Assembly (NCBI RefSeq): GCF_002854065.1
Contig: NZ_CP024147.1
Source of the DNA: Escherichia coli
GTDB taxonomy: Bacteria > Pseudomonadota > Gammaproteobacteria > Enterobacterales > Enterobacteriaceae
Strand: one strand, 5' to 3'
Length of the DNA stretch: 64,000 bases
Part shown: in pieces, positions 1 to 64,000 of the stretch
How the letters are laid out: each line of letters begins with the position of its first letter
Position numbering within the stretch: the first letter of the stretch is position 1
Translations under genes and position numbers: made by a program
Notes under the pieces: generated by a model
Seen by the model: only the letters and a program-made list of their open reading frames with translations
Database searches by the model: none
What the model was told of the DNA's origin: nothing

Positions 1-532
1 AGCGCCCTGCCCCGGTATGGACGAACAGTTCGAAGTCGAAACCTGTTCCCATAATATTTTTGCCAAGCAGACCTGCTTCGGTGGCTTCGGCAATGGCACG
101 GCGTAGATTCACTGCCGCTTCAATATATTCGCCACGCAGGAAGATGTAGCCACGGTAAGCTTTCAGCGCAAACGCGGAGATGAGCATACCTTCCACCAGC
201 AGGTGCGGCAGTTGCTCCATCAACAGGCGGTCTTTATAGGTGCCCGGCTCCATTTCATCGGCGTTACACAGCAGGTAACGGATGTTCATGGATTCGTCTT
301 TCGGCATCAGGCTCCACTTCAGGCCAGTCGAAAAGCCCGCGCCGCCGCGCCCTTTCAGACCAGCGTCTTTTACCTGATTAACGATTTCGTCCGGAGACAG
401 CCCGGTCAGCGCCTTACGCGCCCCTTCGTAACCGTTTTTGCTGCGGTATTCGTCCAGCCACACTGGCTGTTTGTCATCGCGCAGACGCCAGGTCAGCGGA
501 TGCGTTTCGGGAGTACGGATAATGTTTTTCAT
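1..532 (-). CDS. nuoF: NADH:quinone oxidoreductase subunit F, N-terminal part (3' end lies beyond window start)
   Basis: Reverse-complement of 481-532 translates [17 protein letters not shown]..., the NuoF N-terminus; ATG at 532..530 overlaps nuoE stop (ATGA). Not in ORF track because no stop inside window. Confidence 0.85.
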
Positions 533-1029
533 TTATACCGCTCCAGCAGTTCAGGGATCGCTTCCGGGGTCAGATGCGCGTGAGTGTCCTCATCGATCAT
601 CATGTTTGGCCCTTTATCACAGTTCCCCAGGCAGCAAGTTGGCAGCAGCGTAAAGCGGCCATCAAATGTCGTTTGCCCTGGTTTGATGTTCAGCTTTTTC
701 TCGAGCGCCGCCTGAATACCCTGATACCCGTTGATATGACAGACCACGCTGTCGCAATAACGGATCACATGGCGACCAACCGGCTGGCGGAAGATCTGAC
801 TGTAGAACGTTGCCACACCTTCGACGTCGCTTGCCGGAATACCCAGCACATCGGCGATCGCGTGGATCGCACCATCCGGCACCCAGCCACGCTGCTTCTG
901 AACGATTTTCAGCGCTTCAATGGACGCCGCACGCGGGTCTTCGTAGTGGTGCATCTCGTGCTCAATCGCTTCACGCTCTGCCGCACTCAGCTCAAAAGCC
1001 TCGGTTTGTGGTTGTTGATTCTCGTGCAT
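529..1029 (-). CDS. nuoE: NADH:quinone oxidoreductase subunit E
   Basis: ORF-track 166-aa product recognised as NuoE; position between nuoC and nuoF. Confidence 0.93.
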
Positions 1030-1031
1030 AA

Positions 1032-2834
1032 TTAGCGGTCCACATCTGACATAACAAAATCGATACTGCCCAGATAAACAATCAGGTCAGACACCAGGCT
1101 GCCGCGGATCGCCGCCGGAATTTGCTGCAAATGCGCATAACTCGGCGTGCGGATACGAGTGCGATAACTCATGGTGCTACCGTCGCTGGTCAGGTAGTAA
1201 CTGTTGATCCCCTTGGTCGCCTCAATCATCTGGAAAGATTCATTGGCAGGCATCACCGGCCCCCACGACACTTGCAGGAAGTGGGTGATCAGGGTTTCGA
1301 TATGTTGCAGCGTGCGCTCTTTCGGCGGTGGCGTGGTCAGCGGGTGATCCGCTTTGAACGGGCCTTCCGGCATGTTGTTGAGGCACTGCTCAAGAATGCG
1401 CAGACTCTGGCGCAGCTCTTCCACTTTCAGCATTACGCGGGTGTAGCAGTCAGAAACACCACCACCAACCGGGATTTCAAAGTCGAAGTTTTCATAGCCA
1501 GAATAAGGACGCGCCTTACGCACGTCGAAGTCGATCCCGGTAGCACGCAGGCCCGCGCCAGTGGTGCCCCACTCCAGCGCCTCTTTCGCGCCATAGGCGG
1601 CAACGCCCTGGGAACGACCTTTCAGAATGGTATTTTGCAGCGCCGCTTTCTCGTAAGACGCCAGACGTTTCGGCATCCAGTCGAGGAACTCACGCAGCAG
1701 GCGATCCCAGCCGCGCGGCAGGTCGTGCGCTACGCCGCCAATACGGAACCACGCCGGGTGCATACGGAAACCCGTGATCGCTTCCACCAGATCGTAAATT
1801 TTCTGACGATCGGTAAAGGCGAAGAACACGGGCGTCATTGCGCCGACGTCCTGAATAAAGGTCGAGATATACAGCAGGTGGCTGTTGATGCGGAACAGTT
1901 CGGAGAGCATTACGCGAATGACGTTAACGCGATCCGGCACGGTGATCCCGGCCAGTTTCTCTACCGCCAGCACGTAAGGCATTTCGTTAACGCAGCCGCC
2001 GAGGTATTCGATACGGTCGGTATACGGAATGTAGCTGTGCCAGGACTGGCGTTCGCCCATTTTCTCCGCACCACGGTGGTGGTAGCCGATGTCTGGTACG
2101 CAGTCGACAATCTCTTCGCCATCGAGCTGCAAAACGATACGGAAAGCACCGTGCGCCGACGGGTGGTTCGGACCGAGGTTGAGGAACATGAAGTCCTCGT
2201 TTTCGGTGCCGCGCTTCATCCCCCACTCTTCCGGTTTGAAGGTCAGGGCTTCCATCTCCAGATCCTGTTTGGCTTTGGTCAGCTCAAACGGCGAGAATTC
2301 GGTAGCGCGCGCCGGGTAATCTTTACGCAGCGGGTGACCTTTCCAGGTTTGCGGCATCATGATGCGGCGCAGGTTCGGGTGACCGTCGAATGTAATGCCA
2401 AACAGATCCCAGGTTTCACGCTCATACCAGTTAGCGTTCGGGAACAGTTTGGTGAAGGTCGGTACGTGCAGGTCGTTTTCTGCCAGCGCCACCTTCAGCA
2501 TGATGTCGCGGTTACGATCGATAGAAATCAGATGGTAGAAAACGGAAAAATCCGCGGCAGGTAACCCTTCGCGGTGTGTGCGCAGACGTTCGTCCATGCC
2601 GTGTAAGTCAAACAGCATGACGTAAGGTTTCGGCAGTTTCTTTAAGAAATCGCCAACTTCCAGTAATTGTTCACGCTTGATCCACACAACGGGAACCCCG
2701 GTGCGAGTCGCCTGAACAGTAAAGGCATCCGGCCCAAAACGGTTGCGCAGTTCGCCAATTACCGGATCATCAAGATGATCGCGGGTCTGCCAGGCGGGTT
2801 CTTGCGCGGTTAAGTCGGTCATATTGTTCACCAT
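1032..2834 (-). CDS. nuoC: NADH:quinone oxidoreductase fused subunit C/D
   Basis: ORF-track 600-aa product recognised as fused NuoCD; annotated start may be 4 codons downstream (MTDL..., about 2822). Confidence 0.93.
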
Positions 2835-2927
2835 TGCAAATGGTCCGTGGTGACTGTCGGCGCAGTAAGCTTCGCGAAATAGATTTAGGAATAAGCGAAG
2901 AAAAATCCCTTTGCCGACAGGCGCAAA

Positions 2928-3590
2928 TTAAATCTCGTCAGGTGTACGCAGGTTGGTTACGGCAATGCGTTCACCGCGCTTGCGTTCGCGCTCTGATTGC
3001 ATATTGGCGCGATAAACGCCCTGATCGCCAACCACCCAGGAGAGCGGACGACGTTCTTTGCCGATAGATTCCTGCAACAGCATCAGTGCCTGCATGTACG
3101 CTTCAGGACGCGGCGGGCAGCCCGGGATATACACATCAACCGGGATGAATTTATCGACGCCCTGCACAACGGAATAAATATCGTACATACCACCAGAGTT
3201 GGCACAGGCACCCATTGAGATAACCCATTTTGGTTCCAGCATCTGGTCATACAGACGCTGAATAACCGGTGCCATTTTGGTAAAGCAGGTTCCTGCAACC
3301 ACCATCAGGTCAGCCTGACGCGGCGAAGCACGCAATACTTCTGCGCCAAAACGCGCCACGTCATGCACCGCGGTAAACGAAGTCACCATCTCAACGTAAC
3401 AGCAGGAAAGACCGAAGTTATACGGCCAAATTGAGTTTTTACGACCCCAGTTAACCATGTCATTGAGCTTGCCCATAAACACGTTTTTGTTAACTTCTTG
3501 CTCCAGAGGGTCGGTTACGATCTCCTGCTTTTGCAGGGGGTAACGGTCGTTCTCACCGTTGGGATCTATGCGGGTGAGCGTATAATCCAT
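2928..3590 (-). CDS. nuoB: NADH:quinone oxidoreductase subunit B
   Basis: 220-aa product with CCxxE...GCPP iron-sulfur motifs; recognised as NuoB. Confidence 0.93.
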
Positions 3591-3605
3591 CTTAATGCCT
3601 CGCGG

Positions 3606-4049
3606 TTAGCGTTGACGATTAGCGATACTGTTCGTTTCCGGGTTCATACGCTCGCGGCGTGAACGCGCGGGCGTCCAGTCCAGCGCGCCAATACGCACCA
3701 GATAAACCAGACCTGCCAGTAACACAAAAATAAAAATTGCAGCTTCCACAAAGCCTACCCAGCCGCTTTCGCGGATAGAGGTTGACCATGCGAACAGATA
3801 CAGCGCTTCAACGTCGAAGATAACGAAGAACATGGCCACCAGATAAAACTTGGCGGACAGGCGTAAGCGGGCGGAGCCGACCGAGTCGATACCGGATTCA
3901 AACGGCACGTTTTTCGACCTCGCGCGTGCGCGACCGCCTAAAAACCAACCGCCTACCAGCATCAGGCAACACAGGCCAATGGCAACGATAAGAAAGATAG
4001 CGAATGCCCAGTGATGAGCGATGACTTCAGTGGATGTTGACATACTCAT
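3606..4049 (-). CDS. nuoA: NADH:quinone oxidoreductase subunit A (membrane)
   Basis: 147-aa hydrophobic product recognised as NuoA; first gene of nuo operon. Confidence 0.93.
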
Positions 4050-4679
4050 TGCTTACTCATCAAAAGTAGCGCCAGATTCACTGCTCTTCACGGCAGATGG
4101 ACGCCACATCGATTCATGGGGAGGAATAAAAAAAACCTTACAATCACTGTAGAAATTCTTTTATACAGCTAATTGATGTGGTCTTTTACTCCTTTCTATA
4201 ACCTTTTGTCAACTTTAACAAAAGTTTCTTCACATTAGTTTACATAATATCAACACCATTAGCATTTAATGCCCTTTCACCCCAGATCCTTGACGACTCC
4301 AGGATAATTAGATGTTGTTGAATCGTGTCCGTTGTGAAGCAATGGAAAAAATACGGGTCTATTTTGACAGGAATTTGTGTCGATTCCTCCCCCCAAAAGA
4401 GAGTATTTTCTTGATCTGTGACACGCTTTTGTCATTCCATAACAAAAACGCAGCAACAAATTTACGTATTTTTTAACATCATTGTAGCAGGTGATTTTTT
4501 TCAGGCGATTATTTGTGCGTACGGGGCGTGAATCTCTGGTGATTGAAAAATGAACAGTTTTGTACGTTCTGCACGATGTGAAGAAGGTTCTTTACTAAAA
4601 AAAAGCCGCTGGGGTTTAAAACACCCCCAGCGGCTCGTTTTTTACACTATTGTCTCAGGAATTATCTATCGTCCGTCGA
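4050..4679 (-). promoter_or_regulatory. nuo operon promoter/regulatory region (long AT-rich untranslated leader)
   Basis: 630-bp AT-rich non-coding stretch upstream of nuoA on the gene strand; the nuo promoter region is known to be large and multiply regulated. Individual sites not mapped here. Confidence 0.5.
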
Positions 4680-5621
<942 letters not shown>

Positions 5622-6537
5622 TTATCACTTACTGGCGGCTCATACTGAGCTGGTTAATGCTGTGCACACACAAACAAGCAATTCCATTTGTAATGTGCCT
5701 CCCTGGCAGTTTCATCCGGAACCCGGACGAAAGTAAAAATGCATATGAGTTGCACTAAAAAAGCGACTCACATTGTTCCGTTATAATGCCTGAAGTAGAT
5801 CACAGAATATATCTTCAGGGATCGCATATCTATTAAGTTACTCACTATTTTCTATTTATGACATGCGCGTGTTTGTATAAATGTAAATGTGAGTCCTTGT
5901 TCCACTCTCGTGCAGCATCGCTGGTCATACGCGAACACGTACAAACAGCAATGGTGAGGCGGCATCAAGAGCAGGGATCCGTCATTTATGCGAGCATTTT
6001 ACCCCAAAAACCTTTTATTTATAAGGGTCATTGCGAATTATCTGATGCAAAGTTATGTTATGTTAGGCAAAGTAATCTTCTATTATTAATAAGCACATCA
6101 AAACCTTTTTGAATATTAAATAATAATTAATTAGCATCATCCTCATTCATTAATTCCGCTTAACAATAGTTTCACACCTTGCCCCCATTGCGACACCTCG
6201 GAAATCATCACGCTGTTAAACTCTCCGTAATGCGGAAATATCATCATCGCGTTTCATTAGTGAATTCTTAAATGAGGCATTTTCACACAATTATCTTACA
6301 GATAAAAAAACCAGACTTACAATCAAGAATCAGAACAATTCACTATATAACATTGCATGTAAAGCATATACACCTCATTATTTTGTCATTATTAAGTTAT
6401 TAACAGCACAATCGAGCCTTCCCCTCTGGCAAAATCTTATTCTGCAGACCTTCAAAACACCGTCCTGGGGGAGTACATTGTTCTAAGCTGACTTCCACGG
6501 CAGGGAGTGGCGATAACAGCAAAAAAGGTCAAGATTC

Positions 6538-7755
6538 ATGTCCCCCATTGAAAAATCCAGCAAATTAGAGAATGTCTGTTATGACATCCGTGGTCCGGTG
6601 CTGAAAGAAGCAAAACGCCTGGAAGAAGAAGGTAACAAGGTACTGAAACTGAACATCGGCAACCCAGCCCCGTTCGGTTTTGACGCGCCAGATGAAATCC
6701 TCGTTGACGTGATACGCAACCTGCCTACAGCTCAAGGGTATTGCGATTCCAAAGGTCTTTACTCCGCGCGTAAAGCCATCATGCAGCACTACCAGGCTCG
6801 TGGCATGCGTGATGTTACCGTGGAAGATATTTACATCGGCAATGGTGTATCGGAGCTTATCGTTCAGGCAATGCAGGCATTGCTGAACAGCGGGGACGAA
6901 ATGTTGGTTCCTGCACCAGATTACCCACTATGGACCGCGGCGGTTTCGCTTTCCAGCGGTAAAGCGGTGCATTATCTTTGCGATGAATCCTCTGACTGGT
7001 TCCCGGACCTCGATGATATTCGCGCTAAAATTACGCCTCGTACGCGTGGGATCGTTATTATCAACCCAAATAACCCAACCGGCGCGGTATATTCCAAAGA
7101 GCTTTTAATGGAGATTGTGGAGATTGCACGTCAGCATAATCTCATTATCTTCGCCGATGAAATTTATGACAAAATTCTCTACGACGACGCTGAGCATCAC
7201 TCAATTGCGCCGCTGGCACCTGACCTGCTGACCATTACCTTTAATGGACTGTCGAAAACGTACCGCGTTGCAGGCTTCCGTCAGGGGTGGATGGTGTTGA
7301 ACGGGCCGAAAAAACACGCCAAAGGCTACATCGAAGGTCTGGAAATGCTGGCTTCAATGCGCCTGTGTGCTAACGTTCCTGCGCAACACGCCATTCAGAC
7401 CGCGCTGGGTGGTTATCAGAGCATCAGTGAATTTATTACCCCTGGCGGTCGTCTTTATGAGCAGCGTAACCGCGCGTGGGAATTGATCAACGATATTCCG
7501 GGCGTTTCCTGCGTGAAACCTCGTGGTGCGCTGTACATGTTCCCGAAAATCGACGCCAAACGCTTTAACATTCACGACGATCAGAAAATGGTGCTGGATT
7601 TCCTGTTGCAGGAAAAAGTTCTGTTGGTGCAAGGGACGGCATTCAACTGGCCGTGGCCGGACCACTTCCGCATTGTCACGCTACCGCGTGTCGATGATAT
7701 CGAGCTGTCTTTGAGTAAGTTCGCGCGTTTCCTTTCTGGTTATCATCAGCTGTAA
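6538..7755 (+). CDS. alaA: glutamate-pyruvate aminotransferase AlaA
   Basis: 405-aa product, PLP aminotransferase class I (SKTY lysine motif); recognised as AlaA/YfbQ. Confidence 0.92.
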   Translation: MSPIEKSSKLENVCYDIRGPVLKEAKRLEEEGNKVLKLNIGNPAPFGFDAPDEILVDVIRNLPTAQGYCDSKGLYSARKAIMQHYQARGMRDVTVEDIYIGNGVSELIVQAMQALLNSGDEMLVPAPDYPLWTAAVSLSSGKAVHYLCDESSDWFPDLDDIRAKITPRTRGIVIINPNNPTGAVYSKELLMEIVEIARQHNLIIFADEIYDKILYDDAEHHSIAPLAPDLLTITFNGLSKTYRVAGFRQGWMVLNGPKKHAKGYIEGLEMLASMRLCANVPAQHAIQTALGGYQSISEFITPGGRLYEQRNRAWELINDIPGVSCVKPRGALYMFPKIDAKRFNIHDDQKMVLDFLLQEKVLLVQGTAFNWPWPDHFRIVTLPRVDDIELSLSKFARFLSGYHQL

Positions 7756-7838
7756 TCTTAATTTCACTGCCGGAGATTGCATCCGGCAGTGTTATCCCGC
7801 CACAATGACCTGATGATGTCATCATACGTAAGGTCACT

Positions 7839-8438
7839 ATGAAACATAGCCATTTTTTTGCCCATCTCTCCCGCCTGAAACTCATTAACCGCTGGCCGCT
7901 CATGCGCAACGTGCGGACGGAAAATGTGTCCGAACACAGTTTGCAGGTAGCGATGGTCGCCCATGCGCTGGCAGCTATCAAAAATCGGAAATTTGGCGGT
8001 AATGTCAACGCCGAACGTATCGCTTTACTGGCGATGTACCACGATGCCTCAGAAGTGCTCACCGGCGATCTCCCTACTCCGGTGAAATACTTCAATTCGC
8101 AAATCGCTCAGGAGTACAAGGCGATTGAAAAAATCGCTCAGCAAAAACTGGTCGATATGGTTCCGGAAGAGCTGCGGGATATCTTTGCGCCGTTAATTGA
8201 CGAGCATGCATATAGCGATGAAGAAAAATCGCTGGTGAAACAGGCAGATGCACTGTGTGCATATCTGAAATGTCTGGAAGAACTCGCGGCCGGAAATAAT
8301 GAATTCTTGCTGGCAAAAACGCGACTGGAAGCGACGCTTGAAGCGCGTCGCAGCCAGGAGATGGACTACTTCATGGAAGTATTTGTTCCCAGCTTCCATC
8401 TTTCGCTCGATGAGATTAGCCAGGATTCACCGCTGTAA
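7839..8438 (+). CDS. yfbR: 5'-deoxynucleotidase YfbR (HD domain)
   Basis: 199-aa product with HD-domain motifs (EHSLQVA...[10 protein letters not shown]); recognised as YfbR. Confidence 0.9.
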
Positions 8439-8454
8439 GCAGCCGGAGTCTGCG

Positions 8455-8495
8455 TCGCATCAGGCAATAAGCGCCGGATGCGACATCAGGCTCTT
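8455..8495. repeat. REP-like palindromic element between yfbR and yfbS
   Basis: Inverted repeat gcgtcgcatcaggc...gccggatgcgacatcaggc resembling REP consensus; convergent gene ends. Confidence 0.5.
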
Positions 8496-8496
8496 G

Positions 8497-10329
8497 TCAA
8501 AACGGAAACAGCATCGGGATCATCACCACACAAACCGCCATCACGATAATGGTGAACGGTACCCCCAACTTCACAAAGTCACTGAAGCTGTAATTTCCCG
8601 GACCTAAAACCAGTGTGTTAACAGGTGAAGAAACCGGTGTCATAAAGGCGGCGGATGCTGCCATCGCCACGACCATCGCGAATGGATAAGGCGACACCCC
8701 CATCGTTTTGGCAGCAGCCAGCGCAATCGGAGCCATCAACACCGCCGTCGCGGTATTAGAGATAAATAGCCCAATAACCGCCGACAAGACAAACAAACAA
8801 CCCAGCATCATATGTGGCCCGTAACCACCGCCAATGTCCATCAGCCCTTTCACCGCCAGCGCGACACCTCCCGTTTTCTGTAATGCCACAGCAAACGGCA
8901 TCATCCCAACGATCAAAATAATGCTCGGCCAGTGAATGGATTTATAGGCGCTTTCAGCATCTATACAGCGGAATTTCCCCATCAGCAGGCAGGCGATGAT
9001 AGCGGCAACAGGATTAGGAATTTCATCTGTCAGCATTAACGCCACCATTAGCACCAGACAGAAAATGGCATGGGGTGCCTGGCTGTGCGCGGGCGATGCT
9101 TCACTCACCTCTTCCGGTAAGTTCAGCGCTACGAAGTCGCGGCCCTGTTTGGCCAGCATACCGATCAGTTTCCAGTTACCCACAACCAGGATGATATCGC
9201 CCAGCAGCAGAGGCTCATCCGCCAGCGAACCTTCCAGCGCCACGCCATTGCGCTTTAGCCCCACCACATTCAGTCCGTAGCGGGTACGAAAACCAATTTC
9301 GCGCACCGATTTACCAATAAGTTCTGACTCAGGAATTAATGAAATCTCTGCCATGCCCACATCAAGGGCCTGGTCAGAAAAATACTCGCCGCGCAGTACC
9401 ATCGGCTCCAGCAATTGCTCACTACAAAATTGCCGGAGATCGACATCAGCCGCAGACATATCAATAAGCAAAACGTCACGCGCGCGAAATTCAGAAACCC
9501 CATTAACGTTCACGATAACGCGACGAAAACGCCGCCAGCGTTCAACACCGATGACGTTAGCGCCATAACGCTCACGTAATTTGAGATCGTCCAGCCGTTG
9601 ACCAATCATTGGCGATCCGGGGCGGATAGCCAGACGTCGCGCACGCCCGGTCAGTCGATATTCACGGATAAGATCGCGAAAGGTTCGACGCGTCCAGCCT
9701 TCGCGCTGCGGGGTCTGGGTATCCCCTTTCAGCATGAAACGCATCACTAACATATACAAAATACCCAGCACCAGCACGACCAGGCCAATAGGTGTTACGC
9801 TAAAGAAACTGAAGCCGTGATAGCCTTCACGCAGCAATTCACTGTTGACTACCAGGTTCGGCGGCGTCGCCACCAGCGTCATCATGCCGCTAATCAGCCC
9901 GGCAAAACTTAACGGCATCATCAGACGTGACGGCGACGTTTGCATACGCATGGCAACGCTTAACACCACGGGAATAAAGATAGCGACAACGCCGGTTGAA
10001 CTCATAAACGCGCCAAGCCCCGCGACGGTCAGCATCAACAAAACCAACATTTTGATTTCACTGTTGCCCGCAACTTTGACCAGCCATGTTCCCATTACGG
10101 TGGCAACACCGGTACGGACCAAACCATCGCCAATAATAAACAAGGCGGCAATCAGGACAACGTTAGGATCAGAAAAGCCGGAAAATACTTCTGGGACTGT
10201 CAGCGTTCCGCTTAATGCAAACGCGACAATAACAAACAAAGCGACCGCATCCATACGCACTCTGCCCGTCGCAAACAAGACGATGGCAACGGCCAGTAAT
10301 GAAAGAACCCAAATCAATTCACCGTTCAC
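8497..10329 (-). CDS. yfbS: putative permease YfbS (SLC13/DASS-like with two TrkA-C domains)
   Basis: 610-aa polytopic product with central soluble region; recognised as YfbS. Confidence 0.88.
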
Positions 10330-10415
10330 AACTTATCCTTGTTAATTGAGGGGGATGACTTGATTCTGCCATAAAAAAGCCCCGACGAGACGGGGCTAAA
10401 TCATGATCAGGTGTT

Positions 10416-11066
10416 TCACTGAATAATAACATCGCCATTTGGCTGTTTGGTCACAGTAATTTGCTCCAGACTGTGGAGGACCAAATCGACCTCATTCAGG
10501 CGCGGGGTATCTGCCGGAGCGTTAACCGCAATGACATGGCAACCCGCCGCCAGGCCAGAAAGCACGCCAGCGGGAGCATCTTCCACCACCACACACTCCT
10601 GCGGCGCAAGCCCCAGCAGCTGCGCGCCTAACAGATACGCATCAGGTTCTGGTTTTCCGCGCTTCACTCGCTCAGCGGTTACAAACACCTCTGGTGCGGG
10701 AAGCCCCGCTATTTTATGGCGCGCTCGCGCTACCGGCATGGAGCCAGAAGTCACAATGGCCCACGGAATACCTGCTTTATTCAAATGATTGAGTAAGGCG
10801 ATTGCCCCCGGAAGCGCGGTAATACCTTCGGTTTCCGTGGCCTCGATTTGCTCCAGACGCGTAAACTCGGCGGCAATATCAGCCTCGGATTTGCCCGCCA
10901 TAAAATGGCGCAGAGAGGTGATCGCCTGTTTACCGTGAATGAAAGCCAGCACCTCTTCCGGCGCTAACCCATGACGTCTGGCCCAGTTGCTCCACGCCCG
11001 TTCTACCGCAGGCAGGGAATCCACCAGCGTTCCATCAAGATCAAACAGAAAACCTTTGCACCGCAC
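10416..11066 (-). CDS. yfbT: HAD-family sugar phosphatase YfbT/HxpA
   Basis: 216-aa product with HAD motif I (FLFDLDGTLVDS); recognised as YfbT. Confidence 0.9.
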   Translation of the reverse strand: MRCKGFLFDLDGTLVDSLPAVERAWSNWARRHGLAPEEVLAFIHGKQAITSLRHFMAGKSEADIAAEFTRLEQIEATETEGITALPGAIALLNHLNKAGIPWAIVTSGSMPVARARHKIAGLPAPEVFVTAERVKRGKPEPDAYLLGAQLLGLAPQECVVVEDAPAGVLSGLAAGCHVIAVNAPADTPRLNEVDLVLHSLEQITVTKQPNGDVIIQ

Positions 11067-11076
11067 GCGGGCCTCC

Positions 11077-11649
<573 letters not shown>

Positions 11650-11653
11650 TCAA

Positions 11654-12109
11654 TTACAAATCATCAAGGAAAGTTTTATCCAGTTGTTTGAAGGCGCGCT
11701 TAAGCGTGTCAGCTAATGCCTGGTAATCAGGCTTGCCTTCAACGGGTGCCAACACCTGTCCAGACTCCTGCAATTTACCGCGAACTTCATAAAACCAGTT
11801 GAGGATTGCAGGGGGTAATGGCGTGACAGAACGCTTGCCCAGCCACCACAATCCCTGCATGGGTAAACTTAAGGCGAACAGGGCAGTGGCAACTGCCGGC
11901 CCAAGCTGACCGCCCAGGGCAATCTGCCAGCAGAGAGTAAATACGGCGATCGGCGGCATAAAACGGATCGCATAACGCGTCATCTTGATAACGCGATTTT
12001 CGACAAAGACCGGGGCAAGGCGTTTTTCCAGCGGCCACGTCTTTGAGTAATGCTGTCCCCGGCGAAACAAGCTAAAAAAATTAACAGAACGATTATCCGG
12101 CGTTGACAT
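11654..12109 (-). CDS. yfbV: UPF0208 membrane protein YfbV
   Basis: 151-aa product recognised as YfbV; divergent from ackA. Confidence 0.88.
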
Positions 12110-12446
12110 GCTTCACCTCAACTTCACATATAAAGATTCAAAAATTTGTGCAAATTCACAACTCAGCGGGACAACGTTCAAAACATTTTGTCTTCCATAC
12201 CCACTATCAGGTATCCTTTAGCAGCCTGAAGGCCTAAGTAGTACATATTCATTGAGTCGTCAAATTCATATACATTATGCCATTGGCTGAAAATTACGCA
12301 AAATGGCATAGACTCAAGATATTTCTTCCATCATGCAAAAAAAATTTGCAGTGCATGATGTTAATCATAAATGTCGGTGTCATCATGCGCTACGCTCTAT
12401 GGCTCCCTGACGTTTTTTTAGCCACGTATCAATTATAGGTACTTCC

Positions 12447-13649
12447 ATGTCGAGTAAGTTAGTACTGGTTCTGAACTGCGGTAGTTCTTCACTGAAATTT
12501 GCCATCATCGATGCAGTAAATGGTGAAGAGTACCTTTCTGGTTTAGCCGAATGTTTCCACCTGCCCGAAGCACGTATCAAATGGAAAATGGACGGCAATA
12601 AACAGGAAGCGGCTTTAGGTGCAGGCGCCGCTCACAGCGAAGCGCTCAACTTTATCGTTAATACTATTCTGGCACAAAAACCAGAACTGTCTGCGCAGCT
12701 GACTGCTATCGGTCACCGTATCGTACACGGCGGCGAAAAGTATACCAGCTCCGTAGTGATCGATGAGTCTGTTATTCAGGGTATCAAAGATGCAGCTTCT
12801 TTTGCACCGCTGCACAACCCGGCTCACCTGATCGGTATCGAAGAAGCTCTGAAATCTTTCCCACAGCTGAAAGACAAAAACGTTGCTGTATTTGACACCG
12901 CGTTCCACCAGACTATGCCGGAAGAGTCTTACCTCTACGCCCTGCCGTACAACCTGTACAAAGAGCACGGCATCCGTCGTTACGGCGCGCACGGCACCAG
13001 CCACTTCTATGTAACCCAGGAAGCGGCAAAAATGCTGAACAAACCGGTAGAAGAACTGAACATCATCACCTGCCACCTGGGCAACGGTGGTTCCGTTTCT
13101 GCTATCCGCAACGGTAAATGCGTTGACACCTCTATGGGCCTGACCCCGCTGGAAGGTCTGGTCATGGGTACCCGTTCTGGTGATATCGATCCGGCGATCA
13201 TCTTCCACCTGCACGACACCCTGGGCATGAGCGTTGACGCAATCAACAAACTGCTGACCAAAGAGTCTGGCCTGCTGGGTCTGACCGAAGTGACCAGCGA
13301 CTGCCGCTATGTTGAAGACAACTACGCGACGAAAGAAGACGCGAAGCGCGCAATGGACGTTTACTGCCACCGCCTGGCGAAATACATCGGTGCCTACACT
13401 GCGCTGATGGATGGTCGTCTGGACGCTGTTGTATTCACCGGTGGTATCGGTGAAAATGCCGCGATGGTTCGTGAACTGTCTCTGGGCAAACTGGGCGTGC
13501 TGGGCTTTGAAGTTGATCATGAACGCAACCTGGCTGCACGTTTCGGCAAATCTGGTTTCATCAACAAAGAAGGTACCCGTCCTGCGGTGGTTATCCCAAC
13601 TAACGAAGAACTGGTTATCGCGCAAGACGCGAGCCGCCTGACTGCCTGA
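12447..13649 (+). CDS. ackA: acetate kinase
   Basis: 400-aa product ([20 protein letters not shown]...) recognised as AckA. Confidence 0.95.
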
Positions 13650-13723
13650 TTTCACACCGCCAGCTCAGCTGGCGGTGCTGTTTTGTAACCCGCCAAATCG
13701 GCGGTAACGAAAGAGGATAAACC

Positions 13724-15868
13724 GTGTCCCGTATTATTATGCTGATCCCTACCGGAACCAGCGTCGGTCTGACCAGCGTCAGCCTTGGCGTGATCCGTGC
13801 AATGGAACGCAAAGGCGTTCGTCTGAGCGTTTTCAAACCTATCGCTCAGCCGCGTACCGGTGGCGATGCGCCCGATCAGACTACGACTATCGTACGTGCG
13901 AACTCTTCCACTACGACGGCCGCTGAACCGCTGAAAATGAGCTACGTTGAAGGTCTGCTTTCCAGCAATCAGAAAGATGTGCTGATGGAAGAGATCGTCG
14001 CAAACTACCACGCTAACACCAAAGACGCTGAAGTCGTTCTGGTTGAAGGTCTGGTCCCGACACGTAAGCACCAGTTTGCCCAGTCTCTGAACTACGAAAT
14101 CGCTAAAACGCTGAATGCGGAAATCGTCTTCGTTATGTCTCAGGGCACTGACACCCCGGAACAGCTGAAAGAGCGTATCGAACTGACCCGCAACAGCTTC
14201 GGCGGTGCCAAAAACACCAACATCACCGGCGTTATCGTTAACAAACTGAACGCACCGGTTGATGAACAGGGTCGTACTCGCCCGGATCTGTCCGAGATTT
14301 TCGACGACTCTTCCAAAGCTAAAGTAAACAATGTTGATCCGGCGAAGCTGCAAGAATCCAGCCCGCTGCCGGTTCTCGGCGCTGTGCCGTGGAGCTTTGA
14401 CCTGATCGCGACTCGTGCGATCGATATGGCTCGCCACCTGAATGCGACCATCATCAACGAAGGCGACATCAATACTCGCCGCGTTAAATCCGTCACTTTC
14501 TGCGCACGCAGCATTCCGCACATGCTGGAGCACTTCCGTGCCGGTTCTCTGCTGGTGACTTCCGCAGACCGTCCTGACGTGCTGGTTGCCGCTTGCCTGG
14601 CTGCCATGAACGGCGTAGAAATCGGTGCCCTGCTGCTGACTGGCGGCTACGAAATGGACGCGCGCATTTCTAAACTGTGCGAACGTGCTTTCGCTACCGG
14701 CCTGCCGGTATTTATGGTGAACACCAACACCTGGCAGACTTCTCTGAGCCTGCAGAGCTTCAACCTGGAAGTTCCAGTTGACGATCACGAGCGTATCGAG
14801 AAAGTTCAGGAATACGTTGCTAACTACATCAACGCTGACTGGATCGATTCTCTGACTGCCACTTCTGAGCGCAGCCGTCGTCTGTCTCCGCCAGCGTTCC
14901 GTTATCAGCTGACTGAACTTGCGCGCAAAGCGGGCAAACGTATCGTACTGCCGGAAGGTGACGAACCGCGTACCGTTAAAGCAGCCGCTATCTGTGCTGA
15001 ACGTGGTATCGCAACTTGCGTACTGCTGGGTAATCCGGCAGAGATCAACCGTGTTGCAGCGTCTCAGGGTGTAGAACTGGGTGCAGGCATTGAAATCGTT
15101 GATCCAGAAGTGGTTCGCGAAAGCTATGTTGGTCGTCTGGTCGAGCTGCGTAAGAACAAAGGCATGACCGAAACCGTTGCCCGCGAACAGCTGGAAGACA
15201 ACGTGGTGCTCGGTACGCTGATGCTGGAACAGGATGAAGTTGATGGTCTGGTTTCCGGTGCTGTTCACACTACCGCAAACACCATCCGTCCGCCGCTGCA
15301 GCTGATCAAAACTGCACCGGGCAGCTCCCTGGTATCTTCCGTGTTCTTCATGCTGCTGCCGGAACAGGTTTACGTTTACGGTGACTGTGCGATCAACCCG
15401 GATCCGACCGCAGAACAGCTGGCAGAAATCGCGATTCAGTCCGCTGATTCCGCTGCAGCCTTCGGTATCGAACCGCGCGTTGCTATGCTCTCCTACTCCA
15501 CCGGTACTTCTGGTGCAGGTAGCGACGTAGAAAAAGTTCGCGAAGCAACTCGTCTGGCGCAGGAAAAACGTCCTGACCTGATGATCGACGGTCCGCTGCA
15601 GTACGACGCTGCGGTAATGGCTGACGTTGCGAAATCCAAAGCTCCGAACTCTCCGGTTGCAGGTCGCGCTACCGTGTTCATCTTCCCGGATCTGAACACC
15701 GGTAACACCACCTACAAAGCGGTACAGCGTTCTGCCGACCTGATCTCCATCGGGCCGATGCTGCAGGGTATGCGCAAGCCGGTTAACGACCTGTCCCGTG
15801 GCGCACTGGTTGACGATATCGTCTACACCATCGCGCTGACTGCGATTCAGTCTGCACAGCAGCAGTAA
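13724..15868 (+). CDS. pta: phosphate acetyltransferase
   Basis: 714-aa product recognised as Pta; downstream of ackA. Confidence 0.95.
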
Positions 15869-15907
15869 TCTCGTCATCATCCGCAGCTTTGCGCTGCGGA
15901 TATCTGA

Positions 15908-15940
15908 ACCGGAAATAGTCACTATTTCCGGTTTTTTATT
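15908..15940 (+). terminator. rho-independent terminator after pta
   Basis: Hairpin accggaaatagtcactatttccggt followed by TTTTTTATT; a second GC hairpin (ccgcagctttgcgctgcgg) lies just upstream at about 15881-15899. Confidence 0.7.
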
Positions 15941-16057
15941 CTCTTAATTTGCATTAATCCTTTCTGATTATCTTGCTTAACTGCGCTGCATCAATGAATT
16001 GCGCCATTTCACTTTGCATACTTACCACTTTGTTTTGTGCAAGGGAATATTTGCGCT

Positions 16058-17578
16058 ATGTCCGCAATCACTGAATCCAAACCAACAAGAAGATGGGCAA
16101 TGCCCGATACGTTGGTGATTATCTTTTTTGTTGCTATTTTAACCAGCCTTGCCACCTGGGTAGTTCCGGTGGGGATGTTTGACAGTCAGGAAGTGCAGTA
16201 TCAGGTTGATGGTCAAACAAAAACACGCAAAGTCGTAGATCCACACTCATTTCGCATTCTGACTAACGAAGCAGGCGAACCTGAGTATCACCGCGTACAG
16301 CTGTTCACGACGGGCGATGAACGCCCGGGCCTGATGAACTTCCCATTTGAAGGGTTAACCTCAGGATCGAAATACGGGACAGCCGTTGGCATCATCATGT
16401 TTATGCTGGTGATTGGCGGCGCGTTTGGCATTGTGATGCGTACAGGAACCATTGATAACGGTATCCTGGCGCTTATTCGCCATACCCGCGGGAATGAAAT
16501 TCTCTTTATTCCTGCGCTGTTTATTCTGTTTTCACTTGGCGGCGCGGTATTTGGTATGGGGGAAGAGGCCGTCGCCTTTGCCATTATCATCGCACCGCTA
16601 ATGGTCCGGCTGGGCTATGACAGTATTACCACCGTCCTGGTGACCTATATTGCCACGCAAATCGGTTTTGCCAGTTCGTGGATGAACCCGTTTTGTGTGG
16701 TCGTTGCTCAGGGGATTGCCGGCGTTCCGGTGCTTTCTGGCTCCGGGTTGCGCATCGTGGTGTGGGTTATCGCCACTCTGATTGGCCTGATCTTTACCAT
16801 GGTGTACGCCTCACGAGTGAAAAAGAATCCTCTTCTGTCACGCGTGCATGAGTCCGACCGCTTCTTTCGTGAAAAGCAGGCAGATGTTGAACAACGTCCG
16901 TTTACCTTTGGTGACTGGCTGGTATTGATTGTCCTGACCGCCGTAATGGTCTGGGTGATTTGGGGCGTGATCGTTAATGCCTGGTTTATTCCAGAAATTG
17001 CCAGCCAGTTCTTCACCATGGGTCTGGTGATTGGCATCATCGGCGTTATTTTCCGCCTTAACGGCATGACGGTTAATACCATGGCTTCATCCTTTACCGA
17101 AGGGGCGCGAATGATGATCGCCCCTGCCCTGCTGGTGGGTTTCGCCAAAGGGATTTTGCTGCTGGTCGGTAATGGTGAAGCGGGTGATGCCAGCGTGTTA
17201 AATACCATCCTCAACAGCATTGCCAATACCATTAGCGGTCTGGACAACGCGGTCGCGGCCTGGTTTATGTTGCTCTTCCAGGCGGTATTTAATTTCTTCG
17301 TGACGTCCGGTTCTGGTCAGGCGGCGTTAACCATGCCGTTACTGGCGCCGCTTGGCGATCTGGTCGGTGTTAACCGTCAGGTTACCGTGCTGGCGTTCCA
17401 GTTTGGTGATGGCTTCAGTCACATCATTTACCCGACCTCAGCTTCGTTAATGGCGACGCTCGGTGTTTGCCGGGTGGACTTCCGTAACTGGCTGAAGGTG
17501 GGCGCGACCCTGCTTGGACTGCTGTTTATTATGTCCAGCGTCGTAGTGATCGGCGCTCAGTTGATGGGCTACCACTAA
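16058..17578 (+). CDS. yfcC: putative transporter YfcC (DcuC/anaerobic C4-dicarboxylate carrier-like)
   Basis: ORF-track ORF starts at 16037 (513 aa); the 506-aa form starting MSAITESKPT... is what I recall for YfcC. Confidence 0.85.
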   Translation: MSAITESKPTRRWAMPDTLVIIFFVAILTSLATWVVPVGMFDSQEVQYQVDGQTKTRKVVDPHSFRILTNEAGEPEYHRVQLFTTGDERPGLMNFPFEGLTSGSKYGTAVGIIMFMLVIGGAFGIVMRTGTIDNGILALIRHTRGNEILFIPALFILFSLGGAVFGMGEEAVAFAIIIAPLMVRLGYDSITTVLVTYIATQIGFASSWMNPFCVVVAQGIAGVPVLSGSGLRIVVWVIATLIGLIFTMVYASRVKKNPLLSRVHESDRFFREKQADVEQRPFTFGDWLVLIVLTAVMVWVIWGVIVNAWFIPEIASQFFTMGLVIGIIGVIFRLNGMTVNTMASSFTEGARMMIAPALLVGFAKGILLLVGNGEAGDASVLNTILNSIANTISGLDNAVAAWFMLLFQAVFNFFVTSGSGQAALTMPLLAPLGDLVGVNRQVTVLAFQFGDGFSHIIYPTSASLMATLGVCRVDFRNWLKVGATLLGLLFIMSSVVVIGAQLMGYH

Positions 17579-17585
17579 AAATGTT

Positions 17586-17612
17586 AAGAGCCGCAATTGC
17601 GGCTCTTTTTTC
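17586..17612. terminator. bidirectional rho-independent terminator between convergent yfcC and yfcD
   Basis: Hairpin aagagccgcaattgcggctctt flanked by A-run upstream and T-run downstream; overlaps yfcD stop. Confidence 0.7.
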
Positions 17613-18153
17613 ATTCTGCCGTTTCAGTCTCTACGGCTTCATTTTTGGCATTGCGCTTCATCCACAACGCTAGCGCTTTCAGCGAGTCTGGAGTGAACTC
17701 ATCGCAGCGTGCGGTGATTTCTTCCGGCGTCAGCCAGCAAACTTCACTGACTTCATCTTCCTGTAGGGCGAAGGGACCGTGAGAGACGCAGCTGAACAAT
17801 GCGCCCCAGACACGGCAATTTTTATCTTCGAAATAGAACTGCCCGTGCTCAGCAAAGGGGACACCGGCAATGCCCAACTCTTCTTCCGCTTCGCGACGCG
17901 CGGATTCCAGCAGTTGCTCATCGGCCTGGACCACACCGCCTGCGGTCGCATCTAACATGCCGGGTAAAAAGTCTTTTGTCTCGGTACGACGCTGGACCAG
18001 AATTTTGCCCATGCCATCATGCACGACGATGTAAGTTGCACGATGACGCAGACACTGTGCCCGCATTTGTTCCCGGCTGGCTTGTGCAATGACTTCGTTC
18101 TCTTCATTGACAATATCCACCCATTCAGTACTTGCCAAACGACGCTGTTCCAT
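17611..18153 (-). CDS. yfcD: Nudix hydrolase YfcD
   Basis: 180-aa product with Nudix box (REAEEELGI); recognised as YfcD. Confidence 0.9.
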
Positions 18154-18210
18154 TATCAGGAAACCTTCTTTATCTGGCGCTCTTACGGCGCATTTTGAGT
18201 TGTGGGTAAA

Positions 18211-18765
18211 TTACGGATTAATCGCGACCTGCGCAATGATACTTTGATCATTGAGTGCGATTACACTGAGTACGTCATTATCGAGCATGCCATAACTCGC
18301 CGGATTACCGCCTTTCGGAATACTCACCGAGCCGGGGTTGAAGTGGAAAATCTCCCCCCGCTGTTCTGCCACTGGCAGATGGGTATGGCCGTACACCAGC
18401 ACATCGTTCTGGTTTAAAGCAGGCAGATTTTCTGGGCCAAAAAGATGACCATGCGTCAAAAACAGACGTTGTTTTTCCAGTAATACCTGTTGCCACGGCG
18501 CGGTTATCGGGAAATGCAGCAGCATTTGATCCACTTCGCTGTCGCAGTTGCCGCGCACAGCGATAACCTTATGTGCCACTTCATTAAGCCGTTCAGCGAC
18601 TTTGGCTGGCGCGTAACCCTCCGGTAAAGCATTACGCGGGCCGTGATTCAACACGTCGCCAAGGATCACCAGCCACTGGGCACCGCTTTGGGCAAACAAC
18701 TCCAGAACACGTTCCGTCGCCGGTAACGACCCATGAATGTCCGATGCAAACATCAGTTTCATCAC
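18211..18765 (-). CDS. yfcE: Mn-dependent phosphodiesterase YfcE (calcineurin-like)
   Basis: 184-aa product with metallophosphoesterase motifs (SDIHG, GDVLNHG, GHTH); recognised as YfcE. Confidence 0.9.
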   Translation of the reverse strand: MMKLMFASDIHGSLPATERVLELFAQSGAQWLVILGDVLNHGPRNALPEGYAPAKVAERLNEVAHKVIAVRGNCDSEVDQMLLHFPITAPWQQVLLEKQRLFLTHGHLFGPENLPALNQNDVLVYGHTHLPVAEQRGEIFHFNPGSVSIPKGGNPASYGMLDNDVLSVIALNDQSIIAQVAINP

Positions 18766-18768
18766 TCA

Positions 18769-20245
<1,477 letters not shown>

Positions 20246-20301
20246 CAGAAACAGATTCTCGTGTATTATTTCATCCTAAGTAAAACAACGGAGAACCTGC
20301 A

Positions 20302-20664
20302 ATGGCACAACCTGCCGCTATTATTCGTATAAAGAACCTTCGTTTACGTACGTTTATCGGAATTAAGGAAGAAGAAATTAACAACCGTCAGGATATTGTT
20401 ATCAATGTGACGATCCACTACCCCGCCGATAAAGCGCGCACCAGCGAAGATATCAACGATGCGCTGAATTATCGCACCGTAACGAAAAACATTATTCAGC
20501 ATGTAGAGAATAACCGTTTCTCTTTGCTGGAAAAATTAACTCAGGATGTGCTCGATATCGCACGTGAACATCACTGGGTGACGTATGCTGAAGTGGAGAT
20601 CGATAAACTGCACGCGCTGCGCTACGCCGATTCGGTATCCATGACCTTAAGCTGGCAGCGTTAA
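20302..20664 (+). CDS. folX: dihydroneopterin triphosphate 2'-epimerase
   Basis: 120-aa product recognised as FolX. Confidence 0.9.
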
Positions 20665-20684
20665 CCGCCATATCGGGAGGCTGC

Positions 20685-21578
20685 ATGAACATAGTGATCA
20701 CCGGAGGGACGGGATTAATTGGTCGCCATTTGATTCCACGTTTGCTGGAGCTGGGCCATCAAATCACGGTAATGACGCGTAACCCGCAGAAAGCCAGTTC
20801 CGTTCTCGGCCCTCGGGTGACACTATGGCAAGGGCTTGCCGATCAAAGCAACCTCAACGGCGTTGATGCGGTAATCAACCTGGCCGGAGAACCGATTGCT
20901 GATAAACGCTGGACTCACGAGCAAAAAGAGCGTCTCTGCCAAAGCCGCTGGAATATCACGCAAAAACTGGTCGATTTGATTAATGCCAGCGACACGCCAC
21001 CGTCGGTACTCATTTCCGGCTCGGCAACGGGCTATTATGGCGACTTAGGTGAAGTGGTGGTTACCGAAGAGGAACCGCCGCATAACGAATTTACCCATAA
21101 ACTCTGCGCCCGCTGGGAAGAAATTGCCTGCCGGGCGCAAAGTGACAAAACGCGAGTGTGCCTGCTGCGTACCGGCGTAGTGCTGGCACCGGATGGCGGT
21201 ATTCTCGGTAAAATGCTGCCGCCGTTTCGTCTTGGCCTGGGCGGGCCGATTGGTTCCGGTCGGCAGTATCTGGCCTGGATTCATATCGATGATATGGTCA
21301 ACGGCATTCTCTGGCTGCTGGATAACGAGCTGCGCGGGCCATTTAATATGGTTTCGCCCTACCCGGTACGCAATGAACAATTTGCCCATGCGCTCGGTCA
21401 TGCGCTGCATCGCCCGGCCATTTTGCGCGTCCCCGCGACCGCCATTCGACTGTTAATGGGCGAATCTTCAGTACTGGTATTAGGTGGACAACGCGCGCTG
21501 CCTAAACGGCTGGAAGAAGCGGGTTTTGCGTTTCGCTGGTACGATTTAGAAGAGGCGCTGGCGGATGTCGTTCGCTGA
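20685..21578 (+). CDS. yfcH: epimerase-family protein YfcH (NAD-binding Rossmann, SDR-like)
   Basis: 297-aa product with N-terminal GGTGLIG motif; recognised as YfcH. Confidence 0.88.
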
Positions 21579-21625
21579 TGTGGTTTACAGCAAACATCCG
21601 CCAGTTAACTCCCGGTGTTACAGGA

Positions 21626-22516
21626 TTAGTGGCTTTGCGCGATAAGATCGTCTGGTGAAAGTCGGGTCACCATCATAACTAACTCTCTGTCTAAACCTCT
21701 ATCCAGCATCTCCTGAGCAATACGCAGGGCTTCTTCGTGTTTGCCCTGCATTGCGCCTTCTTCACGTAATCTGTCAGCAATGGTCATCAGTTTCTCCTTT
21801 TCTTGTGGTGCGCGTTCTGTTATCTCACCAATAAATGCACGGAAACGCTGGGCATCTCCCGTTTGTAATACATAATTAAACAGGGCTTTTAGCTGTCTGT
21901 CATTAGTGTTCCCTGTAACTAGCAGCGAAACAATTTGGTCGACTAATCCCAACAGATCGCGCTGACGAATATGTTTCTGAATTAACTCCAACAGCGCCAT
22001 TTTGCGATGTTGCATAATCTCGTCATCCGGCACCACGGTAATATCCACCAACGGAAAAGCCGATGAATATATTTTACGGGCAATCGCAGGCTCGGCAAAT
22101 TCATCAAGCCAGCAGAGTGAATAAGGATAAGGACTTCTGCAACCATGATAAAACAGCATCGGGATCACCAATGGAAGCTCTTTATAGCCCGCATCAAGCT
22201 GGTTTTGCATTGCCGCAATGGAATAACGCATCATGCGAAAAGCCATTAATTCTTCCGGCTTACTTTGGTGCTCTATCACTACATAAATATAACCCACTCC
22301 CTCCTGCGTTTTCACAGACCACAAGAGGTCGGAATAATATTGCCGCAGGTCTTCATCAATAAAACTGTTTGGTTCCAGTTTAAGCGTCGTTAAATCACAC
22401 AGTTTGCGCAGCGGCGCGGGAAGATGAATATCAATAAAATCCCGCGCGGTGTCTGGATGGCGTAAAAAAGATTTAAATACCGCATCATGCGGCGTGGAAG
22501 TTGTCGATATTGTCAT
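21626..22516 (-). CDS. rpnB: recombination-promoting nuclease RpnB (YhgA-like, PD-(D/E)XK family)
   Basis: 296-aa product recognised as YfcI/RpnB. Confidence 0.85.
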
Positions 22517-22712
22517 GGCGTTCCGTCACCCCTCAAATTTAAGATGACGCGACAATAACCACGATTAACACCCAATGCAGCAGGCAGTTTTTATCTTTGG
22601 ACAGCGAATTCAGAAGTATTTTTAGCGGACTGCAAATTTTACATTTCAGCGGAAGCTGACTCGCAAATTCCCCTTGAAAATACTCCGGCAGCGTTAGCCA
22701 CCGGAGAGGCAA

Positions 22713-23486
22713 TTATTTCAGCGAACCTTTAAGGAACTGTTGCAGACGAGGGCTTTGCGGGTTGCCAAATAACTGCTCCGGCGCGCCTTCTTCCTCTATT
22801 TTCCCCTGATGGAGGAAAATGACGTGAGTAGAAACATGACGAGCAAAGCCCATTTCGTGAGTCACTACCACCATGGTTTTCCCCTCTTCTGCCAGTTGCT
22901 GCATAATGCGCAACACTTCGCCTACTAGTTCAGGATCGAGCGCCGAGGTAGGTTCATCAAACAGTAAAACTTCCGGTTCCATTGCCAGCGCCCGCGCTAT
23001 GGAAACACGCTGTTGCTGACCACCGGACAGGTGCACCGGGTATTTCCCCTGCGCACGTTCGTCTATCCCGACTTTTGCCAGATACTTCACCGCCCGCTCG
23101 CGCGCTTCCTGCTTGCTCAGGCCCAACACCTGAATCGGCGCTTCCATGACGTTTTCCAGCACCGTCATATGGCTCCAGAGATTGAAGTGCTGGAATACCA
23201 TCGTCAGGCGTGTGCGCAGTAAGCGCAGTTGATTTTTATCGGCGACTTTGAGTTGACCGTCTTTGTCGCGCACCAGATTGATCGTCTGGCCATTGACCAC
23301 GATCGACCCTTCACTCGGTTTTTCGAGGAAGTTAATGCAGCGCAGAAAGGTACTTTTCCCCGATCCCGACGATCCGATGATGCTTATTACATCTCCGGCA
23401 TTCGCTTGCAGTGAGACCCCTTTCAGCACTTCGTGTTCGCCGTAGCGTTTGTGCAAATCGATAACGTTTAATTTATTCTCGGACAT
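22713..23486 (-). CDS. hisP: histidine/lysine/arginine/ornithine ABC transporter ATP-binding protein
   Basis: 257-aa product with Walker A (GSSGSGKST) and ABC signature (LSGGQQQR); recognised as HisP. Confidence 0.95.
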
Positions 23487-23493
23487 CGTATTC

Positions 23494-24210
23494 TCAGTGC
23501 GTTGAAGACGGTTTCACATGCTGCAACCAGCGTTTTTCCGCTCTGCGAAAGAGGCTGATCAGGACATAAGAGATGATTAAATAGAGCACCGCGGCAATGC
23601 CGAAGGCGGTAAAAGGTTGATACGTGGCGGCGTTAATATCGCGGGCTATTTTCAGCAGATCCGGCACAGTGGCCGTAAACGCCAGCGCAGTAGAATGCAG
23701 CATCAGGATCACTTCGTTGCTGTATGCCGGTAACGCAATACGCAGCGCAGAAGGCAAAATAATGCAGCGATACATTTTAAAAGTCGAGAAGCCATAGGCT
23801 CTGGCGGCTTCAATTTCCCCATGCGGAACCGAACGGATTGCCCCAGCAAAAATCTCGGTAGTGTAAGCGCAGGTGTTAAGCGTCAGCGCCAGCACGGTAC
23901 AGTTCAGGCCACTGCGGAAAAAGGCGTTAAGAAACTCGGTCCCCTTAACAATCTCCAGCGTATACATACCGGAATAGAACACCAGCAACTGAACATACAG
24001 CGGCGTACCGCGAAAAATATAGGTAAATAACCAGATTGGAAACTGGATGTATTTATTACTGGAGACACGACCAATCGCCAGAAACAGCGCCAGAACTCCG
24101 CCTATCACTACCGACAAAATAAGCAGCCACAGAGTGATCGCCACGCCGGTAAAGCGATAACCGTCGGTCCACAGCAGCGGTTTCCAGTATTCATGTAAGA
24201 TTTCGATCAC
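23494..24210 (-). CDS. hisM: histidine ABC transporter permease HisM
   Basis: 238-aa membrane product recognised as HisM; overlaps hisQ by 4 bp. Confidence 0.93.
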
Positions 24211-24893
24211 AGGTCAGCCCTCTTCACACCCACGGAGTAGCGGCGCTCAAGGAACAGCAGCACACCATTGGAAACGGTGGTGAAAACCAGGTAAATCACG
24301 CCACAAACGATAGCGAAATAGAACGGTTCCCAGGTACTTTTGCCTGCCAGCTGCGTGGCTTTGACCACATCTTCCAGGCCGAGTAACGAAACCAGTGCGG
24401 TAGATTTGAGGATCACCTGCCAGTTGTTTCCAATGCCTGGCAGGGCGTAACGCATCATCGCCGGAAACATGATCCGCCGAAACACTTGCCCACGAGTAAA
24501 ACCAAACGCCGTCGCCGCCTCTATATGTCCTTTCGGCACTGCCATAAAAGCACCACGGAACGTTTCGGTAAAATAAGCACCGTAGATAAAACCGAGAGTA
24601 ATAATACCAGCGACCATCGGATCGATATCAATCTGCCCGACGCCCATCGCCTCCGTCACCGTGTTTAGTGCAATCTGCAAACCGTAGAAAATCAGCAGCA
24701 TCAACACTAAGTCCGGCACGCCACGAATCAGCGTGGTGTACCCTTCGAAAATCAGCCCCGAAAGCCGATTTTGCGAGAGCTTACCGCCAGCGCCAATTAA
24801 ACCGATGATTACAGCGAGCACTACAGAGCTGATAGCCAGCTCCAACGTGACGAGCGCCCCCTGTAAAATAACACCTGAAAACCCATACAACAT
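24207..24893 (-). CDS. hisQ: histidine ABC transporter permease HisQ
   Basis: 228-aa membrane product recognised as HisQ. Confidence 0.93.
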   Translation of the reverse strand: MLYGFSGVILQGALVTLELAISSVVLAVIIGLIGAGGKLSQNRLSGLIFEGYTTLIRGVPDLVLMLLIFYGLQIALNTVTEAMGVGQIDIDPMVAGIITLGFIYGAYFTETFRGAFMAVPKGHIEAATAFGFTRGQVFRRIMFPAMMRYALPGIGNNWQVILKSTALVSLLGLEDVVKATQLAGKSTWEPFYFAIVCGVIYLVFTTVSNGVLLFLERRYSVGVKRADL

Positions 24894-24982
24894 GCTGCCT
24901 GTCCTGTCGTGTGTGGTGAATTACCGCCTCTTGTCTCCCTCCGGTTACCCGAAGGGAGCTGGCTTTCTTTCACCGATGGCGA

Positions 24983-25765
24983 TTAACCGCCATAAACATC
25001 AAAATCGAAGTACTTTTTCGCTAATTTCTCGTAAGTACCGTCAGCGCGCATTTCTGCAAAGGCTTTGTTCAGTGCCTCGCGCAGTTCGTTATCTTCTTTA
25101 CGCAGGCCCATGCCGGTCCCTACGCCAAACAGTTTTTCATCTTTAACAGACGGGCCACCGAATTTGTAATCTTTACCGACAGGTTGTTTGAGGAAACCTT
25201 CGCTGGCAGCGACCTCATCCTGGAACGCGGCATCAATACGTCCGGCAGTCAGGTCAGAATAAATGTTGTCCTGCCCCTGATACGAGACGATTTCAATGCC
25301 TTTTGGTGCCCAATGTTCATTACCGAACGTCTCCTGGGTGGTGCCCTGCAATACGCCTACCCGTTTGCCTTTCAGCGACTCGACTGTCGGCTGAATGTCA
25401 GAATTTTTCGCCACCACCAAACGAGAATCGGCAGCGTACAGTTTGTCGGTGAAGGCTATTTCTTGCTGACGTTTTTCCGTAATGGAAAGCGATGACATGA
25501 TGGCGTCAATCTTCTTCGCTTTTAAGGACGGGATTAACGCATCCAGCGGATTTTCGACAAACGTACATTGCGTATTGATGCGTTTGCATAATTCCTTTGC
25601 CAGATCGATATCGAAGCCAACCAGTTCGCCTTGTGAATTTTTTGATTCAAATGGCGCATAGGTCGGGTCGGTACCGATGCGGATGTTTTGCGGAATCGCA
25701 GCAAATGCCGCAGTTGCGCTGGAGAAGGCCAGAACCAGAGAGAGCGATAGCACCAGTTTTTTCAT
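24983..25765 (-). CDS. hisJ: histidine-binding periplasmic protein HisJ
   Basis: 260-aa product with signal peptide; recognised as HisJ. Confidence 0.93.
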
Positions 25766-25985
25766 AATGTCCTCAACTGACAGTCTTTTTATAGGGAATA
25801 TTTACAGGTTTGTTACACTTATCGTGCCATAAAATTGACCATCAAGGCAAAATATCCCGCCCCGTTAGACGTATTATTTTTCATTAAAAATGCTTAAGTA
25901 TGCATTTCAATGCACCACGATAGTGCAACAAACCTGGCGTGCACCATGATGATCATTCCATCAGGTACAGCTTCCCAGCGACGTA

Positions 25986-26768
25986 TCAGTCACCGTAGAC
26001 ATTAAAGTCAAAATACTTTTTCGCCATCTTGTCGTAGGTGCCGTCCTGACGCAGCTCGCCAAGCGCCTTATTGAAGGCAGCCGTCAGTTCAGCATCATCT
26101 TTACGTAGCCCTACACCGGTGCCATCACCGAAGTATTTTTTGTCTTTCACTGATGAGCCAGCAAAGGCGAAGTCTTTACCAGCAGGTTGCTTGAGGAATC
26201 CTTCGCTGGCGGCGACTTCATCCTGTAATGCCGCATCCAGACGTCCTGCAGCCAGATCGGAATAGACCAAATCCTGGTTGGCATAGGCCACCACATCCAC
26301 ACCTTTGCTACGCCAGGTCTCGTTAGCGTAAGCTTCCTGGGTTGATCCCTGCAGCACACCAACATGTTTACCTTTCAGTGAATCCAGCGTTGGCTGAATC
26401 GGCGAACCTTTGGCGGCAATCAAACGAGAATCTGCGGCGTACAACTTGTCGGAGAAAGCAATCTCCTGCTGACGTTTATCGGTAATGGAGAGCGACGAAA
26501 TAATGGCGTCGATTTTTTTCGCTTTCAGTGAGGGGATCAGCGCGTCAAAGTCACTGGCAACCCAGGTACATTTCACCTGCATCCGTTTGCACATCTCGTT
26601 ACCGAGATCGATATCAAAGCCAACAAAATCACCTTTAGCATCTTTCGACGAGAACGGCGCATAGGTGGTATCGGTTCCGATACGTACCGTCTCCGGTAGC
26701 GCCGCATAGCTGGAAGCCGCTGCGGAGAGACCGACTAACAAAGACAGAGCGAGAATCGACTTCTTCAT
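25986..26768 (-). CDS. argT: lysine/arginine/ornithine-binding periplasmic protein ArgT
   Basis: 260-aa paralogue of HisJ; recognised as ArgT. Confidence 0.93.
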
Positions 26769-26843
26769 ACATAACCCTCAAGTGAAAATGGCTTTTTTAT
26801 GTTGTGTATTGTGTTGTGTGTTGTGTGTTTGCAGGCTCTTTCA

Positions 26844-26859
26844 TGCAGGTCTTATGCCA
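26844..26859 (-). promoter_or_regulatory. candidate sigma-54 (-24/-12) promoter element for argT
   Basis: Gene-strand sequence TGGCATAAGACCTGCA has GG and GC at the correct -24/-12 spacing, about 75 bp upstream of argT ATG; argT is known to be nitrogen-regulated. Confidence 0.5.
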
Positions 26860-27040
26860 TCTTGACGACAACAGTAACATTCAACGTTAAATGTGTTAAT
26901 AAGACGTTGCATTATTGTCCTGAAGTTGAAGATAGCAGGTATAGCGGTTGAATCGCAGCGTTTCGATTGAATGGCAGAAACAAAATGTCGAGGATTTGAT
27001 CGCGGTTGCAAAATTGCCCTGAAACAGGGCAACAGCGGAG

Positions 27041-27610
27041 TTATGCGCCCTGCCAGCGGGCAAAGAGATCTTCAGGAAGGGTTATTGCAAACTGGTCAAG
27101 AACACGATTAACCGTCTGATTTATCACATCATCAAGGGATTGCGGGCGATGATAAAACGCCGGAACGGGAGGCATAATCACCGCACCGATTTCTGCTGCC
27201 TGAGTCATTAAACGCAGATGACCTAAGTGCAATGGTGTTTCACGCACGCAGAGCACCAACGGGCGACGCTCTTTCAGCACCACATCTGCCGCACGGGTCA
27301 GTAAGCCATCAGTATAGCTATGGACAATGCCGGACAGGGTTTTGATTGAACAGGGTAAAATCACCATCCCCAGTGTCTGGAAAGAACCGGAAGAGATGCT
27401 GGCGGCAATATCGCGCGCATCATGCGTGACATCAGCTAATGCCTGCACTTCGCGCAGGGAAAAATCCGTTTCGAGGGATAAGGTCTGGCGCGCCGCCTGG
27501 CTCATCACCAGATGCGTTTCGATATCTGTGACATCGCGCAGAACCTGTAATAAACGCACGCCATAAATCGCGCCGCTGGCACCGCTGATGCCTACAATGA
27601 GTCGTTTCAT
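27041..27610 (-). CDS. ubiX: flavin prenyltransferase UbiX
   Basis: 189-aa product recognised as UbiX. Confidence 0.93.
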   Translation of the reverse strand: MKRLIVGISGASGAIYGVRLLQVLRDVTDIETHLVMSQAARQTLSLETDFSLREVQALADVTHDARDIAASISSGSFQTLGMVILPCSIKTLSGIVHSYTDGLLTRAADVVLKERRPLVLCVRETPLHLGHLRLMTQAAEIGAVIMPPVPAFYHRPQSLDDVINQTVNRVLDQFAITLPEDLFARWQGA

Positions 27611-27704
27611 AAATAGTTGCCCTGTCAGACTTGCAGGCAGACTTTGCAGGATTTCGGCGGGAGTTGCAAGTCAGGGTGCCAGACCGGCACCCTGAGCGAA
27701 GGCA

Positions 27705-29222
27705 TCATCCTTCGTTATGCATTTCGAGATTTTCCACTTCGTTCTGACGTTGCACTGCTTTGGCGTCGTCATTACGTAAAGTATCGAGGAAATCGAGGTA
27801 GCCCTGATCAACATCTTTGGTGACGTAGACGCCGTTGAACACCGAGCATTCAAACTGCTGGATATCCGGATTTTCAGCGCGAACGGCGTCGATCAGATCG
27901 TTCAGATCCTGGAAAATCAACCCGTCAGCACCGATGATCTGGCGAATTTCATCTACTTCGCGACCGTGGGCGATAAGCTCCGTGGCGCTCGGCATATCAA
28001 TACCGTAAACGTTCGGGAAGCGAATTTCCGGTGCCGCAGAAGCGAGGTACACTTTCTTCGCTCCGGCTTCGCGTGCCATCTCGATAATCTGCTCAGAAGT
28101 GGTGCCACGGACGATGGAGTCGTCGACCAGCAGGACGTTTTTATCGCGGAACTCGGCGCGGTTGGCATTCAGTTTACGGCGCACGGACTTACGACGCAGC
28201 TGCTGGCCCGGCATGATGAAGGTGCGGCCAACATAGCGGTTTTTAACGAAGCCCTGGCGGTACGGTTTGCCCAGAATACGCGCAATTTCCAGCGCGATAT
28301 CACACGAGGTTTCCGGAATCGGGATCACTACGTCGATATCCAGATCTTCCCATTCGCGGGCAATTTTCTCGCCCAGTTTCGTGCCCATATTCACACGCGC
28401 GCTGTAAACGGAAATTTTGTCGATGAACGAGTCCGGGCGAGCAAAGTATACATACTCAAACAGGCACGGATTGCTGACCGGATTGTCAGCACATTGACGG
28501 GTAAACAACTGCCCTTCTTCAGTGATGTAAATCGCTTCGCCCGGCGCGACGTCACGCAGGAAATCAAAGCCCAGCGTATCGAGCGCTACGCTTTCGGAAG
28601 CGACCATATATTCTGTGCGGTTCTCGTCAATATCACGTTTTCCCAGTACCAGCGGACGAATACCGTTTGGATCGCGGAAAGCAACCATACCGTGGCCGAT
28701 AATCATCGCCACACAGGCATACGCGCCGCGGATTAAGCGGTTTGTAGCAGCGATGGCGGCGAAAATGTTGTCGGCTTCCAGCGGGTAGTGGCGGAAGTTG
28801 TCCAGCTCGCTGGCGAAGATATTAAGCAGAATTTCCGAGTCGGAAGTGGTGTTGATGTGGCGGCGTTTTTCTTCAAACAGTTTTTTACGCAACTCGTGAG
28901 CGTTGGTCAGATTGCCGTTGTGGGCAAGCGTAATGCCATACGGGGAGTTAACGTAAAACGGCTGCGCTTCAGAGGCGCTGGAGCTGCCAGCCGTGGGGTA
29001 ACGCACATGACCAATGCCCATATTGCCCTGCAAACGCTGCATATGGCGAGCTTCAAATACATCGCTCACCAGCCCGTTCGCTTTACGCAAACGGAAGCAG
29101 TTATTGGCATCTATGGTGATGATGCCGGCGGCATCCTGACCGCGATGCTGAAGCACCGTTAAGGCATCATAAATCGACTGGTTAACCGGCATAACACCGG
29201 CGATACCGACAATACCGCACAT
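27705..29222 (-). CDS. purF: amidophosphoribosyltransferase
   Basis: 505-aa product starting MCGIVGI (N-terminal nucleophile Cys); recognised as PurF. Confidence 0.95.
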
Positions 29223-29258
29223 ACGTCTTTTTCCTCGTTAAGCCACATCTCAGAGCAC

Positions 29259-29747
29259 TTACGCTCTGGGCAAGAAACTTGACGAGCTTTGCAGATAATC
29301 AAAAAACCATCTGATGATAAAACTGAACTGCGGGATCAGCTGTGATTTGCTCCAGTCTTCGCTTTTCGACACCCCGGTAAAGGAGTCGAGAAAGAAGAGA
29401 ATGGCAGCAACAATCAACACACCGCGCAACGCACCGAAACAGACGCCCAGCACCCGATCGGTGCCTGACAACCCCGTTTTCTCCACCAGCTGGCCTATCA
29501 CGAAGTTCACGATAGCACCAACGATCAGGGTAGCGATAAACAGTACCGCGATGGCAATCCCATTTCGAACCAGTTCGTCTTCAAAGCCCGTAAACCAGAC
29601 TGACAGGTAAGTGTAGTAATGACTGGCAACAAAGAAAGCACAACCCCATGTCACCAGCGATAACGCTTCACGAACAAAGCCGCGGATCAGGCTAACCAGA
29701 GAGGAAAAAGCAATCACCGCGATTATGGCGTAATCAATCCAGACCAT
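29259..29747 (-). CDS. cvpA: colicin V production membrane protein CvpA
   Basis: 162-aa membrane product recognised as CvpA; first gene of cvpA-purF-ubiX operon. Confidence 0.92.
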   Translation of the reverse strand: MVWIDYAIIAVIAFSSLVSLIRGFVREALSLVTWGCAFFVASHYYTYLSVWFTGFEDELVRNGIAIAVLFIATLIVGAIVNFVIGQLVEKTGLSGTDRVLGVCFGALRGVLIVAAILFFLDSFTGVSKSEDWSKSQLIPQFSFIIRWFFDYLQSSSSFLPRA

Positions 29748-29803
29748 ATGTGTCCCACGATTTTACGCCCTGTCATCCTGTTCGGGGCGCATTCTAACAG
29801 AAA

Positions 29804-29820
29804 AAGAAAACGTTTGCGTA
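29804..29820 (-). promoter_or_regulatory. PurR operator (PUR box) of the cvpA-purF operon
   Basis: Sequence AAGAAAACGTTTGCGTA (gene strand TACGCAAACGTTTTCTT) matches the palindromic PurR box, about 60 bp upstream of cvpA. Confidence 0.75.
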
Positions 29821-29913
29821 GGGATTTCCTTCCCGCGCATCAATAAAAATGGCGCTGAAAAAATATTCAACGCCATCGACTTTTTATGCCTTTGCGGCAT
29901 CGGACAATGCGTG

Positions 29914-30362
<449 letters not shown>

Positions 30363-30369
30363 GACCGTA

Positions 30370-31032
30370 TTAATTCGGCGTATAGCCCATTACCACGCCA
30401 CTTAAGCCAGAAAGTTGCTTCAACTCACCCAGCGAACCTTTCAGCTTATCTTTCGAGGCATCCGGCCCAACCAGAATACGGGTAATTTTACCCTGCACTG
30501 GCGTGGATGGCGACGTATAAACCCGATAACCGGCACCGCGCAGCTTACCGACAATTTCATTCACTTTATCGGCATTTTTCAGCGCACCCAGTTGCACAAC
30601 ATAGGCTTTACCCGTCGGTGCAGCTTTTTCTTCCACGACCGGCTTCGGTTCTGGCTTCGGCGCAGGTGGTGCTTCAACCTTTGGTTTAGGCGGCTCCACC
30701 GGTTTCGGCTTCGGTGGGGCGACCGGTGCAGGTTCCGGTTCAAACTCGGTGTTATTGGCTGCAATAGTGGCCGGATCGAGCGACGGTGCTGCGGCATCAC
30801 CTGCCCGCACCTCTTCCGCTGCGCCTTCCGGCGGCTGCGTCGGCAACGCCTGGGTGGCGGCTGGCATCATATCAGGCTCATCGCGATCGCCCGCTTTTGG
30901 AACCAGCGGGATAGCCGCAAACTCATCCTGATAATGTTTTTTCTGCCCGTCCAGCAGCCCTGGAAGTACAATCACCCCCAGCGCCACCAGCACGATCGTG
31001 CCCACTAACCGATTCTGAAACTTACTTGCCAC
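30370..31032 (-). CDS. dedD: cell division protein DedD (SPOR domain)
   Basis: ORF-track ORF runs to 31050 (226 aa); the 220-aa form starting MASKFQNRL is what I recall; Pro/Ala-rich linker plus C-terminal SPOR. Confidence 0.88.
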   Translation of the reverse strand: MASKFQNRLVGTIVLVALGVIVLPGLLDGQKKHYQDEFAAIPLVPKAGDRDEPDMMPAATQALPTQPPEGAAEEVRAGDAAAPSLDPATIAANNTEFEPEPAPVAPPKPKPVEPPKPKVEAPPAPKPEPKPVVEEKAAPTGKAYVVQLGALKNADKVNEIVGKLRGAGYRVYTSPSTPVQGKITRILVGPDASKDKLKGSLGELKQLSGLSGVVMGYTPN

Positions 31033-32290
31033 CGCTTCTCCTCGCGTCAATCACTTCCATGACATGTGCGACCGTGTGAAAAGAACCACACACCAGCACG
31101 GTGTCTTCCGCTTTAGCGTCCGCCATTGCGGCATCCCATGCCTGCGCAACGCTATCAAATGATTTGCCGTTACCCAAATGCTCAAGCAGTTGTTCTGCCG
31201 TGGCACCGCGCGGCCCTTCCAGTGGCGCACAATACCAGTCATCAACCACGCTTTTCAACCAGGCCAGAGTTCCGGCAATATCTTTATCATGTAGCATACC
31301 GATAACCGCCAGCACGCGCCCGTTTTTCGGTAGCGCTTTCATACGCCCGGTGAGATATTCCGCCGCATGTGGATTATGCGCGACATCAAAAATAACGCGT
31401 GGTGACTCGCTCACAATCTGGAAACGTCCCGGCAAAATTGCGCTGGCAATCCCGTCGCGAATGGCATTTTCACTGACCTCCAGCCCGCTGGCACGCAGTG
31501 CCGCCAGCGCCGTTGCGGCATTCGGTTGCGGGACAAGCGGCAACGGCAGGTTTTCCAGCGTGCCGTGAGCATCGCTAAACGCCCAGTCATGATCGGTGAC
31601 GGAATAGTTCCACTCAACGCCCCGACGTTGTAACAGTGCACCTTTTTCCTGCGCCACATCAGCAATGGTAGAAGGCATTTCCGGCTCACCGACAATTGCC
31701 GGTTTTTCGCTGCGGAAGATGCCTGCTTTCTCGCGACCAATACTTTCGCGATCTGGCCCCAGCCAGTCGGTATGATCCAGCGCAATACTGGTTACTACCG
31801 CGACATCGGCGTCGACAATATTGGTTGCGTCCAGACGACCGCCCAGCCCTACTTCCAGAATCACCACGTCAAGTTGTGCCTGTTTGAACAGCCACAACGC
31901 CGACAGCGTACCGTACTCGAAATAGGTCAGGGAAATATCACCGCGTGCCGATTCAATCTCCGCAAAAGAGGCGGTGTGGGCCGATTCCGGCAATTCCTGA
32001 CCCTGCACACGTACGCGCTCGGTATAACGCACCAGATGAGGCGAACTGTAGACGCCCACTTTGTACCCTGCCGCCATCAGAATCGACTCCAGCGTACGGC
32101 ATGTGGTGCCTTTGCCATTCGTACCCGCAACGGTAAACACAAATGGCGCTGGTTTCAGAACGCCAAGACGCGCCGCGACCTGGCTCACGCGCTCAAGGCC
32201 GAGATCGATAGTTTTACTGTGCAGGTTTTCCAGATAAGAAAGCCACGAAGCCAGAGGCGACGCGGCTTGAGGAGTGCGTTTGATAATCAT
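31022..32290 (-). CDS. folC: dihydrofolate synthase / folylpolyglutamate synthase
   Basis: 422-aa product recognised as FolC; 3' end overlaps dedD start. Confidence 0.93.
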   Translation of the reverse strand: MIIKRTPQAASPLASWLSYLENLHSKTIDLGLERVSQVAARLGVLKPAPFVFTVAGTNGKGTTCRTLESILMAAGYKVGVYSSPHLVRYTERVRVQGQELPESAHTASFAEIESARGDISLTYFEYGTLSALWLFKQAQLDVVILEVGLGGRLDATNIVDADVAVVTSIALDHTDWLGPDRESIGREKAGIFRSEKPAIVGEPEMPSTIADVAQEKGALLQRRGVEWNYSVTDHDWAFSDAHGTLENLPLPLVPQPNAATALAALRASGLEVSENAIRDGIASAILPGRFQIVSESPRVIFDVAHNPHAAEYLTGRMKALPKNGRVLAVIGMLHDKDIAGTLAWLKSVVDDWYCAPLEGPRGATAEQLLEHLGNGKSFDSVAQAWDAAMADAKAEDTVLVCGSFHTVAHVMEVIDARRSGGK

Positions 32291-32359
32291 GGTATCCGCT
32301 GATTCGTTACGGTGAGAATAGCAAAAGGGCAGAGCCAGTGGCCCTGCCCTTATCAGTTA

Positions 32360-33274
32360 TCAGGCCTCAGGTTCCTGATCCGGTACCGGGGGTACCACTA
32401 CGCCTTCACGCGGCGCTTCAGGATTCGGCGCTGGCAGATTCATCAACTTCGCCAGAATGCTCGCCAGTTTCAGGCGCATTTCCGGACGACGGACGATCAT
32501 GTCGATCGCGCCTTTCTCGATCAGGAATTCACTGCGCTGGAATCCTGGCGGCAGTTTTTCGCGAACGGTCTGTTCGATAACACGCGGACCGGCAAAGCCG
32601 ATTAACGCTTTCGGTTCAGCGATGTTGAGATCGCCCAGCATGGCGAAACTTGCAGAAACACCGCCCATCGTCGGGTCGGTCAGCACGGAGATGTACGGCA
32701 AGCCGCGCTCCTGCATTTTTGCCAGTGCCGCAGAAGTTTTCGCCATCTGCATCAGCGACATCAGTGCTTCCTGCATACGTGCGCCACCAGAGGCGGAGAA
32801 GCAGATCAGCGGGCAGTTATCTTCCAGCGCCTGCTCAACGGCACGCACGAAACGTGCACCCACAACAGACCCCATTGAACCGCCCATAAAGGCGAACTCG
32901 AATGCCGCAGCGACAACCGGCATTCCATACAGAGTGCCTTTCATCACCACCAGCGCATCTTTTTCGCCGGTTTCTTTCTGCGCAGATGCCAGACGGTCTT
33001 TATACTTCTTGGAGTCACGAAACTTCAGCACATCTTTCGGCTCAAGCTCGCTACCCAGCTCCACAAGGCTTCCTTCATCTAACAGGCTATGCAGGCGATT
33101 ACGCGCTGTCATACGCATGTGATGGTCACACTTCGGACAGACCTCAAGATTACGTTCCAGCTCAGCGCGGTATAAAACCTGACCGCAGCTATCACACTTA
33201 GTCCACACCCCTTCAGGAATGCTCGCCTTGCGGGTGGGAGTAATGTTGCTTTTAATTCGTTCAATCCAGCTCAT
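32360..33274 (-). CDS. accD: acetyl-CoA carboxylase carboxyltransferase beta subunit
   Basis: ORF-track ORF runs to 33358 (332 aa); the 304-aa form starting [10 protein letters not shown] with Zn-ribbon CxxC...CxxC is what I recall. Confidence 0.92.
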
Positions 33275-33429
33275 TAGGGACCTTTCTGTCTGAACCTGGT
33301 TCGATGCCAGTTTTATCTTTGGGGACGCATAATGCCATTTTTGCCCCCAACAGACCATGAATGTTGCACATTAAAACATAACAGCCCGAAACTTTGGATA
33401 AAAAAGTGGTCGAACCGCGGAGTTACTTT

Positions 33430-34089
33430 TTATTTTGCGGCGCGTGCCGCAGCGCGTTTGTGACGGATTATTTCGATGACGCCCGGCAAAATAGAAACCA
33501 CAATAATCCCGACGATCAGCAGCTTAAGGTTATCCTGAACCATCGGGATTGTACCGAAGAAATAGCCTGCGTAGGTAAAAAGCAGTACCCACAACAGTGC
33601 GCCGATCACGTTATAAGCGGCGAAATGACGGTACGACATGTGGCCCATTCCCGCAACAAACGGGGCGAACGTTCTGACGATCGGCACAAAACGGGCGAGA
33701 ATAATCGTTTTGCCGCCATGTTTCTCATAAAACTGATGGGTTTTGTCGAGATAACTGCGACGGAAAATTTTCGAATTGGGATTACTGAATAACTTTTCAC
33801 CGAACAACCGCCCGATAGTGTAATTGACCGCGTCACCCACAATCGCGGCGATCAGCATCAGCACCACCATCATATGGACGTTGAGATCGTTGGTTTCCAG
33901 TGATGCCAACGCTCCGGCAACAAACAGCAATGAATCACCCGGTAAAAACGGCGTTACCACCAGACCGGTTTCACAGAACAAAATTAAGAACAAAATGGCA
34001 TAAACCCAGACGCCGTACTCCGCGACCAGCTCTGCCAGATGCACGTCAATGTGCAGGATAAAATCGATGAGGAAATAAATCAGGTCCAT
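33430..34089 (-). CDS. dedA: DedA-family inner membrane protein
   Basis: 219-aa membrane product recognised as DedA. Confidence 0.9.
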
Positions 34090-34171
34090 ATTTGCCTATG
34101 CCTTGTACTCGTCATCTTTCAGGCTGTAACTACGTTGGCTACAGCCTGAAATGTTCCGAGCATTATTCTCG

Positions 34172-34984
34172 TTAGTCCGCCAGAAATAGCGGGCCCATTG
34201 GCGGTTTTGGAAGATCATACCGGTCAGGGTAATCCACCGCGACCAGATACAGCCCTTCCGCTTTTGCCGTTGCTGCCGCCAGCGTTCTGTCCTTTGCCGC
34301 CAGCAACTCTGCTATCCAGCTCTCCGGCTGGTTGTGGGCACCGACTTCCATCAGGCTGCCGACAATATTCCTGACCATATGATGTACAAAGGCATTCGCT
34401 TTGATATCAACCACCACATAAGGACCGTGACGCGTGACATTAATATGCATAACGTTGCGCCACGGGGTTCGGGACTGGCACTGCACCGCACGGAACGAGG
34501 TGAAATCATTCTCGCCCAGCAAGCACTGCGCAGCCCGATGCATCCGTTCAGCGTCCAGCGGTTCGTAAAAATGGGTTACCCCTTTACTCAGTACCGCCGG
34601 GCGCAGCCGATGATTGTAGATGATGTAGCGATAACGGCGAGCCGTGGCGCTAAATCGGGCATGAAAATCATCAGGTACAGCTTTAACCCAACGCACGGCG
34701 ATGTCACCAGGTAAATTCGCATTTACGCCCAACGTCCACGCAGCGTCTTTGCGCTGCGCGGTAGTTTCGAAATGCACAACCTGCCCGGTACCGTGTACCC
34801 CTGCGTCAGTACGCCCGGCGCAGAAGACGGTGATGGGTTCGTTCGCCACCTGGGAGAGCGCCTTTTCCAGCTTCTCCTGCACACTGCGGACTTCATTCTG
34901 CCGTTGCCAGCCGTAATACTTACTGCCGTCGTACTCAATGCCCAGCGCAATTTTATAAACTGGCGGTTGTTGCTGGTCGGACAT
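34172..34984 (-). CDS. truA: tRNA pseudouridine(38-40) synthase TruA
   Basis: 270-aa product recognised as TruA. Confidence 0.93.
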
Positions 34985-35997
34985 TAGTACAGATACTCCT
35001 GCACCAGTTTCTCGGCGATTTTTACTGCCATCAGCGCGCCGCCAAAGCGAACGTTATCGGCCACCGACCAGAACTGGACTTGCTCCGGCATACCGTAGTC
35101 ATTACGCACGCAGCCAACAGAAAGATGCGGCGTACCCGAAGCATCACCTACCTGAGTTGGGAATTCGTTCTCTTCAGAGAGCACAATATCTTCCCCTTGA
35201 ACAAACGCATCACGCGCTTCTTCTGCTGCCAGTGGACGCAGAGCTTCAAAGTTGACCATCTGGGCATGACCGTAGAATACCGGTGCCTGGACGACGCTTG
35301 CCGAAATCATCAGTCCTTCGTCCTGCAGGATTTTGCGTACTTCGTCAACGATACGACGTTCTTCACGCACGCTACCTTCGCTATCCGGCAGTAACGGCAG
35401 CATGTTGAACGCCAGCTGACGCCCGAAGAAATCTTCTTCGTCAATCGGAATGCCGTTGAGCAATTTCGCACTCTGCCCCGCTAACGCATCGACCGCTTTT
35501 TTGCCCTGGGCGGAGGCTGAAATCAGGCTGGTAACACTGATACGCGACAAACCGCCCTGATCGATTAACGGTTTCAGTGCCGCCAGCAGCTGGCTGGTCA
35601 GACTGTCTGGTACGGCGATGACATTCCGGTTGCGGTAATCGGTCAGTACAAACGGGTTTACTTCCGGCACCACCAGCGGTACGTCGGGTTCGAGAGCAAA
35701 CAATCCGCTGCTGTCGATCACCAGGCAACCTGAGTTGGTCGCTTCTTCAACCCAGGCAGCGGTAGCTTCTTTGCCTGCGACAAAAAATGCCAGCTGCGCC
35801 TGCGTCCAGTCGAATTCAGCAGCATCCTGCACGGTGATTGTCTTACCACCAAAGCGCAGTTGTTCGCCTGCGCTTTCGTTACGTGCCAGTGCATAAATTT
35901 CCCCAACCGGGAACTGACGTTCAGCCAGCGTTTCAAGCAGGGCTTCGCCCACAGCGCCAGTTGCGCCCAGGACGGCAATGTTCCAGCCTTCAGACAT
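34984..35997 (-). CDS. usg: USG-1 protein (aspartate-semialdehyde dehydrogenase homologue)
   Basis: 337-aa product recognised as Usg; stop overlaps truA start. Confidence 0.9.
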
Positions 35998-36062
35998 GGT
36001 GGTTTACTCCAGAAATAGCAAAGCTCCCTGCCAATGTTACAGCAGAGAGCATGAAGAAGAGA

Positions 36063-37199
36063 TTAACGTGCCGGATGATGAACGGCGTTAAAACCCAGTT
36101 TACACAGCAATGATGCCGCACTGGCGTCATCACAAATTACATACAGAGATGACCATTCACGGCGCTCAAGATAGTTTTTGCGCAGTTTATCGAACTCACC
36201 CGGTATCCCGGCGACTTTACGCAGCGGTGCGTCATCGCGGCGCACATCATACACCAAATGCACCAGCCTTTTCAGCGTCGGTTGATCGAGCGGGCCATGC
36301 AGCGTAATGCGACCAAACTCTGGCGCGGGTAGTAATGTATCCAGCGCAACGTGCTGTTCATGCCCAATAAACTTGCTATAGGCTTCAAACACTTGCGTAG
36401 TACCGCGTGCTTTACCTTCCAGGGTATAGCCTGCAATATGCGGCGTGCCGATATCCACTTTTGTCAGCAATTCCACATTAAGTTCCGGTTCGCCTTCCCA
36501 GACATCCAGCACTACGCTTAACTTCTGGCCTTCATTCAGGCAGGTCAGCAACGCAGTATTATCGACGACTGCGCCACGGCAGGCGTTAATCAGAATCGCT
36601 CCCGGCTTCAGGCTACGGATCAGTTTTTCATCCGCCAGATGCAGCGTTTTGTACGGCCCGTCTTTGAAGAGTGGCGTATGGAAAGTCAGAATATCCGCGC
36701 GCTGAACTAACTCATCCAGCGAGCGGAAATCACCCTCATCCCCACGGTCGGCGCGAGGCGGATCGCAAAGTAAGGTTTTAATCCCTAACGCATCCAGTCG
36801 TGCCTGTAAACGCCGACCAACGTTACCAACGCCCACGATCCCCACGGTACGCTCGTGCAGTGAAAATCCATCGCGTTCGGCAAGCATCAGCAGGGAGGAG
36901 AAAACATATTCCACCACCGCAATCGCATTACAGCCAGGTGCAGCGGAAAAACCAATTCCCGCCTGCTTTAACCATGCTTCATCGACATGGTCGGTCCCCG
37001 CAGTGGCAGTGCCAACAAATTTAATGGGTTTTCCTGCCAGCAAAGATTCATTCACTTTCGTGACCGAACGCACCATCAGCGCATCCGCGTCTGCCAGTTG
37101 AGCGACGGGGATTGGACGCCCGGGAACCGCGATCACCTCACCCAAACGGCTAAATAAGTCGCGGGCATAAGGCATATTTTCATCAACAAGGATTTTCAC
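36063..37199 (-). CDS. pdxB: erythronate-4-phosphate dehydrogenase
   Basis: 378-aa D-2-hydroxyacid dehydrogenase recognised as PdxB. Confidence 0.93.
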
Positions 37200-37297
37200 G
37201 TTTGTGTTACCTGTATGAGACGAGAGTTAACCGGACAAGTGTGCCATAATCTCGCGGCCAGGCATACTTGCGAAGATTTCAGGTATAAGGATACGTA

Positions 37298-39471
<2,174 letters not shown>

Positions 39472-39654
39472 TTACTCCAGAATGCAGCGCAAGGCGAGGA
39501 GTATCCCCGTCTCATCTCTCTGGTTTCAGGGTTACGGTGCGTTGGCAGGAATTAACGCGTACGTCTTTTCAGAAGGAAATCGACAAAGCGGGAAGTTTGC
39601 CTGGTACAGGCGGCGATTGTCAATGATGTGAAAAAGGGAACCATCAGGTTCCCT

Positions 39655-39742
39655 TTGGCGTTAGTGCCGGAGGCCGCATTGGCGCGTAACGTCGGATGCG
39701 ACGCTGGCGCGTCTTATCCGACCTACTCCGGCCTACTGCGAA
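39655..39742. repeat. REP/BIME element between yfcJ and fabB
   Basis: REP-like motifs (cggatgcgacgctggcgcgtcttatccgacctac) in intergenic space directly 3' of fabB. Confidence 0.6.
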
Positions 39743-40963
39743 TTAATCTTTCAGCTTGCGCATTACCAGCGTGGCGTTGGTGCCGCCGAAGCCGAAGCTG
39801 TTAGACATAACAGTGGTCAGTTCGCGATCGGTCGTTTCGGTCACGATGTTCAGACCCGCAGCCTGCTCGTCCAGCTCTTCAATGTTGATGCTCGGGGCGA
39901 TAAAGCCGTGTTCCAGCATCAGCAGAGAGTAGATAGCTTCCTGTACGCCAGCAGCGCCCAGAGAGTGACCGGTCATGGCTTTGGTTGCAGAAATCGCCGG
40001 GCTCTTATCGCCGAACACTTCACGGATAGCTGCCAGCTCTTTCACGTCGCCAACCGGAGTCGAAGTACCGTGGGAGTTCAGGTAATCGATTGGGGTATCA
40101 ACGCCATGCATCGCCATCTTCATGCAGCGTACTGCGCCTTCGCCAGACGGAGCAACCATGTCTGCGCCATCAGACGTTGCGCCGTAGCCAACGATTTCAG
40201 CATAGATATGAGCACCACGCGCCAGCGCGTGTTCCAGCTCTTCAACCACCACCATACCGCCGCCGCCAGCGATAACGAAACCGTCACGGTGAGCATCGTA
40301 AGTACGGGAGGCTTTTTCCGGGGTGTCGTTGTATTTAGTAGACAGCGCACCCATTGCGTCGAATTCGCAAGCCATTTCCCAGCACAGCTCTTCGCCGCCG
40401 CCAGCAAACACGATGTCCTGTTTGCCCAGTTGGATCTGCTCTACTGCGTTACCGATACAGTGTGCGGAAGTCGCACACGCGGAGCTGATGGAGTAGTTAA
40501 CGCCATGAATTTTAAACGGGGTGGCGAGGCAGGCAGAAACGCCGGATGCCATCGCTTTGGTGACCACATATGGGCCAACCGCTTTCAGGCCGCGCGGACC
40601 GCGCATTGCGTCAGCGCCGAACACCTGGAAACGCGGGGAGCCGCCGCCGGAACCTGCAATCAGGCCAACGCGCGGATTATTCTGGTAAGCTTCCGGGGAG
40701 AGGCCCGCATCAGCGATTGCCTGCTCCATAGAAAGGAATGCATAAATGGATGCGTCGCTCATAAAGCGCACAACTTTGCGGTCAATGAGGCCAGTGGTAT
40801 CCAGTTTTACGTTGCCCCAGACGTGGCTACGCATGCCGGAATCCTTCAGCTCCTGAGAGAAAGTGATCCCTGAACGTCCTTCACGCAGAGATGCCAGGAC
40901 TTCCTGCTGGTTATTACCGATGCTGGAAACAATGCCCAGGCCAGTAATCACTGCACGTTTCAT
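39743..40963 (-). CDS. fabB: 3-oxoacyl-ACP synthase I
   Basis: 406-aa product recognised as FabB. Confidence 0.95.
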
Positions 40964-41055
40964 TCAATACCTCTGTAAGTCGCACATAGAGTAAGTTTCG
41001 AATGCACAATAGCGTACACTTGTACGCCGAACAAGTCCGATCAGCCAATTAATAG

Positions 41056-43128
<2,073 letters not shown>

Positions 43129-43139
43129 CCAGCTTTGGC

Positions 43140-43242
<103 letters not shown>

Positions 43243-43248
43243 CGCAAC

Positions 43249-43527
43249 TTACTGCTGTGACGCCTGCTGAAACAGGTTTTCCCACATATCGGTCACCAGC
43301 GCCTGGTCACGCGGCGACAATTCACCAGCACCAATGGCTTTTTCCAGACTCTGGCTAACGGTCGTATGCACCGCCTGAGCGGAGTGGTCATCACCACTTT
43401 CCAGTTCTGCGATGGCTAATGTCAGGTGGCCACGCAAATACCCACTGGCAAACAACTCATCATCACTGGCATGGTCAACCATACCGTCGATTAATGCCAG
43501 AATGCGTGATTCAAACTCCGCGATCAT
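43249..43527 (-). CDS. yfcL: uncharacterised protein YfcL
   Basis: 92-aa product recognised as YfcL; conserved position upstream of epmC. Confidence 0.8.
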
Positions 43528-43560
43528 CTTCTTTCCTCATTGTAAAACGTGGCGCTGGCT

Positions 43561-44109
43561 TCAGTTGAGCGCTTCCGGCCACGGGAACTGTTCCGCCGTA
43601 AGTTCCGGCGTGTGATAATAATTTTGTAGTGCTTTAATGAAACGTGCCGGGCGTTCCGGAATGCCATTTGTTAGATAATCCATCACCTGCGCATGTACTC
43701 GCCGTTGAAACACCACGCGGTCCGGTTCGAAGTCGCCTTCCAGATTGTCGCAACTGACGTTAAACGGATATCCAGCCGCCACGCAGAACAACCAGTCGAG
43801 CGCCTGCGGCTTCACTTCAACATCTTCAAACTGGCTTTGCGTTTGGGCATCGCGTCCGTCCGGGCAATACCAGTAGCCGAAATCAACCAGCTCACGGCGC
43901 GCTTTTCCGGCAATACACCAGTGCGAAATCTCATGAATTGCGCTGGCATAAAAGCCATGAGCAAAGACGATTCGGTTATACGGTACTTCCGCATCAGCAG
44001 GAAGATAGATCGGTTCGTCGTCGCCTTTAATCAGACGGGTATTAAAATCATCGGCAAAGCAGCTATTAAAAATTTCAATCAACTGCTCATAGTGGTGTGT
44101 ACTGTTCAT
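43561..44109 (-). CDS. epmC: elongation factor P hydroxylase EpmC (YfcM)
   Basis: 182-aa product recognised as YfcM/EpmC. Confidence 0.88.
   Translation of the reverse strand: MNSTHHYEQLIEIFNSCFADDFNTRLIKGDDEPIYLPADAEVPYNRIVFAHGFYASAIHEISHWCIAGKARRELVDFGYWYCPDGRDAQTQSQFEDVEVKPQALDWLFCVAAGYPFNVSCDNLEGDFEPDRVVFQRRVHAQVMDYLTNGIPERPARFIKALQNYYHTPELTAEQFPWPEALN

Positions 44110-64000: not shown

Follow-up and report, generated by a model that had tools for sequence, protein, structure and literature searches.

The systems closest to the locus analysed here are the rpn genes of Escherichia coli, in which a small antitoxin (RpnS) is translated from an internal in-frame start within the gene for a longer, toxic nuclease form (RpnL). 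The earlier note on this DNA referred to a study to this effect, which corresponds to Zhong et al. 2023 (PNAS, PMC10400941), where SPA tagging revealed a small protein from each of the five rpn genes of K-12, RpnB-S included. Ribo-RET peaks occur in all rpn genes and the internal starts had already been noted by Meydan et al., while the second initiation that gives RpnS is reported, from dRNA-seq, to be served by a shorter transcript from an internal promoter (PMC10400941). For RpnA, the internal start was proved with the mutant K240R+E241D+M244L, and the small protein RpnA-S (5.4 kDa) was crystallised (PDB 7TH0) and forms a 2:2 complex with RpnA-L; direct binding of the L and S forms and inhibition in vitro were shown for RpnA, not RpnB (PMC10400941). 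For RpnB itself, over-expression of the K-12 protein in vivo caused a 98.7% loss of CFU together with SOS induction (PMC5350276). Mutation of the internal start and RBS of rpnB led to stronger growth inhibition than the wild-type gene, and RpnB-S supplied in trans blocked RpnB-dependent SOS induction, which RpnA-S did not; a stop codon at D29 of RpnB-S abolished the blocking effect (PMC10400941). Published cross-tests agree that each small protein fails on the other toxin, since RpnA-S does not neutralise RpnB and RpnB-S does not neutralise RpnA (PMC10400941).

Beyond the chromosomal genes, the RpnP2-L/S pair of ECOR13 belongs to the same family and has the same gene-within-gene arrangement as rpnB. 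Encoded on a plasmid, RpnP2 confers protection from T-even and BASEL phages, whereas no such phenotype is reported for chromosomal RpnB; in the published work, phage protection belongs to the plasmid-borne gene and not to the chromosomal ones (PMC10400941). McrB and McrB-S (mcrB-S is annotated in K-12), along with other E. coli isoforms from in-frame internal starts, offer a further parallel, in that a nuclease system's gene also yields a shorter in-frame C-terminal form; but McrB belongs to an unrelated family, and McrB-S modulates a restriction complex and is not a described antitoxin.

The window, by which we mean the whole 64,000-nucleotide stretch of E. coli DNA analysed, carries a minus-strand open reading frame that spans exactly 21626..22516 in the ORF list and encodes a protein of 296 aa (34.2 kDa). 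This ORF is chromosomal E. coli rpnB (yfcI). It is flanked by hisP (22713..23486, minus) and yfcH (20685..21578, plus), and nucleotide matches to the 1.4-kb stretch around it are confined to E. coli chromosomes. In 4,747 of 5,426 complete E. coli genomes a full-length match is annotated in RefSeq as 'rpnB: recombination-promoting nuclease RpnB' at the same position between hisP and yfcH, and rpnB/b2305 of K-12 MG1655 occupies the equivalent site. The window protein is 99% identical to K-12 RpnB-L, the sole differences being Q106H, I118L and T233A; all three fall in the N-terminal part, none is at a catalytic position, and the architecture is unchanged between the two strain backgrounds. RpnB-S is identical to its K-12 counterpart in both amino-acid and DNA sequence, as are the internal Shine-Dalgarno sequence and ATG. 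The gene and its nested antitoxin are thus already known, having been published for a K-12 copy with an identical antitoxin sequence (PMC10400941), and we conclude with high confidence that this is the chromosomal rpnB gene, in which the antitoxin is nested within the toxin and RpnB-S is initiated at Met244.

Placement of the protein in the Rpn/YhgA-like nuclease family (PF04754, TIGR01784, COG5464), which the earlier note describes as of PD-(D/E)XK type, is borne out by profile searches. Pfam PF04754 ('Putative transposase, YhgA-like'; Transposase_31) covers residues 8-209, encoded at 21890..22495 on the minus strand (E 3.6e-90), and TIGR01784 scores RpnB at 185.9 bits against a cut-off of 52.1. 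Mutations in RpnA at D11, D63, E82, Q84, R94 and D165 of the PDDE motif altered activity or toxicity (Kingston et al. 2017, PMC5350276). A residue check against those mutants finds every one of these positions present in window RpnB, inside the PF04754 region, and in a protein alignment of 64 homologues (52-97% identity) most RpnA-required residues are invariant, with Q84 and D165 nearly so (at least 90%). Given the synteny, the identity to K-12 RpnB, the PF04754 and TIGR01784 matches and the presence of the activity residues, the gene call and family assignment of the earlier note are correct. A Pfam search at E up to 10 returned no match of RpnB to PF14261 (DUF4351), which describes stand-alone RpnS-like proteins.

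Structure prediction was of more limited use. An AlphaFold2 model of RpnB built from the 64-sequence alignment has a mean pLDDT of 64.7, is poor after residue 130 and has a low-confidence C-terminal half; the domain boundary is for that reason placed on sequence evidence. Foldseek against the PDB gave no match to the model at E <= 0.001, and for the nuclease core it lists restriction endonucleases such as PaqCI, MspJI and BamHI at non-significant values (E > 0.04). The only match used is a local one to 7th0, with a probability of 0.99 and a target TM of 0.75, and the PD-(D/E)XK fold of the N-terminal core is regarded as putative.

The top PDB matches of RpnB by sequence are designer pentatricopeptide-repeat proteins, with E down to 3e-10, reached through residues 255-285. 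They head the search because a helix-turn-helix stretch at 21653..21751 (residues 256-287) resembles the consensus pentatricopeptide repeat GKLDEALKLFEEMVEKGIKPDVV, which those proteins contain in repeated form. Homology was rejected, as ten weak matches (each with an individual E > 100) had been summed by setting one helix-turn-helix stretch against a repeated consensus, and the likeness is judged to be a convergent similarity of helical hairpins.

One alternative to a defence or toxin-antitoxin module is that RpnB is mainly a nuclease of recombination or horizontal transfer, or a domesticated transposase, and that the small protein merely regulates that activity. Over-expressed RpnB raises RecA-independent recombination 19-fold (PMC5350276), NCBIfam still labels the family 'putative transposase/ISNCY', no phage phenotype of RpnB is reported, and the gene is surrounded by core housekeeping genes with no defence island. 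Set against this, deletion of rpnA to rpnD left basal recombination unchanged (PMC5350276), the relative RpnP2 protects against T-even phages (PMC10400941), and the raised non-synonymous change and repeat-number polymorphism of the C-terminal module, described below, would suit an arms race more than a housekeeping function. The boundaries of the gene also speak against a transposase origin. When the window is aligned with strain AVS0282, whose site is empty, a 1,002-bp rpnB-specific segment (21605..22606, minus) is delimited; between hisP and yfcH this segment occurs whole or not at all, and that strain has about 27-28 unrelated bases in its place. A repeat search at the 21605 and 22606 boundaries found no terminal inverted repeats, target duplication or meaningful direct repeats. 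The gene is missing from about 673 of the 5,426 genomes, and this pattern of presence and absence is in line with the published account, by which rpn genes come and go singly but are not transposons (PMC10400941). Taken together, we consider this alternative unlikely.

For the toxin-antitoxin pair, the part assigned to phage defence requires moderation. The earlier note overstated the defence role of rpnB, as the protection on record is that of plasmid RpnP2 and PADLOC 2.0 contains no defence-system model that matches RpnB. An anti-phage role of the chromosomal protein may be supposed by analogy with its family and with RpnP2. That rpnB is the only gene in the window with a plausible role in defence is a reasonable reading of the annotation of a near-identical record, which consists of housekeeping, transport and fimbrial genes.

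To locate the internal start, each in-frame ATG, GTG and TTG of rpnB was scored for pairing of its -20..-4 region with the 3' end of 16S rRNA. Met244 shows the strongest anti-Shine-Dalgarno pairing among the 25 internal in-frame starts (-8.7 kcal/mol), where AAGGAG (21799..21794) is followed by a 6-nt spacer and the ATG (21787..21785), all on the minus strand. The surrounding sequence is predicted to lack structure (MFE -4.7 kcal/mol, with 190 of 200 shuffles folding at least as well), and the Shine-Dalgarno itself is predicted to be unpaired. AAGGAG overlaps codons K240-E241, and the arrangement is that of RpnA-L/RpnA-S, whose internal start lies at the same residue number, M244, with its Shine-Dalgarno in codons K240-E241; the three residues mutated in RpnA (K240, E241 and M244) are the positions of AAG-GAG and ATG in window rpnB. 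Counting from Met244 places Asp at residue 29, in agreement with the published D29 stop mutant of RpnB-S. Among the other in-frame starts, Asp29 results only from the annotated one and from a GTG at codon 80, with none further downstream of residue 80.

Comparison with the crystallised antitoxin leads to the same boundary. Residues 1-48 of the 49-aa RpnA-S in PDB 7TH0 align to RpnB 244-295, with Met244 opposite residue 1. The two small proteins have the same three-helix module and are 43% identical in a pairwise BLASTP comparison (E 1e-10). At 49 aa, RpnA-S is one four-amino-acid unit shorter than the window RpnB-S. Homologues carry the PF27070 HTH_Rpn_C domain. The true nested gene, rpnB-S, is 21626..21787 on the minus strand, starting at Met244 and encoding 53 aa (6.1 kDa). 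RefSeq has no rpnB-S CDS annotated in the records examined, and the window should carry it as a second CDS at these coordinates.

Conservation of the internal start was followed in 10 rpnB alleles, chosen at regular intervals along the E. coli collection ranked by similarity. Neither AAGGAG nor the ATG varies in any of the 10, and the only difference in the 30 nt that precede the internal ATG is a single synonymous change of A to G. At the protein level, M244, T245 and E241 are invariant in the 64 homologues and K240 is nearly so. The signal extends to the paralogues of K-12, where the homologous Met has the strongest Shine-Dalgarno of the internal in-frame starts in rpnA, rpnE and the rpnD pseudogene, and ties in rpnC with an adjacent ATG one codon upstream. 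Beyond K-12, Citrobacter freundii, C. koseri, Salmonella, Kluyvera and E. marmotae supply five genes in which AAGGAG, 6 nt and ATG also recur, the site ranking first or second.

An additional or alternative nested product could in principle begin at Met256 (ATG 21751..21749), giving 41 aa, and a moderate Shine-Dalgarno-like pairing does lie upstream of this codon (GAAGAAGG, -4.8 kcal/mol). Residue 256 is Met in just 6 of the 64 homologues, the codon coincides with the point of repeat insertion and does not survive in the +12-nt alleles, and a count from it puts Thr rather than Asp at residue 29, all of which make such a product very improbable. Least probable of all is the start proposed in the earlier note, the in-frame Met173 of MALLELIQ (ATG at 21998..22000, minus), whose product of about 124 aa (14.2 kDa) would contain the entire C-terminal module and whose Met is found in 46 of the 64 homologues, since the codon has no Shine-Dalgarno (+0.4 kcal/mol, or no pairing, in 10 of 10 alleles), is paired inside a predicted local hairpin of -17 kcal/mol, lies within PF04754 and mid-helix in the low-confidence model, is Val or Ile in 18 of the 64 homologues (RpnC, RpnD and RpnE among them), gives Thr at residue 29 where published RpnB-S has Asp, and would yield a product larger than the 5.4-kDa, 49-aa RpnA-S. 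The ATG near 22000 and the length assigned to its product are thus real, and it is as a site of initiation that the proposal fails. Nor does that Met belong to the C-terminal third, as had been stated, for it lies at 58% of the protein. The Shine-Dalgarno sought upstream of it is found instead 213 nt downstream, before Met244, 71 codons beyond the start first proposed. As a calibration case, the locus illustrates that the first plausible in-frame Met is no sufficient guide; how strong the Shine-Dalgarno is, how well the Met is conserved, where the domain ends and how the published mutants are numbered all point to the downstream start.

With the nested start at Met244, the pair would operate as follows. 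Initiation at the annotated ATG (22516) would produce RpnB-L, the 296-aa form whose nuclease domain is of putative PD-(D/E)XK type and which, when over-expressed, causes DNA damage and growth inhibition. Independent initiation in the same frame at Met244 would yield the 53-aa RpnB-S, by way of the shorter transcript from an internal promoter described in the literature. RpnB-S corresponds to the helical C-terminal module of RpnB-L, and by analogy with RpnA it may bind the identical module in RpnB-L through a long first helix that bears the four-amino-acid repeats, so that the nuclease is kept inactive. That the window RpnB-S is translated and neutralises its toxin is likewise carried over from the published K-12 experiments on an identical protein, and the mode of L-S binding in RpnB is modelled on RpnA. 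Since the same codons encode both proteins, toxin and antitoxin co-evolve, and how many four-amino-acid units there are, together with substitutions in the module, would decide which S neutralises which L. The full-length start has a Shine-Dalgarno-like GAGGGG at 22529..22534, with a pairing energy of -8.5 kcal/mol; its distance of 12 nt from the ATG is beyond the usual optimum, in contrast to the ideal 6 nt at the internal start, which would fit the published finding that RpnS usually exceeds RpnL.

The nested gene varies far more than the rest of rpnB. Pooled over the 10 alleles, codons 1-243 have a pS of 0.079 and a pN of 0.0052 (pN/pS 0.07), whereas codons 244-296 have a pS of 0.154 and a pN of 0.087 (pN/pS 0.57), a pN 17-fold above that of the upstream part; with a sample of 10 alleles and allele pairs that are not independent, this contrast in pN/pS is descriptive only. 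Length variation involves a repeat tract at 21740..21763 (minus), EEGA MQGK, made of two xxGx units, with the site of a 12-nt insertion between codons 255 and 256 (21752/21751). The resulting four-amino-acid indel lies 12 residues past Met244, where the longer form reads EEGRNDGLILGKR against EEGAMQGKH, and the window allele is the short, two-unit form, as in K-12. Allele types comprise a K-12-like type, an O157-like type (...EKGFDHEVILTL...) and the form with four extra residues, and mosaic combinations occur.

The same pattern holds at larger scale. DNA of rpnB-S is present in 4,753 of the 5,426 genomes, and 2,091 of these copies are at least 99% identical to that of the window; the +12-nt form, which encodes a 57-aa RpnB-S, is matched at 95% identity or more in 1,288 genomes. 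Among the 64 homologues the lengths of the small protein are 49, 53, 57, 61, 65, 69, 73, 77 and 81 aa, with seven sequences off this series, and the length differences are built from xxxG-type units such as LQEG. Four-residue repeats are reported to begin 8-20 residues after the initiating Met of Rpn small proteins (PMC10400941), and the C-terminal variation of window rpnB and its homologues reproduces that published description.

Individual strains add further variants. In strain 129130 (L007:244-1134), rpnB is interrupted by a stop at codon 66 (W66*) and carries a pseudogene annotation, yet the internal Shine-Dalgarno, ATG and 53-aa RpnB-S frame are all intact. With a broken toxin and an intact nested frame, this may be an 'antitoxin-only' allele. 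In strain AR_0013 (L012:2345-4771), rpnB has a divergent C-terminal end (...LTLTRLSPEELLNQKQ) and is followed by a gene for a trans-sulfuration enzyme and nhaC in place of yfcH, a gene order which implies that, in some strains, rearrangements or insertions also affect the DNA downstream of rpnB.

We tentatively raise a broader reading of this diversity, doubtful as it is at present. The natural classes of RpnB-S (53 versus 57 aa; K-12-like versus EKGFDHEVILTL) might be specificity types that are not interchangeable and that are maintained by diversifying selection and recombination, with broken-toxin alleles such as W66* persisting as antitoxin-only 'immunity' genes. If true, the published experiment on RpnC repeats would gain a counterpart in natural chromosomal alleles, and chromosomal rpnB would have a role at the population level.

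Consensus scans of rpnB and its four paralogues gave weak sites only and did not locate the internal rpnB promoter from sequence; weak -35 hexamers occur in rpnB at codons 140, 164 and 206, with no consistent recurrence across the paralogues. The sequence nearest to a sigma-70 consensus in this region is TTCACA, 16 nt and AATAAT (10/12), at 22311..22340 on the plus strand; it lies antisense within the 5' part of rpnB, faces the rpnB promoter and hisP, and may be due to chance. An Rfam search of 21300..22900 returned no match. At the other end, rpnB and yfcH are convergent, with 47 nt between their stop codons (the gap ends at 21625), and a repeat search found a perfect 11-nt inverted repeat at 21558..21604 that could form a hairpin across the last yfcH codons and the gap; it is a likely terminator shared by the two genes. 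The yfcH-rpnB pair is listed among convergent transcriptional overlaps, the 'excludon' candidates (PMC12288877), and antisense effects on the rpnB-S transcript from this convergence are conceivable.

Strain 100416 (L004) equals the window around rpnB and is not collinear with it elsewhere, as seen over 24000..26000. Between argT and hisJ that strain carries some 460 additional bases, annotated as a partial pseudogene for a substrate-binding protein, which are missing from the window; the window is K-12-like there. Beyond about 26 kb the annotation of strain 100416 is only indicative for the far part of the window because of indels between the two sequences. Adjoining fadL, an AT-rich ORF runs on the plus strand from about 62.8 kb to 64000 and exits the end of the window, with 296 residues visible (MLPSISINNTSAAYPES...). 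It is annotated as 'hypothetical protein' in a related record, has no PADLOC match and scores 18.9 bits, below threshold, with NCBIfam RsiV. Between yfcV and sixA, the window carries a complete IS1 element of 768 bp (55184..55951) with 23-nt imperfect terminal inverted repeats and a 9-bp target duplication, TTTTGTCTT, at 55175-55183 and 55952-55960. This insertion is missing from strain 100416, otherwise the closest record, and the ORF within it at 55199..55702 (minus) matches the IS1 transposase model with an E of 6e-42.

Follow-up and report, generated by a model that had tools for sequence, protein, structure and literature searches.

What does the hairpin between hisJ and hisQ do for the histidine transport operon of E. 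coli? An earlier note had pointed to an imperfect inverted repeat in the gap between the two genes. It proposed that the repeat acts as an mRNA stabiliser or a partial terminator, as described for the Salmonella his transport operon. A protective hairpin is one of the standard means by which bacteria let a single operon yield periplasmic binding protein in excess of membrane transporter. The hisJ-hisQ hairpin is already published as a 3' protective structure (Dar & Sorek 2018), so it matters little as a discovery. New in the present analysis are a hairpin in this gap in all 80 species compared, a REP doublet in the same slot, and a likely GcvB site downstream. We see the added value as modest: the locus is a clean comparative example in which unrelated hairpins or REP sequences occupy one slot across the Enterobacteriaceae.

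The locus and the fold of its hairpin

We analysed a stretch of 64,000 nt, called the window here, which belongs to the E. coli chromosome. A 501-nt query at the hisJ-hisQ gap matches 5425 of 5426 complete E. coli genomes, and the matched loci are annotated hisJ and hisQ. The genes run on the minus strand in the order argT (25986-26768), hisJ (24983-25765), hisQ (24207-24893), hisM and hisP. The periplasmic histidine-binding protein is encoded by hisJ, the stabilised upstream cistron. The permease gene hisQ is the first of the less stable downstream cistrons hisQMP. Between the hisJ stop codon UAA (24985-24983) and the hisQ AUG (24893-24891) lies a gap of exactly 89 nt (24894-24982), the length the earlier note had given. 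A scan for promoters and terminators found no sigma-70-like promoter in the hisJ-hisQ region. A 137-aa open reading frame on the plus strand (24733-25146) spans the gap; we rejected it as a mechanical ORF that has no support.

The inverted repeat forms a core stem-loop on the minus strand (24935-24958), CUCCCUUCGG-GUAA-CCGGAGGGAG, given both by the predicted fold and by Table S6 of Dar & Sorek 2018. Its 5' arm is at 24958-24949, its loop at 24948-24945 and its 3' arm at 24944-24935. The arms are 10 nt each, 4 nt apart and 90% complementary, so the repeat is imperfect as claimed; the letters first quoted for it were a plus-strand reading. On the transcript the sole mismatch is a U.G wobble and the stem has 10 bp. 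The minus-strand transcript does fold stably here, as had been supposed. The isolated hairpin has a free energy of -19.9 kcal/mol (z -4.68), and none of 200 dinucleotide shuffles is equally stable. The whole gap reaches -44.1 kcal/mol (z -5.40). In a 152-nt context all 10 stem pairs have a probability of 1.0. The hairpin starts 24 nt past the hisJ stop codon, and the stem ends 41 nt upstream of the hisQ AUG.

An intrinsic terminator is a G+C-rich hairpin followed directly by a U-run, and this hairpin is not one. There is no U-tract 3' of the stem, where the sequence is ACAAGAGG (tail ACAAGAGGCGGU). The consensus terminator scan leaves the hairpin uncalled, whereas it calls the one after hisP. 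No Rfam 15 covariance model matches in the gap at E <= 10 (scan of 22500-27200). We also rejected a terminator for the antisense (plus) strand. Its tail CTGGCTTTCTTTC is merely moderately T-rich and is unconserved in Enterobacter, and there is no plus-strand gene to terminate. It must be noted that position 24960, two bases ahead of the stem on its 5' side, is A in the window but C in K-12-type strains and nearly every other E. coli. This A costs one predicted extension pair and leaves the 10-bp stem unaffected. Only 3 of 5425 genomes are identical to the window across the 44-nt hairpin region.

The core hairpin is nested in two short helices, identified from the fold and the repeat. GCC (24963-24961) pairs with GGC (24928-24926), and GGUGAA (24974-24969) pairs with UUCACC (24920-24915). 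The 5' strands (24961-24974) lie around an A-rich spacer, and the 3' strands occupy 24915-24928. The stabilised hisJ RNA ends at 24929 with a single-stranded tail, ACAAGA (24929-24934), according to a published Term-seq end that we placed by sequence. The outer-helix 3' strands are downstream of this end and so are absent from the processed hisJ RNA. The 10-bp hairpin is predicted to survive there with its 6-nt tail. In the same RNA, GGUGA (24974-24970) is predicted to pair instead with UCGCC just upstream. Between genera the outer helix shows covariation, with UA:27/CG:9 and GC:29/CG:10, and switches between UA/GC and CG/CG. A further small hairpin, AUGGCG-GUUAAU-CGCCAU, comes from the fold and a repeat and carries the hisJ stop codon in its loop (24976-24993, minus strand). 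We treat it as an accessory of uncertain significance. It is unconserved, and other E. coli strains weaken it by having TCACC in place of TCGCC.

The 44-nt hairpin region occurs at one place per genome (median 1) in 5425 of 5426 complete E. coli genomes and never on plasmids. The 64-kb window holds no second copy with up to 3 mismatches. A REP or BIME element would be dispersed and multi-copy, an imperfect palindrome of about 35 nt with the enterobacterial consensus, and the E. coli hairpin is none of these. There are 12 matches to the REP core motif in the window, all of them outside the hisJ-hisQ gap. Eight of them form a REP/BIME cluster at 29931-30340, about 91 bp apart and in alternating orientation, with a ninth about 91 bp upstream (29931-29946). 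Three further copies are at 39711-39726 and 43165-43205. These repeats are unrelated to the hisJ-hisQ hairpin.

One slot and many stems in the Enterobacteriaceae

For comparison we took the hisQ loci of 80 Enterobacteriaceae species and extracted each hisJ-hisQ gap. A strong hairpin is present in 80 of 80, mostly at -18 to -33 kcal/mol. The 8 nt 3' of the stem contain at most 4 U in any species. Several groups of stems can be told apart, and no alignment is possible between groups. Escherichia has the arms found in the window, 5' CUCCCUUCGG and 3' CCGGAGGGAG, and some Citrobacter have CUCCCUCCUGC and GCGGGAGGGAG. Enterobacter, Lelliottia, Leclercia and Kosakonia share CCCCUCCC and GGGAGGGG. 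Klebsiella and Raoultella have CCAUCGCGCGC and GCGCGCGAUGG, and Pseudocitrobacter has CCGUCGCCCC and GGGGCGACGG. The 5' arm is CCCAUCGYUUCG in Kluyvera, GCCGCCG... in Pluralibacter, GGACCCGGC in Superficieibacter and GCGCCCCGGC in Atlantibacter. The loops vary while the stems are kept: GUAA, GCUA, AAGAGC, UGAU and others are found, the first three within Escherichia alone. Such free variation argues against recognition of a specific loop.

Within the groups that do align, the pairing is maintained by compensatory change. RNAalifold predicts the hairpin from the Klebsiella/Kluyvera/Pluralibacter alignment, with compensatory changes at 7 of 11 pairs. In the Klebsiella/Kluyvera set 92.3% of cells are paired, versus 31-57% in slid-partner controls; 41 cells are double changes, a number reached by 0 of 500 shuffles. 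The Escherichia/Citrobacter/Enterobacter set has 92.1% of cells paired and 35 double-change cells (0 of 500 shuffles as high), in an alignment that was fitted to the structure by a covariance model and so leans towards it. MAFFT had put the Escherichia 5' arm one column off register, which weakened RNAalifold, and the realignment corrected this. These sequences are related, and the double changes of both sets trace to few independent lineages. The whole-gap z-scores are modest across species, with a median of -2.4 and non-negative values in 2 of 77. They are a weak test because the composition of C-runs and G-runs folds well even when shuffled. We argue from the 80 hairpins and the covariation counts that what is conserved in this slot is structure rather than sequence.

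Two peculiarities of these gaps deserve mention. In Escherichia, Citrobacter and Enterobacter the 3' arm (GGAGGGAG or GGGAGGGG) resembles a Shine-Dalgarno sequence and the 5' arm (CUCCC or CCUCC) an anti-Shine-Dalgarno. Klebsiella and Kluyvera have stems without this likeness, which is therefore probably incidental. A record labelled Citrobacter freundii M-21 (L055) has a 289-nt gap with an Atlantibacter-like GCGCCCCG...CGGGGCG hairpin, a ...CACAGGAUAAGCACC leader and an extra insertion of about 190 nt. The label may be wrong, or the locus may have arrived by transfer.

The slot is not always filled by a short hairpin. Salmonella and most Citrobacter have gaps of about 138-190 nt with REP sequences, one or two copies per slot (L006-L008, L010-L012, L015-L021 and L023-L025). 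These gaps keep the flanks GATAAAGCCC and AAAAGAGGC...CACCACACACGACAGGACAGGC. The REP block takes exactly the place of the short hairpin found in Escherichia and in the R56-type strains of Citrobacter. Four Citrobacter loci (L009, L013, L014 and L022) have a short CUCCCUCC hairpin in place of the REP. Citrobacter has gaps of both kinds, so both states exist within one genus.

The fate of the transcript

Published RNA data bear on the function of this hairpin. Dar & Sorek 2018 (PMC5927463; PLoS Genet 14:e1007354) followed RNA decay and used Term-seq to locate 3' ends. In their Table S6, "E. coli 3' protective structures", hisJ|hisQ has an entry in which the upstream gene is the stabilised one. 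The sequence given before the 3' end is ...GCTCCCTTCGGGTAACCGGAGGGAGACAAGA; its fold has the 10 bp described above and an equal free energy, -19.9 kcal/mol. It ends ...CCGGAGGGAGACAAGA, which places the 3' end at 24929, 6 nt past the stem. According to their Table S3, hisJ mRNA is 5.83 +/- 2.81 times as abundant as hisQ mRNA at steady state. The half-life of hisJ exceeds that of hisQ by a factor of 3.72 in that study (no SD is given) and of 1.39 in the independent data of Moffitt 2016. The earlier note had looked to RNA ends in the gap and to the abundance of hisJ over the permease genes as the signs of such an element, and both are found. In Salmonella SL1344 (Table S5) the hisJ/hisQ ratio is 4.77 +/- 0.47 and the 3' end comes right after ...GCCGCCATCCGGCGT. 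Hairpins of this class lack a U-tract, and the authors' reading is that they stop PNPase and RNase II once an endonuclease has cut the RNA, as at malE-malF. As far as they were available, the RNase targetome tables (PMC10667835) place a site between hisJ and argT but not between hisJ and hisQ. The Term-seq supplements of Adams et al. 2021, in the part available, list neither hisJ nor hisQ. The literature searched yielded no directed mutants of the E. coli stem.

We argue that the hairpin is probably a barrier to 3'-to-5' exonucleases within the argT-hisJQMP or hisJQMP polycistronic mRNA. RNA polymerase would transcribe through it. An endonuclease would then cut the transcript farther downstream, either within the gap or within hisQMP; the only AU-rich patch of the gap, AAUU (24923-24919), is a candidate for that cut. 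PNPase and RNase II would degrade the RNA back towards hisJ and stall a few nt 3' of the 10-bp G+C-rich stem. The remaining translatable hisJ (or argT-hisJ) RNA, ending at ACAAGA, would outlive the hisQMP part, and HisJ would be made in excess of the membrane components from a single promoter. What the published data show is the position of the 3' end and the inequality of hisJ and hisQ in half-life and abundance; the acting nucleases, the position of the entry cut and the causal tie from the stem to hisJ stability are our inference.

The gap holds a neighbouring module. A C/A-rich stretch on the minus strand, CACCACACACGACAGGACAGGCAGC (24894-24918), is conserved across genera and includes the hisQ Shine-Dalgarno AGGA (24905-24902). 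RNAduplex predicts that it pairs with the R1 seed of the small RNA GcvB. For GcvB nt 63-92 the predicted duplex has -23.6 kcal/mol, and 25 of 1000 shuffles are as good. The best 20-nt windows start at 24912-24913, and comparable duplexes are predicted in other species (median -21.7). We used R1 only (nt 63-92), since the full-length sRNA paired with the whole gap from end to end, which is meaningless. Miyakoshi et al. 2021 (PMC9299463) list hisJ-hisQ among the top candidates of the GcvB interactome. They found R1-dependent GcvB repression of a hisJ-hisQ intraoperonic sfGFP fusion, and they list hisQ as a verified E. coli target. This stretch is therefore a likely site of the published repression of hisQ, as far as predicted pairing can place it. 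The stable hisJ RNA ends at 24929, so it lacks the site.

How do other explanations compare with an exonuclease barrier? One can imagine that some polymerases stop at or after the hairpin, intrinsically or by Rho/NusG acting on the C-rich untranslated stretch, so that less hisQMP RNA is made. An RNA 3' end 6 nt past a strong hairpin is what such a partial terminator would leave. The steady-state ratio (5.8) is above both half-life ratios (3.7 and 1.39), so that polarity or termination may contribute to some extent at the level of synthesis; this speaks for partial termination, the main rival. Rut sites are C-rich and G-poor, and so is the downstream CACCACACACGACA stretch. However, the tail ACAAGAGGCGGU has no U-tract, the scan that calls the hisP hairpin passes this one over, and the 8 nt 3' of the stem never reach five U in the 80 species. 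In the bicyclomycin data of Dar & Sorek 2018 (PMC5927463), Rho-dependent termination is not significant at hairpins of this class, and hisQMP must be expressed from the same promoters. We consider partial termination unlikely. Of the two functions proposed at the outset, the stabiliser is borne out by the 3' end and the half-lives, and the terminator is opposed by the missing U-tract and the bicyclomycin results for the class.

It is less likely still that the element serves translation or the access of a small RNA, with the outer helix GGUGAA/UUCACC setting the accessibility of the hisQ ribosome binding site and the GcvB site and the effect on hisJ RNA being secondary. Its UUCACC strand (24920-24915) does abut the CA-rich GcvB target. 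Stern et al. reportedly also discussed, in 1988, intercistronic effects on hisQ translation in Salmonella. GcvB does repress hisQ through R1 in the intraoperonic fusion (PMC9299463). Yet the hairpin leaves the Shine-Dalgarno and AUG unsequestered in the minimum free energy fold, and the inner stem is 41 nt upstream of the AUG. Species with gaps of 57-68 nt retain the hairpin but lack a comparable outer helix reaching the CA stretch. A barrier, moreover, directly explains the mapped 3' end and the differential decay. Finally, the repeat could be a palindrome without function, either a product of chance or what is left of a mobile repeat, for instance a degenerate REP. REP elements fill the slot in Salmonella and Citrobacter, and REP/BIME sequences are abundant elsewhere in the window. 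Nevertheless, the E. coli hairpin occurs at one place per genome, is never plasmid-borne, has no second copy in the window at 3 or fewer mismatches and does not match the REP core. Its structure is maintained by compensatory changes, its z-scores are -4.7 and -5.4, and an RNA end maps to it in vivo. We find it very hard to believe that it does nothing.

The exonuclease barrier thus remains the reading we prefer, and it invites a more speculative extension. GcvB acting on the hisQ leader might trigger translational shut-off and decay of hisQMP, and the stem might keep that decay from reaching hisJ. Any strong stem, captured REPs included, could then fill the slot. We regard this role as a decay insulator as possible, though we would not bet on it. 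If it were true, the binding protein would escape the regulation that hits the permease, and selection would act solely for a strong stem in the slot. Such selection would account for the presence of some seven unalignable stem families, and of a captured REP doublet in Salmonella and Citrobacter, at one position between conserved flanks. Nature has provided a knock-out of the stem. In E. coli TUM14697 (NZ_CP128888.1, at 900-2530) the IS4-like element ISEc13 has inserted inside the hairpin loop, at a place that corresponds to window positions 24945-24953. It made a 9-bp target duplication, TCGGGTAAC, and left the stem arms about 1.5 kb apart. This is the only such case in 5426 complete genomes. 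The turnover of the slot, the likely GcvB site adjoining it downstream and this split stem make the locus a convenient test bed for whether stems insulate cistrons from decay triggered by small RNAs.

Comparison with known systems

The element of Dar & Sorek 2018, Table S6, is the same as the hairpin of the window, bar the strain difference at 24960, where theirs has C. For that study hisJ|hisQ is a row in a catalogue. It includes no individual study, mutation or cross-genus turnover of the locus.

Intrinsic terminators, too, are G+C-rich stem-loops that have an RNA 3' end a few nt beyond them. Unlike them, the hisJ-hisQ hairpin has no U-tract, escapes the terminator scan and must be read through for hisQMP to be expressed. 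The putative GcvB site is distinct from the hairpin and resembles the R1 targets near the start codons of other amino-acid transporter genes: CACCACACACGACAGG is C/A-rich and predicted to be complementary to R1, and hisQ is verified by a reporter.

The REP hairpins of malE-malF (Newbury et al. 1987, as relayed by Dar & Sorek) block PNPase and RNase II after an endonucleolytic cut. By that account the logic is the same: the gene for the binding protein comes first and its mRNA accumulates over that of the membrane components. The malE-malF element is REP-based, whereas the hisJ-hisQ hairpin of E. coli is not.

A further parallel is the one the earlier note had drawn, the his operon of Salmonella, and it holds for position and function but not for the element itself. 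REP sequences in the S. typhimurium hisJ-hisQ intercistronic region are named in the title of Stern, Prossnitz & Ames 1988 (Mol Microbiol 2:141). The Salmonella REP doublet lies in the same slot as the E. coli hairpin, between the conserved flanks GATAAAGCC(C) and AAAAGAGGC. It has the same outcome, a hisJ/hisQ ratio of 4.8 with a 3' end just after the second REP. However, it consists of about 120 nt of dispersed REP repeats, and the E. coli element is a single-copy hairpin of 24 nt with no similarity to REP. Since the REP block is in the same slot in Salmonella, the E. coli hairpin is its positional and functional counterpart, made from another sequence.

Follow-up and report, generated by a model that had tools for sequence, protein, structure and literature searches.

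The closest described counterpart of the locus studied here is argTp (argTr in Salmonella), a promoter of the Ntr regulon. In Salmonella, argT is among the four operons with experimentally established sigma-54 dependence, NtrC being the activator, and, in the presence of an activator that is constitutively active, its expression is 3.5-fold higher in the wild type than in an rpoN deletion (PMC3844500). For E. coli K-12, a sigma-54 ChIP-seq peak (OS22, FAT 12) was found upstream of argT (PMC4591121), and the spacer between ubiX and argT is an RpoN gSELEX site (PMC8743547). When PMC4591121 appeared, the E. coli promoter had the status 'predicted', not confirmed, in EcoCyc. Sigma-54 sites that lie inside the footprint of a sigma-70 promoter are known from glmY/glmZ and from the class I and class II sites of Schaefer et al. 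2015, and argT shares this arrangement.

At the level of the mRNA, argT belongs to the targets of the small RNA GcvB. The accounts of Sharma 2007 given in PMC2639303 and PMC9299463 name it as a verified target of the R1 seed in Salmonella; for E. coli, PMC9299463 marks its repression as 'conserved', not 'verified', and counts argT as one of GcvB's strongest partners, very highly supported by RIL-seq, CLASH and MAPS. GcvB binds argT upstream of its ribosome-binding site (PMC2639303), TRIC-seq data localise the contact in E. coli, and PMC3318445 lists argT only as a GcvB target. The R1 targets dppA, oppA, gltI, livJ, livK and argT have the same C/A-rich, unstructured stretch upstream of the Shine-Dalgarno sequence. 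In yifK and dppA, multiple ACA motifs lie within the GcvB target and upstream of the Shine-Dalgarno sequence (Yang, Figueroa-Bossi and Bossi 2014); these motifs enhance translation, and GcvB silences such enhancers (PMC3879156).

The window, i.e. the whole stretch of 64,000 nucleotides analysed here, is part of an E. coli chromosome. Over the 1 kb around the argT promoter, its identity is 100% to strain CUWW06 and 97.8% to K-12. On the minus strand, ubiX (27610..27041) is followed by argT (26768..25986), hisJ, hisQ and hisM; gene, orientation and upstream neighbour are those of argTp. The product matches the NCBIfam equivalog NF011586 with 583 bits (cutoff 440), which identifies it as ArgT. 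Upstream of the argT ATG at 26768, the spacer to ubiX measures 272 bp, and its gene strand contains AAGATGGCATAAGACCTGCATGAAAGAGCCTGCAAACACACAACACACAACACAATACACAACATAAAAAAGCCATTTTCACTTGAGGGTTATGTATG. An earlier note, made from the bare sequence, had proposed for this spacer a sigma-54 promoter of argT adjoining a TG-rich, microsatellite-like tract, and a CA-rich leader of the kind bound by GcvB. The features on which our analysis draws are listed here.

25986..26768, minus strand: argT coding sequence, lysine/arginine/ornithine-binding periplasmic protein of 260 aa (open reading frame list and RefSeq annotation of matching genomes)
26775..26779, minus strand: Shine-Dalgarno sequence GAGGG, 6 nt before the argT ATG, as read from the sequence
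26801..26832, minus strand: C/A-rich imperfect repeat GCAAACACACAACACACAACACAATACACAAC with which the leader begins, target of GcvB R1 and element with ACA motifs
26814..26827, minus strand: two tandem CACACAA units (the +7 allele), from alignment with K-12 and three other strains
26833..26835, minus strand: predicted start of the sigma-54 transcript, from which the 5' UTR would measure about 65 nt here and 58 nt in K-12
26844..26860, minus strand: sigma-54 -24/-12 element ATGGCATAAGACCTGCA, with GG at 26858-57 and GC at 26847-46
26865..26899, minus strand: putative sigma-70 promoter, with -35 TTAACA at 26899..26894, a 17-nt spacer, TG-n-TACTGT at 26879..26871 and a start near 26865
27015..27031, no strand assigned: dyad TGCCCTGTTTCAGGGCA and then AATTTTG, just past the ubiX stop; it resembles a terminator hairpin and, weakly, an NtrC dyad
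25911..25927, no strand assigned: NtrC-type palindrome TGCACTATCGTGGTGCA between argT and hisJ, with no other match near argT at up to three mismatches

The Shine-Dalgarno region is kept across genera, its central GG being invariant in an alignment of 22 genera. Between 25600 and 27200, Rfam covariance models gave no match on either strand at E-values up to 1.

Within the -24/-12 element, TGGCATAAGACCTGCA at 26859..26844 (minus strand) departs from the strict sigma-54 consensus at three positions and retains every invariant core base; the distance from GG to GC is the canonical 10 bp, exactly as the earlier note had read it. The degenerate pattern TGGCAYN5YTGCW occurs twice in the 64 kb, against an expectation of 0.44. 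For a quantitative estimate, a weight matrix was built from Table 1 of PMC4591121, using its intergenic-sense ChIP-seq sites with argT itself left out (41 sites). With 14.8 bits, the argT element ranks first among all 127,968 positions and falls at the 32nd percentile of the 41 real sites. The same score was, however, reached in 54 of 100 shuffled windows, so that the motif alone does not stand beyond chance. The case for a sigma-54 promoter rests instead on position, conservation and published binding. Among the other high-scoring matches in the window are 54019-54035 (minus strand), 37544-37560 (plus strand) and 7213-7229 (plus strand), with 14.25, 13.4 and 12.5 bits; none of these three motifs occurs exactly in the main text or tables of PMC4591121.

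As to position, the element is intergenic, lies on the argT strand and predicts a start 65 nt before the ATG. As to conservation, we sampled 80 species of Enterobacteriaceae, using ArgT as an unbiased anchor to fetch the upstream regions. TGGC-N8-TGC[AT] was present in all 80 of them, at 66-105 nt upstream of the argT ATG; in the 22-genus alignment, TGGCA..A..TGCA is invariant at a mean column identity of 60%. As to binding, ATGGCATAAGACCTGCA is identical to the K-12 sequence of peak OS22, and the 18-mer, with two further bases, is identical to a sigma-54 ChIP-chip site of Salmonella LT2 (PMC3844500). The window thus carries the 17-mer of K-12 and the 18-mer of LT2, and the proposal of a sigma-54 promoter for argT is borne out by a motif bound in two species and kept in every species sampled. 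Binding itself, as well as the dependence on rpoN and NtrC, is carried over from this identical or homologous sequence and would be expected to hold for the window strain.

The predicted start follows from the rule of PMC4591121, which places it 19 bp downstream of the motif centre. Compared with argTp of K-12, the promoter itself is unchanged and its distance to the ATG is 7 nt longer, because the window carries an extra repeat unit: the K-12 distance of 58 nt (PMC4591121) equals 65 minus the 7 additional bases. If the start is placed correctly, the tract at 26832..26801 does lie downstream of the promoter, as the earlier note had it, but it is more than a neighbour: it makes up the first ~33 nt or so of the predicted sigma-54 transcript.

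The arrangement upstream of this start is more complex than the earlier note had described, since it did not mention a sigma-70 promoter. According to the supplement of PMC4551910, the argT sigma-54 motif occupies +6..+22 of a sigma-70 start site (class II), which would put that start near 26865 in the window. A plausible assignment of the hexamers, made by us from the sequence, is TTAACA and TACTGT. The -35 hexamer coincides with a TTAAC block that is invariant in the 22-genus alignment; the -10 region is not conserved. A strict and simple sigma-70 scan found no promoter in 25700..27100. Two further blocks of the spacer are nearly invariant across the 22 genera, CGATCAAATCC at 26992-27002 and TGCTATCTT at 26929-26937 (minus strand), and the latter resembles an extended -10. 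As in the class I and class II dual promoters, sigma-54 lowers the sigma-70 output at argT; unlike fully overlapping dual promoters, argT has its sigma-54 site downstream of the sigma-70 start.

This geometry raises the question of whether the -24/-12 element activates argT at all, or mainly parks an inactive sigma-54 polymerase that obstructs the sigma-70 promoter in the manner of a repressor. The class II placement at +6..+22 speaks for such a roadblock; argT expression with rpoN amounts to 23% of that without it (rpoN/vector), sigma-54 reduces sigma-70 initiation in vitro, and the effect of sigma-54 on argT in rich medium is a decrease and not an increase in expression (all PMC4551910). In addition, argT mRNA is abundant in LB interactome data, a condition in which NtrC is inactive. 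On the other hand, the 3.5-fold higher expression of Salmonella argT in the wild type than in the rpoN deletion, seen with the constitutively active activator (PMC3844500), speaks for activation, and NtrC ChIP and expression data put argT in the Ntr regulon (PMC4066584). We regard a role that is chiefly obstructive as possible but somewhat unlikely, and the two roles are not mutually exclusive. In our reading, the sigma-54 element is an activating promoter, and both promoters feed the same GcvB-controlled leader.

What is more challenging is the location of the NtrC enhancer. In nitrogen-starved E. coli, NtrC ChIP-seq shows a weak, 5.4-fold peak at argT (PMC4066584). With the consensus TGCACC(W)4TGGTGCA taken from PMC4987338 and up to three mismatches allowed, no site is found between ubiX and argT. 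Near argT, the consensus is matched by a single sequence, the palindrome TGCACTATCGTGGTGCA; it occupies 25911..25927 and thus lies about 920 bp downstream of the argT sigma-54 element. According to our conversion of coordinates, it coincides with the strong 'hisJQMP' NtrC ChIP peak of PMC4066584. It is a candidate remote enhancer, mainly for hisJ; a role at the argT promoter is speculative. Upstream of hisJ itself (ATG 25765), the weight matrix finds a sigma-54-like sequence, ATGGCACGATAAGTGTA at 25814-25830 (minus strand, rank 4 of 127,968), which has GT, not GC, at -12; the near-consensus NtrC palindrome lies ~90 bp further upstream. Yet hisJ does not appear in the main sigma-54 ChIP-seq tables of PMC4591121.

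With a relaxed NtrC-like dyad pattern, five matches were obtained against 2.24 expected, which is not significant. The dyad at 27015..27031 is kept across genera and, judged by eye in the 22-genus alignment with the pairs uncounted, appears to change on both arms. The terminator scan did not call it, passing over it because it is followed by only four T. Klebsiella, Enterobacter and Yokenella have a much better dyad of the NtrC type ~32 bp upstream of the counterpart of 27015..27031; the E. coli counterpart of this better dyad is degenerate and overlaps the ubiX stop codon.

We now turn to the leader. Read on the gene strand, the TG-rich tract of the plus strand is a C/A-rich GcvB R1 target, and the G/U-rich R1 region of K-12 GcvB, GUGAUGUUGUGUUGUUGUGUUUGC, closely resembles the plus-strand tract of the window. 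Pairing was assessed by scanning every 40-nt segment of the window, on both strands, against R1 alone (31,980 segments); duplex energies of the full-length leader and GcvB, at about -67 kcal/mol, were discarded as over-extended, intramolecular structure being ignored in them. With -35.4 kcal/mol, the argT leader ranks second among the 31,980 segments (mean -15.5, sd 4.25). The best match, with -36.7 kcal/mol, is 10209..10248 (plus strand), which runs antisense inside a minus-strand open reading frame of 610 aa (8497..10329); we set it aside as probably fortuitous.

In K-12, the leader offers a contiguous R1 site of 26 nt with -36.1 kcal/mol; on the predicted sigma-54 transcript, this site begins at nt 2. 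The full K-12 leader pairs with R1 over nt 1-27 with -36.8 kcal/mol. The tract is predicted to be accessible, with a mean probability of being unpaired of 0.80, compared with 0.53 in the remaining UTR. Across the 80 species, pairing of the leaders with R1 averages -30.8 kcal/mol, versus -19.0 kcal/mol for 3,034 controls from the same locus, and 67 of the 80 leaders lie beyond the first percentile of the controls, despite a tract length that varies between genera. The gene gcvB lies outside the window; of the 5,426 complete E. coli genomes, 5,425 have it, and in 5,389 its identity is 99% or more. Like the other R1 targets, the argT leader shows long complementarity to the G/U-rich R1. The site verified for argT of Salmonella is its homologue, and on this ground the interaction would be expected in the window strain. 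The rank in the R1 scan, the complementarity across 80 species and the published data from Salmonella and E. coli together support the leader as a GcvB-type target.

Could both elements be no more than chance matches without function? About half of the shuffled windows reach the sigma-54 score, and the antisense intragenic site at 10209..10248 matches R1 equally well. Against this stand the correct position and orientation, the published binding on identical sequence, and the invariance in 80 species amid a spacer that otherwise diverges. The conservation, together with the published ChIP and interactome data, rules the reading out, and we assign it a practically negligible probability.

A more serious alternative concerns the primary task of the tract. 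Its ACA motifs, of which different alleles hold between 8 and 16, and its predicted single-stranded state would suit an unstructured landing pad for the ribosome, i.e. a translational enhancer that acts independently of GcvB and for which the pairing is secondary; such motifs drive translation of yifK and dppA (PMC3879156), and GcvB binds argT upstream of its ribosome-binding site, where simple occlusion does not explain repression. The argT tract differs from yifK and dppA in lying 20-50 nt upstream of the Shine-Dalgarno sequence, and enhancer activity at argT would hold by analogy. Against the alternative, GcvB works precisely by silencing such enhancers (PMC3879156), which couples the one function to the other; chimeras of GcvB and argT are very abundant in vivo; and it is specifically the complementarity to R1, beyond C/A content, that is kept in the 80 species. 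A mainly GcvB-independent enhancer is an unlikely description of the tract.

The repeat structure of this target is short and imperfect. Tandem Repeats Finder reports a period of 7 with 4.5 copies, 88% matches and a score of 33, below the usual threshold of 50, and a period of 12 with a score of 47. Two CACACAA units stand in tandem in the window, at 26827..26821 and 26820..26814, in place of the single unit of K-12 and of over 99.8% of E. coli genomes. Carriers of this +7 allele were counted with a query whose 5' flank is so short that a 7-nt gap would cost more than it gains, which leaves full-length alleles as the only ones to align from end to end. Among 5,425 complete E. coli genomes, exactly three carry the allele: CUWW06 (the window strain), MEI003 and GN06156. 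A 1-kb query returned 10 genomes at 99% identity or above, which mostly represent the haplotype of the window without the extra unit. One of the genomes without it, A16, is identical to the window at all variable sites but one from 27335 to 26232, i.e. for ~500-600 bp on each side. MEI003, by contrast, carries the unit and differs from the window by 63 mismatches over 2 kb. The nearest SNPs that discriminate the two +7 haplotypes are at 26864 and 26673. The presence of the allele on two flanking haplotypes implies that the duplication arose at least twice, or that it moved on a conversion tract of less than 190 bp.

The predicted effects of the additional unit are modest. Compared with K-12, the UTR would measure 65 instead of 58 nt and contain 11 instead of 8 ACA motifs; the best contiguous R1 site of the +7 allele reaches -32.1 kcal/mol, versus -36.1 kcal/mol in K-12, and -35.2 kcal/mol when a 6-nt bulge is allowed. 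A literature search for tandem duplications in GcvB target sites found nothing.

Other changes of the tract were observed as well. NT1N31 and NT1N34 carry a 37-nt tandem copy of the whole tract, with GCCTGCAAACACACAACACAATACACAACATAAAAAA present twice, and hence two complete R1 sites and 16 ACA motifs. Strain E5 has a 12-nt duplication, AACACACAACAC, and in MB06172 and SW07099 a 1-nt deletion turns GCAAAC into GCAAC. The alignment of B27 (NZ_AP027424.1) ends upstream of the sigma-54 element, and that of mip270_04 (NZ_CM132654.1) breaks off within the C/A tract. This suggests that the argT upstream region of these two genomes has an insertion or deletion or is rearranged. Beyond E. coli, the tract of 'Enterobacter pulveris' is 20 nt longer than that of Franconibacter helveticus, corresponding to four CAACA units; in Trabulsiella it is expanded; and in E. 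albertii it is 12 nt shorter, with a weaker predicted R1 pairing of -27.5 kcal/mol. These variants in unit number in other genomes indicate that the tract is a real, slippage-prone repeat. It is not hypervariable: its length differs in about 10 of the 5,425 complete E. coli genomes. The description of the tract as microsatellite-like consequently stands for an imperfect repeat with rare length variants and fails for a hypervariable microsatellite.

The same counts bear on whether the repeat might act as a contingency locus, a hypermutable microsatellite that switches argT through frequent changes of unit number. Unit-number variants of +7, +12, +37 and -1 do occur, the +7 variant is found on two haplotypes, and tract length differs between genera. 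But with so few genomes differing in length, and the +7 variant in exactly three of them, recurrence is real yet rare; the repeat is short and imperfect (score 33); and every variant keeps the promoter, the Shine-Dalgarno sequence and at least one R1 site, so that no on/off switch is apparent. Allele frequencies largely rule this model out, and it has a very slight chance of being correct. A milder proposal takes the rare duplications (three genomes and two haplotypes for +7, one genome for +12, two for +37) as regulatory alleles that retune ArgT, as opposed to neutral slippage: the extra ACA motifs may raise translation, or control by GcvB may be changed or doubled. We consider this improbable as well, though less so than switching.

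Taken together, argT is very probably controlled by a sigma-54/NtrC promoter, followed by a GcvB-controlled C/A-rich leader, and by an additional sigma-70 promoter upstream. According to this model, sigma-54 polymerase would sit at 26860..26844 in a closed complex until, when nitrogen is limiting, phosphorylated NtrC activates it, and transcription would start near 26833. The resulting leader of ~65 nt would open with the unstructured C/A tract at 26832..26801 and its 11 ACA motifs, which may stimulate translation initiation at the downstream Shine-Dalgarno sequence. The same tract would pair with the G/U-rich R1 of the Hfq-dependent GcvB, which would repress the synthesis of ArgT when amino acids are plentiful. 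In rich medium, the putative sigma-70 promoter, with its start ~30 nt further upstream, would feed the same leader and be partly blocked by the resting sigma-54 complex. The repeat structure probably reflects the repetitive C/A composition needed to match R1 of GcvB; such a repeat would occasionally slip in replication, and the one extra CACACAA of the window strain may be a product of this.

The promoter and the GcvB site are both already known, being established parts of the Ntr and GcvB regulons; the extra 7-base unit in the GcvB site is the sole new detail, and a small one. As a discovery the locus is thus of little importance, and its value is that of a positive control, in that two real regulatory elements were picked out of the bare sequence by a reader who had no tools. 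For the biology of E. coli, the rare recurrent duplications in the argT GcvB site provide natural alleles with which the number of sites and of ACA motifs can be related to control by the small RNA and to translation. If the duplications do retune ArgT, the target sites of small RNAs would be a natural substrate for repeat-mediated tuning of gene expression.

What the first reader, a model, noticed from the sequence alone, without database searches (positions are those of the whole stretch)
29804..29820. Canonical PurR box upstream of cvpA-purF
A near-perfect palindromic PUR box (TACGCAAACGTTTTCTT on the gene strand) sits upstream of cvpA. It is expected rather than novel, but it confirms the operon assignment and orientation.
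Basis: partly seen in the sequence, partly recalled or inferred. Interest (0 to 1): 0.12.

Follow-up and report, generated by a model that had tools for sequence, protein, structure and literature searches.

The report
Known PurR operator of cvpA-purF promoter
This is the well-studied binding site where the purine repressor PurR shuts off the E. coli cvpA-purF-ubiX operon; it is real and correctly read, and already known.

Summary
Window 29804-29820 (+) reads AAGAAAACGTTTGCGTA, which is TACGCAAACGTTTTCTT on the gene (-) strand. The window is E. coli chromosome with the gene order argT-ubiX-purF-cvpA | REP array | dedD-folC-accD.

The 16-bp core (29804-29819) is letter-for-letter the cvpA-purF-ubiX PurR motif in the published ChIP-chip map. 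A matrix built from the other 27 published sites scores it 21.7 bits. That is the best hit in the window, with about 0.002 expected by chance.

Published 5' end mapping puts the transcription start at window 29783. The box therefore covers -36 to -21, over the -35 position and the spacer of an extended -10 promoter (TGTTAGAAT). The likely mechanism is that PurR bound to hypoxanthine or guanine keeps RNA polymerase off the promoter.

The box and the -10 element are near-invariant:
- The promoter region is present once in 5425 of 5426 complete E. coli genomes.
- The box sits 53-58 nt before the cvpA start codon in all 69 usable Enterobacterales loci sampled.
- A shifted version occurs in Aeromonas.
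- No box occurs in Shewanella or Idiomarina, although cvpA-purF linkage is kept there.

Verdict: already known, low interest.

One side observation remains unexplained: a conserved dyad with compensatory changes straddles the transcription start.

The parts
29804..29819 (-). PUR box (PurR operator): ACGCAAACGTTTTCTT on the gene strand, at -36 to -21 relative to the transcription start.
   Evidence: Sequence read. Leave-one-out matrix score 21.7 bits, best in the window. Identical to the published ChIP-chip motif for cvpA-purF-ubiX. Same position in 69 Enterobacterales loci.
29791..29799 (-). Extended -10 promoter element TGTTAGAAT. The hexamer TAGAAT is at 29796-29791 (-13 to -8) and the TG at 29799-29798.
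   Evidence: Sequence read. Sigma-70 -10 call 'ttctGTTAGAATgcgc' for cvpAp1 in the supplement of PMC2760140. Near-invariant across Enterobacterales.
29783..29783 (-). Transcription start of cvpAp1 (G), giving a 36-nt 5' UTR (29783-29748).
   Evidence: Kim et al. 2012 supplement: K-12 position 2,428,821, - strand, 240 reads, UTR 36. Mendoza-Vargas et al. 2009: 5' RACE at -36 from the ATG. Converted to window coordinates with offset 2,399,038, which was checked on both the box and the ATG coordinates.
29784..29790 (-). GC-rich discriminator GCGCCCC between the -10 element and +1.
   Evidence: Sequence read. Conserved in Enterobacteriaceae. It matches the CG-rich -3/+1 'CCCG' bias reported for sigma-70-preferred promoters, a set that includes cvpA-purF-ubiX (PMC3141248).
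29259..29747 (-). cvpA coding sequence, first gene of the regulated operon.
   Evidence: ORF. RefSeq annotation of an identical sequence.
27705..29222 (-). purF (amidophosphoribosyltransferase), second gene of the operon.
27041..27610 (-). ubiX, third gene of the operon.
   Evidence: Operon named cvpA-purF-ubiX.
29839..29877 (-). Intrinsic-terminator-like hairpin (29877-29848) followed by a T-run. It ends the upstream dedD unit about 30 nt before the box.
   Evidence: Terminator scan. Conserved with compensatory stem changes across Enterobacteriaceae.

Best explanation
The 16-bp site at 29804-29819 is the operator of the purine repressor PurR for the cvpA-purF-ubiX promoter (cvpAp1) of E. coli.

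When hypoxanthine or guanine is abundant, the PurR dimer carrying its corepressor binds this pseudo-palindrome. The site spans -36 to -21. It covers the place where a -35 hexamer would sit and most of the spacer of a promoter that depends on an extended -10 element (TGTTAGAAT). Bound PurR therefore keeps RNA polymerase off the promoter and lowers synthesis of PurF, the first enzyme of de novo purine synthesis.

Shown here: the sequence, its matrix score, its position relative to the -10 element, and its conservation.

Taken from the literature for the identical sequence: the transcription start, in vivo PurR occupancy, and in vitro binding.

Inferred from geometry and from established knowledge of PurR: that repression works by steric exclusion of polymerase.
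For: - The sequence is exact.
- The leave-one-out matrix gives 21.7 bits, p = 1.9e-8 per position, top hit of the window, and no Markov control reaches it.
- The 16-mer is identical to the cvpA-purF-ubiX entry of the ChIP-chip table, whose peak is seen only with adenine.
- PurR has been gel-shifted on a cvpA-purF fragment.
- The transcription start at window 29783 comes from two independent data sets, so the box lies at -36 to -21.
- Reviews and the ChIP paper state that PurR sites usually overlap the promoter between -35 and -10 and block initiation.
- The promoter region is single-copy in 5425 of 5426 complete E. coli genomes and at least 99% identical in 5383. The most divergent genome examined keeps the box, the -10 element and the start unchanged.
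- Loci were fetched with a pattern in cvpA codons, which is blind to the upstream DNA. All 59 Enterobacteriaceae-type loci carry the box 55-58 nt before the ATG, and 58 of them have the identical 16-mer. All 10 Morganellaceae loci carry ACGAAAACGTTTGCGT (one has ACAAAAACGTTTGCGT) at 53-56 nt. All 10 Aeromonas loci carry ACAAAAACGATTGCGC (one ends in G) at 36 nt. Coding-region controls score at most 8.1 bits.
- In Yersinia pestis, purF rises about 4-fold when purR is deleted, and the derived motif ACGCAAWCGKTTTCS matches this box.
Against: - No binding or expression experiment was done on this exact strain. Binding is inferred from sequence identity with K-12.
- The box is interleaved with core promoter elements, so conservation alone cannot separate selection on the operator from selection on the promoter.
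- A plain consensus search is only weakly significant.
- The original footprinting papers (Makaroff and Zalkin 1985; Rolfes and Zalkin 1988) are not in the held library and could not be read.
Confidence: 0.97

Rival explanations
1. The conserved block is simply the core promoter (-35 position, T-rich spacer, extended -10), and its resemblance to a PurR site has no regulatory meaning.
For: The invariant block runs without a break from the box through TTTCTGTTAGAAT. The left half of the box sits exactly where a -35 hexamer with a 17-bp spacer would be.
Against: As a -35 element the sequence is poor (ACGCAA, 2 of 6). As a PurR site it scores 21.7 bits. PurR occupies the region in vivo and binds it in vitro. 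In Aeromonas the box is moved 7 nt closer to the -10 element yet is retained. Shewanella and Idiomarina keep cvpA-purF linkage without any such sequence.
Confidence: 0.01
2. The site is shared with, or mainly used by, another LacI/GalR-family regulator (for example RbsR, reported to act on purine genes) rather than PurR alone.
For: LacI-family operators share the central-CG pseudo-palindrome design. A review notes that RbsR acts on purine pathway genes.
Against: The half-site ACGCAAAC is the PurR consensus. ChIP used PurR itself and responded to adenine. PurR binding was shown directly on this fragment. No evidence was found here for another factor at cvpAp1.
Confidence: 0.015
3. The match is a chance occurrence of a short palindrome in 64 kb.
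For: With up to 3 mismatches to the consensus, 45 of 100 shuffles give a hit.
Against: The matrix gives p = 1.9e-8 per position. The site lies in the roughly 130-bp promoter region of the first purine-pathway operon. It is conserved at a fixed position across orders.
Confidence: 0.005

Closest known systems
E. coli K-12 purF (cvpA-purF-ubiX) operator, the reference PUR box (Rolfes and Zalkin 1988; Cho et al. 2011)
   Same: Identical 16-mer. The whole 136-bp promoter region is 100% identical to K-12 BW25113 and is bounded by cvpA at its 3' end. The same transcription start follows by coordinate conversion.
   Different: Nothing in the promoter. The window comes from a strain other than K-12: its best full matches are strains 100416 and CUWW06. 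The differences lie in the REP array upstream.
Other PUR boxes of the E. coli PurR regulon (purT, purHD, purL, purMN, purEK, purC and others)
   Same: A 16-bp pseudo-palindrome with a central CG. This site's score of 21.7 bits is about 12th of the 28 published sites. It overlaps the promoter, as most of them do.
   Different: The promoter-proximal half deviates at two positions (TTTTCTT against TTTGCGT). purB and purR use downstream roadblock sites, and carAB uses a far-upstream site at -128.5.
LacI/GalR-family operators in general (lacO, galO, CytR and FruR sites)
   Same: A dimeric repressor binds a pseudo-palindrome centred on a CG step. Binding is controlled by a small molecule (established knowledge).
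   Different: PurR binds DNA only with its ligand (a corepressor), whereas LacI is released by its inducer. The half-site sequence is specific to PurR.
Bacillus subtilis PurR and its PurBox
   Same: Both repress purine biosynthesis genes.
   Different: The protein is not homologous, the DNA site is different, and the effectors are PRPP and (p)ppGpp. It shares only the name.

Membership tests
PurR operator (PUR box) of Enterobacterales | A 16-bp pseudo-palindrome matching ACGCAAACGTTTGCGT (or ACGNAAACGTTTGCNT) with a central CG | tested here: met
   Two mismatches to the consensus. 21.7 bits with a leave-one-out matrix of 27 published sites, p = 1.9e-8. The central CG is at 29811-29812.
PurR operator (PUR box) of Enterobacterales | Lies in the control region of a purine or nucleotide metabolism gene and overlaps the polymerase binding site | tested here: met
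   The box ends 56 nt upstream of cvpA-purF-ubiX and 7 nt upstream of the -10 hexamer. It spans -36 to -21 relative to the published transcription start.
PurR operator (PUR box) of Enterobacterales | Occupied by PurR in vivo and bound by it in vitro | not testable with these tools
   Reported for the identical K-12 sequence: a ChIP-chip peak at 2,428,603-2,428,965 with adenine. An EMSA was done on the cvpA-purF fragment of an O157 strain.
PurR operator (PUR box) of Enterobacterales | The downstream genes are repressed in a purR-dependent and purine-dependent way | not testable with these tools
   Literature only. cvpA-purF-ubiX is listed among the previously characterised PurR targets. purF is de-repressed in a Y. 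pestis purR deletion.
PurR operator (PUR box) of Enterobacterales | Conserved at the orthologous promoter in related genomes | tested here: met
   Present in 69 of 69 usable Enterobacterales loci at 53-58 nt from the ATG and in 10 of 10 Aeromonas loci at 36 nt. Absent (7.2 bits or less) in 34 Shewanella loci that keep cvpA-purF linkage. Present in 5425 of 5426 E. coli genomes.
Extended -10 sigma-70 promoter | A TGn motif directly upstream of a -10 hexamer, a weak -35 element, and a start 7-8 nt downstream | tested here: met
   The sequence reads TGTTAGAAT. The best -35 candidate matches 2-3 of 6 positions. The start is the 8th base after the hexamer. The generic -35/-10 scan found nothing, as expected for this promoter class.

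The most novel reading that the evidence does not exclude
The operator itself holds nothing new. The most novel reading left open concerns its immediate neighbour.

A dyad straddles the transcription start. On the gene strand, (T)GCGCCC at -8/-7 to -2 pairs with GGGCG(T)(A) at +14 to +20. The dyad is kept across Enterobacteriaceae, Morganellaceae and Aeromonas through compensatory changes: GCACTT/GAGTGC in Providencia, ACCTTC/GAAGGT in Arsenophonus, ATGCTTC/GGAGCAT in Proteus.

Its 5' arm lies upstream of the mapped start, so it cannot fold in the primary cvpAp1 transcript. It could be an undescribed element that acts in one of three ways:
- in read-through transcripts coming from dedD;
- in an antisense transcript;
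- at the DNA level during promoter opening or escape.

Any of these would add a second control layer to purF expression.
Probability: 0.15. Interest if true: 0.3.

Novelty: already known. Interest (0 to 1): 0.05.

Why it matters
It matters little as a discovery. This is the reference operator on which PurR binding, and by my recollection the PurR-DNA crystal structures, were worked out.

It has two practical uses. It anchors the annotation of the window: strand, operon start, and a promoter with a known transcription start. It also confirms that the first-stage reader can recognise a regulatory site from raw sequence.

The cross-species survey adds a small point. The two 'imperfect' positions of the promoter-proximal half-site are fixed across Enterobacteriaceae. 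That suggests they are constrained by the overlapping promoter or by tuned affinity, rather than being drift.

Tried and rejected
- The generic sigma-70 promoter scan of 29200-30450 found no promoter on either strand. The real promoter has an extended -10 element and almost no -35, so this null result says nothing.
- Consensus matching with 3 mismatches is not significant, so I replaced it with a leave-one-out matrix.
- I tried to read the primary papers: He et al. 1990 (PMC213288), Rolfes and Zalkin 1990 (PMC526876) and Thomason et al. 2015 (PMC4288677). None is held. The start site came instead from the supplements of two other papers.
- An Rfam scan of 29200-30450 found no family in the cvpA leader, only REP-derived naRNA4 hits in the spacer.
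- I looked for a relocated PurR box anywhere in the Shewanella and Idiomarina loci, including between cvpA and purF. There were no consistent hits: seven scattered sites of at least 14 bits in 753 kb.
- For the dyad at the start site, I tested which strand folds better. The result was mixed: the gene strand is clearly better (by about 2 kcal/mol or more) in 5 of 12 lineages, while the complement is better in E. coli and Aeromonas.
- MAFFT puts the Morganellaceae stems out of register, so I did not run the count of structure pairs on that alignment. I used per-lineage folding against shuffles instead.
- A model like pyrC/pyrD, in which start-site switching controls a leader hairpin, was rejected. 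The 5' arm begins 0-1 nt after the -10 hexamer, too close for any start site to include it, and the 3' arm does not cover the ribosome binding site.

Full report
**1. What is in the sequence**

Window 29804-29820 on the + strand reads AAGAAAACGTTTGCGTA.

The neighbouring ORFs on the - strand are argT, ubiX (27041-27610), purF (27705-29222) and cvpA (29259-29747). Upstream lie a repeat-filled spacer and then dedD, folC and accD. A 1.2-kb stretch around the site is 100% identical to E. coli chromosomes in which RefSeq annotates exactly these genes. The box ends 56 nt before the cvpA ATG.

**2. Is it more than chance?**

A plain consensus search is weak evidence. With up to 3 mismatches to ACGCAAACGTTTGCGT, 0.64 hits are expected per window. 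With up to 2 mismatches, 0.09 are expected.

I therefore built a weight matrix from the 27 other PurR motifs listed in Table 1 of Cho et al. 2011 (PMC3159470), leaving the cvpA entry out.
- The site scores 21.7 bits and is the best hit in the window on either strand.
- The next independent hit scores 13.5 bits.
- The exact score distribution gives p = 1.9e-8 per position, or 0.0024 expected in the window.
- In 100 first-order Markov windows the best score averaged 15.5 and never exceeded 20.4.

Among the 28 published sites this one ranks about 12th.

As a palindrome it is imperfect. Six of 8 pairs are symmetric. The promoter-distal half is consensus, and the promoter-proximal half (GTTTTCTT) has two departures.

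**3. Comparison with curated sites**

The 16-mer AAGAAAACGTTTGCGT is printed verbatim in that table for the transcription unit cvpA-purF-ubiX. The table gives K-12 positions 2,428,842-2,428,857, inside a ChIP-chip peak seen only when adenine was added. The paper lists this promoter among the previously characterised PurR targets.

An independent study gel-shifted purified PurR on a cvpA-purF fragment (PMC5829826). In Yersinia pestis, purF rises about 4-fold in a purR deletion, and the motif derived there (ACGCAAWCGKTTTCS) matches the gene-strand reading of this box.

**4. Promoter geometry**

The generic promoter scan found nothing, because the promoter has almost no -35 element. Two published data sets give the transcription start:
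- Kim et al. 2012 report K-12 position 2,428,821 on the - strand, with 240 reads and a 36-nt 5' UTR.
- Mendoza-Vargas et al. 2009 report a 5' RACE end at -36 from the ATG for 'cvpAp1', with the -10 call ttctGTTAGAATgcgc.

The offset between K-12 and window coordinates is 2,399,038, and it fits both the box and the ATG. It puts +1 at window 29783. The resulting layout is:

| Element | Window coordinates | Position relative to +1 |
|---|---|---|
| PUR box | 29819-29804 | -36 to -21 |
| TG of the extended -10 | 29799-29798 | -16, -15 |
| TAGAAT hexamer | 29796-29791 | -13 to -8 |
| Discriminator GCGCCCC | 29790-29784 | -7 to -1 |

The left half of the box sits exactly where a -35 hexamer with a 17-bp spacer would be. 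There the sequence ACGCAA matches TTGACA at only 2 of 6 positions.

The ChIP paper and reviews state that PurR sites usually overlap the promoter between -35 and -10 and block initiation. The geometry here fits that. Steric exclusion of polymerase is an inference from position and from established knowledge of PurR. It was not tested here.

**5. Conservation**

*Within E. coli.* The 136-bp promoter region occurs once in 5425 of 5426 complete genomes and is at least 99% identical in 5383. The most divergent genome examined differs only in the loop of the upstream terminator and at one base further upstream. Its box, -10 element and start are unchanged.

*Across species.* I searched the species-representative genome collection with a degenerate pattern for the first codons of cvpA. 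This pattern cannot see the upstream DNA. I scanned the 250 nt upstream of each ATG with the matrix:

| Group | Loci | Box | Distance to ATG |
|---|---|---|---|
| Enterobacteriaceae-type | 59 | Identical 16-mer in 58; one has a single central A-to-T change | 55-58 nt |
| Morganellaceae | 10 | ACGAAAACGTTTGCGT (Arsenophonus nasoniae: ACAAAAACGTTTGCGT) | 53-56 nt |
| Aeromonas | 10 | ACAAAAACGATTGCGC (one ends in G) | 36 nt |
| Shewanella | 34 | None (7.2 bits or less) | - |
| Idiomarina and others | 6 | No comparable site (highest score 12.0 bits, 182 nt upstream) | - |

In Aeromonas the last three bases of the box supply the TGn of the extended -10 element. Shewanella and Idiomarina keep purF directly downstream of cvpA, and no relocated site appears anywhere in those loci. 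Coding-region controls scored at most 8.1 bits.

In the alignment, the block TACGCAAACGTTTTC[T/G]TTTTCTGTTAGAAT is near-invariant even where the flanks have diverged. Operator and promoter are interleaved, so conservation alone cannot separate them. The retention of the box in Aeromonas at a different register argues that the box itself is under selection.

**6. Verdict**

This is the classical purF operator, so the finding is already known and of low interest.

One modest addition: the two non-consensus positions of the proximal half-site are fixed across Enterobacteriaceae. One of them is 'repaired' in Morganellaceae.

**7. Side observations**

*(a) A dyad straddles the start site.* On the gene strand, (T)GCGCCC at 29791/29790-29785 pairs with GGGCG(T)(A) at 29770-29764.
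- Other lineages keep a hairpin at the same place with different sequences: Providencia GCACTT/GAGTGC, Arsenophonus ACCTTC/GAAGGT, Proteus ATGCTTC/GGAGCAT, Aeromonas CTGCG/CGCAG.
- Folding a 34-nt segment against 500 shuffles gives per-lineage fractions of 0.004 to 0.29.
- Combining one representative each of six clades by Fisher's method gives about 3e-4. This is my own arithmetic on the numbers, and the clades are not fully independent.
- The 5' arm is upstream of +1, so the primary transcript cannot form the hairpin.
- Strand preference is unresolved, and no Rfam family matches.

I leave this unexplained.

*(b) The discriminator.* The GC-rich discriminator ending in CCCG fits the sigma-70-preferred, ppGpp-sensitive promoter class described by Maciag et al. 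Their sigma-70-preferred set includes cvpA-purF-ubiX.

*(c) The upstream terminator.* An intrinsic terminator-like hairpin at 29877-29848 followed by a T-run closes the dedD unit just upstream. It is conserved with compensatory changes.

*(d) The cvpA-dedD spacer.* It is an array of REP units with a 91-nt period. Four of them match Rfam naRNA4 above its gathering score.

*(e) A second published PurR motif.* The weak 'fabB-mnmC' motif ACCAAAGCGATGGCAT also lies in the window, at 40546-40561.

Noticed in passing
window 29764-29791 (- strand): A conserved dyad straddles the cvpA transcription start. (T)GCGCCC at -8/-7 to -2 pairs with GGGCG(T)(A) at +14 to +20. Compensatory changes keep it in Providencia, Arsenophonus, Proteus and Aeromonas. 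The 5' arm lies upstream of +1, so the hairpin cannot form in the primary transcript. Strand preference is unresolved and no Rfam family matches.
   Followed up: partly
window 29784-29790 (- strand): The GC-rich discriminator GCGCCCC, followed by the start G, resembles promoters that are negatively controlled by ppGpp and preferred by sigma-70. cvpA-purF-ubiX is in the sigma-70-preferred in vitro set of PMC3141248. Stringent control of this promoter is an inference and was not tested.
   Followed up: partly
window 29839-29877 (- strand): An intrinsic-terminator-like hairpin (12 pairs) followed by ATTTTTATT ends about 30 nt upstream of the PUR box, presumably closing the dedD unit. It is conserved across Enterobacteriaceae with compensatory stem changes. 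Its T-run lies at about -64 to -56 of cvpAp1, where an UP element would sit.
   Followed up: partly
window 29889-30400: The cvpA-dedD spacer is a tandem array of REP/BIME units with a 91-nt period. Four copies match Rfam naRNA4 (RF02564) above its gathering score on the - strand, and there are two partial copies. The many short ORFs listed there are repeat artefacts. A published RpoN gSELEX peak (K-12 2,429,072, about window 30034) falls inside this array.
   Followed up: no
window 40546-40561 (- strand): ACCAAAGCGATGGCAT is identical to the weak 'fabB-mnmC' PurR ChIP motif of Cho et al. 2011 and lies in or next to fabB. It scores 13.1 bits, below the best score expected by chance in a window this size, and it was part of the matrix training set. 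The sequence alone therefore does not support it.
   Followed up: partly
window 29784-30041 (+ strand; K-12 2,428,784-2,429,041): A published in vitro transcription array reports that the intergenic region upstream of cvpA is transcribed in the direction opposite to cvpA. The scan found no obvious + strand promoter.
   Followed up: no
L009, L021, L038 and the other Aeromonas loci, 36-52 nt upstream of cvpA: In Aeromonas the PurR box (GCGCAATCGTTTTTGT on the gene strand) abuts the -10 element TAGACT, so its last three bases, TGT, double as the extended -10 TGn. It sits 7 nt closer to the -10 element than in E. coli.
   Followed up: no
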